Shown: one piece after another, positions 1 to 45,373 of the stretch
Numbering within the stretch: the first letter of the stretch is position 1
Layout of the letters: the number at the start of each line of letters is the position of its first letter
Source of the DNA: Promethearchaeota archaeon
GTDB taxonomy: Archaea; Asgardarchaeota; Lokiarchaeia; Sigyniarchaeales; SOKP01
NCBI GenBank assembly: GCA_016839705.1
Contig: JAEOTR010000037.1
Location: forward strand, 1 to 45,373
Length of the DNA stretch: 45,373 nt
Direction of reading: 5' to 3'
Made by a program: the position numbers and the translations under genes
The notes under the pieces: model-generated
Told to the model about the DNA's origin: nothing
What the model saw: the letters and a program-made list of their open reading frames with translations, nothing else
The model's database searches: none

Positions 1-207
1 AAAAAACCTTTTATCCAAAGAAATCAAGGTTGACCTTTTTATTTCGATTGGAAAATTATCGCCTTCAAGAAATTGGAAACAATTCATGATCAAATCGTTT
101 CGTAATCACTGAGTTTTTTAACTAACCTTTTTTTTTTATTTAAATATAAACAGCTGTAATAGTGAGAAACAGTTTTTATTATCACAATTCAGAGATGTTA
201 TGCAAAC

Positions 208-444
208 GTGTCCAAAGGATTTGATTTGAAGAAAATAATATCTAATTGGGAAAAAGAGGGAACTTTAGAACAGAAGAGACAGGCTTTGGAAAAAATACCT
301 AAAAAGTGTATTAAATGTAGGAGTGAAAATATCGAATATTGGGATGAAACCGATGAAGAAATTATATTTCAATGTAAAAACTGTAGCCAATATATAACAA
401 TTCCTTATAAGAAAGATAAATTAAGATTCTATTTCACATCTTAA
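208..444 (+). CDS. Small Zn-ribbon protein
   Basis: 78 aa ORF (GTG start) with CIKC...CKNC Cys pairs, co-oriented with the downstream operon. Confidence 0.65.
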   Translation: MSKGFDLKKIISNWEKEGTLEQKRQALEKIPKKCIKCRSENIEYWDETDEEIIFQCKNCSQYITIPYKKDKLRFYFTS

Positions 445-595
445 AAAATCTTCAAATTAATAAAATTTAAACCTATTCTGCAATATTTTGTTATTATTAA
501 TTTAATAGAATAATTTTAAGTTCTCATTTTCATATTCATCATAATAGATTTGAATTAGATTTAATTTCATATAATTACTCTTACAGGGTCCTAAA

Positions 596-1504
596 GTGAG
601 TGAAATCTTAAAGGTTAATGAAATCCTTGAGAAAATAAAGGAAGCTAACAAGGATTTCAGTTTTAGGGCTAAGTTGCAGGTTATTAGACAGACTAAGAAG
701 TATACTTCAGACAAAAGACCTTATTTTAGTATTACATTTAGAGATAAAACTGGTGAATTACCAAATTTCAATAAATGGACAAATAATGAGGAAGAGTATC
801 AAAAAGAGATGATAAAGTTTGAAGTTGGAAATGTTATAGAATTTAATGGCAGATATAAATCAAAGTTTGGGTCTATAGATGTTTCAGAATCTAAGAAATT
901 AAATAAATCTGAATTTAATTTAAATGACTTTTCCGAACCAATATCAGTTGATATATCTACCCTTGTAGGCAAAATTGAAGATACTATTCAAAACCTGGAG
1001 AATCCCAACTTAAAAAAAATATTAGAAGTAATTTTTTCAGAGAAAGATATAAAAAACAAATATATCGAATGTCCTTCTTCAATAATTCATCATCACAATT
1101 ACAAGTATGGGAATTTAGAACATACAGTTGGAATGATTAACATTTTTGATCAAATTGTAAGCTATTATAAGAGAAATACCTTGTTAGATGTAGATTTAAT
1201 TTACACGGGAATTATCTTGCATGATATTGGGAAAATATTTGAATTTGATTTAAATAATGATTTACCTATGAAAACTGTCGAGGGAAAATTATATGGACAT
1301 TTAATCTTGGGTGATCAGCATGTTTCAAAGGTGTTAAAAAGAATTGATGGCTTTCCGAAAGATCTAGAAAACAATATCCGGCATATGATTTTAAGTCATC
1401 ATGGTAAAATAGAATGGGACTCTGTTGTTGAACCTCAAATTGCCGAAGCAGAGATATTACATTTGTTAGATATGATTGATTCGAGGTTTAAATTGAATTA
1501 TTGA
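596..1504 (+). CDS. YhaM/Cbf1-like 3'-5' exonuclease (OB-fold + HD domain)
   Basis: N-terminal OB-like region (YFSITFRDKTGEL). HD-domain motifs HHNYKYGNLEHT, ILHDIGK, GHL, HMILSHHG, EAEILHLLDMID. Confidence 0.88.
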   Translation: MSEILKVNEILEKIKEANKDFSFRAKLQVIRQTKKYTSDKRPYFSITFRDKTGELPNFNKWTNNEEEYQKEMIKFEVGNVIEFNGRYKSKFGSIDVSESKKLNKSEFNLNDFSEPISVDISTLVGKIEDTIQNLENPNLKKILEVIFSEKDIKNKYIECPSSIIHHHNYKYGNLEHTVGMINIFDQIVSYYKRNTLLDVDLIYTGIILHDIGKIFEFDLNNDLPMKTVEGKLYGHLILGDQHVSKVLKRIDGFPKDLENNIRHMILSHHGKIEWDSVVEPQIAEAEILHLLDMIDSRFKLNY

Positions 1505-1682
1505 ATATTCTCTTTTATTATGACATATTTGAGTTTTTTAAATTTTTTTATTTAAAATAAGAGATCAATAAGCTATTAATAACAAACTAAATATTAGTCT
1601 GAAAACTGTTAAATCTGTTGAGTCTAAATCGTTTATTATTAAAAAAGATAACTAATGAAAAACAAGCATCCACTTTTCTAAT

Positions 1683-2813
1683 ATGAGTTCTCAAAAAAGA
1701 AGAAATCCTCTGAAGGAATGTGTAGAGTTTATAGAAGAGCGTAAATTAGGATATCATAAAGAAGACGAACCATATTCTAGCAGCCCCGAAGAAGAAACTT
1801 TTGAGATTGAAGAAGATAAAATATTTGAGATTCCTAAGTGTGATGATATAAAAGACATTGGTTTTGTAGATGGTGGGAACGGACCTTTACTGAGAAGTGC
1901 AGACTTTAACATAAGTTTAAACCGAGTTGCTGGAGTGTTATATTCCTCTAATGAATGGGCTGAACCAAAAATAACTCCGGTAAAAATAGAATTTTATAGT
2001 GCTACAGTATTGGATCTTCTTGAAAATGATAAATTAGCTTATATTACCCGATTTTTTCCAGTAGAACCAGAATTTTCAGAATATCTTCCTAAGAAAGAAC
2101 TGAAGTTTTCTATTGATGATCCTTCGATAAGAGAGCGGTTGTTCAGTTTACCCAAGATTGAAACTTTTGGGGGAATAGCAATGAGATTTGCAGAATGGAC
2201 ATATGCAAATAAATTTATCTCAAATGAATTAGATAAAGGCGGTATCTTTGTTAGAGATGGCTCTCTTCAAACGGGGTATACTGGAGAAACAGAAATTGCG
2301 GATGAATTATACAAAACTGCGATTAAAAAGGAAGTAGCGGTAACTGGTCTTTCAAAAAGTTGTAGATTAATAACAAAAACCGGTAATTCATTAAACTCTT
2401 TAATAATGCATATAGGAAACAATAAGTTCCCAGAGAGCAGTTGGTATTATCATCCTATCTATAGGATTACAAAAGCTCAGGAACAAGCAGATTTATATTT
2501 TGCTAAATTCCATAAAAATTCAGCTTATTCATTTAGATTTGACATTTTATTAGATCAGGCTAAAAAAATGACACAAGACCAGCGTGAACTCATAATTTCT
2601 AATATCGCGTATAATTCAAATGATCTTTCATATCCTGGATATCCATATGGATTAATAAAAGCAGATCAACTTGCAGCAGTTAGTCTTCGAGAACTGAAAC
2701 CTCAAAAAATACAATTGATTGCAGAATTTGATCAACAGGATTATAATGAGTATATTTTACCACGTCTACGCTCGGTAAATGCTCATGATTTATTAAATAT
2801 TATTAGAAGATAA
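1683..2813 (+). CDS. nurA: NurA 5'-3' nuclease
   Basis: FVDGG, RDGSL, GLSK and [10 protein letters not shown] motifs; directly upstream of herA-mre11-rad50. Confidence 0.88.
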
Positions 2814-2832
2814 TTTTGGGAAGGTAAAAAAA

Positions 2833-4407
2833 ATGGCTGATTTAGGAAATAAAATTGGAAGTTTTGTAACTGGATCTTTAGTTAAATTAATATTAAGACA
2901 AAAATCTGACCAAGAATTTGAACTCGGACAGCTTTTTATCGCTGGTAAAGATAAGTATGAGTATAGTATTTATCAAATTAAGGATCTTCTTTATGGAAGT
3001 CAAATGCCTGAAGCTGCTCTTGAGCTGATGGCGGGGTATGGATTAGAACGAGAAAGATCTGATCTAAAAATTTATGAACCTGAATTACGGAATTATGTAT
3101 TAGCATTAGCAAGACCCTTAATATATGTCAAGAATAATAAATTATTTTTACCGAAGAAATTACCATCATTCTTCTCAGATACTTACGATATTGATGATAA
3201 TCATTTAGAGTTTTTTAAAGAAGAAGAAATAGATAATCCCTTAAATTTAGGTAGCATTCGTTCTGGTTCTAAAGTTTTAAAAACTGAGGTAAAATTGGAG
3301 GCTAAAGATGTTTTAAAGCACCACATTCTAATCCCTGCCACTACAGGTAGGGGAAAATCGAACCTCGTAAAAACTATTCTCTATAATTTAATGGATAATG
3401 ATAACTGTGGTAAATTAGTTTTCGATCCTCATAATGAGTATTATGGAACTATTTCTCAAAAAGGTTTAAAAGAGCACCCTGAAAGTTCAAAATATATCGA
3501 TTTTTATACTATTAGATCCATTCCTGGGAAGCTTGATCTAAGATTTAACGTAAATTTAATCGAACCTAAGCATGCAATGGGGAGTATTAATTTTAGCCAA
3601 CCACAGATAGAAGCTTTAATTGGTTTTTTTCGAATACATAGACAAAATTGGATTCAAGCCATTTTTAGTAATGATGAAAACACATACCAAAGACCCCAAG
3701 GGCTTAATCTTAATACTTTGGATGTAATTAGGAGAAGATTAGCAATACTTTTAAATTTTGGATTTGATTCTGAAAATAAAATAATCGAGAATGGAATCTA
3801 TACCATAAATGGATATGAATCAACAGTCAGCAATATTGTAAACTCATTAATAGAAGGGAGAACCGTTATTGTTGATACTTCTTTATTTGAGGGTGCTCGA
3901 GAAATATTTGTAGCAACTATTATTGTAGAGAATATTTTTAATGAGTATAAGAGGTTAAAATTTAAAGATCAATTAACAGATAAACCAGTCATTACAATTG
4001 TTTTGGAGGAAGCTCCAAGAGTCATAGGAAAAAAAGTATTAGAAACTCGAGATAATGTTTTCGGCAAAATTGCTCGAGAAGGTAGGAAATTTAACATTGG
4101 TTTAATAGGAATAACTCAATTACCAAGTTTAATAGATAGAGAAATATTAGCGAATATGAATACCAAAATCATCCTTGGAAATGAAATGGGACCCGAAAGA
4201 AGAACATTAATAGAGAGCTCTGCTCAAGATCTCTCAGATGATAGTCAGACAATTGCAAGTTTAGATATAGGTGAAGCTATTGTTACTTCAAATTTTACTA
4301 AATTTGCTATTCCAATTAAGATCCCTTTATTTGAGGATTTAATAAAAGGCAAATCAGTACAAATAAAATCTGATAAAAAGATTAAAAAACAATCTCCAGG
4401 ATTTTAA
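2833..4407 (+). CDS. herA: HerA helicase/translocase ATPase
   Basis: N-terminal HAS-barrel-like region, Walker [16 protein letters not shown], Walker B LEEAP, REGRKF, ITQLPS. Confidence 0.92.
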
Positions 4408-4434
4408 AATAACCAAAATAATAAGAACAATATA

Positions 4435-5733
4435 ATGAAAGTTAAGTTTGCTCATATTTCTGATGCGCATTTGGGAGCATGGAGAAATGAACGTATAAAT
4501 GAACTAGGGTATAAGGCATTTGAAGAAACCGTCAACATTATCATTAAGGAGGGTGTTGATTTTGTTATCATTAGTGGCGACCTATATGACGTGACTAATC
4601 CAAAAGTAGAAGTGATAGATTTAGCAACAAGAGAGCTGAAGAAATTAAAAGATCGGGAAATTCCCGTTTATGGGATATGCGGATCCCATGACTTTTCTCC
4701 ATCAAACAAATCTATGATTAGACCATTAATTACAGCGGGATTATTTATAAATGTTTCAGAAGGAAATTTGATGGAAAATGGGAAATTGAAGTTAGATTTT
4801 TACCAGGATCAAAAAACTCAAATTAAATTAACAGGTTTAAGAGCAAGAAAACGCAGTTTGGAAATTGAAGATTATAGAATATTGGATATAAAATCTCTTG
4901 AAAGTGAAATAGGACCAAAAATCTTCATTTTACATACCATGTTAAGCGAATTAAAACCAAAAGAGTATAAGGATATGGAATCTGCTCCCAAATCGTTATT
5001 ACCTCAAAATTTCGATTACTATGCTGGTGGGCATCTCCATAAAACTCTACCTGAAAAATTAAGGGTTAAAGAATTTTACTACGACATTGATAGGAAAAAT
5101 AACATAGTCTATTCTGGATGCATTTTCCCAACTGACTTTAGAGAGTTTGAAACAATTAAATCTGGGGGATTTTGTATTATCTCCGGAGAAATGAATGGAA
5201 ATCAGCTAGGTTTAAAGGTTAAATATATTCCAGTTAGGGTTATTGATGTGGAAAATATTTCACTTGATTGTACAAATAAATCAGTGACAGAAGTTCAAGA
5301 TTTACTAAAAGAAAGTCTTTCGAGCAAAAATTTTAAAGGCAAAATTGTAACCATTAGGCTCTTTGGGCCCATATCTTCAGGCAAGACATATGATATAAAA
5401 TCTAATGAAATAATTCAAAATTTAAAGGATTTGGGTGCTTTTGAAGTGTTAGTTAATAAAAATGCTCTTACAACAGTGGAGTACCAATCCATAAGTGTTT
5501 CTACAGGTTTTTCTAAGGAAGAAATAGAAACAACTTTAATTAAAGAACATGCGAGTAAGGTCAGAATTAGTGACTTTCCAACAGCTAAGATGGAAAAAAA
5601 AATTTATCAACTCTTAGGTGCTCTTGGTACAGAAAGGCAGATTGGTACGAAAGTAATGAATTATAATGAATCTCTAAAGCAAGCATTTTTGGGGATATTT
5701 GAAATTCAAAAGTCTAAGGAGCCTAAACAATGA
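4435..5733 (+). CDS. mre11: Mre11 nuclease
   Basis: Metallophosphoesterase motifs SDAHLG, GDLYD, GSHD, LHT, GGHLH; ATGA overlap with rad50. Confidence 0.93.
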   Translation: MKVKFAHISDAHLGAWRNERINELGYKAFEETVNIIIKEGVDFVIISGDLYDVTNPKVEVIDLATRELKKLKDREIPVYGICGSHDFSPSNKSMIRPLITAGLFINVSEGNLMENGKLKLDFYQDQKTQIKLTGLRARKRSLEIEDYRILDIKSLESEIGPKIFILHTMLSELKPKEYKDMESAPKSLLPQNFDYYAGGHLHKTLPEKLRVKEFYYDIDRKNNIVYSGCIFPTDFREFETIKSGGFCIISGEMNGNQLGLKVKYIPVRVIDVENISLDCTNKSVTEVQDLLKESLSSKNFKGKIVTIRLFGPISSGKTYDIKSNEIIQNLKDLGAFEVLVNKNALTTVEYQSISVSTGFSKEEIETTLIKEHASKVRISDFPTAKMEKKIYQLLGALGTERQIGTKVMNYNESLKQAFLGIFEIQKSKEPKQ

Positions 5734-7817
5734 TTTTGCAGTCAATCGAAATATCAAACATTAGGAGCATTAGAAGCGAAAAGATAGAATTTCCTTCATC
5801 AACTATGTTATTTTTTGGGGATGTAGGAAGTGGAAAGTCATCTGTTTTAAAATCCATAGAGTTTGCCTTATTCGGGACTCTTGTTCATGGGGAGTTAAGT
5901 GGGGATTCGCTTTTAAGAAGAGGAAGAAGCAAAGCTTCTGTCAGCTTAACATTTTCAATTGATGGTAAAAGCTATTCAATTAAACGAAATTTATCAAAAG
6001 ATAGAAAAGGAAAAGTCTCTCAGAAAGAGTGTGTCTTTATTGACCATGACGAAGGAAAACAAATATCTTATGCTCCTACAGACATGAGAAGAAAAATCTT
6101 ATCTTTACTCTCATATTCCACTTCTCGTTATGAAAAAGCAACTAAACTCCCTCTTTTCAGATATACGGTATATACTCCTCAAGAACAAGTAAAAGAAATT
6201 ATTCAAGCAGATCCAGAAGAGCGTTTTGAGATACTAAAGGAAGTGTTTGATATCGAAAAATATGAAATTACCCTTAAGAATCTAGAAATTATTAAAGATT
6301 TCTTAAATGATAAAATCAAGGAATTTCAAATTAAAATTCAACAAATTGGTCTACCAGAAGAAGGAATAATCCAAAAGGAAAAAGAAATAGAAGAAGTAAA
6401 TAAAATAATTAAAAATCTTGAAATAGAAAATAAAAAAAAAGAAACAGAACTAAAGTCCAAAGAAAAAATTGTAGAAAGAATACAACTGGATTTGGATAGT
6501 TATTCAAAAAAAATAGTACAAATCGAAAATAAGGAGTCCAGCAGTAAGGAATACAAAGAAAAACAGAAGAAAACTAGCTTAACATTGACTAGTATTCAAA
6601 AAGAAATTTCTGATAAAGATAATGAGTTTCAAAATTTGAAAATAATTGAGCTCAAGACAAAACTTAGTGAAGATGAATTAGAAAAACAAATTGACAATCT
6701 ACAAGATTTAAAGTCTCAAGGAGAAAAAGAATTAGCGATTATTACAAAAAATGTGTCGGATGTCGATAGCTTATTAAAAGAAGGTAAGTGTTCTTTATGT
6801 GGACAAGCTATTCATGAAAAAGATAGATTTGAACAAGAATTGAAAGCAGCTTCGTTAAAAGTAAAAAATATATCTACAGAAATAAAATCTTTAACTCAGA
6901 AGGTAAATGGACAGAGGAAATTACTCAAAAACTTACGTGAATTTCAGAAATATGAAAACAAAAGAGATTCGTTTTTGAATTTAATCTCAGAAAAAAAGAA
7001 AAGAGAAGCAGATCTAACGAACTATATAAATGAGTTAGCTACTAAACTGAAAGAGAATGAAAATGATATATTTGTTATTTTATCAGAATATAAAATTACT
7101 GACTTACTGGAGTTTAAAGAATTAGGGAAAGAAATAAAGGTTAAACTAACAACTGAAAAAAATTTATTAAAAAAACTTAAATTCAACAAGGAATCAACTG
7201 GGAATGAGCTAGTAAGTCAAAAAAAGAGTCTTGAATTTTTACAGAAGGATTTGGTAGATTTAAAAGCTAATATAGAATTAAAAAAAAACTTACAATATAA
7301 TCTAACCTACTACTCTCAACTGAAAGGTTGGCTTAGTGATGAATTTCCTATTCTTATAAGAGATATTGAAAAGAAAATTCTCGGTTCAAGTGCTCACCAT
7401 TTTAATTCCTATTTTAAAGAATGGTTTCATGAATTAATTGAAGATAAAAATATAGAAGTCGAGATAAGACCTGATGATTTTCAACCCGTAATTTTTGTAA
7501 ACGGGTATGAATCACCATTTAAAGATTTATCTGGTGGGGAAAAAAGCGCTCTTTCTTTATCTTACAGACTAGCTTTAAATAAAATCATTAATGAGCAATA
7601 TCAAGAGGTAAAAACAAAAGATCTTCTAATTTTAGACGAACCAACTGATGGTTTTAGCCAACAACAAATTAATCGTATGCAACCAATATTTGAAAAATTA
7701 AACACTTCTCAAATGATAATAATCTCTCACGAAAGGAATCTTGATTCTTTTGTAACTGATATTTTCCATTTTGAAAAAGAAAATCATGTAACGAGGGTTA
7801 CAAAAGAAAGATCTTGA
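5730..7817 (+). CDS. rad50: Rad50 SMC-like ATPase
   Basis: Walker A GDVGSGKS, coiled coil with central zinc hook CSLC (residue ~354 of 695), signature LSGGE, Walker B LILDEPT, ISH. Confidence 0.93.
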   Translation: MILQSIEISNIRSIRSEKIEFPSSTMLFFGDVGSGKSSVLKSIEFALFGTLVHGELSGDSLLRRGRSKASVSLTFSIDGKSYSIKRNLSKDRKGKVSQKECVFIDHDEGKQISYAPTDMRRKILSLLSYSTSRYEKATKLPLFRYTVYTPQEQVKEIIQADPEERFEILKEVFDIEKYEITLKNLEIIKDFLNDKIKEFQIKIQQIGLPEEGIIQKEKEIEEVNKIIKNLEIENKKKETELKSKEKIVERIQLDLDSYSKKIVQIENKESSSKEYKEKQKKTSLTLTSIQKEISDKDNEFQNLKIIELKTKLSEDELEKQIDNLQDLKSQGEKELAIITKNVSDVDSLLKEGKCSLCGQAIHEKDRFEQELKAASLKVKNISTEIKSLTQKVNGQRKLLKNLREFQKYENKRDSFLNLISEKKKREADLTNYINELATKLKENENDIFVILSEYKITDLLEFKELGKEIKVKLTTEKNLLKKLKFNKESTGNELVSQKKSLEFLQKDLVDLKANIELKKNLQYNLTYYSQLKGWLSDEFPILIRDIEKKILGSSAHHFNSYFKEWFHELIEDKNIEVEIRPDDFQPVIFVNGYESPFKDLSGGEKSALSLSYRLALNKIINEQYQEVKTKDLLILDEPTDGFSQQQINRMQPIFEKLNTSQMIIISHERNLDSFVTDIFHFEKENHVTRVTKERS

Positions 7818-7950
7818 AATTATCATTATAATTGCTTCATCTTTGAGTCTTCTCCTATCAAAAGAGTTTTTTTCTTTTAAATATAAAGAGCAAAAGTATG
7901 ATTTAATTATGAAAATAACTAACCTAAAAAAAGTGGTGTTTTGACTTAAA

Positions 7951-8151
7951 ATGAGTGTAAAATCGAATAGAAGAAATAATAACAAAAAGCCGATTGATTT
8001 ACTAAATTTAAACTTCAAATATTTTAAAATTTATATTCAATGTCCAAACTGTGGGGATCTGTTAAAAGTAAACATTGATCGGAAATATTACTGTAAATAT
8101 TGTGATTATACATATTCAGAGAATGAAATTCGAGAAAAATGTGGTTTGTAG
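7951..8151 (+). CDS. Small Zn-ribbon protein
   Basis: 66 aa, CPNC...CKYC. Confidence 0.55.
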   Translation: MSVKSNRRNNNKKPIDLLNLNFKYFKIYIQCPNCGDLLKVNIDRKYYCKYCDYTYSENEIREKCGL

Positions 8152-8179
8152 TTCATAAGGTTTAAAAAAAAACTTTAAA

Positions 8180-8728
8180 TCAAAGATTAGAAAGGTAACC
8201 GCGTTGAAATATCTCATACAGAATCATCGCTTCATGGGTAGCATCATCCGCTGCTCTGTGTTTTTCAATGTAATCTGTTGCTGGAAAGAAGTATTCAAAG
8301 CTTTCTTGGCAGTTTGGCCACTTATACTTCTTATTCCCTCTCAAAAAAGGAATCCTAAGTATATTTGTGGCAGTTTTCATTATACAAGGTAATTCATTTG
8401 GTACATCAATACCTCGGGATTTCAAAAAACCTAAGTCAAAAGATTTATTATATGCAGTTACACTGCACCTTTTAAATATTGCTTGAATTTCCGGTAATAC
8501 TTCATCTAATAAAGGAGCATTCATCACTTCATCAAAATTAAGATCTGAATTTTCAAAAATCCAAGAATATTTATGTTCCTCTCCAAACATCGGTTCTCTG
8601 ACAACAGAATTAAATAAAACTTTGGTTTCACCCGTCATTAAATCTAACTCGACAATCCCAATTTCTAGAATAAGATCATAATGTGGATCTAAACCCGTTG
8701 TTTCACAATCGACAACAATTACATTCAA
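8180..8728 (-). CDS. DEDDh 3'-5' exonuclease (DnaQ-like)
   Basis: ExoI DCETTG, ExoII AYNKSFD, ExoIII HRAADD. Confidence 0.9.
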   Translation of the reverse strand: MNVIVVDCETTGLDPHYDLILEIGIVELDLMTGETKVLFNSVVREPMFGEEHKYSWIFENSDLNFDEVMNAPLLDEVLPEIQAIFKRCSVTAYNKSFDLGFLKSRGIDVPNELPCIMKTATNILRIPFLRGNKKYKWPNCQESFEYFFPATDYIEKHRAADDATHEAMILYEIFQRGYLSNL

Positions 8729-8797
8729 ATATCGTTCACTTTTATCTCAAATCTGTAATAAATAGCTAAAGCTTTACCAGGTAAATAAAATATTATA

Positions 8798-8820
8798 TTA
8801 ATCTCTAATTAGAGAATTAA
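8798..8820. promoter_or_regulatory. Palindromic putative operator
   Basis: Perfect 14-bp palindrome TCTCTAATTAGAGA (8802-8815) flanked by TTAA on both sides, about 75 bp upstream of the exonuclease start. Confidence 0.3.
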
Positions 8821-9121
8821 TTTCTTCTCTAAAGTAATTTTGAAAATATTATTTATACTATTCTAGACTGGTTTAATTTACTAATGGACTTCATTGAAAA
8901 TTTTGCTAAAGAAGGTAATAATACCTTTTAAGTTTTCGAAGAGTCTAAGATCTGTTCTTTGTGAGTAATCCTCTTTAAACCTTAGATTTAATAAAGCTCA
9001 AAATGATTGAATTAACTATAATCTAAAAGTAATCTAAGAGTCCACTTCGAGTTCACAATACTAAACTATATATTAAACCTTGTTATATATTTATTTAGCA
9101 AACAAAAAAGTGATAAAAAAA

Positions 9122-9337
9122 ATGACCCAAACTTATGAAACAATATTGGAAATAACAAGCCAAGAAATTAAGGAACCTGAAATTCAAATTCTTATAGAAA
9201 GTGAAACCGACGAATTACTTGGAGATTTAAATCCAAGATATTTTGAGGAGATATATTCTCTTGAGGAAGCGAAAAATAGAGCTGAAGCATCAAGAATAAC
9301 TCCAGGTTTTAATAACAGTTTCTTTGGCGGTTTTTAG
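9122..9337 (+). CDS. Small acidic hypothetical protein (71 aa from ATG 9122)
   Basis: Glu-rich ORF ending ...NNSFFGGF, followed by T-rich tracts; ATG 9122 is preferred over TTG 9080. Confidence 0.6.
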   Translation: MTQTYETILEITSQEIKEPEIQILIESETDELLGDLNPRYFEEIYSLEEAKNRAEASRITPGFNNSFFGGF

Positions 9338-9780
9338 AAATAATAAAAAAGTTTTTTTAATTCTTATTTTATAAATTTTATAATCGAATTCATATTTCTC
9401 ATATATTTAACTACCCAGATTTTTTTTTTGATGGTTTTTCGGTTTTGATTAATTCATCAGTTTTTATATTCTATCAAAAATCTTTATTTTTCACTAATTG
9501 AAGAAATTATATAATAAATTATACTTCTATTCTTCATTGAATCCAATTTATGAATTAAAATGCAAAGTATCATATCTTATATAACTCGTTAAAATTTTTA
9601 AAAATTAAAAAGTTCCAATTAAAAGACCAAATTAAAAAAGAGATTAAACTTGAATTAAGTTGGGTAAAAAACGAGAACGACTCGAGTCCTGGATTTAGGC
9701 CAGTAATGTCTATTGAAGAATTTTTATAATAAATTAGATTTTAATACAAAATTATCCAATTCAAGACTTTTAATCATTCA

Positions 9781-11961
9781 TTACGACTTTTTTTTCTTTG
9801 ATACTTTTCCTTCTCCTATTAATTCATCTGCTGTTTTATAGAGAGATTTTTGTGGTTGGTTTAAACTTTTTATCTTCTCTTTCACCATTGTTCTAATTTG
9901 CACTGATGATTTCTTGTAGACTTTTGGATTCAGTTCTGATATAAAAGGGGAGATTCGCATAGTTTGATATCCTCTAGAGCCTTGAACTAAAGATGGAGAT
10001 ATTAGATATAGTTTATCTTTAGTTCTTGTTACAGCTACGTAGAATACACGACGTTCTTCCTCAAGACCTTCAGAATCTCCTTTAACTCTTGACGATGGAA
10101 AGAAATCCTCGCATAGCATGGGTATGAATACAACTCTCCACTCAAGGCCTTTTGCTCGGTGAATTGTTGATAAAATTAAAGGTTTTTCTTCTTCTTGTCG
10201 ATTACCAGCTAAAACTGTTTTAGATTCTAAATTGGATAAGTTCAAGCTTAGATTTTCAAGCAGTTTTCGAATGGTTGGAAAATTGCTTGCGTATATACTA
10301 AATTGATTTAGATCATCTATCCTGTCTTGCCAATTATCATATTTAGATTTAATATGATCCTCTAAGATAGACGTTAATTCTTTAATTGCATCAGAGGGTG
10401 TGTCTTCTGGATTAAATCCCACCAACTTCTTTGCGTGGGATATTATATTTTTTATTCCTTCCTTAGATATTCTCGATCCTTTTAATTTTTCGGCATAGAA
10501 CATCTTATTGATTAATAGATCTATTGGATTTTCGACTTTTGAAATTTCTTCAAAAATTTTGGTTCCTGATGAAGATCCTATTCCTTGAATTATTGTGAAA
10601 ATACGAGACCATGAAATTTCATCGTATTGATTCTCAACAATTCGTAAATGAGCAATCACATCCTTAATATGTGCCTTCTCAAAAAATGCGACACCAGCTC
10701 TTACTTCATATGGTATATTTTTTGCTCTCAATTCAAGCTCAATTCGCAGTGAATGAAATCCTGCACGAACTAGAATTGCCATATCTTCTAACCTATAACC
10801 ATCTGAACGTAAATTTAAAATTTGATTGGCAATAAAATAACCTTGTTCTTTGTCATCTCCCACATTTACTTGGAATGGTAAAACTCCACTGGGACGAGTT
10901 GCTTGCATAGCTTTTTTGAATTGCTTTACGTTATGTTGGATTGAGTTATTCGCTAAACCCAATATCTGAGGTACACTCCTATAATTATAAGTTATGGTAT
11001 ATCTTTTACAATTCTTATATTTCTTTTCAAAATTTAATATGTTTTGAAAATTGGCACCTCGAAATGCATATATACTCTGAGCATCATCTCCTACTGCTAT
11101 AACATTGTGATCTGGGTTTTGTTTGACAATCTTATATATAATTTCATCTTGGATATAATTGGTATCTTGATATTCATCAACAAGTATATATTTTATATTC
11201 CTTGCGATTAATTGAGCGACTGATCTTTCATCCAATAATTGATTCCAATAGATTAGTAAGTCGTCAAAGTCAACCAAATTATCCTGTGCTTTTTTCTCTC
11301 CATATATTCTATAGACTTCTTCTAATTTTTTCATTACATCTTCACTATCAAATTGAGAATATTTCCAAAGAAGGATCTCTCGAATAGATTTATTACAATT
11401 TATTGAAAATGATAAGATTGCTTTAGTCATTTTAGCATTAGGGAAGCGTTCTTCGATTTCTTTTACATTAGCTTTTTCGATTGAAAGTTTTATTAAAGCT
11501 CTTGCATCAGTTTCATCCATAATTGTATAGTTTGTTTTCAGGCCTAGTGTTTTTGCATATCTTCGTATGAAGCGATTTGCGATAGAATGGAATGTTCCTG
11601 CCCATATCCCCTTTGGACGTTTACCTAAAAGAGTTTCAGCACGCTTGATCATCTCATTGGCAGCTTTATTAGTGAATGTTACAAGCATAATTTCACTTGG
11701 CTTTACTCGAGATAATAAAAGTTTAGCAACTGAATAAGTAATCGTTCTCGTTTTACCACTTCCTGCCCCGGCAATTACTAACATCGGTCCTTTGATATTG
11801 TTAATAATTTTTAGTTGCTCTTCATTTAAATCCTCATTAAAGTTTATTTCATTATAGTCTCCTCTAATAATAGAAATCTCTTCTTCCAGAGAGCTGGCAT
11901 AATCCTCGTCATAAAACTCAAATATATATTCTTCGTCAGAATTATTTTTTCTTTCATTCAA
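9781..11961 (-). CDS. uvrD: UvrD/PcrA-family SF1 DNA helicase
   Basis: AGAGSGKT, TFTNKAA, TFHS, DEYQDTN, VGDDAQSIYAFRGA, NYRS, STIHRAKGLEW, EEERRVFYVAVTR. Confidence 0.93.
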   Translation of the reverse strand: MNERKNNSDEEYIFEFYDEDYASSLEEEISIIRGDYNEINFNEDLNEEQLKIINNIKGPMLVIAGAGSGKTRTITYSVAKLLLSRVKPSEIMLVTFTNKAANEMIKRAETLLGKRPKGIWAGTFHSIANRFIRRYAKTLGLKTNYTIMDETDARALIKLSIEKANVKEIEERFPNAKMTKAILSFSINCNKSIREILLWKYSQFDSEDVMKKLEEVYRIYGEKKAQDNLVDFDDLLIYWNQLLDERSVAQLIARNIKYILVDEYQDTNYIQDEIIYKIVKQNPDHNVIAVGDDAQSIYAFRGANFQNILNFEKKYKNCKRYTITYNYRSVPQILGLANNSIQHNVKQFKKAMQATRPSGVLPFQVNVGDDKEQGYFIANQILNLRSDGYRLEDMAILVRAGFHSLRIELELRAKNIPYEVRAGVAFFEKAHIKDVIAHLRIVENQYDEISWSRIFTIIQGIGSSSGTKIFEEISKVENPIDLLINKMFYAEKLKGSRISKEGIKNIISHAKKLVGFNPEDTPSDAIKELTSILEDHIKSKYDNWQDRIDDLNQFSIYASNFPTIRKLLENLSLNLSNLESKTVLAGNRQEEEKPLILSTIHRAKGLEWRVVFIPMLCEDFFPSSRVKGDSEGLEEERRVFYVAVTRTKDKLYLISPSLVQGSRGYQTMRISPFISELNPKVYKKSSVQIRTMVKEKIKSLNQPQKSLYKTADELIGEGKVSKKKKS

Positions 11962-12088
11962 TGTGATATTCCAACCATTTTGACAAGTGAATTCATTCTA
12001 ACATTAATTAGGTATAATAATTAAAACAACAAGAAAAAATTTTTAGAATTTCTGCTATCGTATAATTTAATATACCTATAGATATAGA

Positions 12089-12382
12089 CTATAAAAGCCC
12101 AACTAATATTTTAAAGGCTGCTGTTTCATCACCATCGTCGACAGAACTGAGAGTAAAAGTCCTATCATGTTTATCTCGAATTTTGGGTGCTTCTTGACCA
12201 GAAATAAATTTCATTCGAGTAGAAGTGTTTTTACCTTCCCACATCCACACTTTTTTTCCATGCATATCTACAAAAATTAGGATTTTATCCGAGTCTAGCA
12301 AATCGAATAAAGGGATGTTTTCCTTAATTTTTACTTCTGCAAATTCTTCGCTATCATTGTCAAATTGATATAAAATTATCAA
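12089..12382 (-). CDS. Single-domain gelsolin-like protein
   Basis: LDSDKILIFVD...VWMWEGKNTS...VDDGDETAAF follows the gelsolin-repeat pattern L-x-S-xx-hhhhD...hhhW-x-G-xx-S...V-xx-G-x-E-xxx-F. Confidence 0.75.
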   Translation of the reverse strand: MIILYQFDNDSEEFAEVKIKENIPLFDLLDSDKILIFVDMHGKKVWMWEGKNTSTRMKFISGQEAPKIRDKHDRTFTLSSVDDGDETAAFKILVGLL

Positions 12383-12647
12383 ATTTCTATCAGTTGAATT
12401 TCTTTTTCTATATGATTATATTTTTAATAAGCACTATTTAAATTTTTAATTTTTAAACGTAATTTTAGGAAAAAACACCTTCCCATTATTAATCCTCAAT
12501 CACATATTAGATCTTGGATCATATAACTGTTTTCGAATTTATAATGTAGATTATAGAATTCGTTAAATTTCTTTACCTTAACAACATGAAACACTCACGT
12601 GCTAATTATAAAATAGAATAAGATGATAAATTCAATAATTTCCTAAC

Positions 12648-12785
12648 TTATAGAATGTTATTTGATATGATATAGTTATTTTCCAACTGCACTTTTTCAT
12701 AATAGTCCATAAAATCATTACCGTAATAATAACAATTTTCAGTGCTAATTGCCGGGCAATCTAAACATTCAAAACCTTTACACAT
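12648..12785 (-). CDS. Possible 45-aa Cys-rich microprotein (not in ORF track)
   Basis: Hand-translated MCKGFECLDCPAISTENCYYYGNDFMDYYEKVQLENNYIISNNIL; starts 31 nt after the Mrr-like gene on the same strand. Confidence 0.3.
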   Translation of the reverse strand: MCKGFECLDCPAISTENCYYYGNDFMDYYEKVQLENNYIISNNIL

Positions 12786-12816
12786 TTATACCAGTTTCTT
12801 ATATCATTTATATCAT

Positions 12817-13185
12817 TTAAAAATTATTTTGAAACTGCCTTCTTTTTAGAGTAGAAATTAAATGACCCCTAGAAAGTAATTGTATTCCGAATTGAGAACT
12901 ATAATCCCGAGAAAAATCAGTAATGATATTACACACCATTATACCACCTTCGATATTAGTATCAATGCATGCTTTATGTAATTGTCGTAGCTGCGTAATT
13001 GAAATCTCTCTTTTCCAATCCCTTATAAACACACCAAAAGTGTTCAGTTTGCTTTTAATAACAGCATCGAAAGACCAAGATTTTCCAGATTGCCCTTTAA
13101 CCTGCACTGGACCTTTTACAAATTCATATTTCTCGGAAAAAACATTTTTCGCTAAATCTGTTAAACTTCTATCTGAAAATGTCAT
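12817..13185 (-). CDS. Mrr-like/PD-(D/E)XK fold protein, catalytic motif apparently degenerate
   Basis: GQSGKSWSFDAVI...ISITQLRQL...GGIMV...GIQLL follows the Mrr catalytic-domain pattern, but FIRDW replaces (E/Q)xK. Confidence 0.6.
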   Translation of the reverse strand: MTFSDRSLTDLAKNVFSEKYEFVKGPVQVKGQSGKSWSFDAVIKSKLNTFGVFIRDWKREISITQLRQLHKACIDTNIEGGIMVCNIITDFSRDYSSQFGIQLLSRGHLISTLKRRQFQNNF

Positions 13186-13266
13186 TTACACACACAACAG
13201 TTAAATTATCATATTCTTTCAGTATTATGTAAATGTTATTTCAATAATATTACTTAAAAATAAGTA

Positions 13267-14103
13267 TTATCCAGAAAATACTTCCTTTTTTTTCCCTAAC
13301 TTTTCTTTTTTAACTTTTTTTAATTTAATGATTGGATACTCTCCTCCGCTATCTGGCCCATAATCCACACTTTTTATGTAGTCAAATAAATTTTGTTGTA
13401 AAAAATTAATGAGTACAGTTGTAACTTTATCACAAACAGAACTACATTTTAAAAAATCACATTGTTTGTTAACCCTTTGGCAATATTTCTTTAATTGTAA
13501 AGAATATCCCTCCGCAAGTAAAATTGAAATGTAATCCCAATTGTCTTTAAATCCTGAGATTTCATGTGGAGATGCTTTTTTCAATGACTTTCTTAAGTGA
13601 CCTTCTGAAATGCTTCTTGAAAGTCTCTCATTAATGTTTTTCATTTCTTTTTTAGCTTCAAGTTTACAAAGAAAGATATAATATTGCAATAACGCCTCTG
13701 CTTCCTTGGATTTATCAGGATCAATAATTTTCCACCCACTTGCTCTTTTACAACTTATCTCTTTATTTTCAGGATTAGAAAAATTAGTGGGATAAATCCA
13801 GCACTGCGGAGGTTTAATCCCAGAGTTATGAACATGACAACCATTAATACTATTATCAAACAAAAAGCATTTTGCTTTTTTTTCATCAAATCTTAATTTA
13901 AAGCTAAAAACATCACTTCTAATAAAATCACTCTTCTTAGCAAATCCTTGCTTAATATATTCTTCAGCTAATATTTTAGGTATGTCAATCTTTATTGAAC
14001 AACAATCCCCATGACATATATCCAAACAATCTGGACCTTCAATTGCTGATTTCATTAAAGAATTAAATTTTTTAACAACATCCCAAAATTTGTCGGCAAC
14101 CAC
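13267..14103 (-). CDS. YkgJ-like cysteine-cluster (Fe-S/Zn) protein
   Basis: CLDICHGDCC, CFLF...CHVH...KPPQCWIYP, plus further C-terminal Cys. Confidence 0.65.
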   Translation of the reverse strand: MVADKFWDVVKKFNSLMKSAIEGPDCLDICHGDCCSIKIDIPKILAEEYIKQGFAKKSDFIRSDVFSFKLRFDEKKAKCFLFDNSINGCHVHNSGIKPPQCWIYPTNFSNPENKEISCKRASGWKIIDPDKSKEAEALLQYYIFLCKLEAKKEMKNINERLSRSISEGHLRKSLKKASPHEISGFKDNWDYISILLAEGYSLQLKKYCQRVNKQCDFLKCSSVCDKVTTVLINFLQQNLFDYIKSVDYGPDSGGEYPIIKLKKVKKEKLGKKKEVFSG

Positions 14104-14261
14104 AGTAATGTATAACAGTTTAATAGATATCTTTAATCATAAGGAGTGGGTATCACTTAATTATTTTTTGTTTCTAAATAAGTTTAAATTACCATAGTTT
14201 TATTATTTAGTAAATTTTGATAACAAAATTTGTATAATTAAAATTATATGAGTATCTTAAA

Positions 14262-16373
14262 ATGTCAAGTAATTTAATAATCATAGATATTACAGAAGAA
14301 GAAAAAATTATCCTCGATGGATCACAAAATCTGAAAGAAATCTCTGGAAATGGTACTCTTGTTATAAAAAATCCTACTCAAAAAAGTAGACTGTGGAATT
14401 TGAATTGTGATATTAAAGAAAACCTAAACACGTCAATCGATTCTAAGGAGTTATCTATCGGCACTTTAAATCCTTCACAAGAATTTACTAAAGACTATGA
14501 GATAAAAGAGCTCAAGGAATCATCATTGAAAATAGAGGAAATATTTGATGCAGAAAAATCCATAACTGGTAAAGTAAACAATGCCTTTCTTTATAATCAA
14601 GATAATAAATGCAGTCTAAAGCTCATACTTACCAACCGATTGAATATACCTATATTAGAAATAAAATTACAGCGAGATATACCCTCATTTATTCAAGAAA
14701 TTGAGATGAGAGATCCAAGTCTTGGGGAGGCAACCCTAAAAGAAGAAGGAGGTAATAGAATTCTCTCCTGGGATTTACCATCATTGGATGCTCAAAATAC
14801 AGCTGAGTTTGAAATATTTTTTACAGTGAAGATAAATGAATTATCTCCTCAAGCAATTGGAGCATTAAATGTAAAATACTTAATTAATAACTATAAGTTA
14901 ACAATGATAAATCCTGAAGTTAGAGGATTAACTGATTCGATGAGCGGAATTGATCGGGATGAAGGTTCTCAACCAGGTATGTGGGATTGTAATGTGGAAT
15001 TTATTAATGAATCTGAATTTCAAGTAAAGCTAGAAGATGCTAAAGTTACTCAAAAAATCCCAACAGGGGTAGAAACTGTTGCTTCCCAAACACCGGAGAA
15101 GGTTCTAAATCCTGATGAATCATGGGATTTTGATTTTCAAGTGGAGGCTAAGGATGTACCTGAATTAAGTTCTGAAATAGGTTTTACACCACTTTATGTT
15201 TTAATTCCCAGAGTTATTGGTGAAATTGTAAAAGAATCAACTATATACGCAGTTTTGAGTGCTACAATTGAGAAAGAAATTATTCCGCCTGAAGTGGATG
15301 CATACGCTAACACTGATATGAAAATCGTTAATACAATCGTTAACAATGGTTCTTCTAATATTGAAAAAGTGTTTATTAAGGATGAAATTCCACCTGATTT
15401 TGTCCCACCTTTAGTAAAAGATTTGTCTATCACATTGGATCCTATTGATATTAGCTCAAGGGAAGAATTTGTCAAAAAACTTCTAATTGATCCAAGCGAT
15501 CAAGATTTTTCTAAGAGTCATTCAATTTACATTGAGTTGTATAACCTTTCAAATGAATTTCTCCCTGGAAAAACCATAATAATTTCCTATTCTCTTTTAG
15601 CGAGAAATCCACGACCACCTACTGAAACAAAGTATATGACTCCCGTAAAAATAGATATTAACAGCCCCGTTGAGGGAAAATATTTCATTAAGACACCAGA
15701 TGAAGAACCAGAATTAAAAGTTAGATATGTTAAGCGTAAACTTAAAACACTTAAAAGTATCAAACCTGGATTTACTGAAGGAGAATTTAGTATTGGAGTA
15801 AGAGTTCAAAATAAAGGAGATGTTGAATTAGAAAATGTGTTAGTTAAAGATATAATTCCCACAGGGTTTAGTTTGACAGAATTCACACCTCCTGAAGGAG
15901 CAACTCACGAAGTCGCACAAGTAGGTGATCTTTCAGAACTACATATAAAGGTAGCTGAAATTAAAGGTGGTTCTTCTGTGAGCATTAATTACAATTGTTC
16001 TGGGTCTGGTGATTATCCACGATCAGAACCTGTTATTATTGTATTGGGAAGAGGAGGAGGAGAGTCGTCGGAGTCCTTTGGAACACCTCCAGCAGGTACA
16101 GAAACACCAAAAGCACATGTAGCAGATTCACAAGCAGGAAAAATACATGATACATTTATTGATTTATTTAAAAAGGTTGACCAAGCTATAACTGCAGAAA
16201 AGCTAAGTCAAATTCTAGAAGATGTTAAGAGTGTTTTACCTCCTGGGCCAGTTCTTCACCAGATATTAGCGTATGCCAGAGAACTGAAAAATATAGGAGA
16301 TAAAATAATTGTTGGTTCGTTGAGAGATGATGTTTTAAATAAGTTAAAGGATTTTAAAAGCAAATATAATTAA
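14262..16373 (+). CDS. Large cytosolic beta-sandwich protein: mu-homology-like N-terminal region, DUF11/Ig-like repeats, C-terminal helical domain
   Basis: 703 aa with no signal peptide or TM segment. Repeated N-x-G/S-x3-h-x2-h-x-h-x-D-x-IP motifs; N-terminal segments resemble the AP-mu/delta-COP C-terminal domain. Confidence 0.6.
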   Translation: MSSNLIIIDITEEEKIILDGSQNLKEISGNGTLVIKNPTQKSRLWNLNCDIKENLNTSIDSKELSIGTLNPSQEFTKDYEIKELKESSLKIEEIFDAEKSITGKVNNAFLYNQDNKCSLKLILTNRLNIPILEIKLQRDIPSFIQEIEMRDPSLGEATLKEEGGNRILSWDLPSLDAQNTAEFEIFFTVKINELSPQAIGALNVKYLINNYKLTMINPEVRGLTDSMSGIDRDEGSQPGMWDCNVEFINESEFQVKLEDAKVTQKIPTGVETVASQTPEKVLNPDESWDFDFQVEAKDVPELSSEIGFTPLYVLIPRVIGEIVKESTIYAVLSATIEKEIIPPEVDAYANTDMKIVNTIVNNGSSNIEKVFIKDEIPPDFVPPLVKDLSITLDPIDISSREEFVKKLLIDPSDQDFSKSHSIYIELYNLSNEFLPGKTIIISYSLLARNPRPPTETKYMTPVKIDINSPVEGKYFIKTPDEEPELKVRYVKRKLKTLKSIKPGFTEGEFSIGVRVQNKGDVELENVLVKDIIPTGFSLTEFTPPEGATHEVAQVGDLSELHIKVAEIKGGSSVSINYNCSGSGDYPRSEPVIIVLGRGGGESSESFGTPPAGTETPKAHVADSQAGKIHDTFIDLFKKVDQAITAEKLSQILEDVKSVLPPGPVLHQILAYARELKNIGDKIIVGSLRDDVLNKLKDFKSKYN

Positions 16374-16402
16374 ATTTTTTTAAAAAAAATTTTTCTTTTT
16401 TT

Positions 16403-16419
16403 CTAATTCTTAGAATTAG
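16403..16419. terminator. Inverted repeat between convergent genes
   Basis: CTAATTCT-T-AGAATTAG preceded by long T tracts. Confidence 0.25.
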
Positions 16420-16477
16420 TTCTGAAGGCTTAACAAATTAATAAATGAATTAAAAAAAATAGTAGGAAGCCTTTTTT

Positions 16478-16840
16478 CTAGAGATATAGACTAACCTTGT
16501 CTAAATCTTCTTTCATTTTAGAAATTCTTCCTTCTTGTTCTTCCTGAACGCTTACTCCTTGTTGGTCTTCGTCTATATTCAATTGTTCTTGTTCATACGC
16601 TTTTTCAACCATCATCCCGTATCTAATAGCGCTTGCAATTAGTTCTGGTATTAAAGAAACCATCCCTTTAAAGGAAAATATACCAGATAAAACCGACAAC
16701 CTATTTATCATTTCCCCAAAGGGATCGACGTCAATTTCTGGTTTTTTTATTAAGTCCATAATTCTTTTAAACAAGACCTCATAGAACACTTCAAGTTCTT
16801 CTTTTGATAAACTATTTTCTTCTTCCATTTCAATAACCAA
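16478..16840 (-). CDS. Hypothetical acidic helical protein
   Basis: 120 aa ORF with protein-like composition; start may be ATG 16828. Confidence 0.6.
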   Translation of the reverse strand: MVIEMEEENSLSKEELEVFYEVLFKRIMDLIKKPEIDVDPFGEMINRLSVLSGIFSFKGMVSLIPELIASAIRYGMMVEKAYEQEQLNIDEDQQGVSVQEEQEGRISKMKEDLDKVSLYL

Positions 16841-16920
16841 ACTGAGAATGTTAATATCTTTGATTTAAAAATATATTTTAAATGTATTTAATTTAAAATT
16901 TTTCTAAGTTTAAATAAGTT

Positions 16921-18165
16921 TTACTCAATGCTGTCTGTATGACGATGTATTATAAGACCAGATAATGGTTTAGGATAAAAATAGGTAGATTTTTGAGGCA
17001 TAATTTCTCCTAGTTGAGTAATTCTCTGAATTTCCTCTAAAGTTGTCGGATTAACTATAAAAAGTGCATCGATTATTCCTTTATCAACTTTTTCCAAGCC
17101 TTCTTCTCCATCTTTTATAAAAGAAATATCTTCATGTCTAACGTTGAGACAATTCTTAAGTAATATTTCATGCAATATAGGGAGTGATAAATTCTTCCAC
17201 TCTTTTGAGTGATTTCCTAATATATAATCTTCAATGTTAATTTCTTTTTTTAACTTTAAAAAGAAATATTTATTTTTAAAATAACATCCATAAACATGAT
17301 TTCCCTTATTGATTTCCATTAGGTTTCTAAGGTCTTGGAAACTTTTGATATTTTCTGTAATAGTAAAAGAAGTATTAACCCTATTTCTAAATTCTTTGAG
17401 ATTCTTAACGGGGAGCTTATGAATTTGACGGTGGCTTGTATAGATAATTAACCCAGGATCATTGAAATCTATAAAGAGTGCCATGATATATTTACATCCG
17501 CCATTCCGACTATGACGAAGACATGTAATATACCGATGATGACCATCAGCAATAATCACGGGATGGTTTTTTATGATATTTTGAAATTCTTTAATATCCT
17601 CTTCGTTTGATACCATCCAAATTTTATGAGTGAAACCTTCTCGATCAAGTGTCTTAAGAAACGGTTCTTTCTCCACATACTTTTTAAATATTTTTATCGC
17701 AGATCCGTTTCCGTTATATATAGTAAATATTGGCGAAAAATTTGCATCAGTTTTTTCAATAATATTTAACCTGTCTTCCGTAAACTTCTTGAAAGTCATT
17801 TCATGGGGAACAATTCCATCCACCGCGGGAAAAATTTCTGCCAGTTTTAATAGGCCGACAAAACCGTATCTAGTTATTTTTTCTTCAGTATCAGGTCTTA
17901 AATATTCTATTCCATATATACAAATGCATCTGTTTTTATTTGAGATTAAAGTACTATTTTCAATCATCTCTTCTAATTTTCTACCCGCACCTTCATAACT
18001 CTCAGGAAGAATCACATGACATATGTTATTAGGATTTTTATTTTTCAAATTTTGTTTTTCTTCTTCTGAAATTACATCATATGGTGGAGCAATTAATGAT
18101 CTTAAAACAGATGGATCCTTTCCTTTCCTGTAATAAAAACATTTAAGAGATATTAATTCGGGCAT
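16921..18165 (-). CDS. DUF1015 family protein
   Basis: APPYDVIS, PHE, IADGHHRY, MPQKSTYFYPKPLSGL. Confidence 0.88.
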   Translation of the reverse strand: MPELISLKCFYYRKGKDPSVLRSLIAPPYDVISEEEKQNLKNKNPNNICHVILPESYEGAGRKLEEMIENSTLISNKNRCICIYGIEYLRPDTEEKITRYGFVGLLKLAEIFPAVDGIVPHEMTFKKFTEDRLNIIEKTDANFSPIFTIYNGNGSAIKIFKKYVEKEPFLKTLDREGFTHKIWMVSNEEDIKEFQNIIKNHPVIIADGHHRYITCLRHSRNGGCKYIMALFIDFNDPGLIIYTSHRQIHKLPVKNLKEFRNRVNTSFTITENIKSFQDLRNLMEINKGNHVYGCYFKNKYFFLKLKKEINIEDYILGNHSKEWKNLSLPILHEILLKNCLNVRHEDISFIKDGEEGLEKVDKGIIDALFIVNPTTLEEIQRITQLGEIMPQKSTYFYPKPLSGLIIHRHTDSIE

Positions 18166-18453
18166 TTAAGAGATAACCAAAAATCAATCAAGATTCTATA
18201 TAGAGTAAAAGTTACTTGAAGGATAAAAAGTTTCGGTTAAGAAATTATTAAATTCTTAATATTTTCATTTGAATAACGAATGGATAAAATTCTTAGGTTT
18301 TTAACTAGTCCATTCTGAGTTTCGAATAGAATTTTTAACGTTGTGAGAATTAGGCGGGAAAACAAGCTTTCAATAAATTAAATTAACAAAAGAAAATTAT
18401 CCAATATGCTACAAATATATTGAAAATAAAATCTCATTTAATAGAGAAGTTTT

Positions 18454-19101
18454 ATGTTAATTTTAAGTTTCATCTTCATAATCATATTCCTGTTAAACTA
18501 CTTCACTTACTGGGTTATATGGATAAAAATTACAGAACAAAGAAGTAGTTCCCTTTCATTCTATAAGAAAATTTTTCCAATTATATCGATCATTTGTATA
18601 AATACCATCCCAATTATCAATTCAAGCTTTTTAGAACCATTTTTTAATGAGAATGTAAGTTACTTCTGGCATTACTGGATTTGGTTTTTTCTACTAGGTG
18701 TAATCTTCTTAACCGTAGGATTTAGAATATATTCACTTGAAAAAAGAATTCAAAAACTTGAGCAAGGAGAAGAAAAAGAACACAAATTGTTTACTATAGG
18801 GGTGTATAAGATTGTTAGACATCCTAATTGTATGGCTTGGTTATTGATATTTATAGGGACCACATTTATTTTCGATTCAATTATTAGCTTAATTCTAATT
18901 CCTATATTAGTAATATTGACACAACTAAATGGATTTTTAAGAGAGAAGTATATTTTGTATCCTAAGTTCGGTGAAATTTATGAAATTTATAAACAGAAAA
19001 CACCCTATAGGATAATATCTCCACCTTACAATTACTTACTCGTTATTATAGCCATCTTTGTAGTTTATATTGGATTTATAAATTTTGAGTATATATTTTA
19101 A
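18454..19101 (+). CDS. ICMT/PEMT-family membrane methyltransferase
   Basis: Multi-TM protein with LFTIGVYKIVRHPNC and EK...FGEIYEIYKQKTP. Confidence 0.75.
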   Translation: MLILSFIFIIIFLLNYFTYWVIWIKITEQRSSSLSFYKKIFPIISIICINTIPIINSSFLEPFFNENVSYFWHYWIWFFLLGVIFLTVGFRIYSLEKRIQKLEQGEEKEHKLFTIGVYKIVRHPNCMAWLLIFIGTTFIFDSIISLILIPILVILTQLNGFLREKYILYPKFGEIYEIYKQKTPYRIISPPYNYLLVIIAIFVVYIGFINFEYIF

Positions 19102-19220
19102 ATATCAAGGCGTAAATGAAGAAATATATCTAGATTTATAAAAATCTAATAATAACTCTTAGTAATTAGGATTTTAGGTTCGCAATATCTGTATAAATAT
19201 GTAAAAAATTAAATTGATTC

Positions 19221-20474
19221 TTAATAGACTGTTTTGATCCTTATTATCTCTTTATGTATTAGATCCAATAAATGATTAATCTCGAAAAGTTGTTGGTTTA
19301 TAACGTTAACCTTTTGTTCTAAAATTTCTGGATCTGCTAAAGTCAAGTGTTCTAATTCTTTCCTTACGATATTATAGGATCTTATTTGATTTAACCTACT
19401 TTGCATTTTTTTTATGGTGAGCTCAAAATCCCGCTTATAATTTCTTAATCTTCCGAAAATATTATCTATAGCATCAATTTTAGTAAACATTTTATTAATA
19501 TCTTCTTCTAATTTCAAGCTCTTTGCTATTTCTGCGATACTTTCAAAATAAGATATGACCAAATCTCGTTGATTTCTATTTAGTGTTTTAGTCTTAAAAA
19601 TTTCCTCTGGAGTTATATTATCGAGAATATTGGATATATATTTGATCGCTACCTTTTTGTTCCAAAGCCCTCTTTCATATTCGGTTGTTAACCGATTATG
19701 ATTTGCTGCTTCTACCGAATTATCAGTCCCAAATTCCTCGAAATCGGTTATTAATTCTAATTCATCTAATTCTAATTGAGTTATTAATGGTGAAAATCTT
19801 ACTTGTAGTTGTTTTTTTCCAAAAAATTCTTCACCTTGTCTTAAAATCTGAGTATAATCTTGAACCATTTCCGTACCAATTGGCGCAAATAACACTCCAC
19901 TTTCTTTATCAAGTTGATTCAATAAAGGATAAATTTTTTGTTGCTCAATTGCACCAGTCACAAGAATTTTTTGCCATGGATATAAATCTGGTGCTCCATT
20001 CAGAGGATTTTTTATAATTATGGTTACTCGATCATCGAGTTTTAACTTTTTTAAATTTTCCGTAGTGAGTTTTGCAATATCCGGATTTGCTTCAAGGATT
20101 ATTATCTCACCTTTAGGCGCTAATTGATGTGCTAATGCAGCAATATATCCACTCTTTGCTCCTAATATAAGAAGATCATCATTTTCTTCAAGACTTAACC
20201 CCTGGAGCATAATTGTTATCATATGAGGAGCCGAAATTGTTCTATAGCTTCTAGGATTCTTCTCATCATAATAAAAGAGATTTGGTACATCATCATAAAA
20301 TTTAGCTATCTTCTTGAATTTTTCAGGTATAAAATGTTCTAAAGGAATGTCTATGAATGCTTTGATAAGCCTTTTATCTTTTAAGATTTCTCTATATATT
20401 AACGCATCTAGGAGCCGTTTTTTCTTGGCTTTTAAATTGTCTTTTAGTTTATTGTTTCTATCCAAATTTATCAA
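19221..20474 (-). CDS. Protein-L-isoaspartate O-methyltransferase-like protein with C-terminal coiled-coil extension
   Basis: HFIP, TISAPHM, GAKSGYIAAL, PWQKILVTGA, LFAPIG, VRFSPL; about 170 aa helical tail. Confidence 0.75.
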   Translation of the reverse strand: MINLDRNNKLKDNLKAKKKRLLDALIYREILKDKRLIKAFIDIPLEHFIPEKFKKIAKFYDDVPNLFYYDEKNPRSYRTISAPHMITIMLQGLSLEENDDLLILGAKSGYIAALAHQLAPKGEIIILEANPDIAKLTTENLKKLKLDDRVTIIIKNPLNGAPDLYPWQKILVTGAIEQQKIYPLLNQLDKESGVLFAPIGTEMVQDYTQILRQGEEFFGKKQLQVRFSPLITQLELDELELITDFEEFGTDNSVEAANHNRLTTEYERGLWNKKVAIKYISNILDNITPEEIFKTKTLNRNQRDLVISYFESIAEIAKSLKLEEDINKMFTKIDAIDNIFGRLRNYKRDFELTIKKMQSRLNQIRSYNIVRKELEHLTLADPEILEQKVNVINQQLFEINHLLDLIHKEIIRIKTVY

Positions 20475-20591
20475 CTTATCCTATTAAAAAAGTAATATAA
20501 AAGTAACTTATTATATTTTGTTATAATAACTTTTAACAGTTTTTTTCAATTCTATATCCTTGGATCAATATATAAACAAGGATTTATAAGA

Positions 20592-21170
20592 ATGATTTTT
20601 TTAGATATAGAAAATATAAAAGACGCCAAATTCACATTAAGTTTGGTGTTCTTGAATGTTATGATCTTTTTGATATTTAACTGGACCTTACCAATAGATT
20701 TTCTTTTATTTTTTGTCCAAATAAATAGAAGCATCATAAACAACTTTGAGATATGGAGACTTATTACACCAATATTCTTTCATGCCAATGAATTACATTT
20801 GTTTTCAAATACAATTGCCTTGTTATTGTTCGGAGCTACTGTGGAGACTAACCCAAAATTTTCAAAGCTAAATTTTTTATTAATTTATTTCATCTCTGGG
20901 TTTATTGGAAACTTATTCTCATTATTCTTATTACCGTTCGATACAATTAGTTTAGGAGCCTCAGGAGCGATATTTGGCCTAATTGGCGTCGCATTAATCA
21001 TTGTAATAACAGATAATCGCGCTCTCTTACCTTTCGCCCTTTTATATATAGTGTATTTTATTATAGCCTCTTTTATGCCCGGAATTAATATTTGGGCACA
21101 TATCTTTGGTTTAGTGGTTGGGCTTCTGTTTGGCTATTTATTCTATTCTAGGAAAAATAGTATTAGGTAA
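20592..21170 (+). CDS. Rhomboid intramembrane serine protease
   Basis: WRLIT, HANELHLFSN, catalytic GASG, AHIFG. Confidence 0.9.
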   Translation: MIFLDIENIKDAKFTLSLVFLNVMIFLIFNWTLPIDFLLFFVQINRSIINNFEIWRLITPIFFHANELHLFSNTIALLLFGATVETNPKFSKLNFLLIYFISGFIGNLFSLFLLPFDTISLGASGAIFGLIGVALIIVITDNRALLPFALLYIVYFIIASFMPGINIWAHIFGLVVGLLFGYLFYSRKNSIR

Positions 21171-21186
21171 TTGTATTAGACCAACA

Positions 21187-21846
21187 TCATTTTTTCTTTT
21201 TTTTCATCTTATTTTCCATTGTAAAATTTTTAGGGCAGATTGTGTTTAATGGGCAGATTTCACATTTTGGATTTTTAGGTAAACAGATTTGCTGACCAAA
21301 TCTCACAAATAAGCGGTTTATCTTTATCCACAGATTTTTAGGAATCTTATTTTTTAAAGCTTCTTCTGTCTTGTCAGGACTTTTCGTTTGCACCAATCCT
21401 AACCTGTGACTTATACGATGTACATGAACATCCACTGGAATAGCGGGAATCTTATAGGCATAAACTAACACACAATTCGCTGTTTTTGCACCAACTCCTG
21501 GTAAATTTATCAATTCTTCAAAATCAGGAGGAACCTCACCATTATATTCTTCTAAAAGTCTTTTTGAAACTTCTTTTATTCGCGCTGCTTTTACTTTATA
21601 AAAACCAGAGACTTTGATTAGTTCTTCAAGTGTAACTATTTCTGCTTCAGCTATTAATTGAGGGGTATTATATTTGGCAAATAATCTTTCAGTTGCAACT
21701 CTAGTATTAGAGTCTCTTGTTCGAGCTGAAAGTATAGTTGATATTAAGATTTTAAAGGGATCTTGCTTTTTATTAGCTAATTCATCTAAGTGAGCTTCCC
21801 CTTCAATCGCAGAATCAATTTTACTTAAAATTTCTTCAAAATTCAT
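21187..21846 (-). CDS. nth: Endonuclease III
   Basis: HhH LPGVGAKTA, PVDVH, 4Fe-4S motif C-x6-C-x2-C-x5-C. Confidence 0.93.
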   Translation of the reverse strand: MNFEEILSKIDSAIEGEAHLDELANKKQDPFKILISTILSARTRDSNTRVATERLFAKYNTPQLIAEAEIVTLEELIKVSGFYKVKAARIKEVSKRLLEEYNGEVPPDFEELINLPGVGAKTANCVLVYAYKIPAIPVDVHVHRISHRLGLVQTKSPDKTEEALKNKIPKNLWIKINRLFVRFGQQICLPKNPKCEICPLNTICPKNFTMENKMKKKKK

Positions 21847-23270
21847 TTTTTCGCTCGTTTTTCAAAAATATATACTTTTCTCTTAATAATTTGGCCTTTC
21901 TTAGCATCAATTAAATTTTTAATAGGAGTATTAGGAAATTGAAGTTTTGGGTTTAATTTTTTTATTAATCTATTAGAATCTAGTATTGGGACTAGTTCAA
22001 ACTTATAATTCTTAACAATTTTTTCGAGGTTTAATTGAATATCATTTCCATCCACGGTGTTAATGATAGGGGCAACAAGACATATTCTTCCTTCATCTTT
22101 TAATACTTTATATGATTCTTTAAAGAAATCGTTATAGAGGGGCTCTAATTTTGTGTCCACTAATTCTTTCGCTTGAATATAGTATGGTCTTTTTAAAAAA
22201 AAAGGTCCTAGTTCTGGTTCTGTGCAAATCCCATCAAAAAAGTTCTCTTTAAACATAGTTGAGAGATTTTTTATATCAATTTTTAATATTTGTTTTGTTA
22301 AAAACATAGGAGATTCTTCTTCTAATACATCTACCATCCAGTTTAAATTTCGTAAGGTGTTTTTAACTTTCTTTTCCTCTTTATCTGAGCCATAAATTTG
22401 AAAATCATGCAATAATGCAAACATTAAAATTGTTCCATTTCCCACAAATGGGTCAAGGATTTTTACATTTTCCCTGCTATTAAATAAATTTAAAAAATTT
22501 AACATCATCAATGAGAGTTTGGGGGAAATGCTACTCTTAAATTCTTTAAAAGGTCGCTCTTCATCAATTTTCTTTTTAAAATTAGGATCATCAACCATGA
22601 ATGTTCTAGCTAAATAAGCACCCTCATCTGTAAATCCGAATATTATTTCAGCTCTATTTTGGGTAAGTAACTCATATTTAATTACGATATGAGGAAATAT
22701 AGGATTTAAGTTCCCCTCTTTAATGTTTTTTTCTGGATATTTAAAATAAAGGACTTTTACCGCTCCCTTTTGTTTTAGAAGCTCCATTATTTCTTTATTT
22801 AAAAAAGGCAAAAAATGTTTTACCAAAATCTTAGAGTAATATTCTTCATCATAAAGATTTGGATATATTGATACGGCGAAGAACATACTCTCATATATCT
22901 TGGGAAAGATTTTATTTTTCCCTGTTAGAGAATTATCGATAACCATTACAATCTTTTTTCGATTTTGCTCTAGGTTTTTATATTTGTGAATATTGAATGG
23001 AAATGCTGCTTCAATTGTGTTTATATCAATGAAATCTAATATTTTAGCTATTTTCTGACAACCCCCTAATGTGAATTGGATTTCCATAAGTTCATTTATA
23101 AAGTAGGGTTCTTCATGTAATTTATCGAACTCTACAATTGCGATATTAGCTGAATAGTCTATTATCTTTCCCTTGTTCTTGGAATACCTCAGATAATTAT
23201 CAAGCTCTGCAATTGAAAGTTGCCAATTTGAACCTAAAACGAATAAAAATCTTTCCATAAGTAAGAACAA
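21843..23270 (-). CDS. Trm11/TrmG10-like tRNA methyltransferase
   Basis: SISPKLS, LDPFVGNGT, GSD, ICTEPELG; ATGA overlap with nth. Confidence 0.65.
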   Translation of the reverse strand: MFLLMERFLFVLGSNWQLSIAELDNYLRYSKNKGKIIDYSANIAIVEFDKLHEEPYFINELMEIQFTLGGCQKIAKILDFIDINTIEAAFPFNIHKYKNLEQNRKKIVMVIDNSLTGKNKIFPKIYESMFFAVSIYPNLYDEEYYSKILVKHFLPFLNKEIMELLKQKGAVKVLYFKYPEKNIKEGNLNPIFPHIVIKYELLTQNRAEIIFGFTDEGAYLARTFMVDDPNFKKKIDEERPFKEFKSSISPKLSLMMLNFLNLFNSRENVKILDPFVGNGTILMFALLHDFQIYGSDKEEKKVKNTLRNLNWMVDVLEEESPMFLTKQILKIDIKNLSTMFKENFFDGICTEPELGPFFLKRPYYIQAKELVDTKLEPLYNDFFKESYKVLKDEGRICLVAPIINTVDGNDIQLNLEKIVKNYKFELVPILDSNRLIKKLNPKLQFPNTPIKNLIDAKKGQIIKRKVYIFEKRAKK

Positions 23271-23343
23271 AAAATTCTGTAAAGTTTAGAATATTCGATA
23301 TAATTTCTATTTTTCGAATAAACTGAGATATAAATTCTTCAAT

Positions 23344-24600
23344 CTAATTTCCATCCTTTTTATCTAACCATTCTTTAAAAGCTTTAGTTTGCTTTCCATG
23401 CCAAATGGCATTTTTTTGATAGCCTTTTTCGAATTCTTCTATCTCTTCTTCCAGATCATCTAAAGATGATTCTAGTATCTCTGTTTCTTTCTCACCTTCC
23501 TCAAGATCTATTGATAATTCGTAATGTTCTCCTGTAATTTCCTCAAGCGCACTCATAATATCTTCAAGATCTTCTTTTTTTCGTTCTTGTAAAGGCACTT
23601 TCTCAAGAACTGTTTCTTCAGAATCCTCTTTTATTACTTCTTTTTTTGTTTTCTCAAAAGCTTTTTTTCTTTCCAATTTCTCTTGTTGCGTGTCCTTAAT
23701 CTCCTTAATTATAGTTTCATAATTATCTTTGAAATATTTTAAACTTACATTGATAAAATCTGAAAAACTCTCCCAATTCTCATTTTTTATAATATTTTCA
23801 ACCCAATAATATAAATCTAAGTTTAATTCAACTGTTACGGGTTTTCCTTCTGTTTCTACTCCGGTTGTCAACCAACTTAGAATATTAGCTATTAATATAT
23901 CATTATCAAAGGATGTAAATCCATATTCTCTTGTAAGAGAAGAAAAAATACTGAAGTTCCCAAGTCCCACAACCCTTCCTGAATAATATTCCACAGCTAC
24001 CAACAGTGGAATTTTAGGGGAATCTTCTTCAACCCAGTCGTTTCCATCAAAAATCTTATGCCAACTATTTAATCCAGATAGTAACAGTTCATAGACTTTG
24101 ATATTTTTTTCATCTTCAAGATAATCTAAAATTCCTATAGAACATGAGCTTGAAAAAACTATTTTCTTAATCTGTTCTGTTATTACGTGGGGTATAAAAC
24201 TTGATATAAGGGGTCTTTTTTGAAGTTTAACGAAATTCACAGAGTCATTTATCTCATCTGATATAAATTCAAATCCGAAATTTCTTGTCAATTCATTTAA
24301 ATTTGTTTTATTAGTATGATCTCCTCCACTAGAACTTGTTATTAAAAGATTTCCACCATTTTTTACATAACTTTTGAGGGTATTAATTTCATTTGGCTTC
24401 AAGTTTTCATTTCTTGGCGTTGACAAGATTATAGCAGTATATTTCTTTAAATCATTTGCAGAACTCAGCCCCTTTTCAATTTTAGAAACTGAATATCCAG
24501 AAGTAAACAAAAATTGGGTAAATTCCGAAAAACTGGATGCTTCTAACGCTAAAATATTGCTGTGGCTATTATCAAGACCAATGATAGCTTTATCTGGCAA
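23344..24600 (-). CDS. GIFT-domain (IFT52/GldG-like) protein with RHH-like segment and acidic tail
   Basis: LDNSHSN, YVKNGGNLLI...GG...TNLNEL...FG, GRVVGLG...N...LSWLTTG; no signal peptide. Confidence 0.7.
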   Translation of the reverse strand: MPDKAIIGLDNSHSNILALEASSFSEFTQFLFTSGYSVSKIEKGLSSANDLKKYTAIILSTPRNENLKPNEINTLKSYVKNGGNLLITSSSGGDHTNKTNLNELTRNFGFEFISDEINDSVNFVKLQKRPLISSFIPHVITEQIKKIVFSSSCSIGILDYLEDEKNIKVYELLLSGLNSWHKIFDGNDWVEEDSPKIPLLVAVEYYSGRVVGLGNFSIFSSLTREYGFTSFDNDILIANILSWLTTGVETEGKPVTVELNLDLYYWVENIIKNENWESFSDFINVSLKYFKDNYETIIKEIKDTQQEKLERKKAFEKTKKEVIKEDSEETVLEKVPLQERKKEDLEDIMSALEEITGEHYELSIDLEEGEKETEILESSLDDLEEEIEEFEKGYQKNAIWHGKQTKAFKEWLDKKDGN

Positions 24601-24696
24601 GTCAATCCATTCCTCTTAATTTTGAACTTGAATAAAAAGAAAAAATCTCTTTATTTCCTATAAGATATACTTCTCTTATCCTATAAATAAAATTAT

Positions 24697-25554
24697 CTAA
24701 TTTTTTTTCACAAATATATCTAAAACTGTATGAAACAAATTTGGACCATAACTTTTTACAAGCCTATGGGAATTTAAATTACAATTATATTGTTCTTCTT
24801 GACAAACTTCCTCAAAGTCTTTAAACAGAGAGCTATGATCATCTTTCTCAACCACCCCTTCAAAATGAAAAACTGTGCCTTCTTTTTTAGTTAAGCTTAG
24901 TGCTTCTTTAATAAAATCTATTGGTGCAGGAAAAACCCCCATAATTACACGATCAGCTCTTAATCCAGATTTACTTAATTCTATGACTTCCTTTTTACAA
25001 TCTCCATTAATTGCTATTATTTTTTCTTCCAAATGGTTGAGTTTTATATTTTCGAGTAAAGTTTTGTAGGATTTGGGATTAAGTTCAATGCTATAAATTT
25101 GCCCTACTTCGGAATGTTTTGCTATAGGTAATGAAAAATACCCTATACCGGCAAACATATCTACTATTTTCTCCCCTTTTTTGACCAATGTTGCTAAAAA
25201 TCTCCTTTCGTTAAGATTTCCTTGACTAAACATAATTTTTGTTATATCAAATCGATATATGATACCGTGCTCTCTATGCTCTACAATAGGATTATCCTCT
25301 CCAACGAGAAATTCGATATTCTCTGGTTCTCTAAATGACCCAATAATACGACCCTTGTTAATATAGACACTCCTTATTTTGGAAAGTAGATCTAAATAAG
25401 CTTGACCAATAATTTCTTTTTTTTCCAACAATTTTGGATTTAATTTCACAATAATAATATTTCCTAAAGTTTGGAAGCCGCGTGGGAGAATTGAAAGTTC
25501 TTCCTCAGTTAAAACATCACTTAACTTTTCTGTTAGCCTCTTTTTAAAACTCAT
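24697..25554 (-). CDS. Trm5/Taw2 (TYW2)-family SAM-dependent tRNA-modifying transferase
   Basis: FDITKIMFSQGNLNER, DMFAGIGYF, ELNP, ADRVIMG, VKSYGP. Confidence 0.85.
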   Translation of the reverse strand: MSFKKRLTEKLSDVLTEEELSILPRGFQTLGNIIIVKLNPKLLEKKEIIGQAYLDLLSKIRSVYINKGRIIGSFREPENIEFLVGEDNPIVEHREHGIIYRFDITKIMFSQGNLNERRFLATLVKKGEKIVDMFAGIGYFSLPIAKHSEVGQIYSIELNPKSYKTLLENIKLNHLEEKIIAINGDCKKEVIELSKSGLRADRVIMGVFPAPIDFIKEALSLTKKEGTVFHFEGVVEKDDHSSLFKDFEEVCQEEQYNCNLNSHRLVKSYGPNLFHTVLDIFVKKN

Positions 25555-25731
25555 AAACTTTTATTCTTCTTATACTATTTTTTGTATTTAGAATTATAAT
25601 ATTCTGTTAATTGACCTAATTCTGAATCAAGGTAAATTATTATATTATAATAAATCAATCATAATATACTAATAGTAAATTTATCTAAAATTAATAATTT
25701 TGAAAAAGATTCGTTAAATAAGTGAAATATT

Positions 25732-27585
25732 ATGCCGAGTTTAGATGATTTTATAGTTGACGAAAATAAAGTATGGTTTACAGAAGGCTATTGGCCAGAA
25801 GGAGTACCAAAACAGTTGAAAGATGTTAATGATGTCAAAATCACTACAATGTGGGAGGGATATCTTCATACCGCTGATTACTATGGAACGTGGGATAATG
25901 ATATCTGTGTGTTTGTCTATAAGTCATACATAGAGCGAGTGAAACTGAGAACTCTTTTTGAATATGGCAAGAGGTTTGGGACTTTTCTTTCCGATAACTT
26001 GGGAATAAAACAAGGGGATGTGGTTGCAATTGATGTACCGAATTCAATCAACTTTGTAGTTGCGTATATGGGCTGCCAATATATTGGCGCGATCGCACAA
26101 GGTATTAATATGACTTATAAATCCATGGAATTACTACATTCTCTAAAAATGACTGATGCAAAGGTTTTTGTTATGATGGATATGCTCTATATCACTGGCC
26201 CTAAAGATGTATTACCTCAAACAAGTGTAAAAAATGTAATTGCTACAAATTTTGCGGAATTTCTAACTGCAGATCAAGGAACTATTGAAGGATTAGGAAT
26301 TCCAAGCGCGAAAGATGCAATTCCTGATGAAACTGAAGATTATAAAGTGCATTGGATGGGGGATATAATAAAGAATACAGAACCTAAAGAAATAAAAGTT
26401 GATATTGATCCCTGGACAACTCCTGCTGTGTATCTTATGACTGGTGGAACTACAGGATTACCTAAAGTAGCTATGCTTAGCCATGCAAATCTGGTTGCTA
26501 ACATATATATGGTTAAAGAATGGGTCAAATTATCTCCTGGAATGATTACTATTGGAAGTATCCCATTTTTCCACAGCTTTGGGATGACTTGCGTCATGAA
26601 TGGTGCTTTAAATTTGGGTATGCAGATGGTCCTTTTTCCAAAGCCACCTACTGATGATTTATTATGTGAAACAATAAATAAATTGGAAGCTCCTCAGGGA
26701 ATCATTTATATTGGAGTTGAAATGCTATTTAAGAGGCTAACAGATTTCGCACAAAGTATGGGAGTTGATCATTTTAAGAAAAAATATGATTTTTGGCAAA
26801 AATTAACATACGCTAATTCTGGTGCGGGACCATTACATGACTATGTGAGGATTCCATTTGAAGAAATCTTTTGCCCGATACGAGTAGGTTATGGATTAAC
26901 AGAAACATCACCTATTCATAGCGTAGCTCCTTTTTGGGGACCAACTAAAACGGGAAAATTAGGTTTACCAATGCCTGGTGCAGATTGGGCTATTTTTGAT
27001 TCCGAAAATTTTGAAGCAGGACCCATTTGTGACGGAACTAAGGAAAGAGGAGGTTTTGGAGTCGAAAACACGGGTGAGATTTGCATTGCTGGTCCGCATG
27101 TTATGATGGGATACTTAGGAGTTCAAGAAGAACAAGAGGATAACTTAAAAATGTGGAATGGACAAAGATGGCTATTAACAGGTGATATTGGATTTATGGA
27201 TGAGCAAGGATGGGTAGAAATTCGCGATCGTAAGAAATCATTGATTAAGGTTTCTGGTCATTCTGTTTTCCCAAAGGAGGTTGAAGATTTACTGGGAAAT
27301 CATGAAGCTATCGATGAAGTTGCTGTCGCAAGTCTACCTGATGAAAATACAGGGGAAAAAGTTAAAGCATGGATTACATTGAAGAAAGGTTACAAAGTTG
27401 GTAAGAATATAGAGGTTGAAGATATAAAGCAATGGGCTTTAAATAATATGGCAAAGTGGAAAACTCCTCGCTTGATTGAAGTTGTACGGAAGATGCCTGT
27501 TAGCATGACTGGAAAAGTTCAAAGACGTGAACTACAAGAAAAGGATATAGATAAACTCAAGGAAGGAAAACCCATTAAAGGCTAG
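25732..27585 (+). CDS. Long-chain fatty-acid--CoA ligase (AMP-binding family)
   Basis: MTGGTTGLPK, PFFHSFG, GYGLTETSP, TGDIG, DRKKSLIKVSG, GKVQRR. Confidence 0.9.
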   Translation: MPSLDDFIVDENKVWFTEGYWPEGVPKQLKDVNDVKITTMWEGYLHTADYYGTWDNDICVFVYKSYIERVKLRTLFEYGKRFGTFLSDNLGIKQGDVVAIDVPNSINFVVAYMGCQYIGAIAQGINMTYKSMELLHSLKMTDAKVFVMMDMLYITGPKDVLPQTSVKNVIATNFAEFLTADQGTIEGLGIPSAKDAIPDETEDYKVHWMGDIIKNTEPKEIKVDIDPWTTPAVYLMTGGTTGLPKVAMLSHANLVANIYMVKEWVKLSPGMITIGSIPFFHSFGMTCVMNGALNLGMQMVLFPKPPTDDLLCETINKLEAPQGIIYIGVEMLFKRLTDFAQSMGVDHFKKKYDFWQKLTYANSGAGPLHDYVRIPFEEIFCPIRVGYGLTETSPIHSVAPFWGPTKTGKLGLPMPGADWAIFDSENFEAGPICDGTKERGGFGVENTGEICIAGPHVMMGYLGVQEEQEDNLKMWNGQRWLLTGDIGFMDEQGWVEIRDRKKSLIKVSGHSVFPKEVEDLLGNHEAIDEVAVASLPDENTGEKVKAWITLKKGYKVGKNIEVEDIKQWALNNMAKWKTPRLIEVVRKMPVSMTGKVQRRELQEKDIDKLKEGKPIKG

Positions 27586-27733
27586 ATCTATTTTGTTATA
27601 ACCTAAAATTTTTTTATATTTATTTTTTCTTATTTATTCAATGAATTCCAAGAAAATTCGTTTTATTAAGTAAATTTTTAAGACCTGATTGAGATCAGTT
27701 TAATAATAATAAAAAAGATGATTGCTTAAGAAA

Positions 27734-28285
27734 ATGTCATTACAAAAAACTCGAGAATTTATTCTCCAAGAGAAAATGATTTCTTTAACAGATAAAGGTA
27801 AAATAATGAATTTAGATAAAGAAGTCCTTGGAACCTTTGGAGGTAAAGTAATACAAATCGGTAATACATACAGAATAAGAGACCTTGATGATACACCTCT
27901 TTTGACTATACATGAAAAAGTAATTTCAATGCGCTCGGCCTATACATTCTATAAGGGTGGTGAACAAGATGACGATAAACTCATCGGGAAAATGAAGAAG
28001 AAAATTGTATCGGTAAAGCCAAAATTTTGGTTCGAAGATCCAGATGAAAACAAAGTTTTCACCATGAAAGGCAATATTTTCGCCTTGAAATACAAAATAC
28101 TTAAGGATGATAAGGTTGTCGCAGAAATACACAAGAAATTATTTAAGAGTATAATCAAGGGAACCTATGGAATTAAGATGAATCCAGATTTGGATGACGA
28201 CTCTGCTATGCTTGTTTTAGGAATAGTAATAATGCTCCATCATGAAAAAGAAGAGGATAGTAAACGAAGCCGTCGGCGATTCTGA
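27734..28285 (+). CDS. LURP-one/Tubby-C/scramblase-like protein
   Basis: Repeated beta hairpins (F-x-L-x-EK, GNIFALKYKI, VAEIHKK, TYGI) and a C-terminal hydrophobic helix. Confidence 0.75.
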   Translation: MSLQKTREFILQEKMISLTDKGKIMNLDKEVLGTFGGKVIQIGNTYRIRDLDDTPLLTIHEKVISMRSAYTFYKGGEQDDDKLIGKMKKKIVSVKPKFWFEDPDENKVFTMKGNIFALKYKILKDDKVVAEIHKKLFKSIIKGTYGIKMNPDLDDDSAMLVLGIVIMLHHEKEEDSKRSRRRF

Positions 28286-28336
28286 TTTTGTTTTTTAATA
28301 CATAAAAAAGATTATAATATTTTATTTTACTTTTTT

Positions 28337-29824
28337 TTATTCAAATCTTCTACGATAATTAGCATAATCACATATTTTTGTTAACGTATTAACAGGGCGG
28401 TCCCAGAATTGAAAAACAATCCCACCGTGTTCTCTTATCTTTTTTGACCACTCATCTGCATAACTTTGAGGGTTAATGTATATTACAGGAACAGAATATT
28501 TGTGAGACGCTTTAATTGTTGGAGGGATCAAAAATGTATCCATCTCTTGCATTCTATCTTCCATATCAGTTCTCATTTCTAAATATTGAGAAATACGACT
28601 ATTTTGTTGTTCAGATGCTGCAAGAGATCCAAATCCCATTGCCCCATATATTATAATTATATCAATTTCCCCAGATTTCATTAATATTTTTGGAAAGTTT
28701 ATATATAGGTTAAAGATGTTCATGTCAAAGGTAATATCGATAGGATTCCTCCAACTTGCAGTATGAGGTAACATACTTTTAAATTTTGCTTGAAGAGCAT
28801 CTGAAAACTCCGGTACAGTTAATCCATTTCTTTCTGCATTGTTTGCAATAAGAGCTCCTGGTCCTCCTGAATGGGTAATTATCCCAATACGTTTTCCTTT
28901 GGGATATGGAAAACTCGGAGTTAAAAGAATAGAAGAAATATCTAAGAATTCTTCAACATTATCCGTTTTTATAATACCAGTTTCTTTAATCATAGCATCA
29001 AATATTTTCATATTAGCTCCGATTGACCCCGTATGGCTCTTGATGGCACGATTTCCTGCTTCCGAACCCCCTCCATAAATTGTTATTATTGGCTTTTTTG
29101 GGGTGATTTCTTTTGCTAATTGGATAAATTTTTTTCCTCTCTTAATTTCTTCAATGTATAATCCAACTACTTTAGTCTCATCATCATCTTTAAAATATTC
29201 TAAAAAATCTACTAAATCTATATTAGCTTCATTCCCTAATGATATCGATTTACCCGCGTTAAAATCCGGATATTCAGGATCTAACCAGAGTTGACTAGCT
29301 AGTGTTCCACTTTGAGAAGCAATAGAAAACTTGCTCCGTTTCAATTGTTCTCGCCACATCATTGTATTGAATTTTCCGTCACCTTCTGGATAAATCCAGC
29401 TATTATAGAGTCCTAGACAATTTGGACCCGTAAATCTAATTCCATAAGAATTAGCTATTTCAATAATTTCATCTGTTAGAGTATTTGTTCGATCTCCTAT
29501 GAGTTCCCTAAAACCTCCGGAGATTAACACAATCCTTTTAACCCCTTTCTCTCCACATTCTTTAAAAACTTGAGGTACGACTTTGGGTGGAAGTACAATA
29601 ACAACCAGATCTGGGATTTCGGGAACATCCGCAATTTTCTTATAAGCTTTATAACCCAAAACTATATCCAATTTAAGATGTATAGGAAAGATTTTACCTC
29701 TGAAATTCGAATTGATAATTCTTAGGAGAAGCATGGTGCCCATTGTTGTACCGAAAGTGTTATTAGCACCGTAAATGGCAATACTTGCGGGATTAAGGAA
29801 ACCGTGTAAAAAATGGTCTGACAT
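28337..29824 (-). CDS. ADP-forming acyl-CoA synthetase alpha subunit (AcdA-like)
   Basis: NPASIAIYGA, GPNCLG, SQSG, GNEANID, catalytic SHTG, THSGGPG, NPIDIT; no ATP-grasp beta domain. Confidence 0.85.
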   Translation of the reverse strand: MSDHFLHGFLNPASIAIYGANNTFGTTMGTMLLLRIINSNFRGKIFPIHLKLDIVLGYKAYKKIADVPEIPDLVVIVLPPKVVPQVFKECGEKGVKRIVLISGGFRELIGDRTNTLTDEIIEIANSYGIRFTGPNCLGLYNSWIYPEGDGKFNTMMWREQLKRSKFSIASQSGTLASQLWLDPEYPDFNAGKSISLGNEANIDLVDFLEYFKDDDETKVVGLYIEEIKRGKKFIQLAKEITPKKPIITIYGGGSEAGNRAIKSHTGSIGANMKIFDAMIKETGIIKTDNVEEFLDISSILLTPSFPYPKGKRIGIITHSGGPGALIANNAERNGLTVPEFSDALQAKFKSMLPHTASWRNPIDITFDMNIFNLYINFPKILMKSGEIDIIIIYGAMGFGSLAASEQQNSRISQYLEMRTDMEDRMQEMDTFLIPPTIKASHKYSVPVIYINPQSYADEWSKKIREHGGIVFQFWDRPVNTLTKICDYANYRRRFE

Positions 29825-30015
29825 GGTTTATTTCTTTACTTTTCTGTGAGAGTTAAAAAATTTAAAACTAAATAGAAAAATAAATCCAAATTTTAATACT
29901 TAATCAGTTAGAAATCTAGCATTTGAATAGTAAAAAATATAAAGAACAAAATTTAATCCAAATTAAAATACTTAAAACAATTTTAAGAAAAGAAATAAAA
30001 TTAAATGTGATTTAA

Positions 30016-31119
30016 ATGACAATAGAAACAAATATTACCAAAATGTTTGGTATTAAACACCCCATTTTTTCTGCTGCGATGGGACCTTTTTATACCACAG
30101 ATCTTTGTGTGGCAGTTAGTGAGGCGGGTGGATTGGGCGTTTTATCCCATACTACAATAAAACGCGGTGCGGATATTGGTTCTGAAACTACAACTAGCTC
30201 AGCAAGATTGGGTGCTGATGCTGTAGAAGCTATGAAAGAGAACATGAAGTTTGTTGTAGAACATACAGACAAACCTTTCGGTTTTAATATCAGAACTTCC
30301 AGAAATGAGGTACAGGCACCTATAATGTGCAGTGAAATTCCTAAATTTATTATGGAGAATCAAAGATTAAGAGATCAGTGTATTTATGCTCTGACAAGTG
30401 CGGGTTCGTCTAGGACATTACCTCAAAGCAAATCATTTCAAGAACTAAAAGAAAAATCTGAGATAAAACATTTTCATGTTGCTCCCGCTTTATGGTTAGC
30501 GGATAAATGTGTTGCATCTGGGGTGGATGGAATGGTTGTAACTGGCGGGGAAGGGGGAGGTCATCAATCATACGAAAAAGTAAGTACTCTCGTATTGCTT
30601 CAACAAGTTCATAAAAAGCATCCTGATTTTCCAATAATTGCTTGTGGAGGTTTTGCTACTGGTGCGGGTTTAGCTGCAGCATTGAGTATGGGTGCGGGAG
30701 GTATTGCAATGGGTTCACGTTTTATTGCCAGTAAAGATGCTGAATTTCATGAAGGGTATAAAGGGGTTGTACCTCCATCTAAAGCTCAGGATACAGTATT
30801 AGTCACAGGTGCTTTAGGACCTATTCGTTTGTGGAAGAATGAGTATAGTCTTCACCATGGACTTGTAGCTAATAAAGATGAAAAAATAGCGGAAGAACAA
30901 AGAGTTGCCCAGATGACTCGTGAAGAACTGATACAAGAATACATTGCATCTGCAAATGCATATCTAGCGGCTTATAGGGGTGACGTTAAATCAGGAGCGG
31001 TTCTTTTGGGCCAGAGTATTGGTGTAATTGATAGCATCGAAAGTGTATCCGATATAATCAATGATATTGTTTCAGAAGCAGAAGGATTAATAAAGAACGC
31101 TGCGGCAAAAATAAAATAA
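30016..31119 (+). CDS. Nitronate monooxygenase/FabK-like flavoprotein
   Basis: AVSEAGGLG, KPFGFN, GEGGGH, IIACGG, MGSRF, GQSIG. Confidence 0.85.
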   Translation: MTIETNITKMFGIKHPIFSAAMGPFYTTDLCVAVSEAGGLGVLSHTTIKRGADIGSETTTSSARLGADAVEAMKENMKFVVEHTDKPFGFNIRTSRNEVQAPIMCSEIPKFIMENQRLRDQCIYALTSAGSSRTLPQSKSFQELKEKSEIKHFHVAPALWLADKCVASGVDGMVVTGGEGGGHQSYEKVSTLVLLQQVHKKHPDFPIIACGGFATGAGLAAALSMGAGGIAMGSRFIASKDAEFHEGYKGVVPPSKAQDTVLVTGALGPIRLWKNEYSLHHGLVANKDEKIAEEQRVAQMTREELIQEYIASANAYLAAYRGDVKSGAVLLGQSIGVIDSIESVSDIINDIVSEAEGLIKNAAAKIK

Positions 31120-31133
31120 ATTTACTATTATTC

Positions 31134-31165
31134 ATCCCTTTAATGGGATCTCTTTATTTTTTTTA
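31134..31165. terminator. Stem-loop plus T tract between convergent genes
   Basis: ATCCC-TTTAAT-GGGAT followed by a T-rich run. Confidence 0.3.
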
Positions 31166-31190
31166 AAAAATAAGAAGAAAATATGGAATC

Positions 31191-32813
31191 TTACTTATTT
31201 AAACGATTGTAAGTTTTTCCCATTATCTTATAGATGTTTAGATATTCCTTGAAGAGTTTGTCATATACTTTCCGATTCTCTGGATTAGGTGTAAAAATTT
31301 TTGATATCTCGCAACATTTTTCGATCTCATCCCATTTAAGATACCCTAGACTAACCGAAGCAATATAAGCGGCACCACGAGCATTTGTTTGAATTGGATC
31401 ATGAACTTGTTTTATTTTTCTGTCAAGTACATCTGCAAAAATTTGACACCATATTTCACTTTGAGCACCCCCACCAATTATATTAAGTTCTGGTATGACA
31501 GGACTATTCTTTGAAATTCCTCGTTCGTTTATAACCCATTTTCTGATAAAATTTTCAATTACAGAGAGTAACCACTTTACATTATAAGTTACTCCTTCAA
31601 AGATAGCTCTTATAATATGTTCTCGAGACATTTCATATGATAAATTATACAAGCCTCCACGTATGGTTGCATCATCTACAGGTGATCTTTCCCCAATGAG
31701 CCATGGTGTAAAAATAAGGTTGTTTGAACCCGCGGGAACGGTCTCTACTATCCTATCAAAAATCTTGTAAACATCAGGTAAGGCTTCTTCTCTTAAAAGA
31801 TCGTCTTTATGATACAAAATGTTGTCTCTGAGATAGGATAAAGAACCACCAGCAAGCTGTTGTTCATTTCCCACCATATATCTTCCAGGTATAGCAGAAG
31901 GTATACTCCCCAAATTATGAATAATATCTGTTTTCTTATAGGGTATGTGAGTAAAAATCCAATCACTTGTGCCAACATAAATATGTCCTTCATAATCACC
32001 AATAGCACCAGACCCAATAGTTGCAGTATGTATATCCGGCGCCCCCATAACGACTTTAGTGTTTTTATCTAAGCCAAGCTCATCTGCAACATCTTTCTTA
32101 ATTGGCCCTAAAATATCGGTTGTGCTTTTTAAATCTGGAGGTAACTTGTTTTGGTCAACCTTGAATAATTTTAGTAATTTTCTAGAATAGTGAATATTAT
32201 TTAGATCTCTAGTATCTGTAACCCAATGAAGATGAATTGATGCCGTAGAAGCGGCAAATATTCCAGTTAATTTCATATTAACATAATCTTGTGGTTCTAG
32301 AAACTTGTATGCTCTATCATAAATATCTGGAAGTTCGCTCTTAATCGTTAAAATATGGCCGATAGGGTCTTTACCATGTTGAGCTGGACCCCCAGCGGTT
32401 CTCTTTATAAAGCTTATTATTTTTCTTACATTATAACCAGCTACTTTCAGTAATCCTTTATTGAGTTTTTCTATATATTTAGCCCCCCGTGTATCCATCC
32501 AAATAATAGCATTCATTAAATGATTGCCATCCTTATCCAACGGCACTGTTCCACTCCATTGACTAGTATTACACACACCAACAATATCTTCAACTTTAAC
32601 TTTACCACTTTCTATCACCTTTTTGGCAGTATTTTTAATAGCATTCCACCAATCTTCTGGATCTTGTTCAACGGCTCCTCCTTTGAGTGCATGGACTGGT
32701 GTTTCTTGAAAAGCCCAATCAATTACTTCACCTTGCGTAGATACAATTGCGGATTTAGGACCACCAGTTCCATGATCTATTGCTAAAATATATTTTAATT
32801 CCGAGTCTGACAT
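31191..32813 (-). CDS. FGGY-family carbohydrate kinase (xylulokinase-like)
   Basis: AIDHGTGGPK, EQDPEDWW, WMDTR, GTS, GERSP, RAIFEG, GGGAQS. Confidence 0.9.
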   Translation of the reverse strand: MSDSELKYILAIDHGTGGPKSAIVSTQGEVIDWAFQETPVHALKGGAVEQDPEDWWNAIKNTAKKVIESGKVKVEDIVGVCNTSQWSGTVPLDKDGNHLMNAIIWMDTRGAKYIEKLNKGLLKVAGYNVRKIISFIKRTAGGPAQHGKDPIGHILTIKSELPDIYDRAYKFLEPQDYVNMKLTGIFAASTASIHLHWVTDTRDLNNIHYSRKLLKLFKVDQNKLPPDLKSTTDILGPIKKDVADELGLDKNTKVVMGAPDIHTATIGSGAIGDYEGHIYVGTSDWIFTHIPYKKTDIIHNLGSIPSAIPGRYMVGNEQQLAGGSLSYLRDNILYHKDDLLREEALPDVYKIFDRIVETVPAGSNNLIFTPWLIGERSPVDDATIRGGLYNLSYEMSREHIIRAIFEGVTYNVKWLLSVIENFIRKWVINERGISKNSPVIPELNIIGGGAQSEIWCQIFADVLDRKIKQVHDPIQTNARGAAYIASVSLGYLKWDEIEKCCEISKIFTPNPENRKVYDKLFKEYLNIYKIMGKTYNRLNK

Positions 32814-33022
32814 ATTTAATATTTATGTTGTTAAAGTAAATAAAGATTTTTGAAACACATGAATATAGAGAGTATAGCAATCATGATAAAACATAAAAGA
32901 ATTTTTCTATATGATGGTTAAAATCTACCACCCCTAAATTAAGACTAATTTAACCTACTTTTAAATACCAAATTTTTTTTTATACATATAGGTATAAGTT
33001 AATTTATAAGTTAATTTTAATA

Positions 33023-35176
33023 ATGGATTACATGCAAAATCTACGAGGATACTTCTTCAATTTTCAAAGTACTGGAAAATACAAAACTCTTAAGATGTAC
33101 TTCGCTATCTCAATAATTATTTTATTTTCATTCAACTTACAATCAAATGTTCAAGCATTAAAGGAAACTCATTATAAAAAACATTGGATTAATGATTCTG
33201 AATTTACTAACTCAACTAGTCCGTGGTTCCCCGTAATTAATGGAGATATTTCAGATGTAAGTGCAAAAATTTCTTCTGAACAAGCAAATTATGAAATTTT
33301 AGGGGAGAAAGGTCTTTTTTCTTTAATTGCGGATCCTCCTTTAGATTCAAATTGGACTGCAGTAAGTAATACTGAATATCCAACTCTTCCTGAAAATGCA
33401 TATATTACCTCTGATGGATGTAGAGTTAGTCATGAATATGATGATCAAACTGCTGTGCAAAACCCAAGTGCACATTGGGATAGAAATTTTACCTTACCAG
33501 TTAACTTAACGGATTATATAATTACTTCTGCATCTATTGACTCCATTGTTTATGCAGACGCTAGCTTAAATATAGATAGAGCTGGCGATACTGAAGCTAG
33601 AAACGATCACGTAGACTCAATGGATACATATGATATCGGAGATTATGTCAGATTCTACATATTAATTTCAGATTTGGAGAAAGAAATTGTATACGAAGTT
33701 GCTCATCTTCAACCAGAAGATTTAGGATCAGGAGATCCTCCCGGAACGGATATTTTACCCGATACTAATATGATAACGGTTCCTGAAGAAGTCTTAATCT
33801 TTTACCTTACTTCGGTTTTAAACACAGACAAAAGCAATTTTACATTAACCTTAGGAATTAGACTTCATTTTGAAGATAATATTGCTGATAATTGGGATTA
33901 TGATAAATTTAACGAATTAATAATAAAATCCGTTAATTTAACATTCACTTATGAAAAGAAAATAGACCAAGCGACAATTATTTCATGGAATCAAATAGGA
34001 GATGCTATTAGTGGAAGCAAGATAGAAATAAAGAATGCTACTCTTAACTTCAAATATAAGATTGATCAAATGTGGCCTTTATCATTATCCTTTAATTCTG
34101 AGATGAGGATCTTAATCAATAATTATGAGATTGATAGATTCATTAAACTAAGCTCATTTAGCACCGAATTTCAAGAACTTAAGGTAGGTGGATTTGATGT
34201 TACCTCAAATATATTGAAAAATACAAATATTTCACTCTCCATTCAAATCTTTATCGCAGATGAATTTGCATTGAATCATCCAATTATAATATCAATTGAT
34301 GATGTTTATCTTGAGATATCATATGTAGCTTGGTCAGAAACGCCACCTTCAACTAATAATTTAATCTGGATTGCGTTTATAATTTCATTAATAGTTATCG
34401 CATTATTAGCATCTTTAAGTTTAAGATCTTATATATTCCAACCTCGCAAACGGAGAAAATTATCCCATTTACGGTTAAGAACCCAAAAGTTTAAGGATAT
34501 AAACAACATCCAAGGGATTATTTTAATTCATCACCCAAGCGGTCTTCCCATTTTCTCACATAGCTATTCTACATTAATGAAGGGTAAGAAGACTATCTTT
34601 TCAGGGTTTATTCAGGCACTCTCAATCATTGGCGAGGAGTTTTCTAAAGAAAATCAGACAATATCGAAAGATATTAAGTCCATTGATAAACTTGACTATC
34701 ATAATACAACAGAACTTGATCTAAAGAAATTTCAATGTCTCATCTTGGATATAGAAGAATTACGCACTGTGCTTATTTTAAAGTCGAAATCTTCAAAAAG
34801 ATTAAAACGAATTATGTTTAATTTTTCATTAGCACTATATCTGAACGTCTCAGAAGATCTAAAAAATTTTGATAACGATATAAGTAGCTTTCCCGAAAGA
34901 ATAATTCCACTTTTAGACGAGTACTTTGAATTGCATTATAAGGAAAATTTCATCACAGAATTATATGAAAAAGATATTCAGAGAATTAAAAAAGACTTTA
35001 AACTGTCTAAAATTCAAGTTCAAATTATGAATACGGTTTTTTTAATTTTGAGGGAGAAGTTGTCTTTCAGATTATTGAATATCATAGAAAAACTTGATGA
35101 AAGGAATGAAAATTCGGTTATTGATGCGATAGAATCATTAATCGAAAAAAAATTAATTATTCCGTATAATCAATAA
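33023..35176 (+). CDS. Single-pass membrane protein: ectodomain, TM helix, cytoplasmic longin-like domain
   Basis: Signal-like N-terminus (...NVQA), many NxS/T sequons, TM LIWIAFIISLIVIALLASLSL followed by RKRRK, then IILIHHPSGLPIFS...IFSGFIQAL. Confidence 0.7.
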   Translation: MDYMQNLRGYFFNFQSTGKYKTLKMYFAISIIILFSFNLQSNVQALKETHYKKHWINDSEFTNSTSPWFPVINGDISDVSAKISSEQANYEILGEKGLFSLIADPPLDSNWTAVSNTEYPTLPENAYITSDGCRVSHEYDDQTAVQNPSAHWDRNFTLPVNLTDYIITSASIDSIVYADASLNIDRAGDTEARNDHVDSMDTYDIGDYVRFYILISDLEKEIVYEVAHLQPEDLGSGDPPGTDILPDTNMITVPEEVLIFYLTSVLNTDKSNFTLTLGIRLHFEDNIADNWDYDKFNELIIKSVNLTFTYEKKIDQATIISWNQIGDAISGSKIEIKNATLNFKYKIDQMWPLSLSFNSEMRILINNYEIDRFIKLSSFSTEFQELKVGGFDVTSNILKNTNISLSIQIFIADEFALNHPIIISIDDVYLEISYVAWSETPPSTNNLIWIAFIISLIVIALLASLSLRSYIFQPRKRRKLSHLRLRTQKFKDINNIQGIILIHHPSGLPIFSHSYSTLMKGKKTIFSGFIQALSIIGEEFSKENQTISKDIKSIDKLDYHNTTELDLKKFQCLILDIEELRTVLILKSKSSKRLKRIMFNFSLALYLNVSEDLKNFDNDISSFPERIIPLLDEYFELHYKENFITELYEKDIQRIKKDFKLSKIQVQIMNTVFLILREKLSFRLLNIIEKLDERNENSVIDAIESLIEKKLIIPYNQ

Positions 35177-35256
35177 TTTGACTAAAAATAAACTTAATTT
35201 TTGATGTTACTGTTTTAATAATAATTTAGTTATTAAAATAAACGATTACTTAGATT

Positions 35257-36666
35257 GTGAACTTAACTATGAAATATGAAGATATTGAAGCTAAAATCGA
35301 AAATATTGTCAATAATCCAATAAGAAAATTTAAACCAGAGGAATTGAAAGGAATAATTGAAAGGTATCATAAAAACCACCCAAAATCAAAAAAGATTTAT
35401 GAAAGAATGCGAAAGATTATCCCTGGGGGTGTAGAGCATAATTTAGCCTTTAACCATCCTTTCCCTATAGCGAGTAAAAAAGTGTATGAATGTTACATGG
35501 AAACTGTTGATGATATAATTATGACAGATTATTTGATGTGTGGGGGACCAATTATACTTGGTCATCAATATCCTCCACTAATCGAAAAAGTAGTCAATGT
35601 TATTCAAGAAATAGGGCCCTGCCACGGAATTACAAACGAATATGAATATTTGGCAGCAGAGCAATTGCAAAAACACTTCCCTTCATGTCAAATAATTAGG
35701 TGGTTACAAACAGGTACAGAAGCAGATATGTTGGCGATTAGAATTGCCAGGGCATTTACAAACAGAAAATGGATTATTAAAATAGGTGGTAGTTATCATG
35801 GATGGAGTGATCAGCTTACTTATGACATGCATGTTCCAGGAACTAAGCTTTTAGAATCCCACGGGATACCTAAACCTGTGTTTAAATTTACTGATTCATG
35901 TCCCCCTAATGACATTGAAGAACTCCGTAGAATGTTTAAAGAAAAACGTAAAATTGCAGCTGTCATCATAGAGCCAATGGGTGGAGAGAGTGGCGCGATA
36001 CCCACAAGACCTGGTTTTAACAAGGAAGTTGAGGAATTGTGTCATGAAAATAGAACATTAATGATTTCTGACGAGGTTGTGTGCGCTTTTAGGCTTCATA
36101 TGGGCGGAGGGCAGGCTTATTACGGATACACTCCGGATATTTCTGTGTTTGGGAAAATCGTAGGTCATGGTTTCCCCTCTGCTGCTACTATTGGTGGACG
36201 TGCGGATGTAATGGCTATATGTGGTGCAGGAGTGGGTGGTGGAAAAAGAGCATATTCGGGGGGTACAATAGCGGCCAATCCATTAACATGTGCAGCAGCC
36301 TATTGGGCTATAAAGTTTGTTGAGGAAACTAACGCCACTGAAAAAGCAGGTAAAGCAGCAACTCGTTTGTCTACTGGTTTAAATGAAGCATTTGCTAAAT
36401 ATAACTTACCTTGGTTTTCCTATAATTTTGGTGGTACTGTACATTTCCAAACTAGTTGTGTTTTTGGATTAGATTTAAGCGATCCAAAACAATCAGGGCA
36501 AATACCAATTCGAAAGGACTTTATGGGTGAGATAGGTGCGGCACTAGTGGACCAAGAGTTAATCTCTGTTGCGGGAAGTCGGTTTTACACCTGTATGCTT
36601 CATACTGATGAGATTATCGATGATACCATTCAAAAAATAGAGAACATCTGCCAGAAAATTGAATAA
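35257..36666 (+). CDS. Class III aminotransferase (GSA-aminomutase-like)
   Basis: IPGGV, TGTEA, GSYHGWSD, IIEP, SDEV, PLP lysine FGK, GGTIAANP. Confidence 0.88.
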   Translation: MNLTMKYEDIEAKIENIVNNPIRKFKPEELKGIIERYHKNHPKSKKIYERMRKIIPGGVEHNLAFNHPFPIASKKVYECYMETVDDIIMTDYLMCGGPIILGHQYPPLIEKVVNVIQEIGPCHGITNEYEYLAAEQLQKHFPSCQIIRWLQTGTEADMLAIRIARAFTNRKWIIKIGGSYHGWSDQLTYDMHVPGTKLLESHGIPKPVFKFTDSCPPNDIEELRRMFKEKRKIAAVIIEPMGGESGAIPTRPGFNKEVEELCHENRTLMISDEVVCAFRLHMGGGQAYYGYTPDISVFGKIVGHGFPSAATIGGRADVMAICGAGVGGGKRAYSGGTIAANPLTCAAAYWAIKFVEETNATEKAGKAATRLSTGLNEAFAKYNLPWFSYNFGGTVHFQTSCVFGLDLSDPKQSGQIPIRKDFMGEIGAALVDQELISVAGSRFYTCMLHTDEIIDDTIQKIENICQKIE

Positions 36667-36669
36667 GCT

Positions 36670-37932
36670 TTAGGTCTTAAAAGCCCATTCTCCTTTTCTC
36701 ATTATAGGTTCAACAGTTCCGTCTTCCTTTATTCCGTCGACATTCATTTCTTCTGATCCTATCATAAAATCTAAATGAAATAGGCACTTATTACCACCAG
36801 CGATAGAGAATTCCTCATCCGACATGGTTTCACCGTTCTCTAAGCAAGTTCTTAAACCATTACCCAAAGCAATATGACAGGATGCATTTTCATCAATTAG
36901 AATGTTATAAAACAGTATACCAGACTGGGAAATGGGAGAATTATGGGGGACTAACGATACTTCACCTAATCGAGATGCTCCCTCATTTGTTTCGAGCAAA
37001 TTACGTAAGAATTTTTCACCAGTTTTAGCAGTAGCTTTGATAACTTTTCCCTTAGAGAATGTTAAACTTAATTCTTCGATTAAAACATCCGTTACTAGTG
37101 GTTTAGTTGCAGTAACTGTCCCTTCTGTTTTATCCATATGAGGTGTAGTGAATATTTCTTCTGTAGGAATGTTCACCACATTACTAATCCCCCCTTGAGT
37201 AGTAAAATAAGCATTCTTCCAAATATGTCTTTGAGGTAACCCTATTGTTAGATCGGTTTTAGGTGCTCTAAATCTAAGTGAACGATATCTTTTCTGATTT
37301 AAATAAGATGACTTTGTTGTTAGTTGATCGATGTGATCTTGCCACTTTGAGATTGGATCTTTATGTTTAATCCGACAAATATCAAAAATAATATCCCAAA
37401 GTTTTGTTTTTCGCTCCTCTTGAGGGATATTGGGAAGGACTTTATCTACCCAGCCATCTATAGGGGCGGCTACAGCTGTCCAGTTTACCATTCCTTTCCT
37501 ACGTAAGTCACTTGAAGGTTTATTATATGTTAGAGAGGTTTTGCGAGCAGTTAAAATTAAATCAGAATCTTGCCCTGAAAGTAAATCAGGATTTAAAATC
37601 GGAAAGATAAGCATTGCATCAGCTTCTTTAGCTATATTAAATCCCGCATCTGCCCTCCATTTTGGGTACTCTTCAAATGAGTCTCTGGGAGCATTCTGGT
37701 ATCGAATCAAGCGTATCTTATCATCATCCCATAGTACATCAACCAACCTAGCCCCAACTTGATAAGCCTTTTTGACAACCATTCTTATTAACGGAGCTAA
37801 TTCAAGTGGTATACCATATCTGGATGCTGAAGGGGCACCAATTAATAAACGTTGTCCAGGTTGTAGATTTAATCCAACTTTAACAATTACTTCTGCATAC
37901 TTTTCTAAATTTTGTTCAAATTCCGAAGACAT
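36670..37932 (-). CDS. M29-family aminopeptidase (AmpS/AmpT)
   Basis: NIPTEEIFTTP, LGEVSLV, DENASCHIALG, HLDFMIG. Confidence 0.92.
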   Translation of the reverse strand: MSSEFEQNLEKYAEVIVKVGLNLQPGQRLLIGAPSASRYGIPLELAPLIRMVVKKAYQVGARLVDVLWDDDKIRLIRYQNAPRDSFEEYPKWRADAGFNIAKEADAMLIFPILNPDLLSGQDSDLILTARKTSLTYNKPSSDLRRKGMVNWTAVAAPIDGWVDKVLPNIPQEERKTKLWDIIFDICRIKHKDPISKWQDHIDQLTTKSSYLNQKRYRSLRFRAPKTDLTIGLPQRHIWKNAYFTTQGGISNVVNIPTEEIFTTPHMDKTEGTVTATKPLVTDVLIEELSLTFSKGKVIKATAKTGEKFLRNLLETNEGASRLGEVSLVPHNSPISQSGILFYNILIDENASCHIALGNGLRTCLENGETMSDEEFSIAGGNKCLFHLDFMIGSEEMNVDGIKEDGTVEPIMRKGEWAFKT

Positions 37933-38085
37933 TCTTAACTTTCCTACGACTTGATAATCAAAAATTAAATAAATGATATAATAATTCGTACTTCATAAAG
38001 TTACCAAACTAAATGAAAAGCATAGAATAATACTTTTCAAATAATAATTTGAGAATTTAATAGTATGCTATTTAATGAAAGGTGG

Positions 38086-38433
38086 TTATTTAGGCATATA
38101 GAATTTGCATAAATTACACTGATTTGCTCTTAATCTTCTTTCTGGGCCTAAGATTATAAGCCTTTCTGTCATATCCCCACCACATTTCGGGCAACTCTTA
38201 GCAAAATTATCTTTAATTGAATTTAAAACATTTTGAATTCCTTTTTCTAACTTTATTAATTCTACCGCGTTTTCAATTATTTTTTCAGCGGATACCATGC
38301 CTATACCTTTAATCCATGCCAATTCTTTAGGTTTAGAATTTGCTATCTCATCAATTGATTTAATACCAGCATTCATTAACCTTTCCGCAGCAGTAGGTCC
38401 AATTCCTCTTACACGTACCAATTCCTCAATCAT
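38086..38433 (-). CDS. Helix-hairpin-helix plus Zn-ribbon protein
   Basis: Two HhH motifs (VRGIGP, IKGIGM), then CPKC...CNLC. Confidence 0.75.
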   Translation of the reverse strand: MIEELVRVRGIGPTAAERLMNAGIKSIDEIANSKPKELAWIKGIGMVSAEKIIENAVELIKLEKGIQNVLNSIKDNFAKSCPKCGGDMTERLIILGPERRLRANQCNLCKFYMPK

Positions 38434-38579
38434 AAATAACCCAAATTAAAGGATATGTATATATGACTTTAAAAAAATCTTTATCTAGATCGTTATGAAT
38501 CTTTAATTTCAACTATTCTATATAATATAATTGTAATTAGTTAAAATAAAATTTAAGTTGAAAGAATAAAAAAAAAGAT

Positions 38580-39311
38580 CTATTTCTCGAGTTGACGCGC
38601 TACACCAATATACATTAAATATCCTCCCACAATAGCACAAATAATGCCCGTCCCTACTGCTATTGTTCTAAAAATCGAATCATTTAAGAAATTCGAAATT
38701 GCTATTGTGTATAAAAAGATCATAAAAGCACAGAAACCATATATAAAATTTTTCCATTTCTTTTTTAATTGTACATCTTCAAATTTATGGTATGCTCGAT
38801 ATGAAAGATATAATACCGGACCGACAGCAAATATTGATTCAATACAGATTACATAAACAAAAAGAGATATTCCCCAAACTGGTGACCACTCATCAAGTGT
38901 TACACCCCAACCTGGTTGGATAAATCCTGGTAGGACAAAAAAAATCATACAAAACATAAGTATACCATAACCAATTAATATAAACAATTGTTTCTTCGTA
39001 TTGATATATTTTTCTGATTTGAGCAGCATTAATTCGAATACTACAAAAAAAATCGGGGAATAGTACATAAAAAAATTCGTTAAGAAGTTTAAAACCCGTA
39101 CAACATCTACATTAGGGATGGGGCCATAAATAAAGTTAATTATAAGCCCAATAACACCAAATAGATAAAATCCTGCGAATATAAAGTTTAGCCTTTTCCT
39201 GTCTCGCTTAAGAATACGATATACTAAATAAGCATCCCATAAACAAACAAGCATTTGAGCGCCGTAGATGGTTATAATACGTATTGGACTTTCCAATTGA
39301 AAAAAAACCAT
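38580..39311 (-). CDS. Stand-alone 7TM membrane protein, paralogue 1
   Basis: Seven hydrophobic segments; shares TIYGAQ, ILKRDRKRLN, LNFLTNFF, LLKSEK, KFED..LKK.WK.F with its neighbour. Confidence 0.8.
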   Translation of the reverse strand: MVFFQLESPIRIITIYGAQMLVCLWDAYLVYRILKRDRKRLNFIFAGFYLFGVIGLIINFIYGPIPNVDVVRVLNFLTNFFMYYSPIFFVVFELMLLKSEKYINTKKQLFILIGYGILMFCMIFFVLPGFIQPGWGVTLDEWSPVWGISLFVYVICIESIFAVGPVLYLSYRAYHKFEDVQLKKKWKNFIYGFCAFMIFLYTIAISNFLNDSIFRTIAVGTGIICAIVGGYLMYIGVARQLEK

Positions 39312-39340
39312 TTGAAATCACTCTAGAAAGCTTATTTTGT

Positions 39341-39374
39341 TTTATTTAAAAATTTTTGTTATTGTAATTATTTT
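39341..39374 (-). promoter_or_regulatory. Duplicated upstream element of 7TM paralogue 1
   Basis: TTTATTTAAAA..TTTTGTTATTGTAA.TATTT is near-identical to 40224-40257 and at a similar distance from the start codon. Confidence 0.45.
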
Positions 39375-39483
39375 TTGTAATTATTAATACTGCTCTTATT
39401 GGAGTGATTTAGGAATATATTTTTCAAAAGTGTTACTTAAAGGAATCACCTTGTTTAAAATAAAAAAAAAAAAGAATATCTAA

Positions 39484-40209
39484 TTACTCTATGCTTTTTC
39501 CTACACCATAATAAATTAAATAACCACCAATTAATGCTAGTATTAACCCGAGTGCCCCCATTCCGATTCTGAAAGTCGAATTATTTAGTGTATTAGATAT
39601 AAATATTCCATACATAAAAATAAAAAGAGCACATACACCGACAATAAAAAATTTCCATCTTTTTTTCAATGTTTCATCTTCGAATTTTTTGGAAATTTGC
39701 ATAGCAAAATACAAGGTTGGGATTATACCTCCGAGAGTAACCACCAGTAACACATAGATGAAAAATGGTACACTCCAAATAGGTGCCAAGCTAGCATTAA
39801 GAGTTACACCAAATCCTTCAACGAAAACAAGGAGGATCATGCAAAATAACGCTATTCCATAAATTAGTATTATTAGTAACTGTTTGGGGAATGTTATGAC
39901 TTTTTCAGATTTCAATAGTATTAGCTCAAAAATAACCAAAAATATTACAGCAAAATAGATAAAGAAATTTGTCAAAAAATTTAAAATCCGAACAATAGTA
40001 TCATCTACAATCGGAGCATAAATGAAATTAATGAATAATCCTGCTACTACAGACAAGTAAAACAGTGAAAAAATGATATTTAATCTTTTCCTATCCCGTT
40101 TAAGAATCTTATATGCTAAAAAGAGGAAAAATGCGAATAGTATGCCTTGAGCACCATAGATTGTGAAAGCTCGAGTTGCGTCTAATTGATATAAGACCAT
40201 ATATTTCAC
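39484..40209 (-). CDS. Stand-alone 7TM membrane protein, paralogue 2
   Basis: Seven TM segments, clearly homologous to paralogue 1, ending YYGVGKSIE. Confidence 0.8.
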   Translation of the reverse strand: MKYMVLYQLDATRAFTIYGAQGILFAFFLFLAYKILKRDRKRLNIIFSLFYLSVVAGLFINFIYAPIVDDTIVRILNFLTNFFIYFAVIFLVIFELILLKSEKVITFPKQLLIILIYGIALFCMILLVFVEGFGVTLNASLAPIWSVPFFIYVLLVVTLGGIIPTLYFAMQISKKFEDETLKKRWKFFIVGVCALFIFMYGIFISNTLNNSTFRIGMGALGLILALIGGYLIYYGVGKSIE

Positions 40210-40223
40210 TCATTTATTTATTT

Positions 40224-40257
40224 TTTATTTAAAATAGTTTTGTTATTGTAACTATTT
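40224..40257 (-). promoter_or_regulatory. Duplicated upstream element of 7TM paralogue 2
   Basis: Copy of the 39341-39374 element; contains TATA-like TTTAAATA on the minus strand. Confidence 0.45.
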
Positions 40258-40338
40258 GCATTTCTCTATTTATTATTATTGCTGTTTTATGATTGAATGA
40301 GGATGATAAATTCTAAGAGTTAATTATAATGAATTCAT

Positions 40339-41029
40339 TCATTCAAGTTGTCTTCCGACCCCATAATAAATGAGGAATAAAGATATTAACGTAGGGAGAG
40401 ACAATATTGACCAGACTAATCTAAAAATATCACTATTTAAAGTGTTTGAAAATGATGTACCATAATAAAGAAAGAAATAACCAAGCACTCCAATTAAAAA
40501 GTATTTCCATTTTTTTTAAAATGTAGATTTTCAAATTTAGAATAAATTTTTAACGAAAAATAACTTGTAGGGATAATCAATATAGTACTACAAACGATAA
40601 TTGAATATATAAAGAAACTCCCACTCCAATGTGGTTTCCAATTAGTACTTTGATTTATTTGAATCCCGTTTGGAATAAAAAGTAATCCTAAAAGAACAAT
40701 GGCGACGACAACTAACAACGCAATTTGGATTTTTGTATTAAACTTATCAACTGGTTTTAAAAGAATTAATGTAAAGATTAACAATAAGATCAAAGAATAA
40801 CAAACTAAGTAATAAGTTATAAAATGTAAAATGTAAACAATATTCTCTACAAAAATATTCGCATAGATGATATTAATTAAACCACCAATAGTGGTGGAAA
40901 TGAAAAAGCCACTTAAGTAGAGATTGGTTCTTTTCTTACCTCTTTTTAGGATATAACTGCCATATAAAAAAAGAAAATCGCAAAACCTCCTTGTATTACG
41001 TAAATCTGTAGGAATCTTGCTAAATCCAT
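40339..41029 (-). pseudogene. 7TM paralogue 3 with two frameshifts (pseudogene or sequencing error)
   Basis: Hand translation: MDLARFLQIYVIQGGFAIFFFYMAV / ILKRGKKRTN...LLKPVDK...KFENLHFKK / WKYFLIG...YYGVGRQLE. One base is missing near 40952-40970 and one in the A8 run near 40510-40517. Restored length is about 230 aa. Confidence 0.8.
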
Positions 41030-41230
41030 AATTACTGTATCCCCTTTTTAAAAAGAAATTTGATGTAGTTTTGTCTAATAAGGAATACTATTTATTTTGT
41101 TTTCTAATAATTTAAAGATATATGATTCAAATCTTATTGTTAACGATGAGAACGAACTATTTGACTTTTTATTCAGCAAATTAATTGTAAAAGATGTAAA
41201 AAACAATAATTAACATAAACCTTTTTTAGG

Positions 41231-41425
41231 TTATTTCTCGCGCCATTCTTGCCCACATTTTCCACATCTAAACTTCTTTCCATACACTCTGGGATAATCA
41301 CTAATAATATTTGTTTTATCTGTAGTCTCATGAATCATATACTTATTTTCTTCATCACAGCTTGGACATTTTCGCCGACCCTCAGTCTTCTCAATTGTGA
41401 GTATATCGTTCAATTCTTCACTCAT
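41231..41425 (-). CDS. Small Zn-ribbon protein
   Basis: 64 aa, CPSC...YGKKFRCGKCGQEW. Confidence 0.75.
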   Translation of the reverse strand: MSEELNDILTIEKTEGRRKCPSCDEENKYMIHETTDKTNIISDYPRVYGKKFRCGKCGQEWREK

Positions 41426-41556
41426 TTGATATTTATCAACTCCATATTTGCAAAACTCTCATTTTTCCAAATTATATCTTAAAATGTATTATATTATTTT
41501 TATAACTTTTCTCTTTTTTACTATGACAAGATTATAAATTAATGGTATAAAATTGA

Positions 41557-42168
41557 TCAAAATTGATTAATTTGTCCATTATATTCCTTGATAAGTGATT
41601 TTCCATAAAGTTGAGCTTCTTCAAATAATTCTGGACTAGAATATCTGAAACGAAAAATAAAATCGTTAAACATTTTCTTATAAATCTTTATGATATCCTT
41701 ATTTTTATTATAAATTTCATAACAATAAATAACGTTTAAATATCTTGAAATTTCCTCCAAATTAAACCGACTAATTCGTAGTTTGTTTAAAGGATTATTT
41801 TTGGAGTTTTGTTCAAGATCTAATCCAACGAGTATTGAAATCCCTTGAAAGTAGTAGATTTCATTAAATTCTTCAATAATATCTTTAGAATATTGATAAA
41901 TAGATTTGGGATTAAACAAATTTACAGCTAATATAATTACATCAAGTTTCTCTATCTCATCAAATTTATGTATTAATTCCTCAATATTCTCAACCAAAAA
42001 CACTTTAATTTTTATTGGAATATCCTCGACAACAACTAAGAAATCTGAATAGCTTTCAGATGAGATAGGTTTTATGGCAAATTGCTTTATGTCGTTTAAA
42101 AAAATATCTGTATTATAATCTACATTACCAACAATTCCTATTCGTAGGCTATAACTAATTTTTTTCAA
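41557..42168 (-). CDS. Degenerate small-GTPase-like (Ras/Rab fold) protein
   Basis: Order of strands and helices matches a G domain (LRIGIVG; IPIKIKVF; LDVIILAVNLFNPKSI; ILVGLD; YEI), but the G1, G3 and G4 catalytic residues are absent. Confidence 0.55.
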   Translation of the reverse strand: MKKISYSLRIGIVGNVDYNTDIFLNDIKQFAIKPISSESYSDFLVVVEDIPIKIKVFLVENIEELIHKFDEIEKLDVIILAVNLFNPKSIYQYSKDIIEEFNEIYYFQGISILVGLDLEQNSKNNPLNKLRISRFNLEEISRYLNVIYCYEIYNKNKDIIKIYKKMFNDFIFRFRYSSPELFEEAQLYGKSLIKEYNGQINQF

Positions 42169-42272
42169 CTAGATTCTTTCCGAAAACAATTATTATTGTT
42201 CTAAATTTATAATTACTAATAAATCATGTTAGTGAATAATTTCTATTAAAAAGATTTCTGACAACAATAAAT

Positions 42273-43211
42273 TTGGGTAATGAAATGCTTCTGGTTTATT
42301 TAGAATTGATTTTCATGATTATCATGTGGAGCTTTTCATTTGTTGTTGTAGATATTGCTGTTGAATTTATTTCTCCTTTATCATTTGCATTATATCGATT
42401 TGTTATTGCTTCATTTACATTTTTAATTATTGATCTCTATTTAAAGATAAGAAAAAATAAAGGAACTATTGATAATAACGAGAGCAAGAAATCTTTAAAA
42501 TTCCTCAAGAATGATTGGATTTTAATGATCCTTGCAAGTATTACTGGGATTTCTTTTTTCTTCCTTGCTCAATACACCGCAATACAAATAATAGGTCCTT
42601 CGCTCCCTGCCCTATTCGTATGTCTACTAGCTCCGGTTATTATTACAATTTTGGCATTAGTCTTTTTTAATGAAAAACTAACAGTTTTGAAGATTATTGG
42701 CTTTTTAATTGCTACTGTGGGGGGATTTCTTTTAATTACTGGCGGGGATTTGGCAAACCTCAGCCCTGAATCTCCAAGTTTTATTGGATATTTATTTGCA
42801 CTTATAACTCCTTTATTATGGGCAATATATTCAATAGCAACAAAAAAAATTATTCAAAAAAAATCAAACATTAAAACACTAAAATACATCGCTTACCTTG
42901 GAACTATAGAGCTTTTCGTTTTTGTGTTATTAAATAATGAATTATCAAATTTTATGATTAATCTCTTTAATGGTATTGTGCTTCTAAGTGCTTTATATAC
43001 TGGTATTGGATGCTACATTCTAGGTTATTATATTTGGCAAAATTCGCAGCTTAAGTTAAAATCCTCAAAAGCAGCATCATTCTTGTATATTGAACCTTTT
43101 ATAACACTTCTGTTTTCATTTTTACTTAAAAGAGGCGAAACGATTCTATTATGGAATATAATCGGAGGAATTATTGTACTAATTGCTGTACTTATAATAA
43201 ATTATAAATAA
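42273..43211 (+). CDS. DMT/EamA-family transporter
   Basis: Ten TM segments in two repeats, WSFSF, YRF, FFNEKLT, FLYIEP, GE. Confidence 0.9.
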   Translation: MGNEMLLVYLELIFMIIMWSFSFVVVDIAVEFISPLSFALYRFVIASFTFLIIDLYLKIRKNKGTIDNNESKKSLKFLKNDWILMILASITGISFFFLAQYTAIQIIGPSLPALFVCLLAPVIITILALVFFNEKLTVLKIIGFLIATVGGFLLITGGDLANLSPESPSFIGYLFALITPLLWAIYSIATKKIIQKKSNIKTLKYIAYLGTIELFVFVLLNNELSNFMINLFNGIVLLSALYTGIGCYILGYYIWQNSQLKLKSSKAASFLYIEPFITLLFSFLLKRGETILLWNIIGGIIVLIAVLIINYK

Positions 43212-43358
43212 AAAAAGTTTGCTTGAATTTATTCTAAATGAAGGATTTTCAAAAATTGAAGTTGGAAAAATAAGAAATTTTTTAGGGGTTAACAAAAAAA
43301 CATATAAAGATATGATTTATACTAGATTTAAATCAAAATTTCATTTTAGAATTAAAAA

Positions 43359-43862
43359 TTGAGGTGTTTGATTATCGCACGAAGAATATATGTAAAAGGT
43401 AAAAAAACTCACGCAAAGGGAGAGACATTTACTCAAGATAATGTTGGAGAAGAGAAAGAACGATTTTTAATTAGCCTTGATCTAATGAGTTTAAAAACTC
43501 GAAAGGACTACGATGCTTTAGGAAGAGTGGGGGAATTTTATTTTAAGATAGATGGACCTAAAACTTTTAAAGCACGATTTCCTAATAAAGGAGTCATTAA
43601 ACTCCAAAAAAATCAAACCTTTACAAGTAAAGCAGATTTATCACTATGGAGTCAATTTAAGACAGTCCGTAGGAATGAAGAAGTCGTTGAGCACATTAAA
43701 GTAATTATAAGAGAAATGGATCACTTGAAAAAAGATCAGACTGTAGCAGAGCAAGATATAGAAATAAAACTACCCCAACAAACTGAATACTTAATAGTCC
43801 AAGATGCAGATGAAGACATAAAAGCTAAAATTCGAGTTCAAGCAACCAGAACCAGATATTAA
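43359..43862 (+). CDS. Hypothetical beta-rich protein, C2-domain-like
   Basis: DYDALGRVGEFYFKI and IKVIIREMDHLKKDQTVAEQDIEI resemble C2 loop 1 and loop 3 patterns; start uncertain. Confidence 0.5.
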   Translation: MRCLIIARRIYVKGKKTHAKGETFTQDNVGEEKERFLISLDLMSLKTRKDYDALGRVGEFYFKIDGPKTFKARFPNKGVIKLQKNQTFTSKADLSLWSQFKTVRRNEEVVEHIKVIIREMDHLKKDQTVAEQDIEIKLPQQTEYLIVQDADEDIKAKIRVQATRTRY

Positions 43863-43924
43863 ATATTCTCTTTTTTTCTTTTATTTTAATTAATAAAAAT
43901 TATAAGAAAAAAAATCCAATTTCT

Positions 43925-44095
43925 CTAGTTTCTTTTCTCGAATTCGATGTAATCTTTATATAATTTTAACGTTCCTTCTTTTTCTAAAAACTTCCGTACT
44001 TCAGGGAGTTCAAAATAAAGACCTAATTCATAAAATTTCCAGAATATAAGAGTTACTTTAAAAGTGTATTCTTCTTCTGATGTTGAATATGTCAT
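43925..44095 (-). CDS. Possible 56-aa hypothetical protein (not in ORF track)
   Basis: Hand-translated MTYSTSEEEYTFKVTLIFWKFYELGLYFELPEVRKFLEKEGTLKLYKDYIEFEKRN; GGGA just upstream of the ATG. Confidence 0.35.
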   Translation of the reverse strand: MTYSTSEEEYTFKVTLIFWKFYELGLYFELPEVRKFLEKEGTLKLYKDYIEFEKRN

Positions 44096-44479
44096 ATCTA
44101 TCCCATATAAGTTTTAACTAATCCTAATCATGTCATCAATTTAAAAATATTGGTTTTTGAGAAATTAAAAACCTTAGATTATTTCTTCCATGAAGGTTAA
44201 GAAAATGGTATTGTAGGTTATAGAATAAGAGTTACTGATCATATTGAAAAATTCTTCCCTGTTTTATAATAAGAACGTTTAGTATTTAAATATATCCATG
44301 CAAAGTTAATGGAAAAAAGCACACTTCCCCGATGAATGTAAAGATTTAAATATTTAATAATTCTTGAATAATACTTAATAGATATCTGATATCTGTGATA
44401 AGATTCTTACGAATTTCAATTGGTTGTAGGATTATTTAATTGAAAATATATGCAAAATACAAAAATATAGGGTGTAGGC

Positions 44480-45373
44480 ATGTTAGACGAAAGATATGTT
44501 ATTAGGATTGATCAATTATTTAAGCAATGGGATAAACCAGACTCCCCCGGATGTGCTCTCGCTATTATAAAGGATGGAAAAATTATTTATAAAAAGGGTT
44601 ATGGTATGGCCGATCTAGAGCATAACGTTCCCATTACCCCTAACACTATATTTACACCCGGTTCAATTTCAAAACAATTTACAGCCATGTGTATACTCCT
44701 TCTCGCTGAGCAAGATAGAATATCCCTTGATGATGATATTAGAAAATATTTCCCGATATTTCCCGATTATGGGCAAACGATTACGATTCGCTATTTGATT
44801 CATCATACAAGTGGTATTCGGGATTATACGGGTTTAGTGGGTTTAAAAGGTATGAACACTCTAGAAATGACAAACCTTCCAATGCGTGAAGTCTTACGTC
44901 TCGTCTTTAAACAAAAAGAACTTAATTTTACTCCAGGAGAACAACAACTTTATAGTAATTCAAATTATGTGATGTTAGCAGCCATTATTGAAAATGTAAC
45001 TGGAAAAACTTTAAGAGAATTTGCAGGAGAACACATATTTAAACCTCTTGGTATGAAAAATACTAATTTTATTGACGATAATAAATATATTATTAAAAAC
45101 CGGGCTTTTGGTTACATACCTAATGGAAACAAAGGATACTTCAATGCGTTGGTTAGCCATAGGCACTGCGGACCTGGTGGGGTTTATTCAAATTTAGAGG
45201 ATCTTTTTTTATGGGATCAAAATTATCATAATAACAAATTAGGAAAAAAGGGGCAAGATCTAATCAAAATCATGCAGACTCCCGGTAAATTGAACAATGG
45301 AGAAAAATCAAATTATGCTTTTGGACTAAATGTTGGTAAATATAAAGGGCAAAAAAGAATTTATCATGCCGGA
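44480..45373 (+). CDS. Serine hydrolase, beta-lactamase/AmpC-like family (3'-truncated by the window; not in ORF track)
   Basis: ATG 44480: MLDERYVIRIDQLFKQWDKPDSPGCALAIIKDGKIIYKKGYGMADLE...GSISKQFTA (SxxK)...HHTSGIRD...YSNSNY (YxN)...HAG at the window end. Confidence 0.9.
   Translation, partial: MLDERYVIRIDQLFKQWDKPDSPGCALAIIKDGKIIYKKGYGMADLEHNVPITPNTIFTPGSISKQFTAMCILLLAEQDRISLDDDIRKYFPIFPDYGQTITIRYLIHHTSGIRDYTGLVGLKGMNTLEMTNLPMREVLRLVFKQKELNFTPGEQQLYSNSNYVMLAAIIENVTGKTLREFAGEHIFKPLGMKNTNFIDDNKYIIKNRAFGYIPNGNKGYFNALVSHRHCGPGGVYSNLEDLFLWDQNYHNNKLGKKGQDLIKIMQTPGKLNNGEKSNYAFGLNVGKYKGQKRIYHAG

What the first reader, a model, noticed from the sequence alone, without database searches (positions are those of the whole stretch)
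14262..16373. Mu-homology-domain-like (AP-mu/delta-COP) protein with Ig-like repeats: candidate proto-coat adaptor
Seen: no signal or TM segment. Several segments recall the mu/delta-COP C-terminal domain in the correct order: IIIDITEEEKIILDGSQNLKEISGNGTL (first strands), GEATLKEEGGNRILSWDLPSLDAQNTAEFEI (the LxWxLPxxD strand), LNVKYLINNYKLTMI, and a closing strand IPRVIGEIVKESTIY after an apparently inserted beta-sandwich. Two further DUF11-like sandwiches (NNGSSNIEKVFIKDEIP; NKGDVELENVLVKDIIP), a Gly/Pro linker and a helical bundle follow. Known: mu-homology domains bind cargo in eukaryotic vesicle coats. Inference: an archaeal multi-domain cytosolic adaptor or scaffold without the N-terminal longin domain. 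The resemblance was judged by eye only.
Basis: inference. Interest (0 to 1): 0.75.

Follow-up and report, generated by a model that had tools for sequence, protein, structure and literature searches.

The report
Asgard mu-homology-domain protein, already listed
This Lokiarchaeial gene encodes a soluble protein that starts with the two-lobed "mu-homology" domain eukaryotic vesicle-coat adaptors use to grip cargo, but a 2023 Asgard survey already listed its orthologue as such a candidate and its function is still untested.

Summary
The ORF at 14262-16373 (+) is real. It encodes 703 aa with no signal peptide or TM segment, and every quoted segment is present.

With a 107-sequence alignment, residues 1-340 fold at pLDDT 96.7. 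An unbiased search of 48,161 PDB chains puts only mu-homology domains in the top ten: mu1-4, delta-COP, SGIP1 and Syp1. Z is 12.6-16.0 there and 16.8 to AP-2 mu2. The alignment runs from model 3-326 to mu2 170-435, covering both subdomains and the closing strand.

Pfam PF00928 misses this protein. It passes its cut-off in two relatives and scores E<=0.01 in 30 of 70.

Further points:
- Subdomain B is itself a DUF11-type repeat.
- An ~86-aa sandwich nested before the closing strands carries the family's most conserved motif.
- Two DUF11 domains, a disordered linker and a Loki-specific four-helix bundle follow.
- There is no longin domain, and no AP-core partner was recognised in the genome.

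The family occurs in 157 of 201 Asgard genomes searched. An orthologue is already in Eme et al. 2023, Table S3 (Adap_comp_sub). This scan has also found the family repeatedly on other DNA.

Verdict: a real MHD homologue, already known. The adaptor function is inferred only.

The parts
14262..16373 (+). Whole gene: 703-aa cytosolic protein, P0001 (stop codon included)
   Evidence: ORF list and translation. Orthologues of the same length at 56-88% identity. No TM segment or signal peptide; pI 4.8.
14262..15251 (+). Residues 1-330: mu-homology domain (MHD) including a nested extra sandwich
   Evidence: AF2 pLDDT 96.7. Foldseek against PDB: all listed hits are MHDs, best E 6.9e-10. VIA Z 16.8 to mu2, model 3-326 against 170-435. 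Unbiased VIA: the top 10 are all MHDs. A single phmmer stretch covers 5-338 in most relatives.
14262..14549 (+). Residues 1-96: N-terminal strands of MHD subdomain A (boundary approximate). Includes the conserved stretch 31-45 and the invariant N37.
   Evidence: HMMER aligns family positions 14-44 to AP-3 mu3A 19-49; D9 falls on the Asp and E12 on the Glu of the mu 'FxDVxE' start. Conservation analysis.
14550..14906 (+). Residues 97-215: MHD subdomain B, itself a DUF11-type sandwich (boundary approximate)
   Evidence: PF00928 matches in relatives map here, to profile positions about 104-237. The family profile hits AP-3 mu1 and AP-2 mu2 in PDB over this stretch. Pfam DUF11 hits the same stretch in relatives and in the paralogue. 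hhalign of B against D2: probability 97.7%, E 1.8e-12.
14907..15164 (+). Residues 216-301: extra beta-sandwich nested before the closing strands and absent from eukaryotic MHDs. It carries the family's most conserved motif (238-252, PGxWxCxxxFxNxSEF).
   Evidence: About 110 of the 340 model residues stay unaligned to MHDs. The PF00928 profile stops at about position 236 of 259 before this stretch. Seven extra strands at 218-295. Highest 15-residue conservation window, with near-invariant E234, W241 and N249.
15165..15251 (+). Residues 302-330: closing hairpin that returns to subdomain A
   Evidence: Strands 302-310 and 312-324. VIA alignments end at model 325-328 against the last residues of mu2, mu1 and delta-COP.
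15252..15701 (+). Residues 331-480: DUF11-like Ig domain D1
   Evidence: AF2 strands with pLDDT 80-89. hhalign of D1 against D2: probability 96.8%. TIGR01451 reports two stretches.
15702..16052 (+). Residues 481-597: DUF11 domain D2
   Evidence: Pfam PF01345 E 1.7e-8, 35.2 bits, above the cut-off. pLDDT 76-86.
16053..16121 (+). Residues 598-620: disordered Gly/Ser/Pro/Thr/Glu linker
   Evidence: pLDDT below 50; poorly conserved in alignment A1.
16122..16370 (+). Residues 621-703: four-helix bundle found only in the Lokiarchaeial 703-aa orthologue group
   Evidence: Helices 622-640, 645-657, 663-678 and 686-702 with pLDDT about 85. Present in only 23 of 107 family members aligned. No match in Pfam, PDB sequences or the ESM Atlas.
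13267..14103 (-). Divergently transcribed 278-aa Cys-rich neighbour; the conserved partner by position in this lineage only
   Evidence: Adjacent and divergent in 10 of 10 loci of the window's family. No Pfam hit. Unrelated to the MBL neighbour of other lineages.

Best explanation
The gene encodes a soluble, acidic, modular scaffold of Lokiarchaeia. Its first 330 residues are a true homologue of the eukaryotic mu-homology domain (MHD). Shown at prediction level: the MHD has both subdomains and the closing strand. Subdomain B is a DUF11-type Ig repeat. An extra, highly conserved sandwich is nested before the closing hairpin. Two more DUF11 domains form a stalk, and a flexible linker tethers a four-helix bundle. 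Inferred: like every characterised MHD (AP mu, delta-COP, muniscins), the domain serves as a docking platform for short peptide motifs or partner proteins. The helical bundle would bind a second partner or drive self-association. Because there is no longin domain and no recognisable AP core nearby, the protein would act as a stand-alone adaptor of the muniscin or stonin type, not as the medium subunit of a tetrameric coat adaptor. My odds are about 0.9 that the MHD is homologous and about 0.3 that the protein sorts membrane cargo.
For: Fold: pLDDT 96.7 and pTM 0.88. All listed Foldseek hits are MHDs, with probability 1.00. VIA gives Z 16.8, rmsd 3.1 A and 225/245 residues aligned over mu2 170-435. 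In the unbiased VIA search the top 10 of 48,161 chains are all MHDs, with 211-229 residues aligned; the next tier aligns 149 or fewer. Sequence: PF00928 scores above its cut-off in relatives P0145 (40.9 bits) and P0164 (34.4 bits). It scores E<=0.01 in 30 of 70 family members and E<=1 in 11 of 26 close orthologues. The family profile's best PDB hit is AP-3 mu1, at E 0.0046-0.0076. Register: D9 and E12 align with the acidic pair of the mu 'FxDVxE' first strand. The second most conserved stretch (31-45) follows the GxhxhK strand that carries K203 in mu2; that mapping rests on my recalled mu2 sequence. Cytosolic location: no TM segment or signal peptide. Selection: the family is in 157 of 201 Asgard genomes and 53 of 59 genera. 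No longin: the MHD starts at residue 3.
Against: No ligand, partner or localisation is known for any member. PF00928 does not detect this protein itself. The MHD is strongly acidic (net -23), unlike the basic lipid-binding face of mu2, so membrane recruitment would need a partner. The genome gives only a weak, sub-threshold sigma/longin-like hit and generic HEAT proteins, none of them linked to this gene. The conserved neighbours point elsewhere, to a Cys-rich protein here and an MBL-fold protein plus the DSB-repair operon in other lineages.
Confidence: 0.75

Rival explanations
1. The protein is a scaffold or regulatory partner in genome maintenance or another non-trafficking process. On this reading the MHD fold is simply a protein-binding module with no link to membranes.
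For: The gene lies 6.4 kb from nurA-herA-mre11-rad50 in the window, with an RNase T-like exonuclease, a UvrD helicase and an Mrr-like nuclease in between. In distant Asgard families the MHD gene, together with an MBL-fold gene, sits directly beside the same four-gene repair operon (L024, L025, L027, L030). MHD identity between these lineages is only 25-29%, so the linkage is old. The MHD is acidic, with no sign of a lipid-binding face.
Against: The repair genes are on the opposite strand or separated by other genes, so there is no shared operon. The linkage is absent in several lineages (L028-L034). Related genomes are not independent samples. No nucleic-acid-binding domain is present.
Confidence: 0.15
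2. It is the true medium subunit of an Asgard AP/COPI-like heterotetramer, with the longin part supplied in trans by a separate small protein.
For: Eme et al. 2023 report all AP/COPI domain types in Asgard archaea, unfused. The own genome has a weak Clat_adaptor_s-like hit (18.2 bits, contig C46) and HEAT proteins that hit Adaptin_N.
Against: The sigma-like hit is below its cut-off and unlinked. Adaptin_N also rings in Bacillus and methanogen control genomes, so it marks generic HEAT repeats. No neighbour of the MHD gene in 21 loci belongs to these families. In mu subunits the longin domain, which is absent here, is what anchors the subunit in the core; this is established knowledge of AP structures.
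Confidence: 0.07
3. It is only a generic array of Ig/DUF11 sandwiches, and the likeness to the MHD is convergent or produced by the modelling.
For: Subdomain B is a DUF11-type repeat. PF00928 misses this protein itself. Single Ig domains reach Z 9-11 against the model.
Against: Full-length MHD superposition aligns 211-229 residues and both subdomains in one rigid body. PF00928 scores above its cut-off in two relatives, over profile positions 12-236. No templates were used and all five models score above pLDDT 94.9.
Confidence: 0.03

Closest known systems
Asgard 'Adap_comp_sub (PF00928)' candidate eukaryotic signature proteins, Eme et al. 2023 (Nature 618:992, PMC10307638), Supplementary Table S3
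   Same: It is the same orthologous group. A Lokiarchaeales entry in that table begins MSENLVIIDITD..., carries the CNVEFINE motif and aligns with P0001 by eye along the shown length. A Jordarchaeia entry shows the same family motifs.
   Different: As far as I read it, the paper lists the family only as a Pfam-level candidate, describes a 'sparse distribution' and gives no structure or architecture. Here the fold is confirmed at Z 16.8 and the family is found in 157 of 201 Asgard genomes. The nested insert, the DUF11 nature of subdomain B and the Loki-specific helical bundle are also described.
C-terminal mu-homology domain of AP-1 to AP-4 mu subunits and COPI delta (e.g. AP-2 mu2 residues 170-435, PDB 5wrk, 1bxx; mu3A 4ikn; mu4 4mdr; delta-COP 4o8q)
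   Same: The two-subdomain fold is shared end to end (Z 14.9-16.8). Profile-level sequence similarity covers subdomain B and the first strand.
   Different: There is no N-terminal longin domain, and an extra ~86-aa sandwich precedes the closing hairpin. Sequence identity is only 8-14% and the surface is acidic. The domain is followed by DUF11 domains instead of ending the chain.
Stand-alone MHD adaptors: muniscins FCHo/SGIP1/Syp1 (PDB 5awr, 3g9h) and stonins
   Same: The MHD sits in a multidomain protein that is not part of a tetrameric core. The fold match is Z 12.6-14.6.
   Different: In those proteins the MHD is C-terminal, behind F-BAR or disordered regions. Here it is N-terminal and followed by Ig repeats. 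No DPF-motif partners are known in archaea.
DUF11 / TIGR01451 repeat proteins (PF01345) of bacteria and archaea
   Same: D2 passes the Pfam cut-off. D1 and MHD subdomain B are profile-level relatives of D2.
   Different: By my recollection, DUF11 arrays are typically secreted or surface proteins. This protein has no signal peptide, and one repeat is nested inside another sandwich to form an MHD.

Membership tests
Mu-homology domain superfamily (fold level: AP mu, delta-COP, muniscins, stonins) | Two beta-sandwich subdomains, with the chain starting in subdomain A, passing through B and returning to A with the last strands | tested here: met
   Model 3-326 aligns to mu2 170-435 in a single superposition: Z 16.8, rmsd 3.1 A, 225/245 residues. 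The top 10 of the unbiased search are all MHDs. This rests on a predicted structure, not a solved one.
Mu-homology domain superfamily (fold level: AP mu, delta-COP, muniscins, stonins) | Sequence-profile similarity to PF00928 (Adap_comp_sub) | tested here: inconclusive
   P0001 itself has no PF00928 hit at E<=10, and the HMM misses it in the genome. Relatives P0145 and P0164 pass the 31.6-bit cut-off. 30 of 70 family members score E<=0.01. The family profile's best PDB hit is AP-3 mu1, E 0.0046.
AP/COPI medium subunit (mu / delta-COP) | N-terminal longin (Clat_adaptor_s, PF01217) domain fused upstream of the MHD | tested here: not met
   The MHD begins at residue 3. There is no PF01217 hit in P0001 or in relatives with N-terminal extensions.
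AP/COPI medium subunit (mu / delta-COP) | Assembly with two large adaptin-type subunits and a sigma/zeta subunit | not testable with these tools
   The genome has only a sub-threshold sigma-like hit and generic HEAT hits, all unlinked. No such genes occur among neighbours in 21 loci.
AP mu subunits | YxxPhi pocket residues (mu2 F174, D176, K203, W421, R423) | tested here: inconclusive
   HMMER places D9 on the conserved Asp of the first strand. The K36 = K203 match rests on my own count from a recalled mu2 sequence.
Asgard Adap_comp_sub ESP candidates (Eme et al. 2023) | Orthology to a protein listed under PF00928 in Supplementary Table S3 | tested here: met
   A Lokiarchaeales entry with the same N-terminus and the CNVEFINE motif was found in the table. 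The identity was judged by eye, not computed.
DUF11 repeat (PF01345 / TIGR01451) | Profile match above the curated cut-off | tested here: met
   PF01345 scores 35.2 bits against 24.6 at residues 508-578. TIGR01451 scores 37.2 bits against 24, with two stretches.

The most novel reading that the evidence does not exclude
The Asgard family is the living link that shows how the eukaryotic MHD arose: a prokaryotic DUF11-type Ig repeat was nested inside a second sandwich. The same stretch of the archaeal proteins matches both the DUF11 profile and the PF00928 profile, and subdomain B is as close to the downstream DUF11 repeats as they are to each other. If the protein also binds tails of membrane proteins, it would be a pre-eukaryotic, single-chain cargo adaptor that predates tetrameric AP/COPI coats.
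Probability: 0.2. Interest if true: 0.8.

Novelty: already known. Interest (0 to 1): 0.4.

Why it matters
How vesicle-coat adaptors arose is an open question in eukaryogenesis. This protein family gives it a concrete, well-folded and nearly universal Asgard handle: an MHD that can be expressed, crystallised and used as bait. The family is already on the published list of Asgard eukaryote-like proteins, so its existence is not news. This analysis adds three things. First, structure-level confirmation. Second, evidence that the 'sparse' distribution is an artefact of Pfam's sensitivity. Third, a domain anatomy that suggests where to look for function, namely the DUF11-type subdomain B, the conserved nested insert and the lineage-specific helical bundle.

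Tried and rejected
1. The first full-length AF2 run used 26 close orthologues and gave a poor N-terminal model (pLDDT below 50 at 1-22, 37-86 and 211-329). The deeper 107-sequence alignment solved this.
2. Foldseek on that full-length model returned only generic tandem-Ig arrays (integrin legs, factor XIII) and said nothing about the helical bundle.
3. An ESM Atlas search with residues 612-703 gave no usable hit. Pfam, NCBIfam and PDB-sequence searches also left the bundle unexplained.
4. I tested whether the Cys-rich divergent neighbour (278 aa) is a diverged version of the MBL-fold neighbour seen in other lineages. hhalign gave probability 0.1%, so they are unrelated.
5. The MBL neighbour of other lineages was not found in the own genome with a protein query. 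A generic PF13483 gene exists on contig C9, unlinked. The genome is 93% complete.
6. Pfam scans of nine long relatives (925-1343 aa) and ten relatives with N-terminal extensions showed no informative fusion: no longin, no GTPase, no adaptin.
7. The search for related loci with the diverse alignment A3 failed because no stretch was conserved enough. It was repeated with A1.
9. The sigma-70 promoter and terminator scan gave no more than chance and does not apply to archaea.
10. Residue-level mapping of the ligand grooves was not possible because model coordinates are not exposed to scripts.
Full report
THE OBSERVATION

The window has 27-38% G+C. An ATG-to-TAA frame of 703 codons lies at 14262-16373 on the + strand. 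The highest 19-residue hydropathy mean is 1.24 and the N-terminus is acidic, so there is no TM segment or signal peptide. The protein has pI 4.8.

Pfam and NCBIfam recognise only DUF11, at residues 508-578. A single-sequence search of PDB sequences finds nothing.

More than 100 proteins, nearly all 701-704 aa long, share 56-88% identity. Their submitters label them Promethearchaeota or Lokiarchaeia. A scan of species-representative genomes returns 80 full-length orthologues at 44-82% identity, all from Asgard MAGs. The gene is therefore real, conserved and Lokiarchaeial.

IS THE N-TERMINUS A MU-HOMOLOGY DOMAIN?

Sequence evidence:
- Several orthologues carry precomputed PF00928 hits.
- Scanned here, 11 of 26 orthologues match PF00928 at E<=1. 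The best is 6.8e-7 at 26-29 bits, under the 31.6-bit cut-off. The match covers protein residues about 94-215 and profile positions about 104-227 of 259.
- An exhaustive phmmer search with residues 1-340 against 1.84 billion representatives gives 156 relatives at E<=1e-3. Most of them cover residues 5-338 as one stretch, so the region is a single evolutionary module.
- Among 70 diverse relatives, 30 match PF00928 at E<=0.01.
- Two relatives pass the curated cut-off: P0145 at 40.9 bits over profile positions 12-236, and P0164 at 34.4 bits.
- Profiles of the family have AP-3 mu1 as their best PDB hit (E 0.0046-0.0076), followed by AP-2 mu2.
- HMMER also pairs the family's first strand with the start of mu3A. 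This puts D9 and E12 on the acidic pair of the mu 'FxDVxE' motif.

Structure evidence:
- With only 26 close orthologues the N-terminus modelled poorly.
- With 107 diverse sequences, residues 1-340 reach mean pLDDT 96.7 and pTM 0.88. No templates were used.
- All listed Foldseek hits in the PDB are MHDs, with probability 1.00 and best E 6.9e-10.
- VIA-align gives Z 16.8, rmsd 3.1 A and 225 of 245 residues aligned for mu2, with model 3-326 on mu2 170-435. It gives Z 14-16 for mu1, mu3, mu4, delta-COP and SGIP1.
- A search of 48,161 representative chains that does not depend on Foldseek ranks ten MHDs first (Z 12.6-16.0, 211-229 residues aligned). Single Ig domains follow at Z 11.1 or less with 149 or fewer residues aligned.

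One rigid superposition covers both subdomains and the closing strands.

ANATOMY

All boundaries are approximate.
- Residues 1-96 and 302-330 form subdomain A.
- Residues 97-215 form subdomain B.
- Residues 216-301 form an extra seven-stranded sandwich nested before the closing hairpin. About 110 model residues stay unaligned to MHDs, and the PF00928 profile breaks off just before this stretch.
- The insert is not a lineage oddity. It holds the most conserved 15-residue window of the whole family (238-252) and near-invariant E234, W241 and N249.
- The second most conserved window is 31-45, which contains the invariant N37.
- Profile-profile comparison shows subdomain B is a DUF11-type repeat. 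B against D2 (481-597) gives probability 97.7% and E 1.8e-12. B against D1 (331-480) gives 94%. D1 against D2 gives 96.8%.
- In relatives and in the paralogue, Pfam DUF11 and PF00928 hit the same stretch.
- After D1 and D2 come a disordered linker (598-620) and a four-helix bundle (621-703, pLDDT about 85).
- The bundle is present in only 23 of 107 family members. It has no match anywhere I could search.
- There is no longin domain.

DISTRIBUTION AND CONTEXT

- The MHD module is found in 157 of 201 genomes sampled across the phylum and in 53 of 59 genera. It is not found in some small-genome families.
- The PF00928 HMM itself misses the protein in its own genome. This explains why a Pfam-based survey called the distribution sparse.
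- The own genome has one paralogue on contig C42. It is 715 aa with the same MHD-insert-DUF11-DUF11 order, a 77-aa N-terminal extension and no helical bundle.
- One distant relative, P0213, comes from a MAG labelled Thermoplasmata. I did not follow up on the distribution outside Asgard.
- In 10 of 10 loci of the window's family, a 278-aa Cys-rich gene lies divergently upstream, next to a 122-aa Mrr-like gene.
- In other Asgard families an MBL-fold gene (PF13483) lies immediately upstream on the same strand, in 6 loci. In four of those loci the pair abuts nurA-herA-mre11-rad50.
- In the window the same repair cluster lies 6.4 kb upstream.
- The Cys-rich and MBL neighbours are unrelated.
- The genome has no above-threshold sigma/longin hit. 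Its Adaptin_N hits are generic HEAT repeats that also ring in control genomes.

HOW IT MOST LIKELY WORKS

Shown, at prediction level: the protein is cytosolic and combines a bona fide MHD, an Ig stalk and a tethered helical bundle.

Inferred: the MHD docks peptide motifs or partner proteins, as all characterised MHDs do. The conserved insert and the 31-45 strand region are the best candidate interfaces. The bundle would bind a second partner or drive oligomerisation. Without a longin domain the protein cannot sit in an AP-type core the way mu does, so a stand-alone adaptor of the muniscin kind is the closer analogy.

The acidic surface argues against direct binding of anionic lipids. The repeated linkage to repair genes keeps a non-trafficking role open.

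WHAT IS KNOWN

Eme et al. [quoted passage not shown] Their Table S3 lists a Lokiarchaeales protein under Adap_comp_sub/PF00928. By eye it is an orthologue of P0001, with the same start and the CNVEFINE motif.

I found no paper in the held library that describes the structure, architecture or function of this family.

Earlier notes of this scan record the same family many times on other DNA, with the same reading. I re-tested the fold, the published listing, the near-universal distribution and the MBL neighbour myself.

VERDICT

The function is unproven, and the finding is already known in the literature as a candidate.

Noticed in passing
window 1683-7817 (+); also L024, L025, L027, L030: A nurA-herA-mre11-rad50-type cluster (Pfam: DUF87/HerA, Metallophos, Rad50-like SMC_N) lies 6.4 kb upstream of the MHD gene. 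In distant Asgard families the same cluster directly abuts the MBL gene plus MHD gene pair. The linkage is old and unexplained.
   Followed up: partly
window 13267-14103 (-): A 278-aa protein with a CxxxCxxxCC cluster plus further Cys/His motifs and no Pfam hit. It is divergent from the MHD gene across a 158-bp spacer in 10 of 10 loci of this family. From memory it recalls YkgJ/UPF0153-type Cys-cluster proteins; I did not test this.
   Followed up: partly
L024:7202-7906, L025:7246-7941, L026:9179-9868, L027, L030, L034:7168-7875: This is the MBL-fold (PF13483) gene immediately upstream of the MHD gene in other Asgard families. Only two of the six copies match a simple H.H.D[HN] pattern. The other four may be inactive or use a variant motif.
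   Followed up: partly
G000 contig C42:28003-30150 (-) = L002:682-2829: A paralogue of 715 aa. It has the same MHD-insert-DUF11-DUF11 order, 22% identity, a 77-aa N-terminal extension, a long acidic loop inside the MHD and no C-terminal helical bundle.
   Followed up: partly
P0001 residues 481-597 (window 15702-16052): DUF11 domain D2 gives weak hits to adaptin appendage-type sandwiches. These are the gamma-adaptin ear 1gyv (family profile E 0.012-0.08), Pfam AP3B1_C (best E 0.0004-0.002 in relatives) and Alpha_adaptinC2 (one member, E 0.046). Separately, the GGA2 GAE domain aligns to the MHD model at Z 9.2 with 19% identity. This may be no more than a shared Ig fold.
   Followed up: no
P0213 (relative of the MHD module): A relative covering query residues 7-331 (E 1.8e-9) comes from a MAG labelled Thermoplasmata. 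The module may therefore not be confined to Asgard archaea, unless this is a binning error.
   Followed up: no
window 12089-12382 (-): A 97-aa ORF conserved beside the Mrr-like gene in 7 loci, with no significant Pfam hit.
   Followed up: no

Follow-up and report, generated by a model that had tools for sequence, protein, structure and literature searches.

A loosely conserved Lokiarchaeia chromosome block carrying a Rab-like pseudoGTPase, a gelsolin-related Zn domain and GPCR-fold 7TM proteins

Results

Gene organisation of the locus

The window, by which we mean the whole analysed stretch of 45,373 nucleotides (contig JAEOTR010000037.1 of a Promethearchaeota archaeon), contains the genes and upstream elements listed in Table 1. 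The original prediction for this DNA described a minus-strand array of a pseudo-GTPase, a Zn ribbon and three 7TM proteins without output domains, and suggested a parallel to GPCR-G protein coupling. The co-orientation of G, Zn1, 7TM-B and 7TM-A on the minus strand, with gaps of approximately 130-200 bp, was confirmed. Two of the three proposed 7TM genes (7TM-A and 7TM-B) are intact, whereas the third, 7TM-C, is a pseudogene whose relatives retain an intact 230-aa gene that forms its own subfamily. Across the 7TM-C deletion sites, the window aligns gap-free with contigs assembled from the possible source run and with contigs from two further samples of that study; since the same sequence occurs in other samples, sequencing error was rejected as the cause of the frameshifts. 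The earlier gene list also omitted the next co-oriented gene, which encodes the HhH-Zn protein (Zn2).

Table 1 Features of the G/7TM locus in the window.
Feature	Position	Strand	Remarks
EamA transporter	42273..43211	+	Divergently oriented to G; synteny marker for the block
G (Rab-like pseudoGTPase, 203 aa)	41557..42168	-	Predicted Ras fold with one extra C-terminal helix
Zn1 (stand-alone Loki Zn domain, 64 aa)	41231..41425	-	(CxxC)2, Tyr-tipped loop
7TM-C pseudogene	40339..41029	-	1-bp deletions near 40954-40958 and 40517-40521
Upstream element of 7TM-B, 37 nt	40221..40257	-	AT-rich; candidate promoter or operator
7TM-B, intact, 238 aa	39484..40200	-	N-out/C-in, GPCR/HisKA_7TM-like fold; long T run 3'
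Upstream element before 7TM-A, second copy	39337..39373	-	Sequence duplicate
7TM-A, intact, 243 aa	38580..39311	-	51% identity to 7TM-B; T run 3'
HhH-Zn protein (Zn2), 115 aa	38086..38433	-	HHH_5 domain and C-terminal Zn ribbon

The proposed duplication of upstream elements also stands: the two 37-nt copies, which precede 7TM-A and 7TM-B, are 81% alike, and a similar motif is found before orthologs in the same genus. Both intact 7TM genes come with an upstream element and a T-run of their own. A scan with sigma-70 promoter and terminator models, which are unsuited to archaea, returned matches at shuffle level only.

A Rab-like pseudoGTPase family

G is encoded by a single-copy gene in 117 of the 134 genomes of one Lokiarchaeia family. 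Its profile matches are RabX3 (E 3e-5) and Rab12 (E 1e-4), and its structure model (pLDDT 89) has the six-strand Ras topology, with AGAP1 GLD, Rab3C and Sec4 as the best structural matches (Z ~13), and with matches to the pseudoGTPases AAGAB (Z 10.7), CENP-M (Z 10.7) and p190RhoGAP pG1 (Z 10.0). The G1, G3, G4 and G5 motifs are lost in the G of the window; among 68 homologs, the P-loop GxxxxGK[ST] and DxxG occur in none and [NT]KxD in one. The loops of the nucleotide pocket are the least conserved part of the protein (0.31-0.44), compared with 0.60-0.71 at the N-terminus, the b2-b3 turn, the a4-b6 loop and the extra C-terminal helix, which carries an S-P-E-L-F...Y-G motif. Judged by its modelled fold and the loss of its motifs, G is a pseudoGTPase, as originally proposed, predicted to be nucleotide-free and of the class I type, and the family is apparently undescribed.

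The model of the 203-aa protein lacks the helical domain that follows helix 1 in G-alpha; approximately 12 residues separate helix 1 from strand 2. G-alpha is absent from the top 50 fold matches, which does not exclude likeness. In 26 genomes outside the family, the G profile found no match, although the same profile missed a divergent copy (G008, from another family) that was identified by synteny. A 209-aa ORF beside Zn2 in G012 was considered as a G homolog and rejected, and a 1244-aa protein encoded near Zn2 in genus g20 has a G-like N-terminus that reaches only ~4 bits.

Zn1 and its association with G

Zn1 shares 63% identity with the C-terminal domain of the two-domain gelsolin encoded in the same genome. 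With its (CxxC)2 pattern, Tyr-tipped loop and gelsolin C-terminal homology, it is the published Loki-2DGel Zn domain. In the parts of Akil et al. 2022 (PMC9433394) covered here, this domain is described at the C-terminus of unrelated proteins and as stand-alone copies; no F-actin binding was found, a binding role was proposed, and these parts make no mention of adjacency or fusion to a pseudoGTPase.

G and Zn1 are directly adjacent or fused at 42 of 50 loci. G-linker-Zn fusions occur in two architectures, one in genus g2 (326 aa) and one in P0253 (400 aa), and share the layout of Loki2DGel-linker-Zn as described in the same parts of that work (PMC9433394). The fusion frame is intact in two g2 genomes and in P0280. 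The AU test does not reject a common origin of the fusions (p = 0.44). The fusions make Zn1 a better-supported partner of G than the 7TM proteins. Because the Zn domain is fused to many unrelated proteins, however, the fusions may represent read-through with a neighbour. Each gene also occurs without the other: G without Zn1 in g6, g10 and some members of g5 and g12, and Zn1 without G in G052 and G154.

GPCR-fold 7TM proteins without output domains

The 7TM proteins have an N-out/C-in topology, and their best match among solved structures is the adhesion GPCR ADGRL3 (Z 17.3, rmsd 3.6, 215 aligned residues); all of the top 50 matches have the GPCR fold. Microbial rhodopsins are absent from these 50, which does not exclude likeness, and TM7 has no Lys consensus column corresponding to the retinal-binding Lys. 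DRY and NPxxY motifs were each found in 0 of 70 members; GPCR classes other than class A also lack them. In accordance with the original prediction, no output domain is fused to these proteins, whose frames (~230-260 aa) end just after TM7 in the block loci, and a search for longer, fused relatives found none, which by the search's own warning is weak evidence.

Conservation is highest on the cytoplasmic side (ICL1 0.74, ICL2 0.71 and C-terminus 0.76, versus 0.52-0.58 outside), where loops 1, 3 and 5 are basic and the C-terminus bears a family-specific G-V-G-R-Q-L motif. The outer pocket is conserved and polar (R10, N58, Y61, W142, N203 and R211). The fold is shared with HisKA_7TM-bearing sensors (TM-score 0.70-0.76), whereas the HisKA_7TM profile (PF16927) stays below its curated cut-off, with weak matches in 5 of 70 members (best E 7.5e-4) and none in the genome of the window. 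Outside the G-bearing family, 19 of 26 genomes contain the 7TM family. Genomes with a single copy of G have 1-11 7TM matches each. F13, another 7TM-like gene beyond EamA, has no profile match to the 7TM-A/B family. 7TM proteins are already among the reported Asgard ESP families (bioRxiv 10.64898/2026.10.28.762692).

Conservation and decay of the neighbourhood

The neighbourhood recurs in Lokiarchaeia, in all 12 testable genera of one family, so that the objection of a non-conserved arrangement falls away. A 7TM gene lies within 8 kb of G at 45 of 47 loci, which makes it the best-retained marker near G. Unrelated neighbours in the block are also retained (EamA, our internal synteny control, 49/53; orf167, 39/47; acyltransferase, 29/41). 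At distant control loci, an unrelated neighbour was kept in 16 of 20 cases, and a tight pair (a GTPase and a uDENN-like gene) was adjacent in 50 of 50. The adjacency on which the original prediction drew is therefore beyond chance and recurs across the family, yet it falls inside the range of background synteny in this family.

At 22 of 46 loci, in 11 of 12 genera, G is separated from the first 7TM gene by opposite-strand genes, most of which encode Hdr-like Fe-S proteins; the uninterrupted, co-oriented order across lineages that marks an operon was thus not found, and only g1, g2 and part of g12 show an unbroken same-strand G-Zn-7TM run. Three genomes (G052, G150 and G156) lack G in place but keep the 7TM and HhH-Zn genes, and no G was detected in G154 or G048. 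In genus g2, the 7TM gene stays with G and Zn although all upstream genes differ. A literature search, whose coverage leaves out many subscription papers, found no description of the cluster.

The most constant 7TM neighbour is HhH-Zn, which directly follows the last 7TM gene at 54 of 57 block loci; 7TM-A is the ortholog of the copy preceding HhH-Zn in relatives. In another family, G008 places its divergent G directly upstream of a Zn2 ortholog and a Zn1 beside a 7TM gene, hinting at an early linkage of all four genes. Eight genomes of family f3 have a Zn1-like gene less than ~3 kb from Zn2, and two of them also a 7TM gene ~7 kb away.

Discussion

The reading we favour, to which we give about an even chance, is that of a conserved block in which G and Zn1 form a scaffold and docking pair while the 7TM sensors are expressed separately. 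The locus would belong to a chromosome block that is old and loosely conserved within one Lokiarchaeia family, and would comprise at least two separately expressed units. G would act as a static protein-binding scaffold through the face opposite its dead pocket, and Zn1, a domain that gelsolin and coiled-coil proteins also carry C-terminally, would be a docking tag that brings G to a shared cellular site. The 7TM proteins would be stand-alone sensors of small molecules, expressed from promoters of their own; a presumably anionic or polar ligand would bind in the outer pocket, and the conserved cytoplasmic loops would relay the signal to a soluble partner, not necessarily G. Retention of 7TM near G slightly above that of EamA, and its persistence beside G and Zn1 in genus g2, speak against this separation. 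The separate losses of G and Zn1 and the gene order in G008 also count against the reading.

Direct but static coupling of the 7TM proteins to G appears unlikely. Here, nucleotide-free G would dock on the 7TM cytoplasmic face, bound or released with ligand, through the side that G-alpha offers to GPCRs, and Zn1 would link onward, for example to gelsolin's site. The linkage of G and 7TM genes in all testable genera, the adhesion-GPCR-like fold and the pairing of conserved, basic cytoplasmic loops with an acidic G (pI 5.2) are consistent with such docking. The conserved face of G includes the b1 start, the b2-b3 turn, the a4-b6 loop and the a5 extension, which constitute the receptor face of G-alpha; however, its conservation may only reflect packing against the extra helix. 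G is also dispensable, having been lost in place, and where a genome lacks G, its 7TMs retain the majority of the cytoplasmic motifs (0.57-0.73 of the consensus, versus 0.76 on average in relatives that have G, from few and related genomes), while a single G would face up to 11 7TM proteins and the run between them is often interrupted. A predicted complex of G and 7TM-B scored 0.00 (alignments A3 and A2), which is neither support nor counter-evidence.

It also seems improbable that the four genes form one module, with Zn2 as the 7TM partner and G as the scaffold and Zn1 as the docking tag of the same pathway. The succession of last 7TM gene and HhH-Zn persists even where G is lost, the Zn2 ribbon is kept in genus g2 despite replacement of the HhH part, and the arrangements in G008 and f3 repeat parts of the set. 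However, none of 30 7TM loci outside the family has a Zn2 within 1.5 kb, 7TM and Zn2 genes are apart in G028 and G031, and SIR2 likewise persists near Zn2 in G008, which indicates that relic synteny can account for the pattern.

There is a similarly small chance that G, Zn1, the 7TMs and Zn2 are merely independent neighbours under slow rearrangement, with the G-Zn fusions as tolerated read-throughs. Background synteny is high, every pair among the four genes is broken somewhere, and G tolerates an unrelated C-terminal addition, a ribosomal protein S3 fragment in G079. Intact G-Zn frames in several genomes, the existence of a second fusion architecture and the persistence of cluster fragments in other families argue against such independence. 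A true GPCR-like switch, in which the 7TM acts as exchange factor while G cycles between GDP and GTP, perhaps via non-canonical residues, is suggested by a GPCR-like fold adjoining a Ras-fold gene and is very unlikely in view of the loss of all G motifs, the poorly conserved pocket loops, the missing helical-domain insertion and the absence of DRY and NPxxY from the 7TMs.

What holds is a single-copy archaeal pseudoGTPase family, apparently undescribed. Its adjacency and fusion with Zn1 provide a first genomic lead on the orphan Zn domain found in Loki gelsolins. The 7TM proteins emerge as a Promethearchaeota family of GPCR-fold receptors; both the pocket and the cytoplasmic face are conserved, and the family can now be screened for ligands and partners. 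A more far-reaching and doubtful scenario is that a GPCR-fold receptor specific to Lokiarchaeia recruits the Rab-derived, nucleotide-free G to its cytoplasmic face and signals via the gelsolin-shared Zn tag to actin-regulating machinery. If receptor-G docking were true, it would represent an independent archaeal invention of 7TM/G-domain coupling; given the narrow range of G, such coupling would be a parallel invention and not the ancestor of G-alpha signalling.

Among known systems, G resembles the class I pseudoGTPases AAGAB, CENP-M and pG1 in its Ras fold without G motifs and in its conservation opposite the pocket, the face through which AAGAB binds (PMC12490416). It differs from them in being archaeal and stand-alone, in its Rab/Rho-like origin, and in its extra C-terminal helix and optional Zn tag. 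The 7TM proteins are alike in fold to HisKA_7TM sensors but lack a kinase or cyclase. The block shares with the Asgard roadblock-Rab-DENN operon (Liu et al., 10.1101/2020.10.19.343400) a conserved neighbourhood around a small-GTPase-fold gene, whereas the GTPase of that operon is intact and accompanied by a predicted exchange factor; the G/7TM block contains neither and is often interrupted. The proposed parallel to GPCR-heterotrimeric G protein signalling finds no support, in view of the missing nucleotide motifs, helical domain and class A motifs, the rarity of unbroken runs, and a linkage that is not obligatory, with 7TMs kept where G was lost in place and present in lineages where G was not found; what the two systems have in common is the 7TM fold, the N-out/C-in topology and a G-domain gene nearby.

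The gene row and its transcription

The window is a single contig of a 3.36-Mb marine-sediment genome, and close homologs and related contigs carry the labels Promethearchaeota or Lokiarchaeota. The original prediction described a minus-strand row comprising a G-domain protein (G), a stand-alone Zn domain (Zn1) and three 7TM genes, with gaps of about 130-200 bp. This row is present as described and its spacing extends to the HhH-Zn gene (Zn2); all three 7TM positions exist, although 7TM-C has decayed: compared with orthologs that keep an intact 230-aa frame, it lacks 1 bp at each of two sites. Since gap-free matches to the window span these deletions in contigs of the possible source run (both sites) and of two further samples (one site each), the decay of 7TM-C is genuine. 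A 37-nt element duplicated upstream of 7TM-A and 7TM-B, together with long T runs 3' of both, suggests that these genes are separately transcribed. The F15 remnant is, beside 7TM-C, a second decayed gene close to the cluster.

Locations of the gene row, nearby genes and further loci
Feature	Location	Strand	Description
G	41557-42168	-	pseudoGTPase
Zn1	41231-41425	-	Loki Zn domain
7TM-C	40339-41029	-	pseudogene
7TM-B	39484-40200	-	7TM protein
7TM-A	38580-39311	-	7TM protein
HhH-Zn (Zn2)	38086-38433	-	HhH domain plus C-terminal Zn ribbon
167-aa protein	43359-43862	+	conserved, no Pfam match; syntenic with G in 39/47 loci
F15 remnant	43925-44095	-	56 aa; about 465 aa in relatives
IFT52 GIFT-domain protein	23344-24600	-	match above Pfam cut-off
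S3-extended G frame	L080:8321-9502 (G079)		KH_2, S3_C matches
1244-aa protein	L215:11438-15175; L217, L218 (genus g20)		1.5 kb from Zn2
Variant Zn2	L031:6605-7351 (G027, genus g2)		two small-domain copies replace HhH part; C-terminal Zn ribbon retained
326-aa Zn-ribbon protein	L084:12345-13325		3' of HhH-Zn
Different stand-alone 7TM-like gene	L143:5806-7693 (G000:C85:24805-26692)		directly 5' of intact small GTPase and uDENN-like gene
Fourth 7TM family member	L144:7664-7953 (G000:C55 end)		truncated at contig end; unlinked to G
7TM-like gene	L146 (G000:C1:66345-69011)		stand-alone; adjoins DENN/longin-like gene
7TM-like gene	L147 (G000:C63:26-1931)		stand-alone; adjoins DENN/longin-like gene

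A pseudoGTPase and its neighbouring Zn domain

A profile built from 68 homologs of G matches RabX3 (E 3e-5) and Rab12, and none of these homologs has the P-loop GK[ST] or DxxG motif. The predicted model (pLDDT 89) has Ras topology extended by a single C-terminal helix and lacks a helical-domain insertion; its closest structures are Rho/Rab-type domains, and it matches the pseudoGTPases AAGAB, CENP-M and p190 pG1 at Z 10-11. The nucleotide loops have a weighted conservation of 0.31-0.44, whereas the opposite face and extra helix reach 0.60-0.71. In AAGAB the partner-binding surface also lies opposite the pocket (PMC12490416), and by analogy a static scaffold would be the natural role for G. G is single-copy in 117/134 genomes of one Lokiarchaeia family and its homologs form a tight group of 54 clusters at E up to 1e-10, beyond which matches fall to ordinary GTPases; one divergent copy occurs outside the family, in G008 (27.8 bits, whereas other proteins encoded in the window's genome score 18 or less). 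In one genome a ribosomal protein S3 fragment continues the G frame, representing either an insertion or an assembly chimera, and the 1244-aa protein of genus g20 has a degenerate G-domain-like N-terminus and is probably made of helical repeats.

Zn1 shares 63% identity with the C-terminal domain of the two-domain gelsolin from its own genome, and domains of this type also end several coiled-coil proteins. Akil et al. describe the Loki Zn domain, note stand-alone copies, report no F-actin binding and propose binding to a cellular structure (PMC9433394). G is directly followed by or fused to Zn1 in 42/50 loci, and both G-linker-Zn fusions (326 aa in genus g2; 400 aa with an acidic linker in P0253) share the gelsolin-linker-Zn layout, a single origin of the two not being rejected (AU p = 0.44). 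Both genes have also been lost singly in some genomes; a link between them is thus probable, though not obligatory.

The 7TM proteins

The predicted 7TM model has seven helices (pLDDT 94) and, from basic loops 1, 3 and 5, an N-out/C-in topology. It matches adhesion GPCRs (Z 17.3, rmsd 3.6, 215 aligned) and bacterial HisKA_7TM sensors (TM 0.70-0.76; Pfam similarity below cut-off), and the family has neither a retinal Lys nor the DRY and NPxxY motifs. On the outer side, the polar residues R10, Q18, N58, Y61, T77, W142, N203 and R211 are near-invariant and suggest a candidate anionic-ligand pocket, and the high conservation of the cytoplasmic loops and C-terminus (0.64-0.76, the highest of all segments) points to a conserved soluble partner. 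The tree contains two old, usually tandem subfamilies, C-type and A/B-type, with 7TM-B an extra copy; the 7TM family occurs in 145/161 genomes of the class, including 19/26 outside the family of G.

At L143-type loci the GTPase and the uDENN-like gene adjoin in 50/50 cases, and the 7TM accompanies them in 25/29 genus-g1 loci versus 2/21 others. Though mostly genus-restricted, this arrangement has an intact GTPase and so offers a better opportunity than the G block to test whether a 7TM couples to a GTPase. One of the L146/L147 7TM-like genes is also convergent with an MglA-like GTPase (these labels were assigned by eye from sequence).

Neighbourhood conservation

Across 60 loci from 13 genera, the block runs from EamA through G and Zn1, past an optional insert, to one to three 7TMs and HhH-Zn. 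The neighbourhood does recur within the family, with a 7TM within 8 kb of G in 45/47 testable loci and 12/12 genera of the family, a sample in which g1 and g12 loci were hand-picked, long contigs favoured and kin not independent. Some observations speak for a functional link: the 7TM is the best-retained marker near G and accompanies the G-Zn fusion in g2, and parts of the cluster turn up in other families (in G008, G adjoins Zn2 and Zn1 adjoins a 7TM; f3 has Zn1-like genes close to Zn2). Static coupling of the 7TMs to G would fit this retention, but opposite-strand genes, mostly Hdr-like Fe-S proteins, separate G from the first 7TM in 22/46 loci (14/14 testable loci of nine genera besides g1, g2 and g12), and the unbroken run probably arose by loss of this insert, by parsimony with no rooted species tree. 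Moreover, G was deleted in place with 7TMs retained in G052 (98% complete), G150 and G156; G154 and G048 also have 7TMs, and the search for G in these two yielded no match. The 7TMs of genomes lacking G keep most cytoplasmic motifs. These patterns weaken a functional reading, and we consider such coupling unlikely.

The closest-kept 7TM neighbour is HhH-Zn (54/57 block loci) rather than G, which also weakens that reading; a four-gene module acting through Zn2 would accommodate it, though we regard this as quite improbable. Family f3 orthologs of Zn2 have basic, low-complexity N-termini in place of the HhH part, genus g18 has an intact small GTPase in convergent orientation to Zn2, and the 326-aa Zn-ribbon protein follows HhH-Zn in five genus-g1 loci only and is absent from the window. 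That the genes have no functional link, which we judge equally improbable in view of the recurring fragments, would agree with unrelated neighbours persisting almost as well as the 7TM (EamA 49/53, orf167 39/47, acyltransferase 29/41); in a control comparison, 16/20 distant genomes retained an unrelated gene at its locus, while a tight control pair, a GTPase and a uDENN-like gene, was adjacent in 50/50 loci.

Discussion

Drawing on the predicted folds, the missing nucleotide motifs, the patterns of conservation and the order, fusion and loss of genes, we propose a model, with about an even chance of being correct, in which nucleotide-free G would act as a scaffold targeted by Zn1, and the 7TMs would be independently expressed ligand sensors acting via a cytosolic partner that need not be G. 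A true nucleotide switch, for all the Ras topology of G, is very improbable with both motifs lost. Better supported is an apparently undescribed pseudoGTPase of Lokiarchaeia, which adjacency and fusion connect with the known Loki Zn domain; the pair lies in a block that rearranges slowly and also contains stand-alone sensors with a GPCR fold. The Zn domain is already published and Asgard 7TM proteins are listed among reported ESP families (bioRxiv 10.64898/2026.10.28.762692); we found no description of the pseudoGTPase or the gene cluster in a literature search that covered subscription journals incompletely. The genes and conserved neighbourhood behind the proposed parallel to GPCR-G protein coupling exist, but a different reading fits better than a module of that kind. 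The likeness to GPCR signalling lies only in the 7TM receptor fold and fails on the G side.
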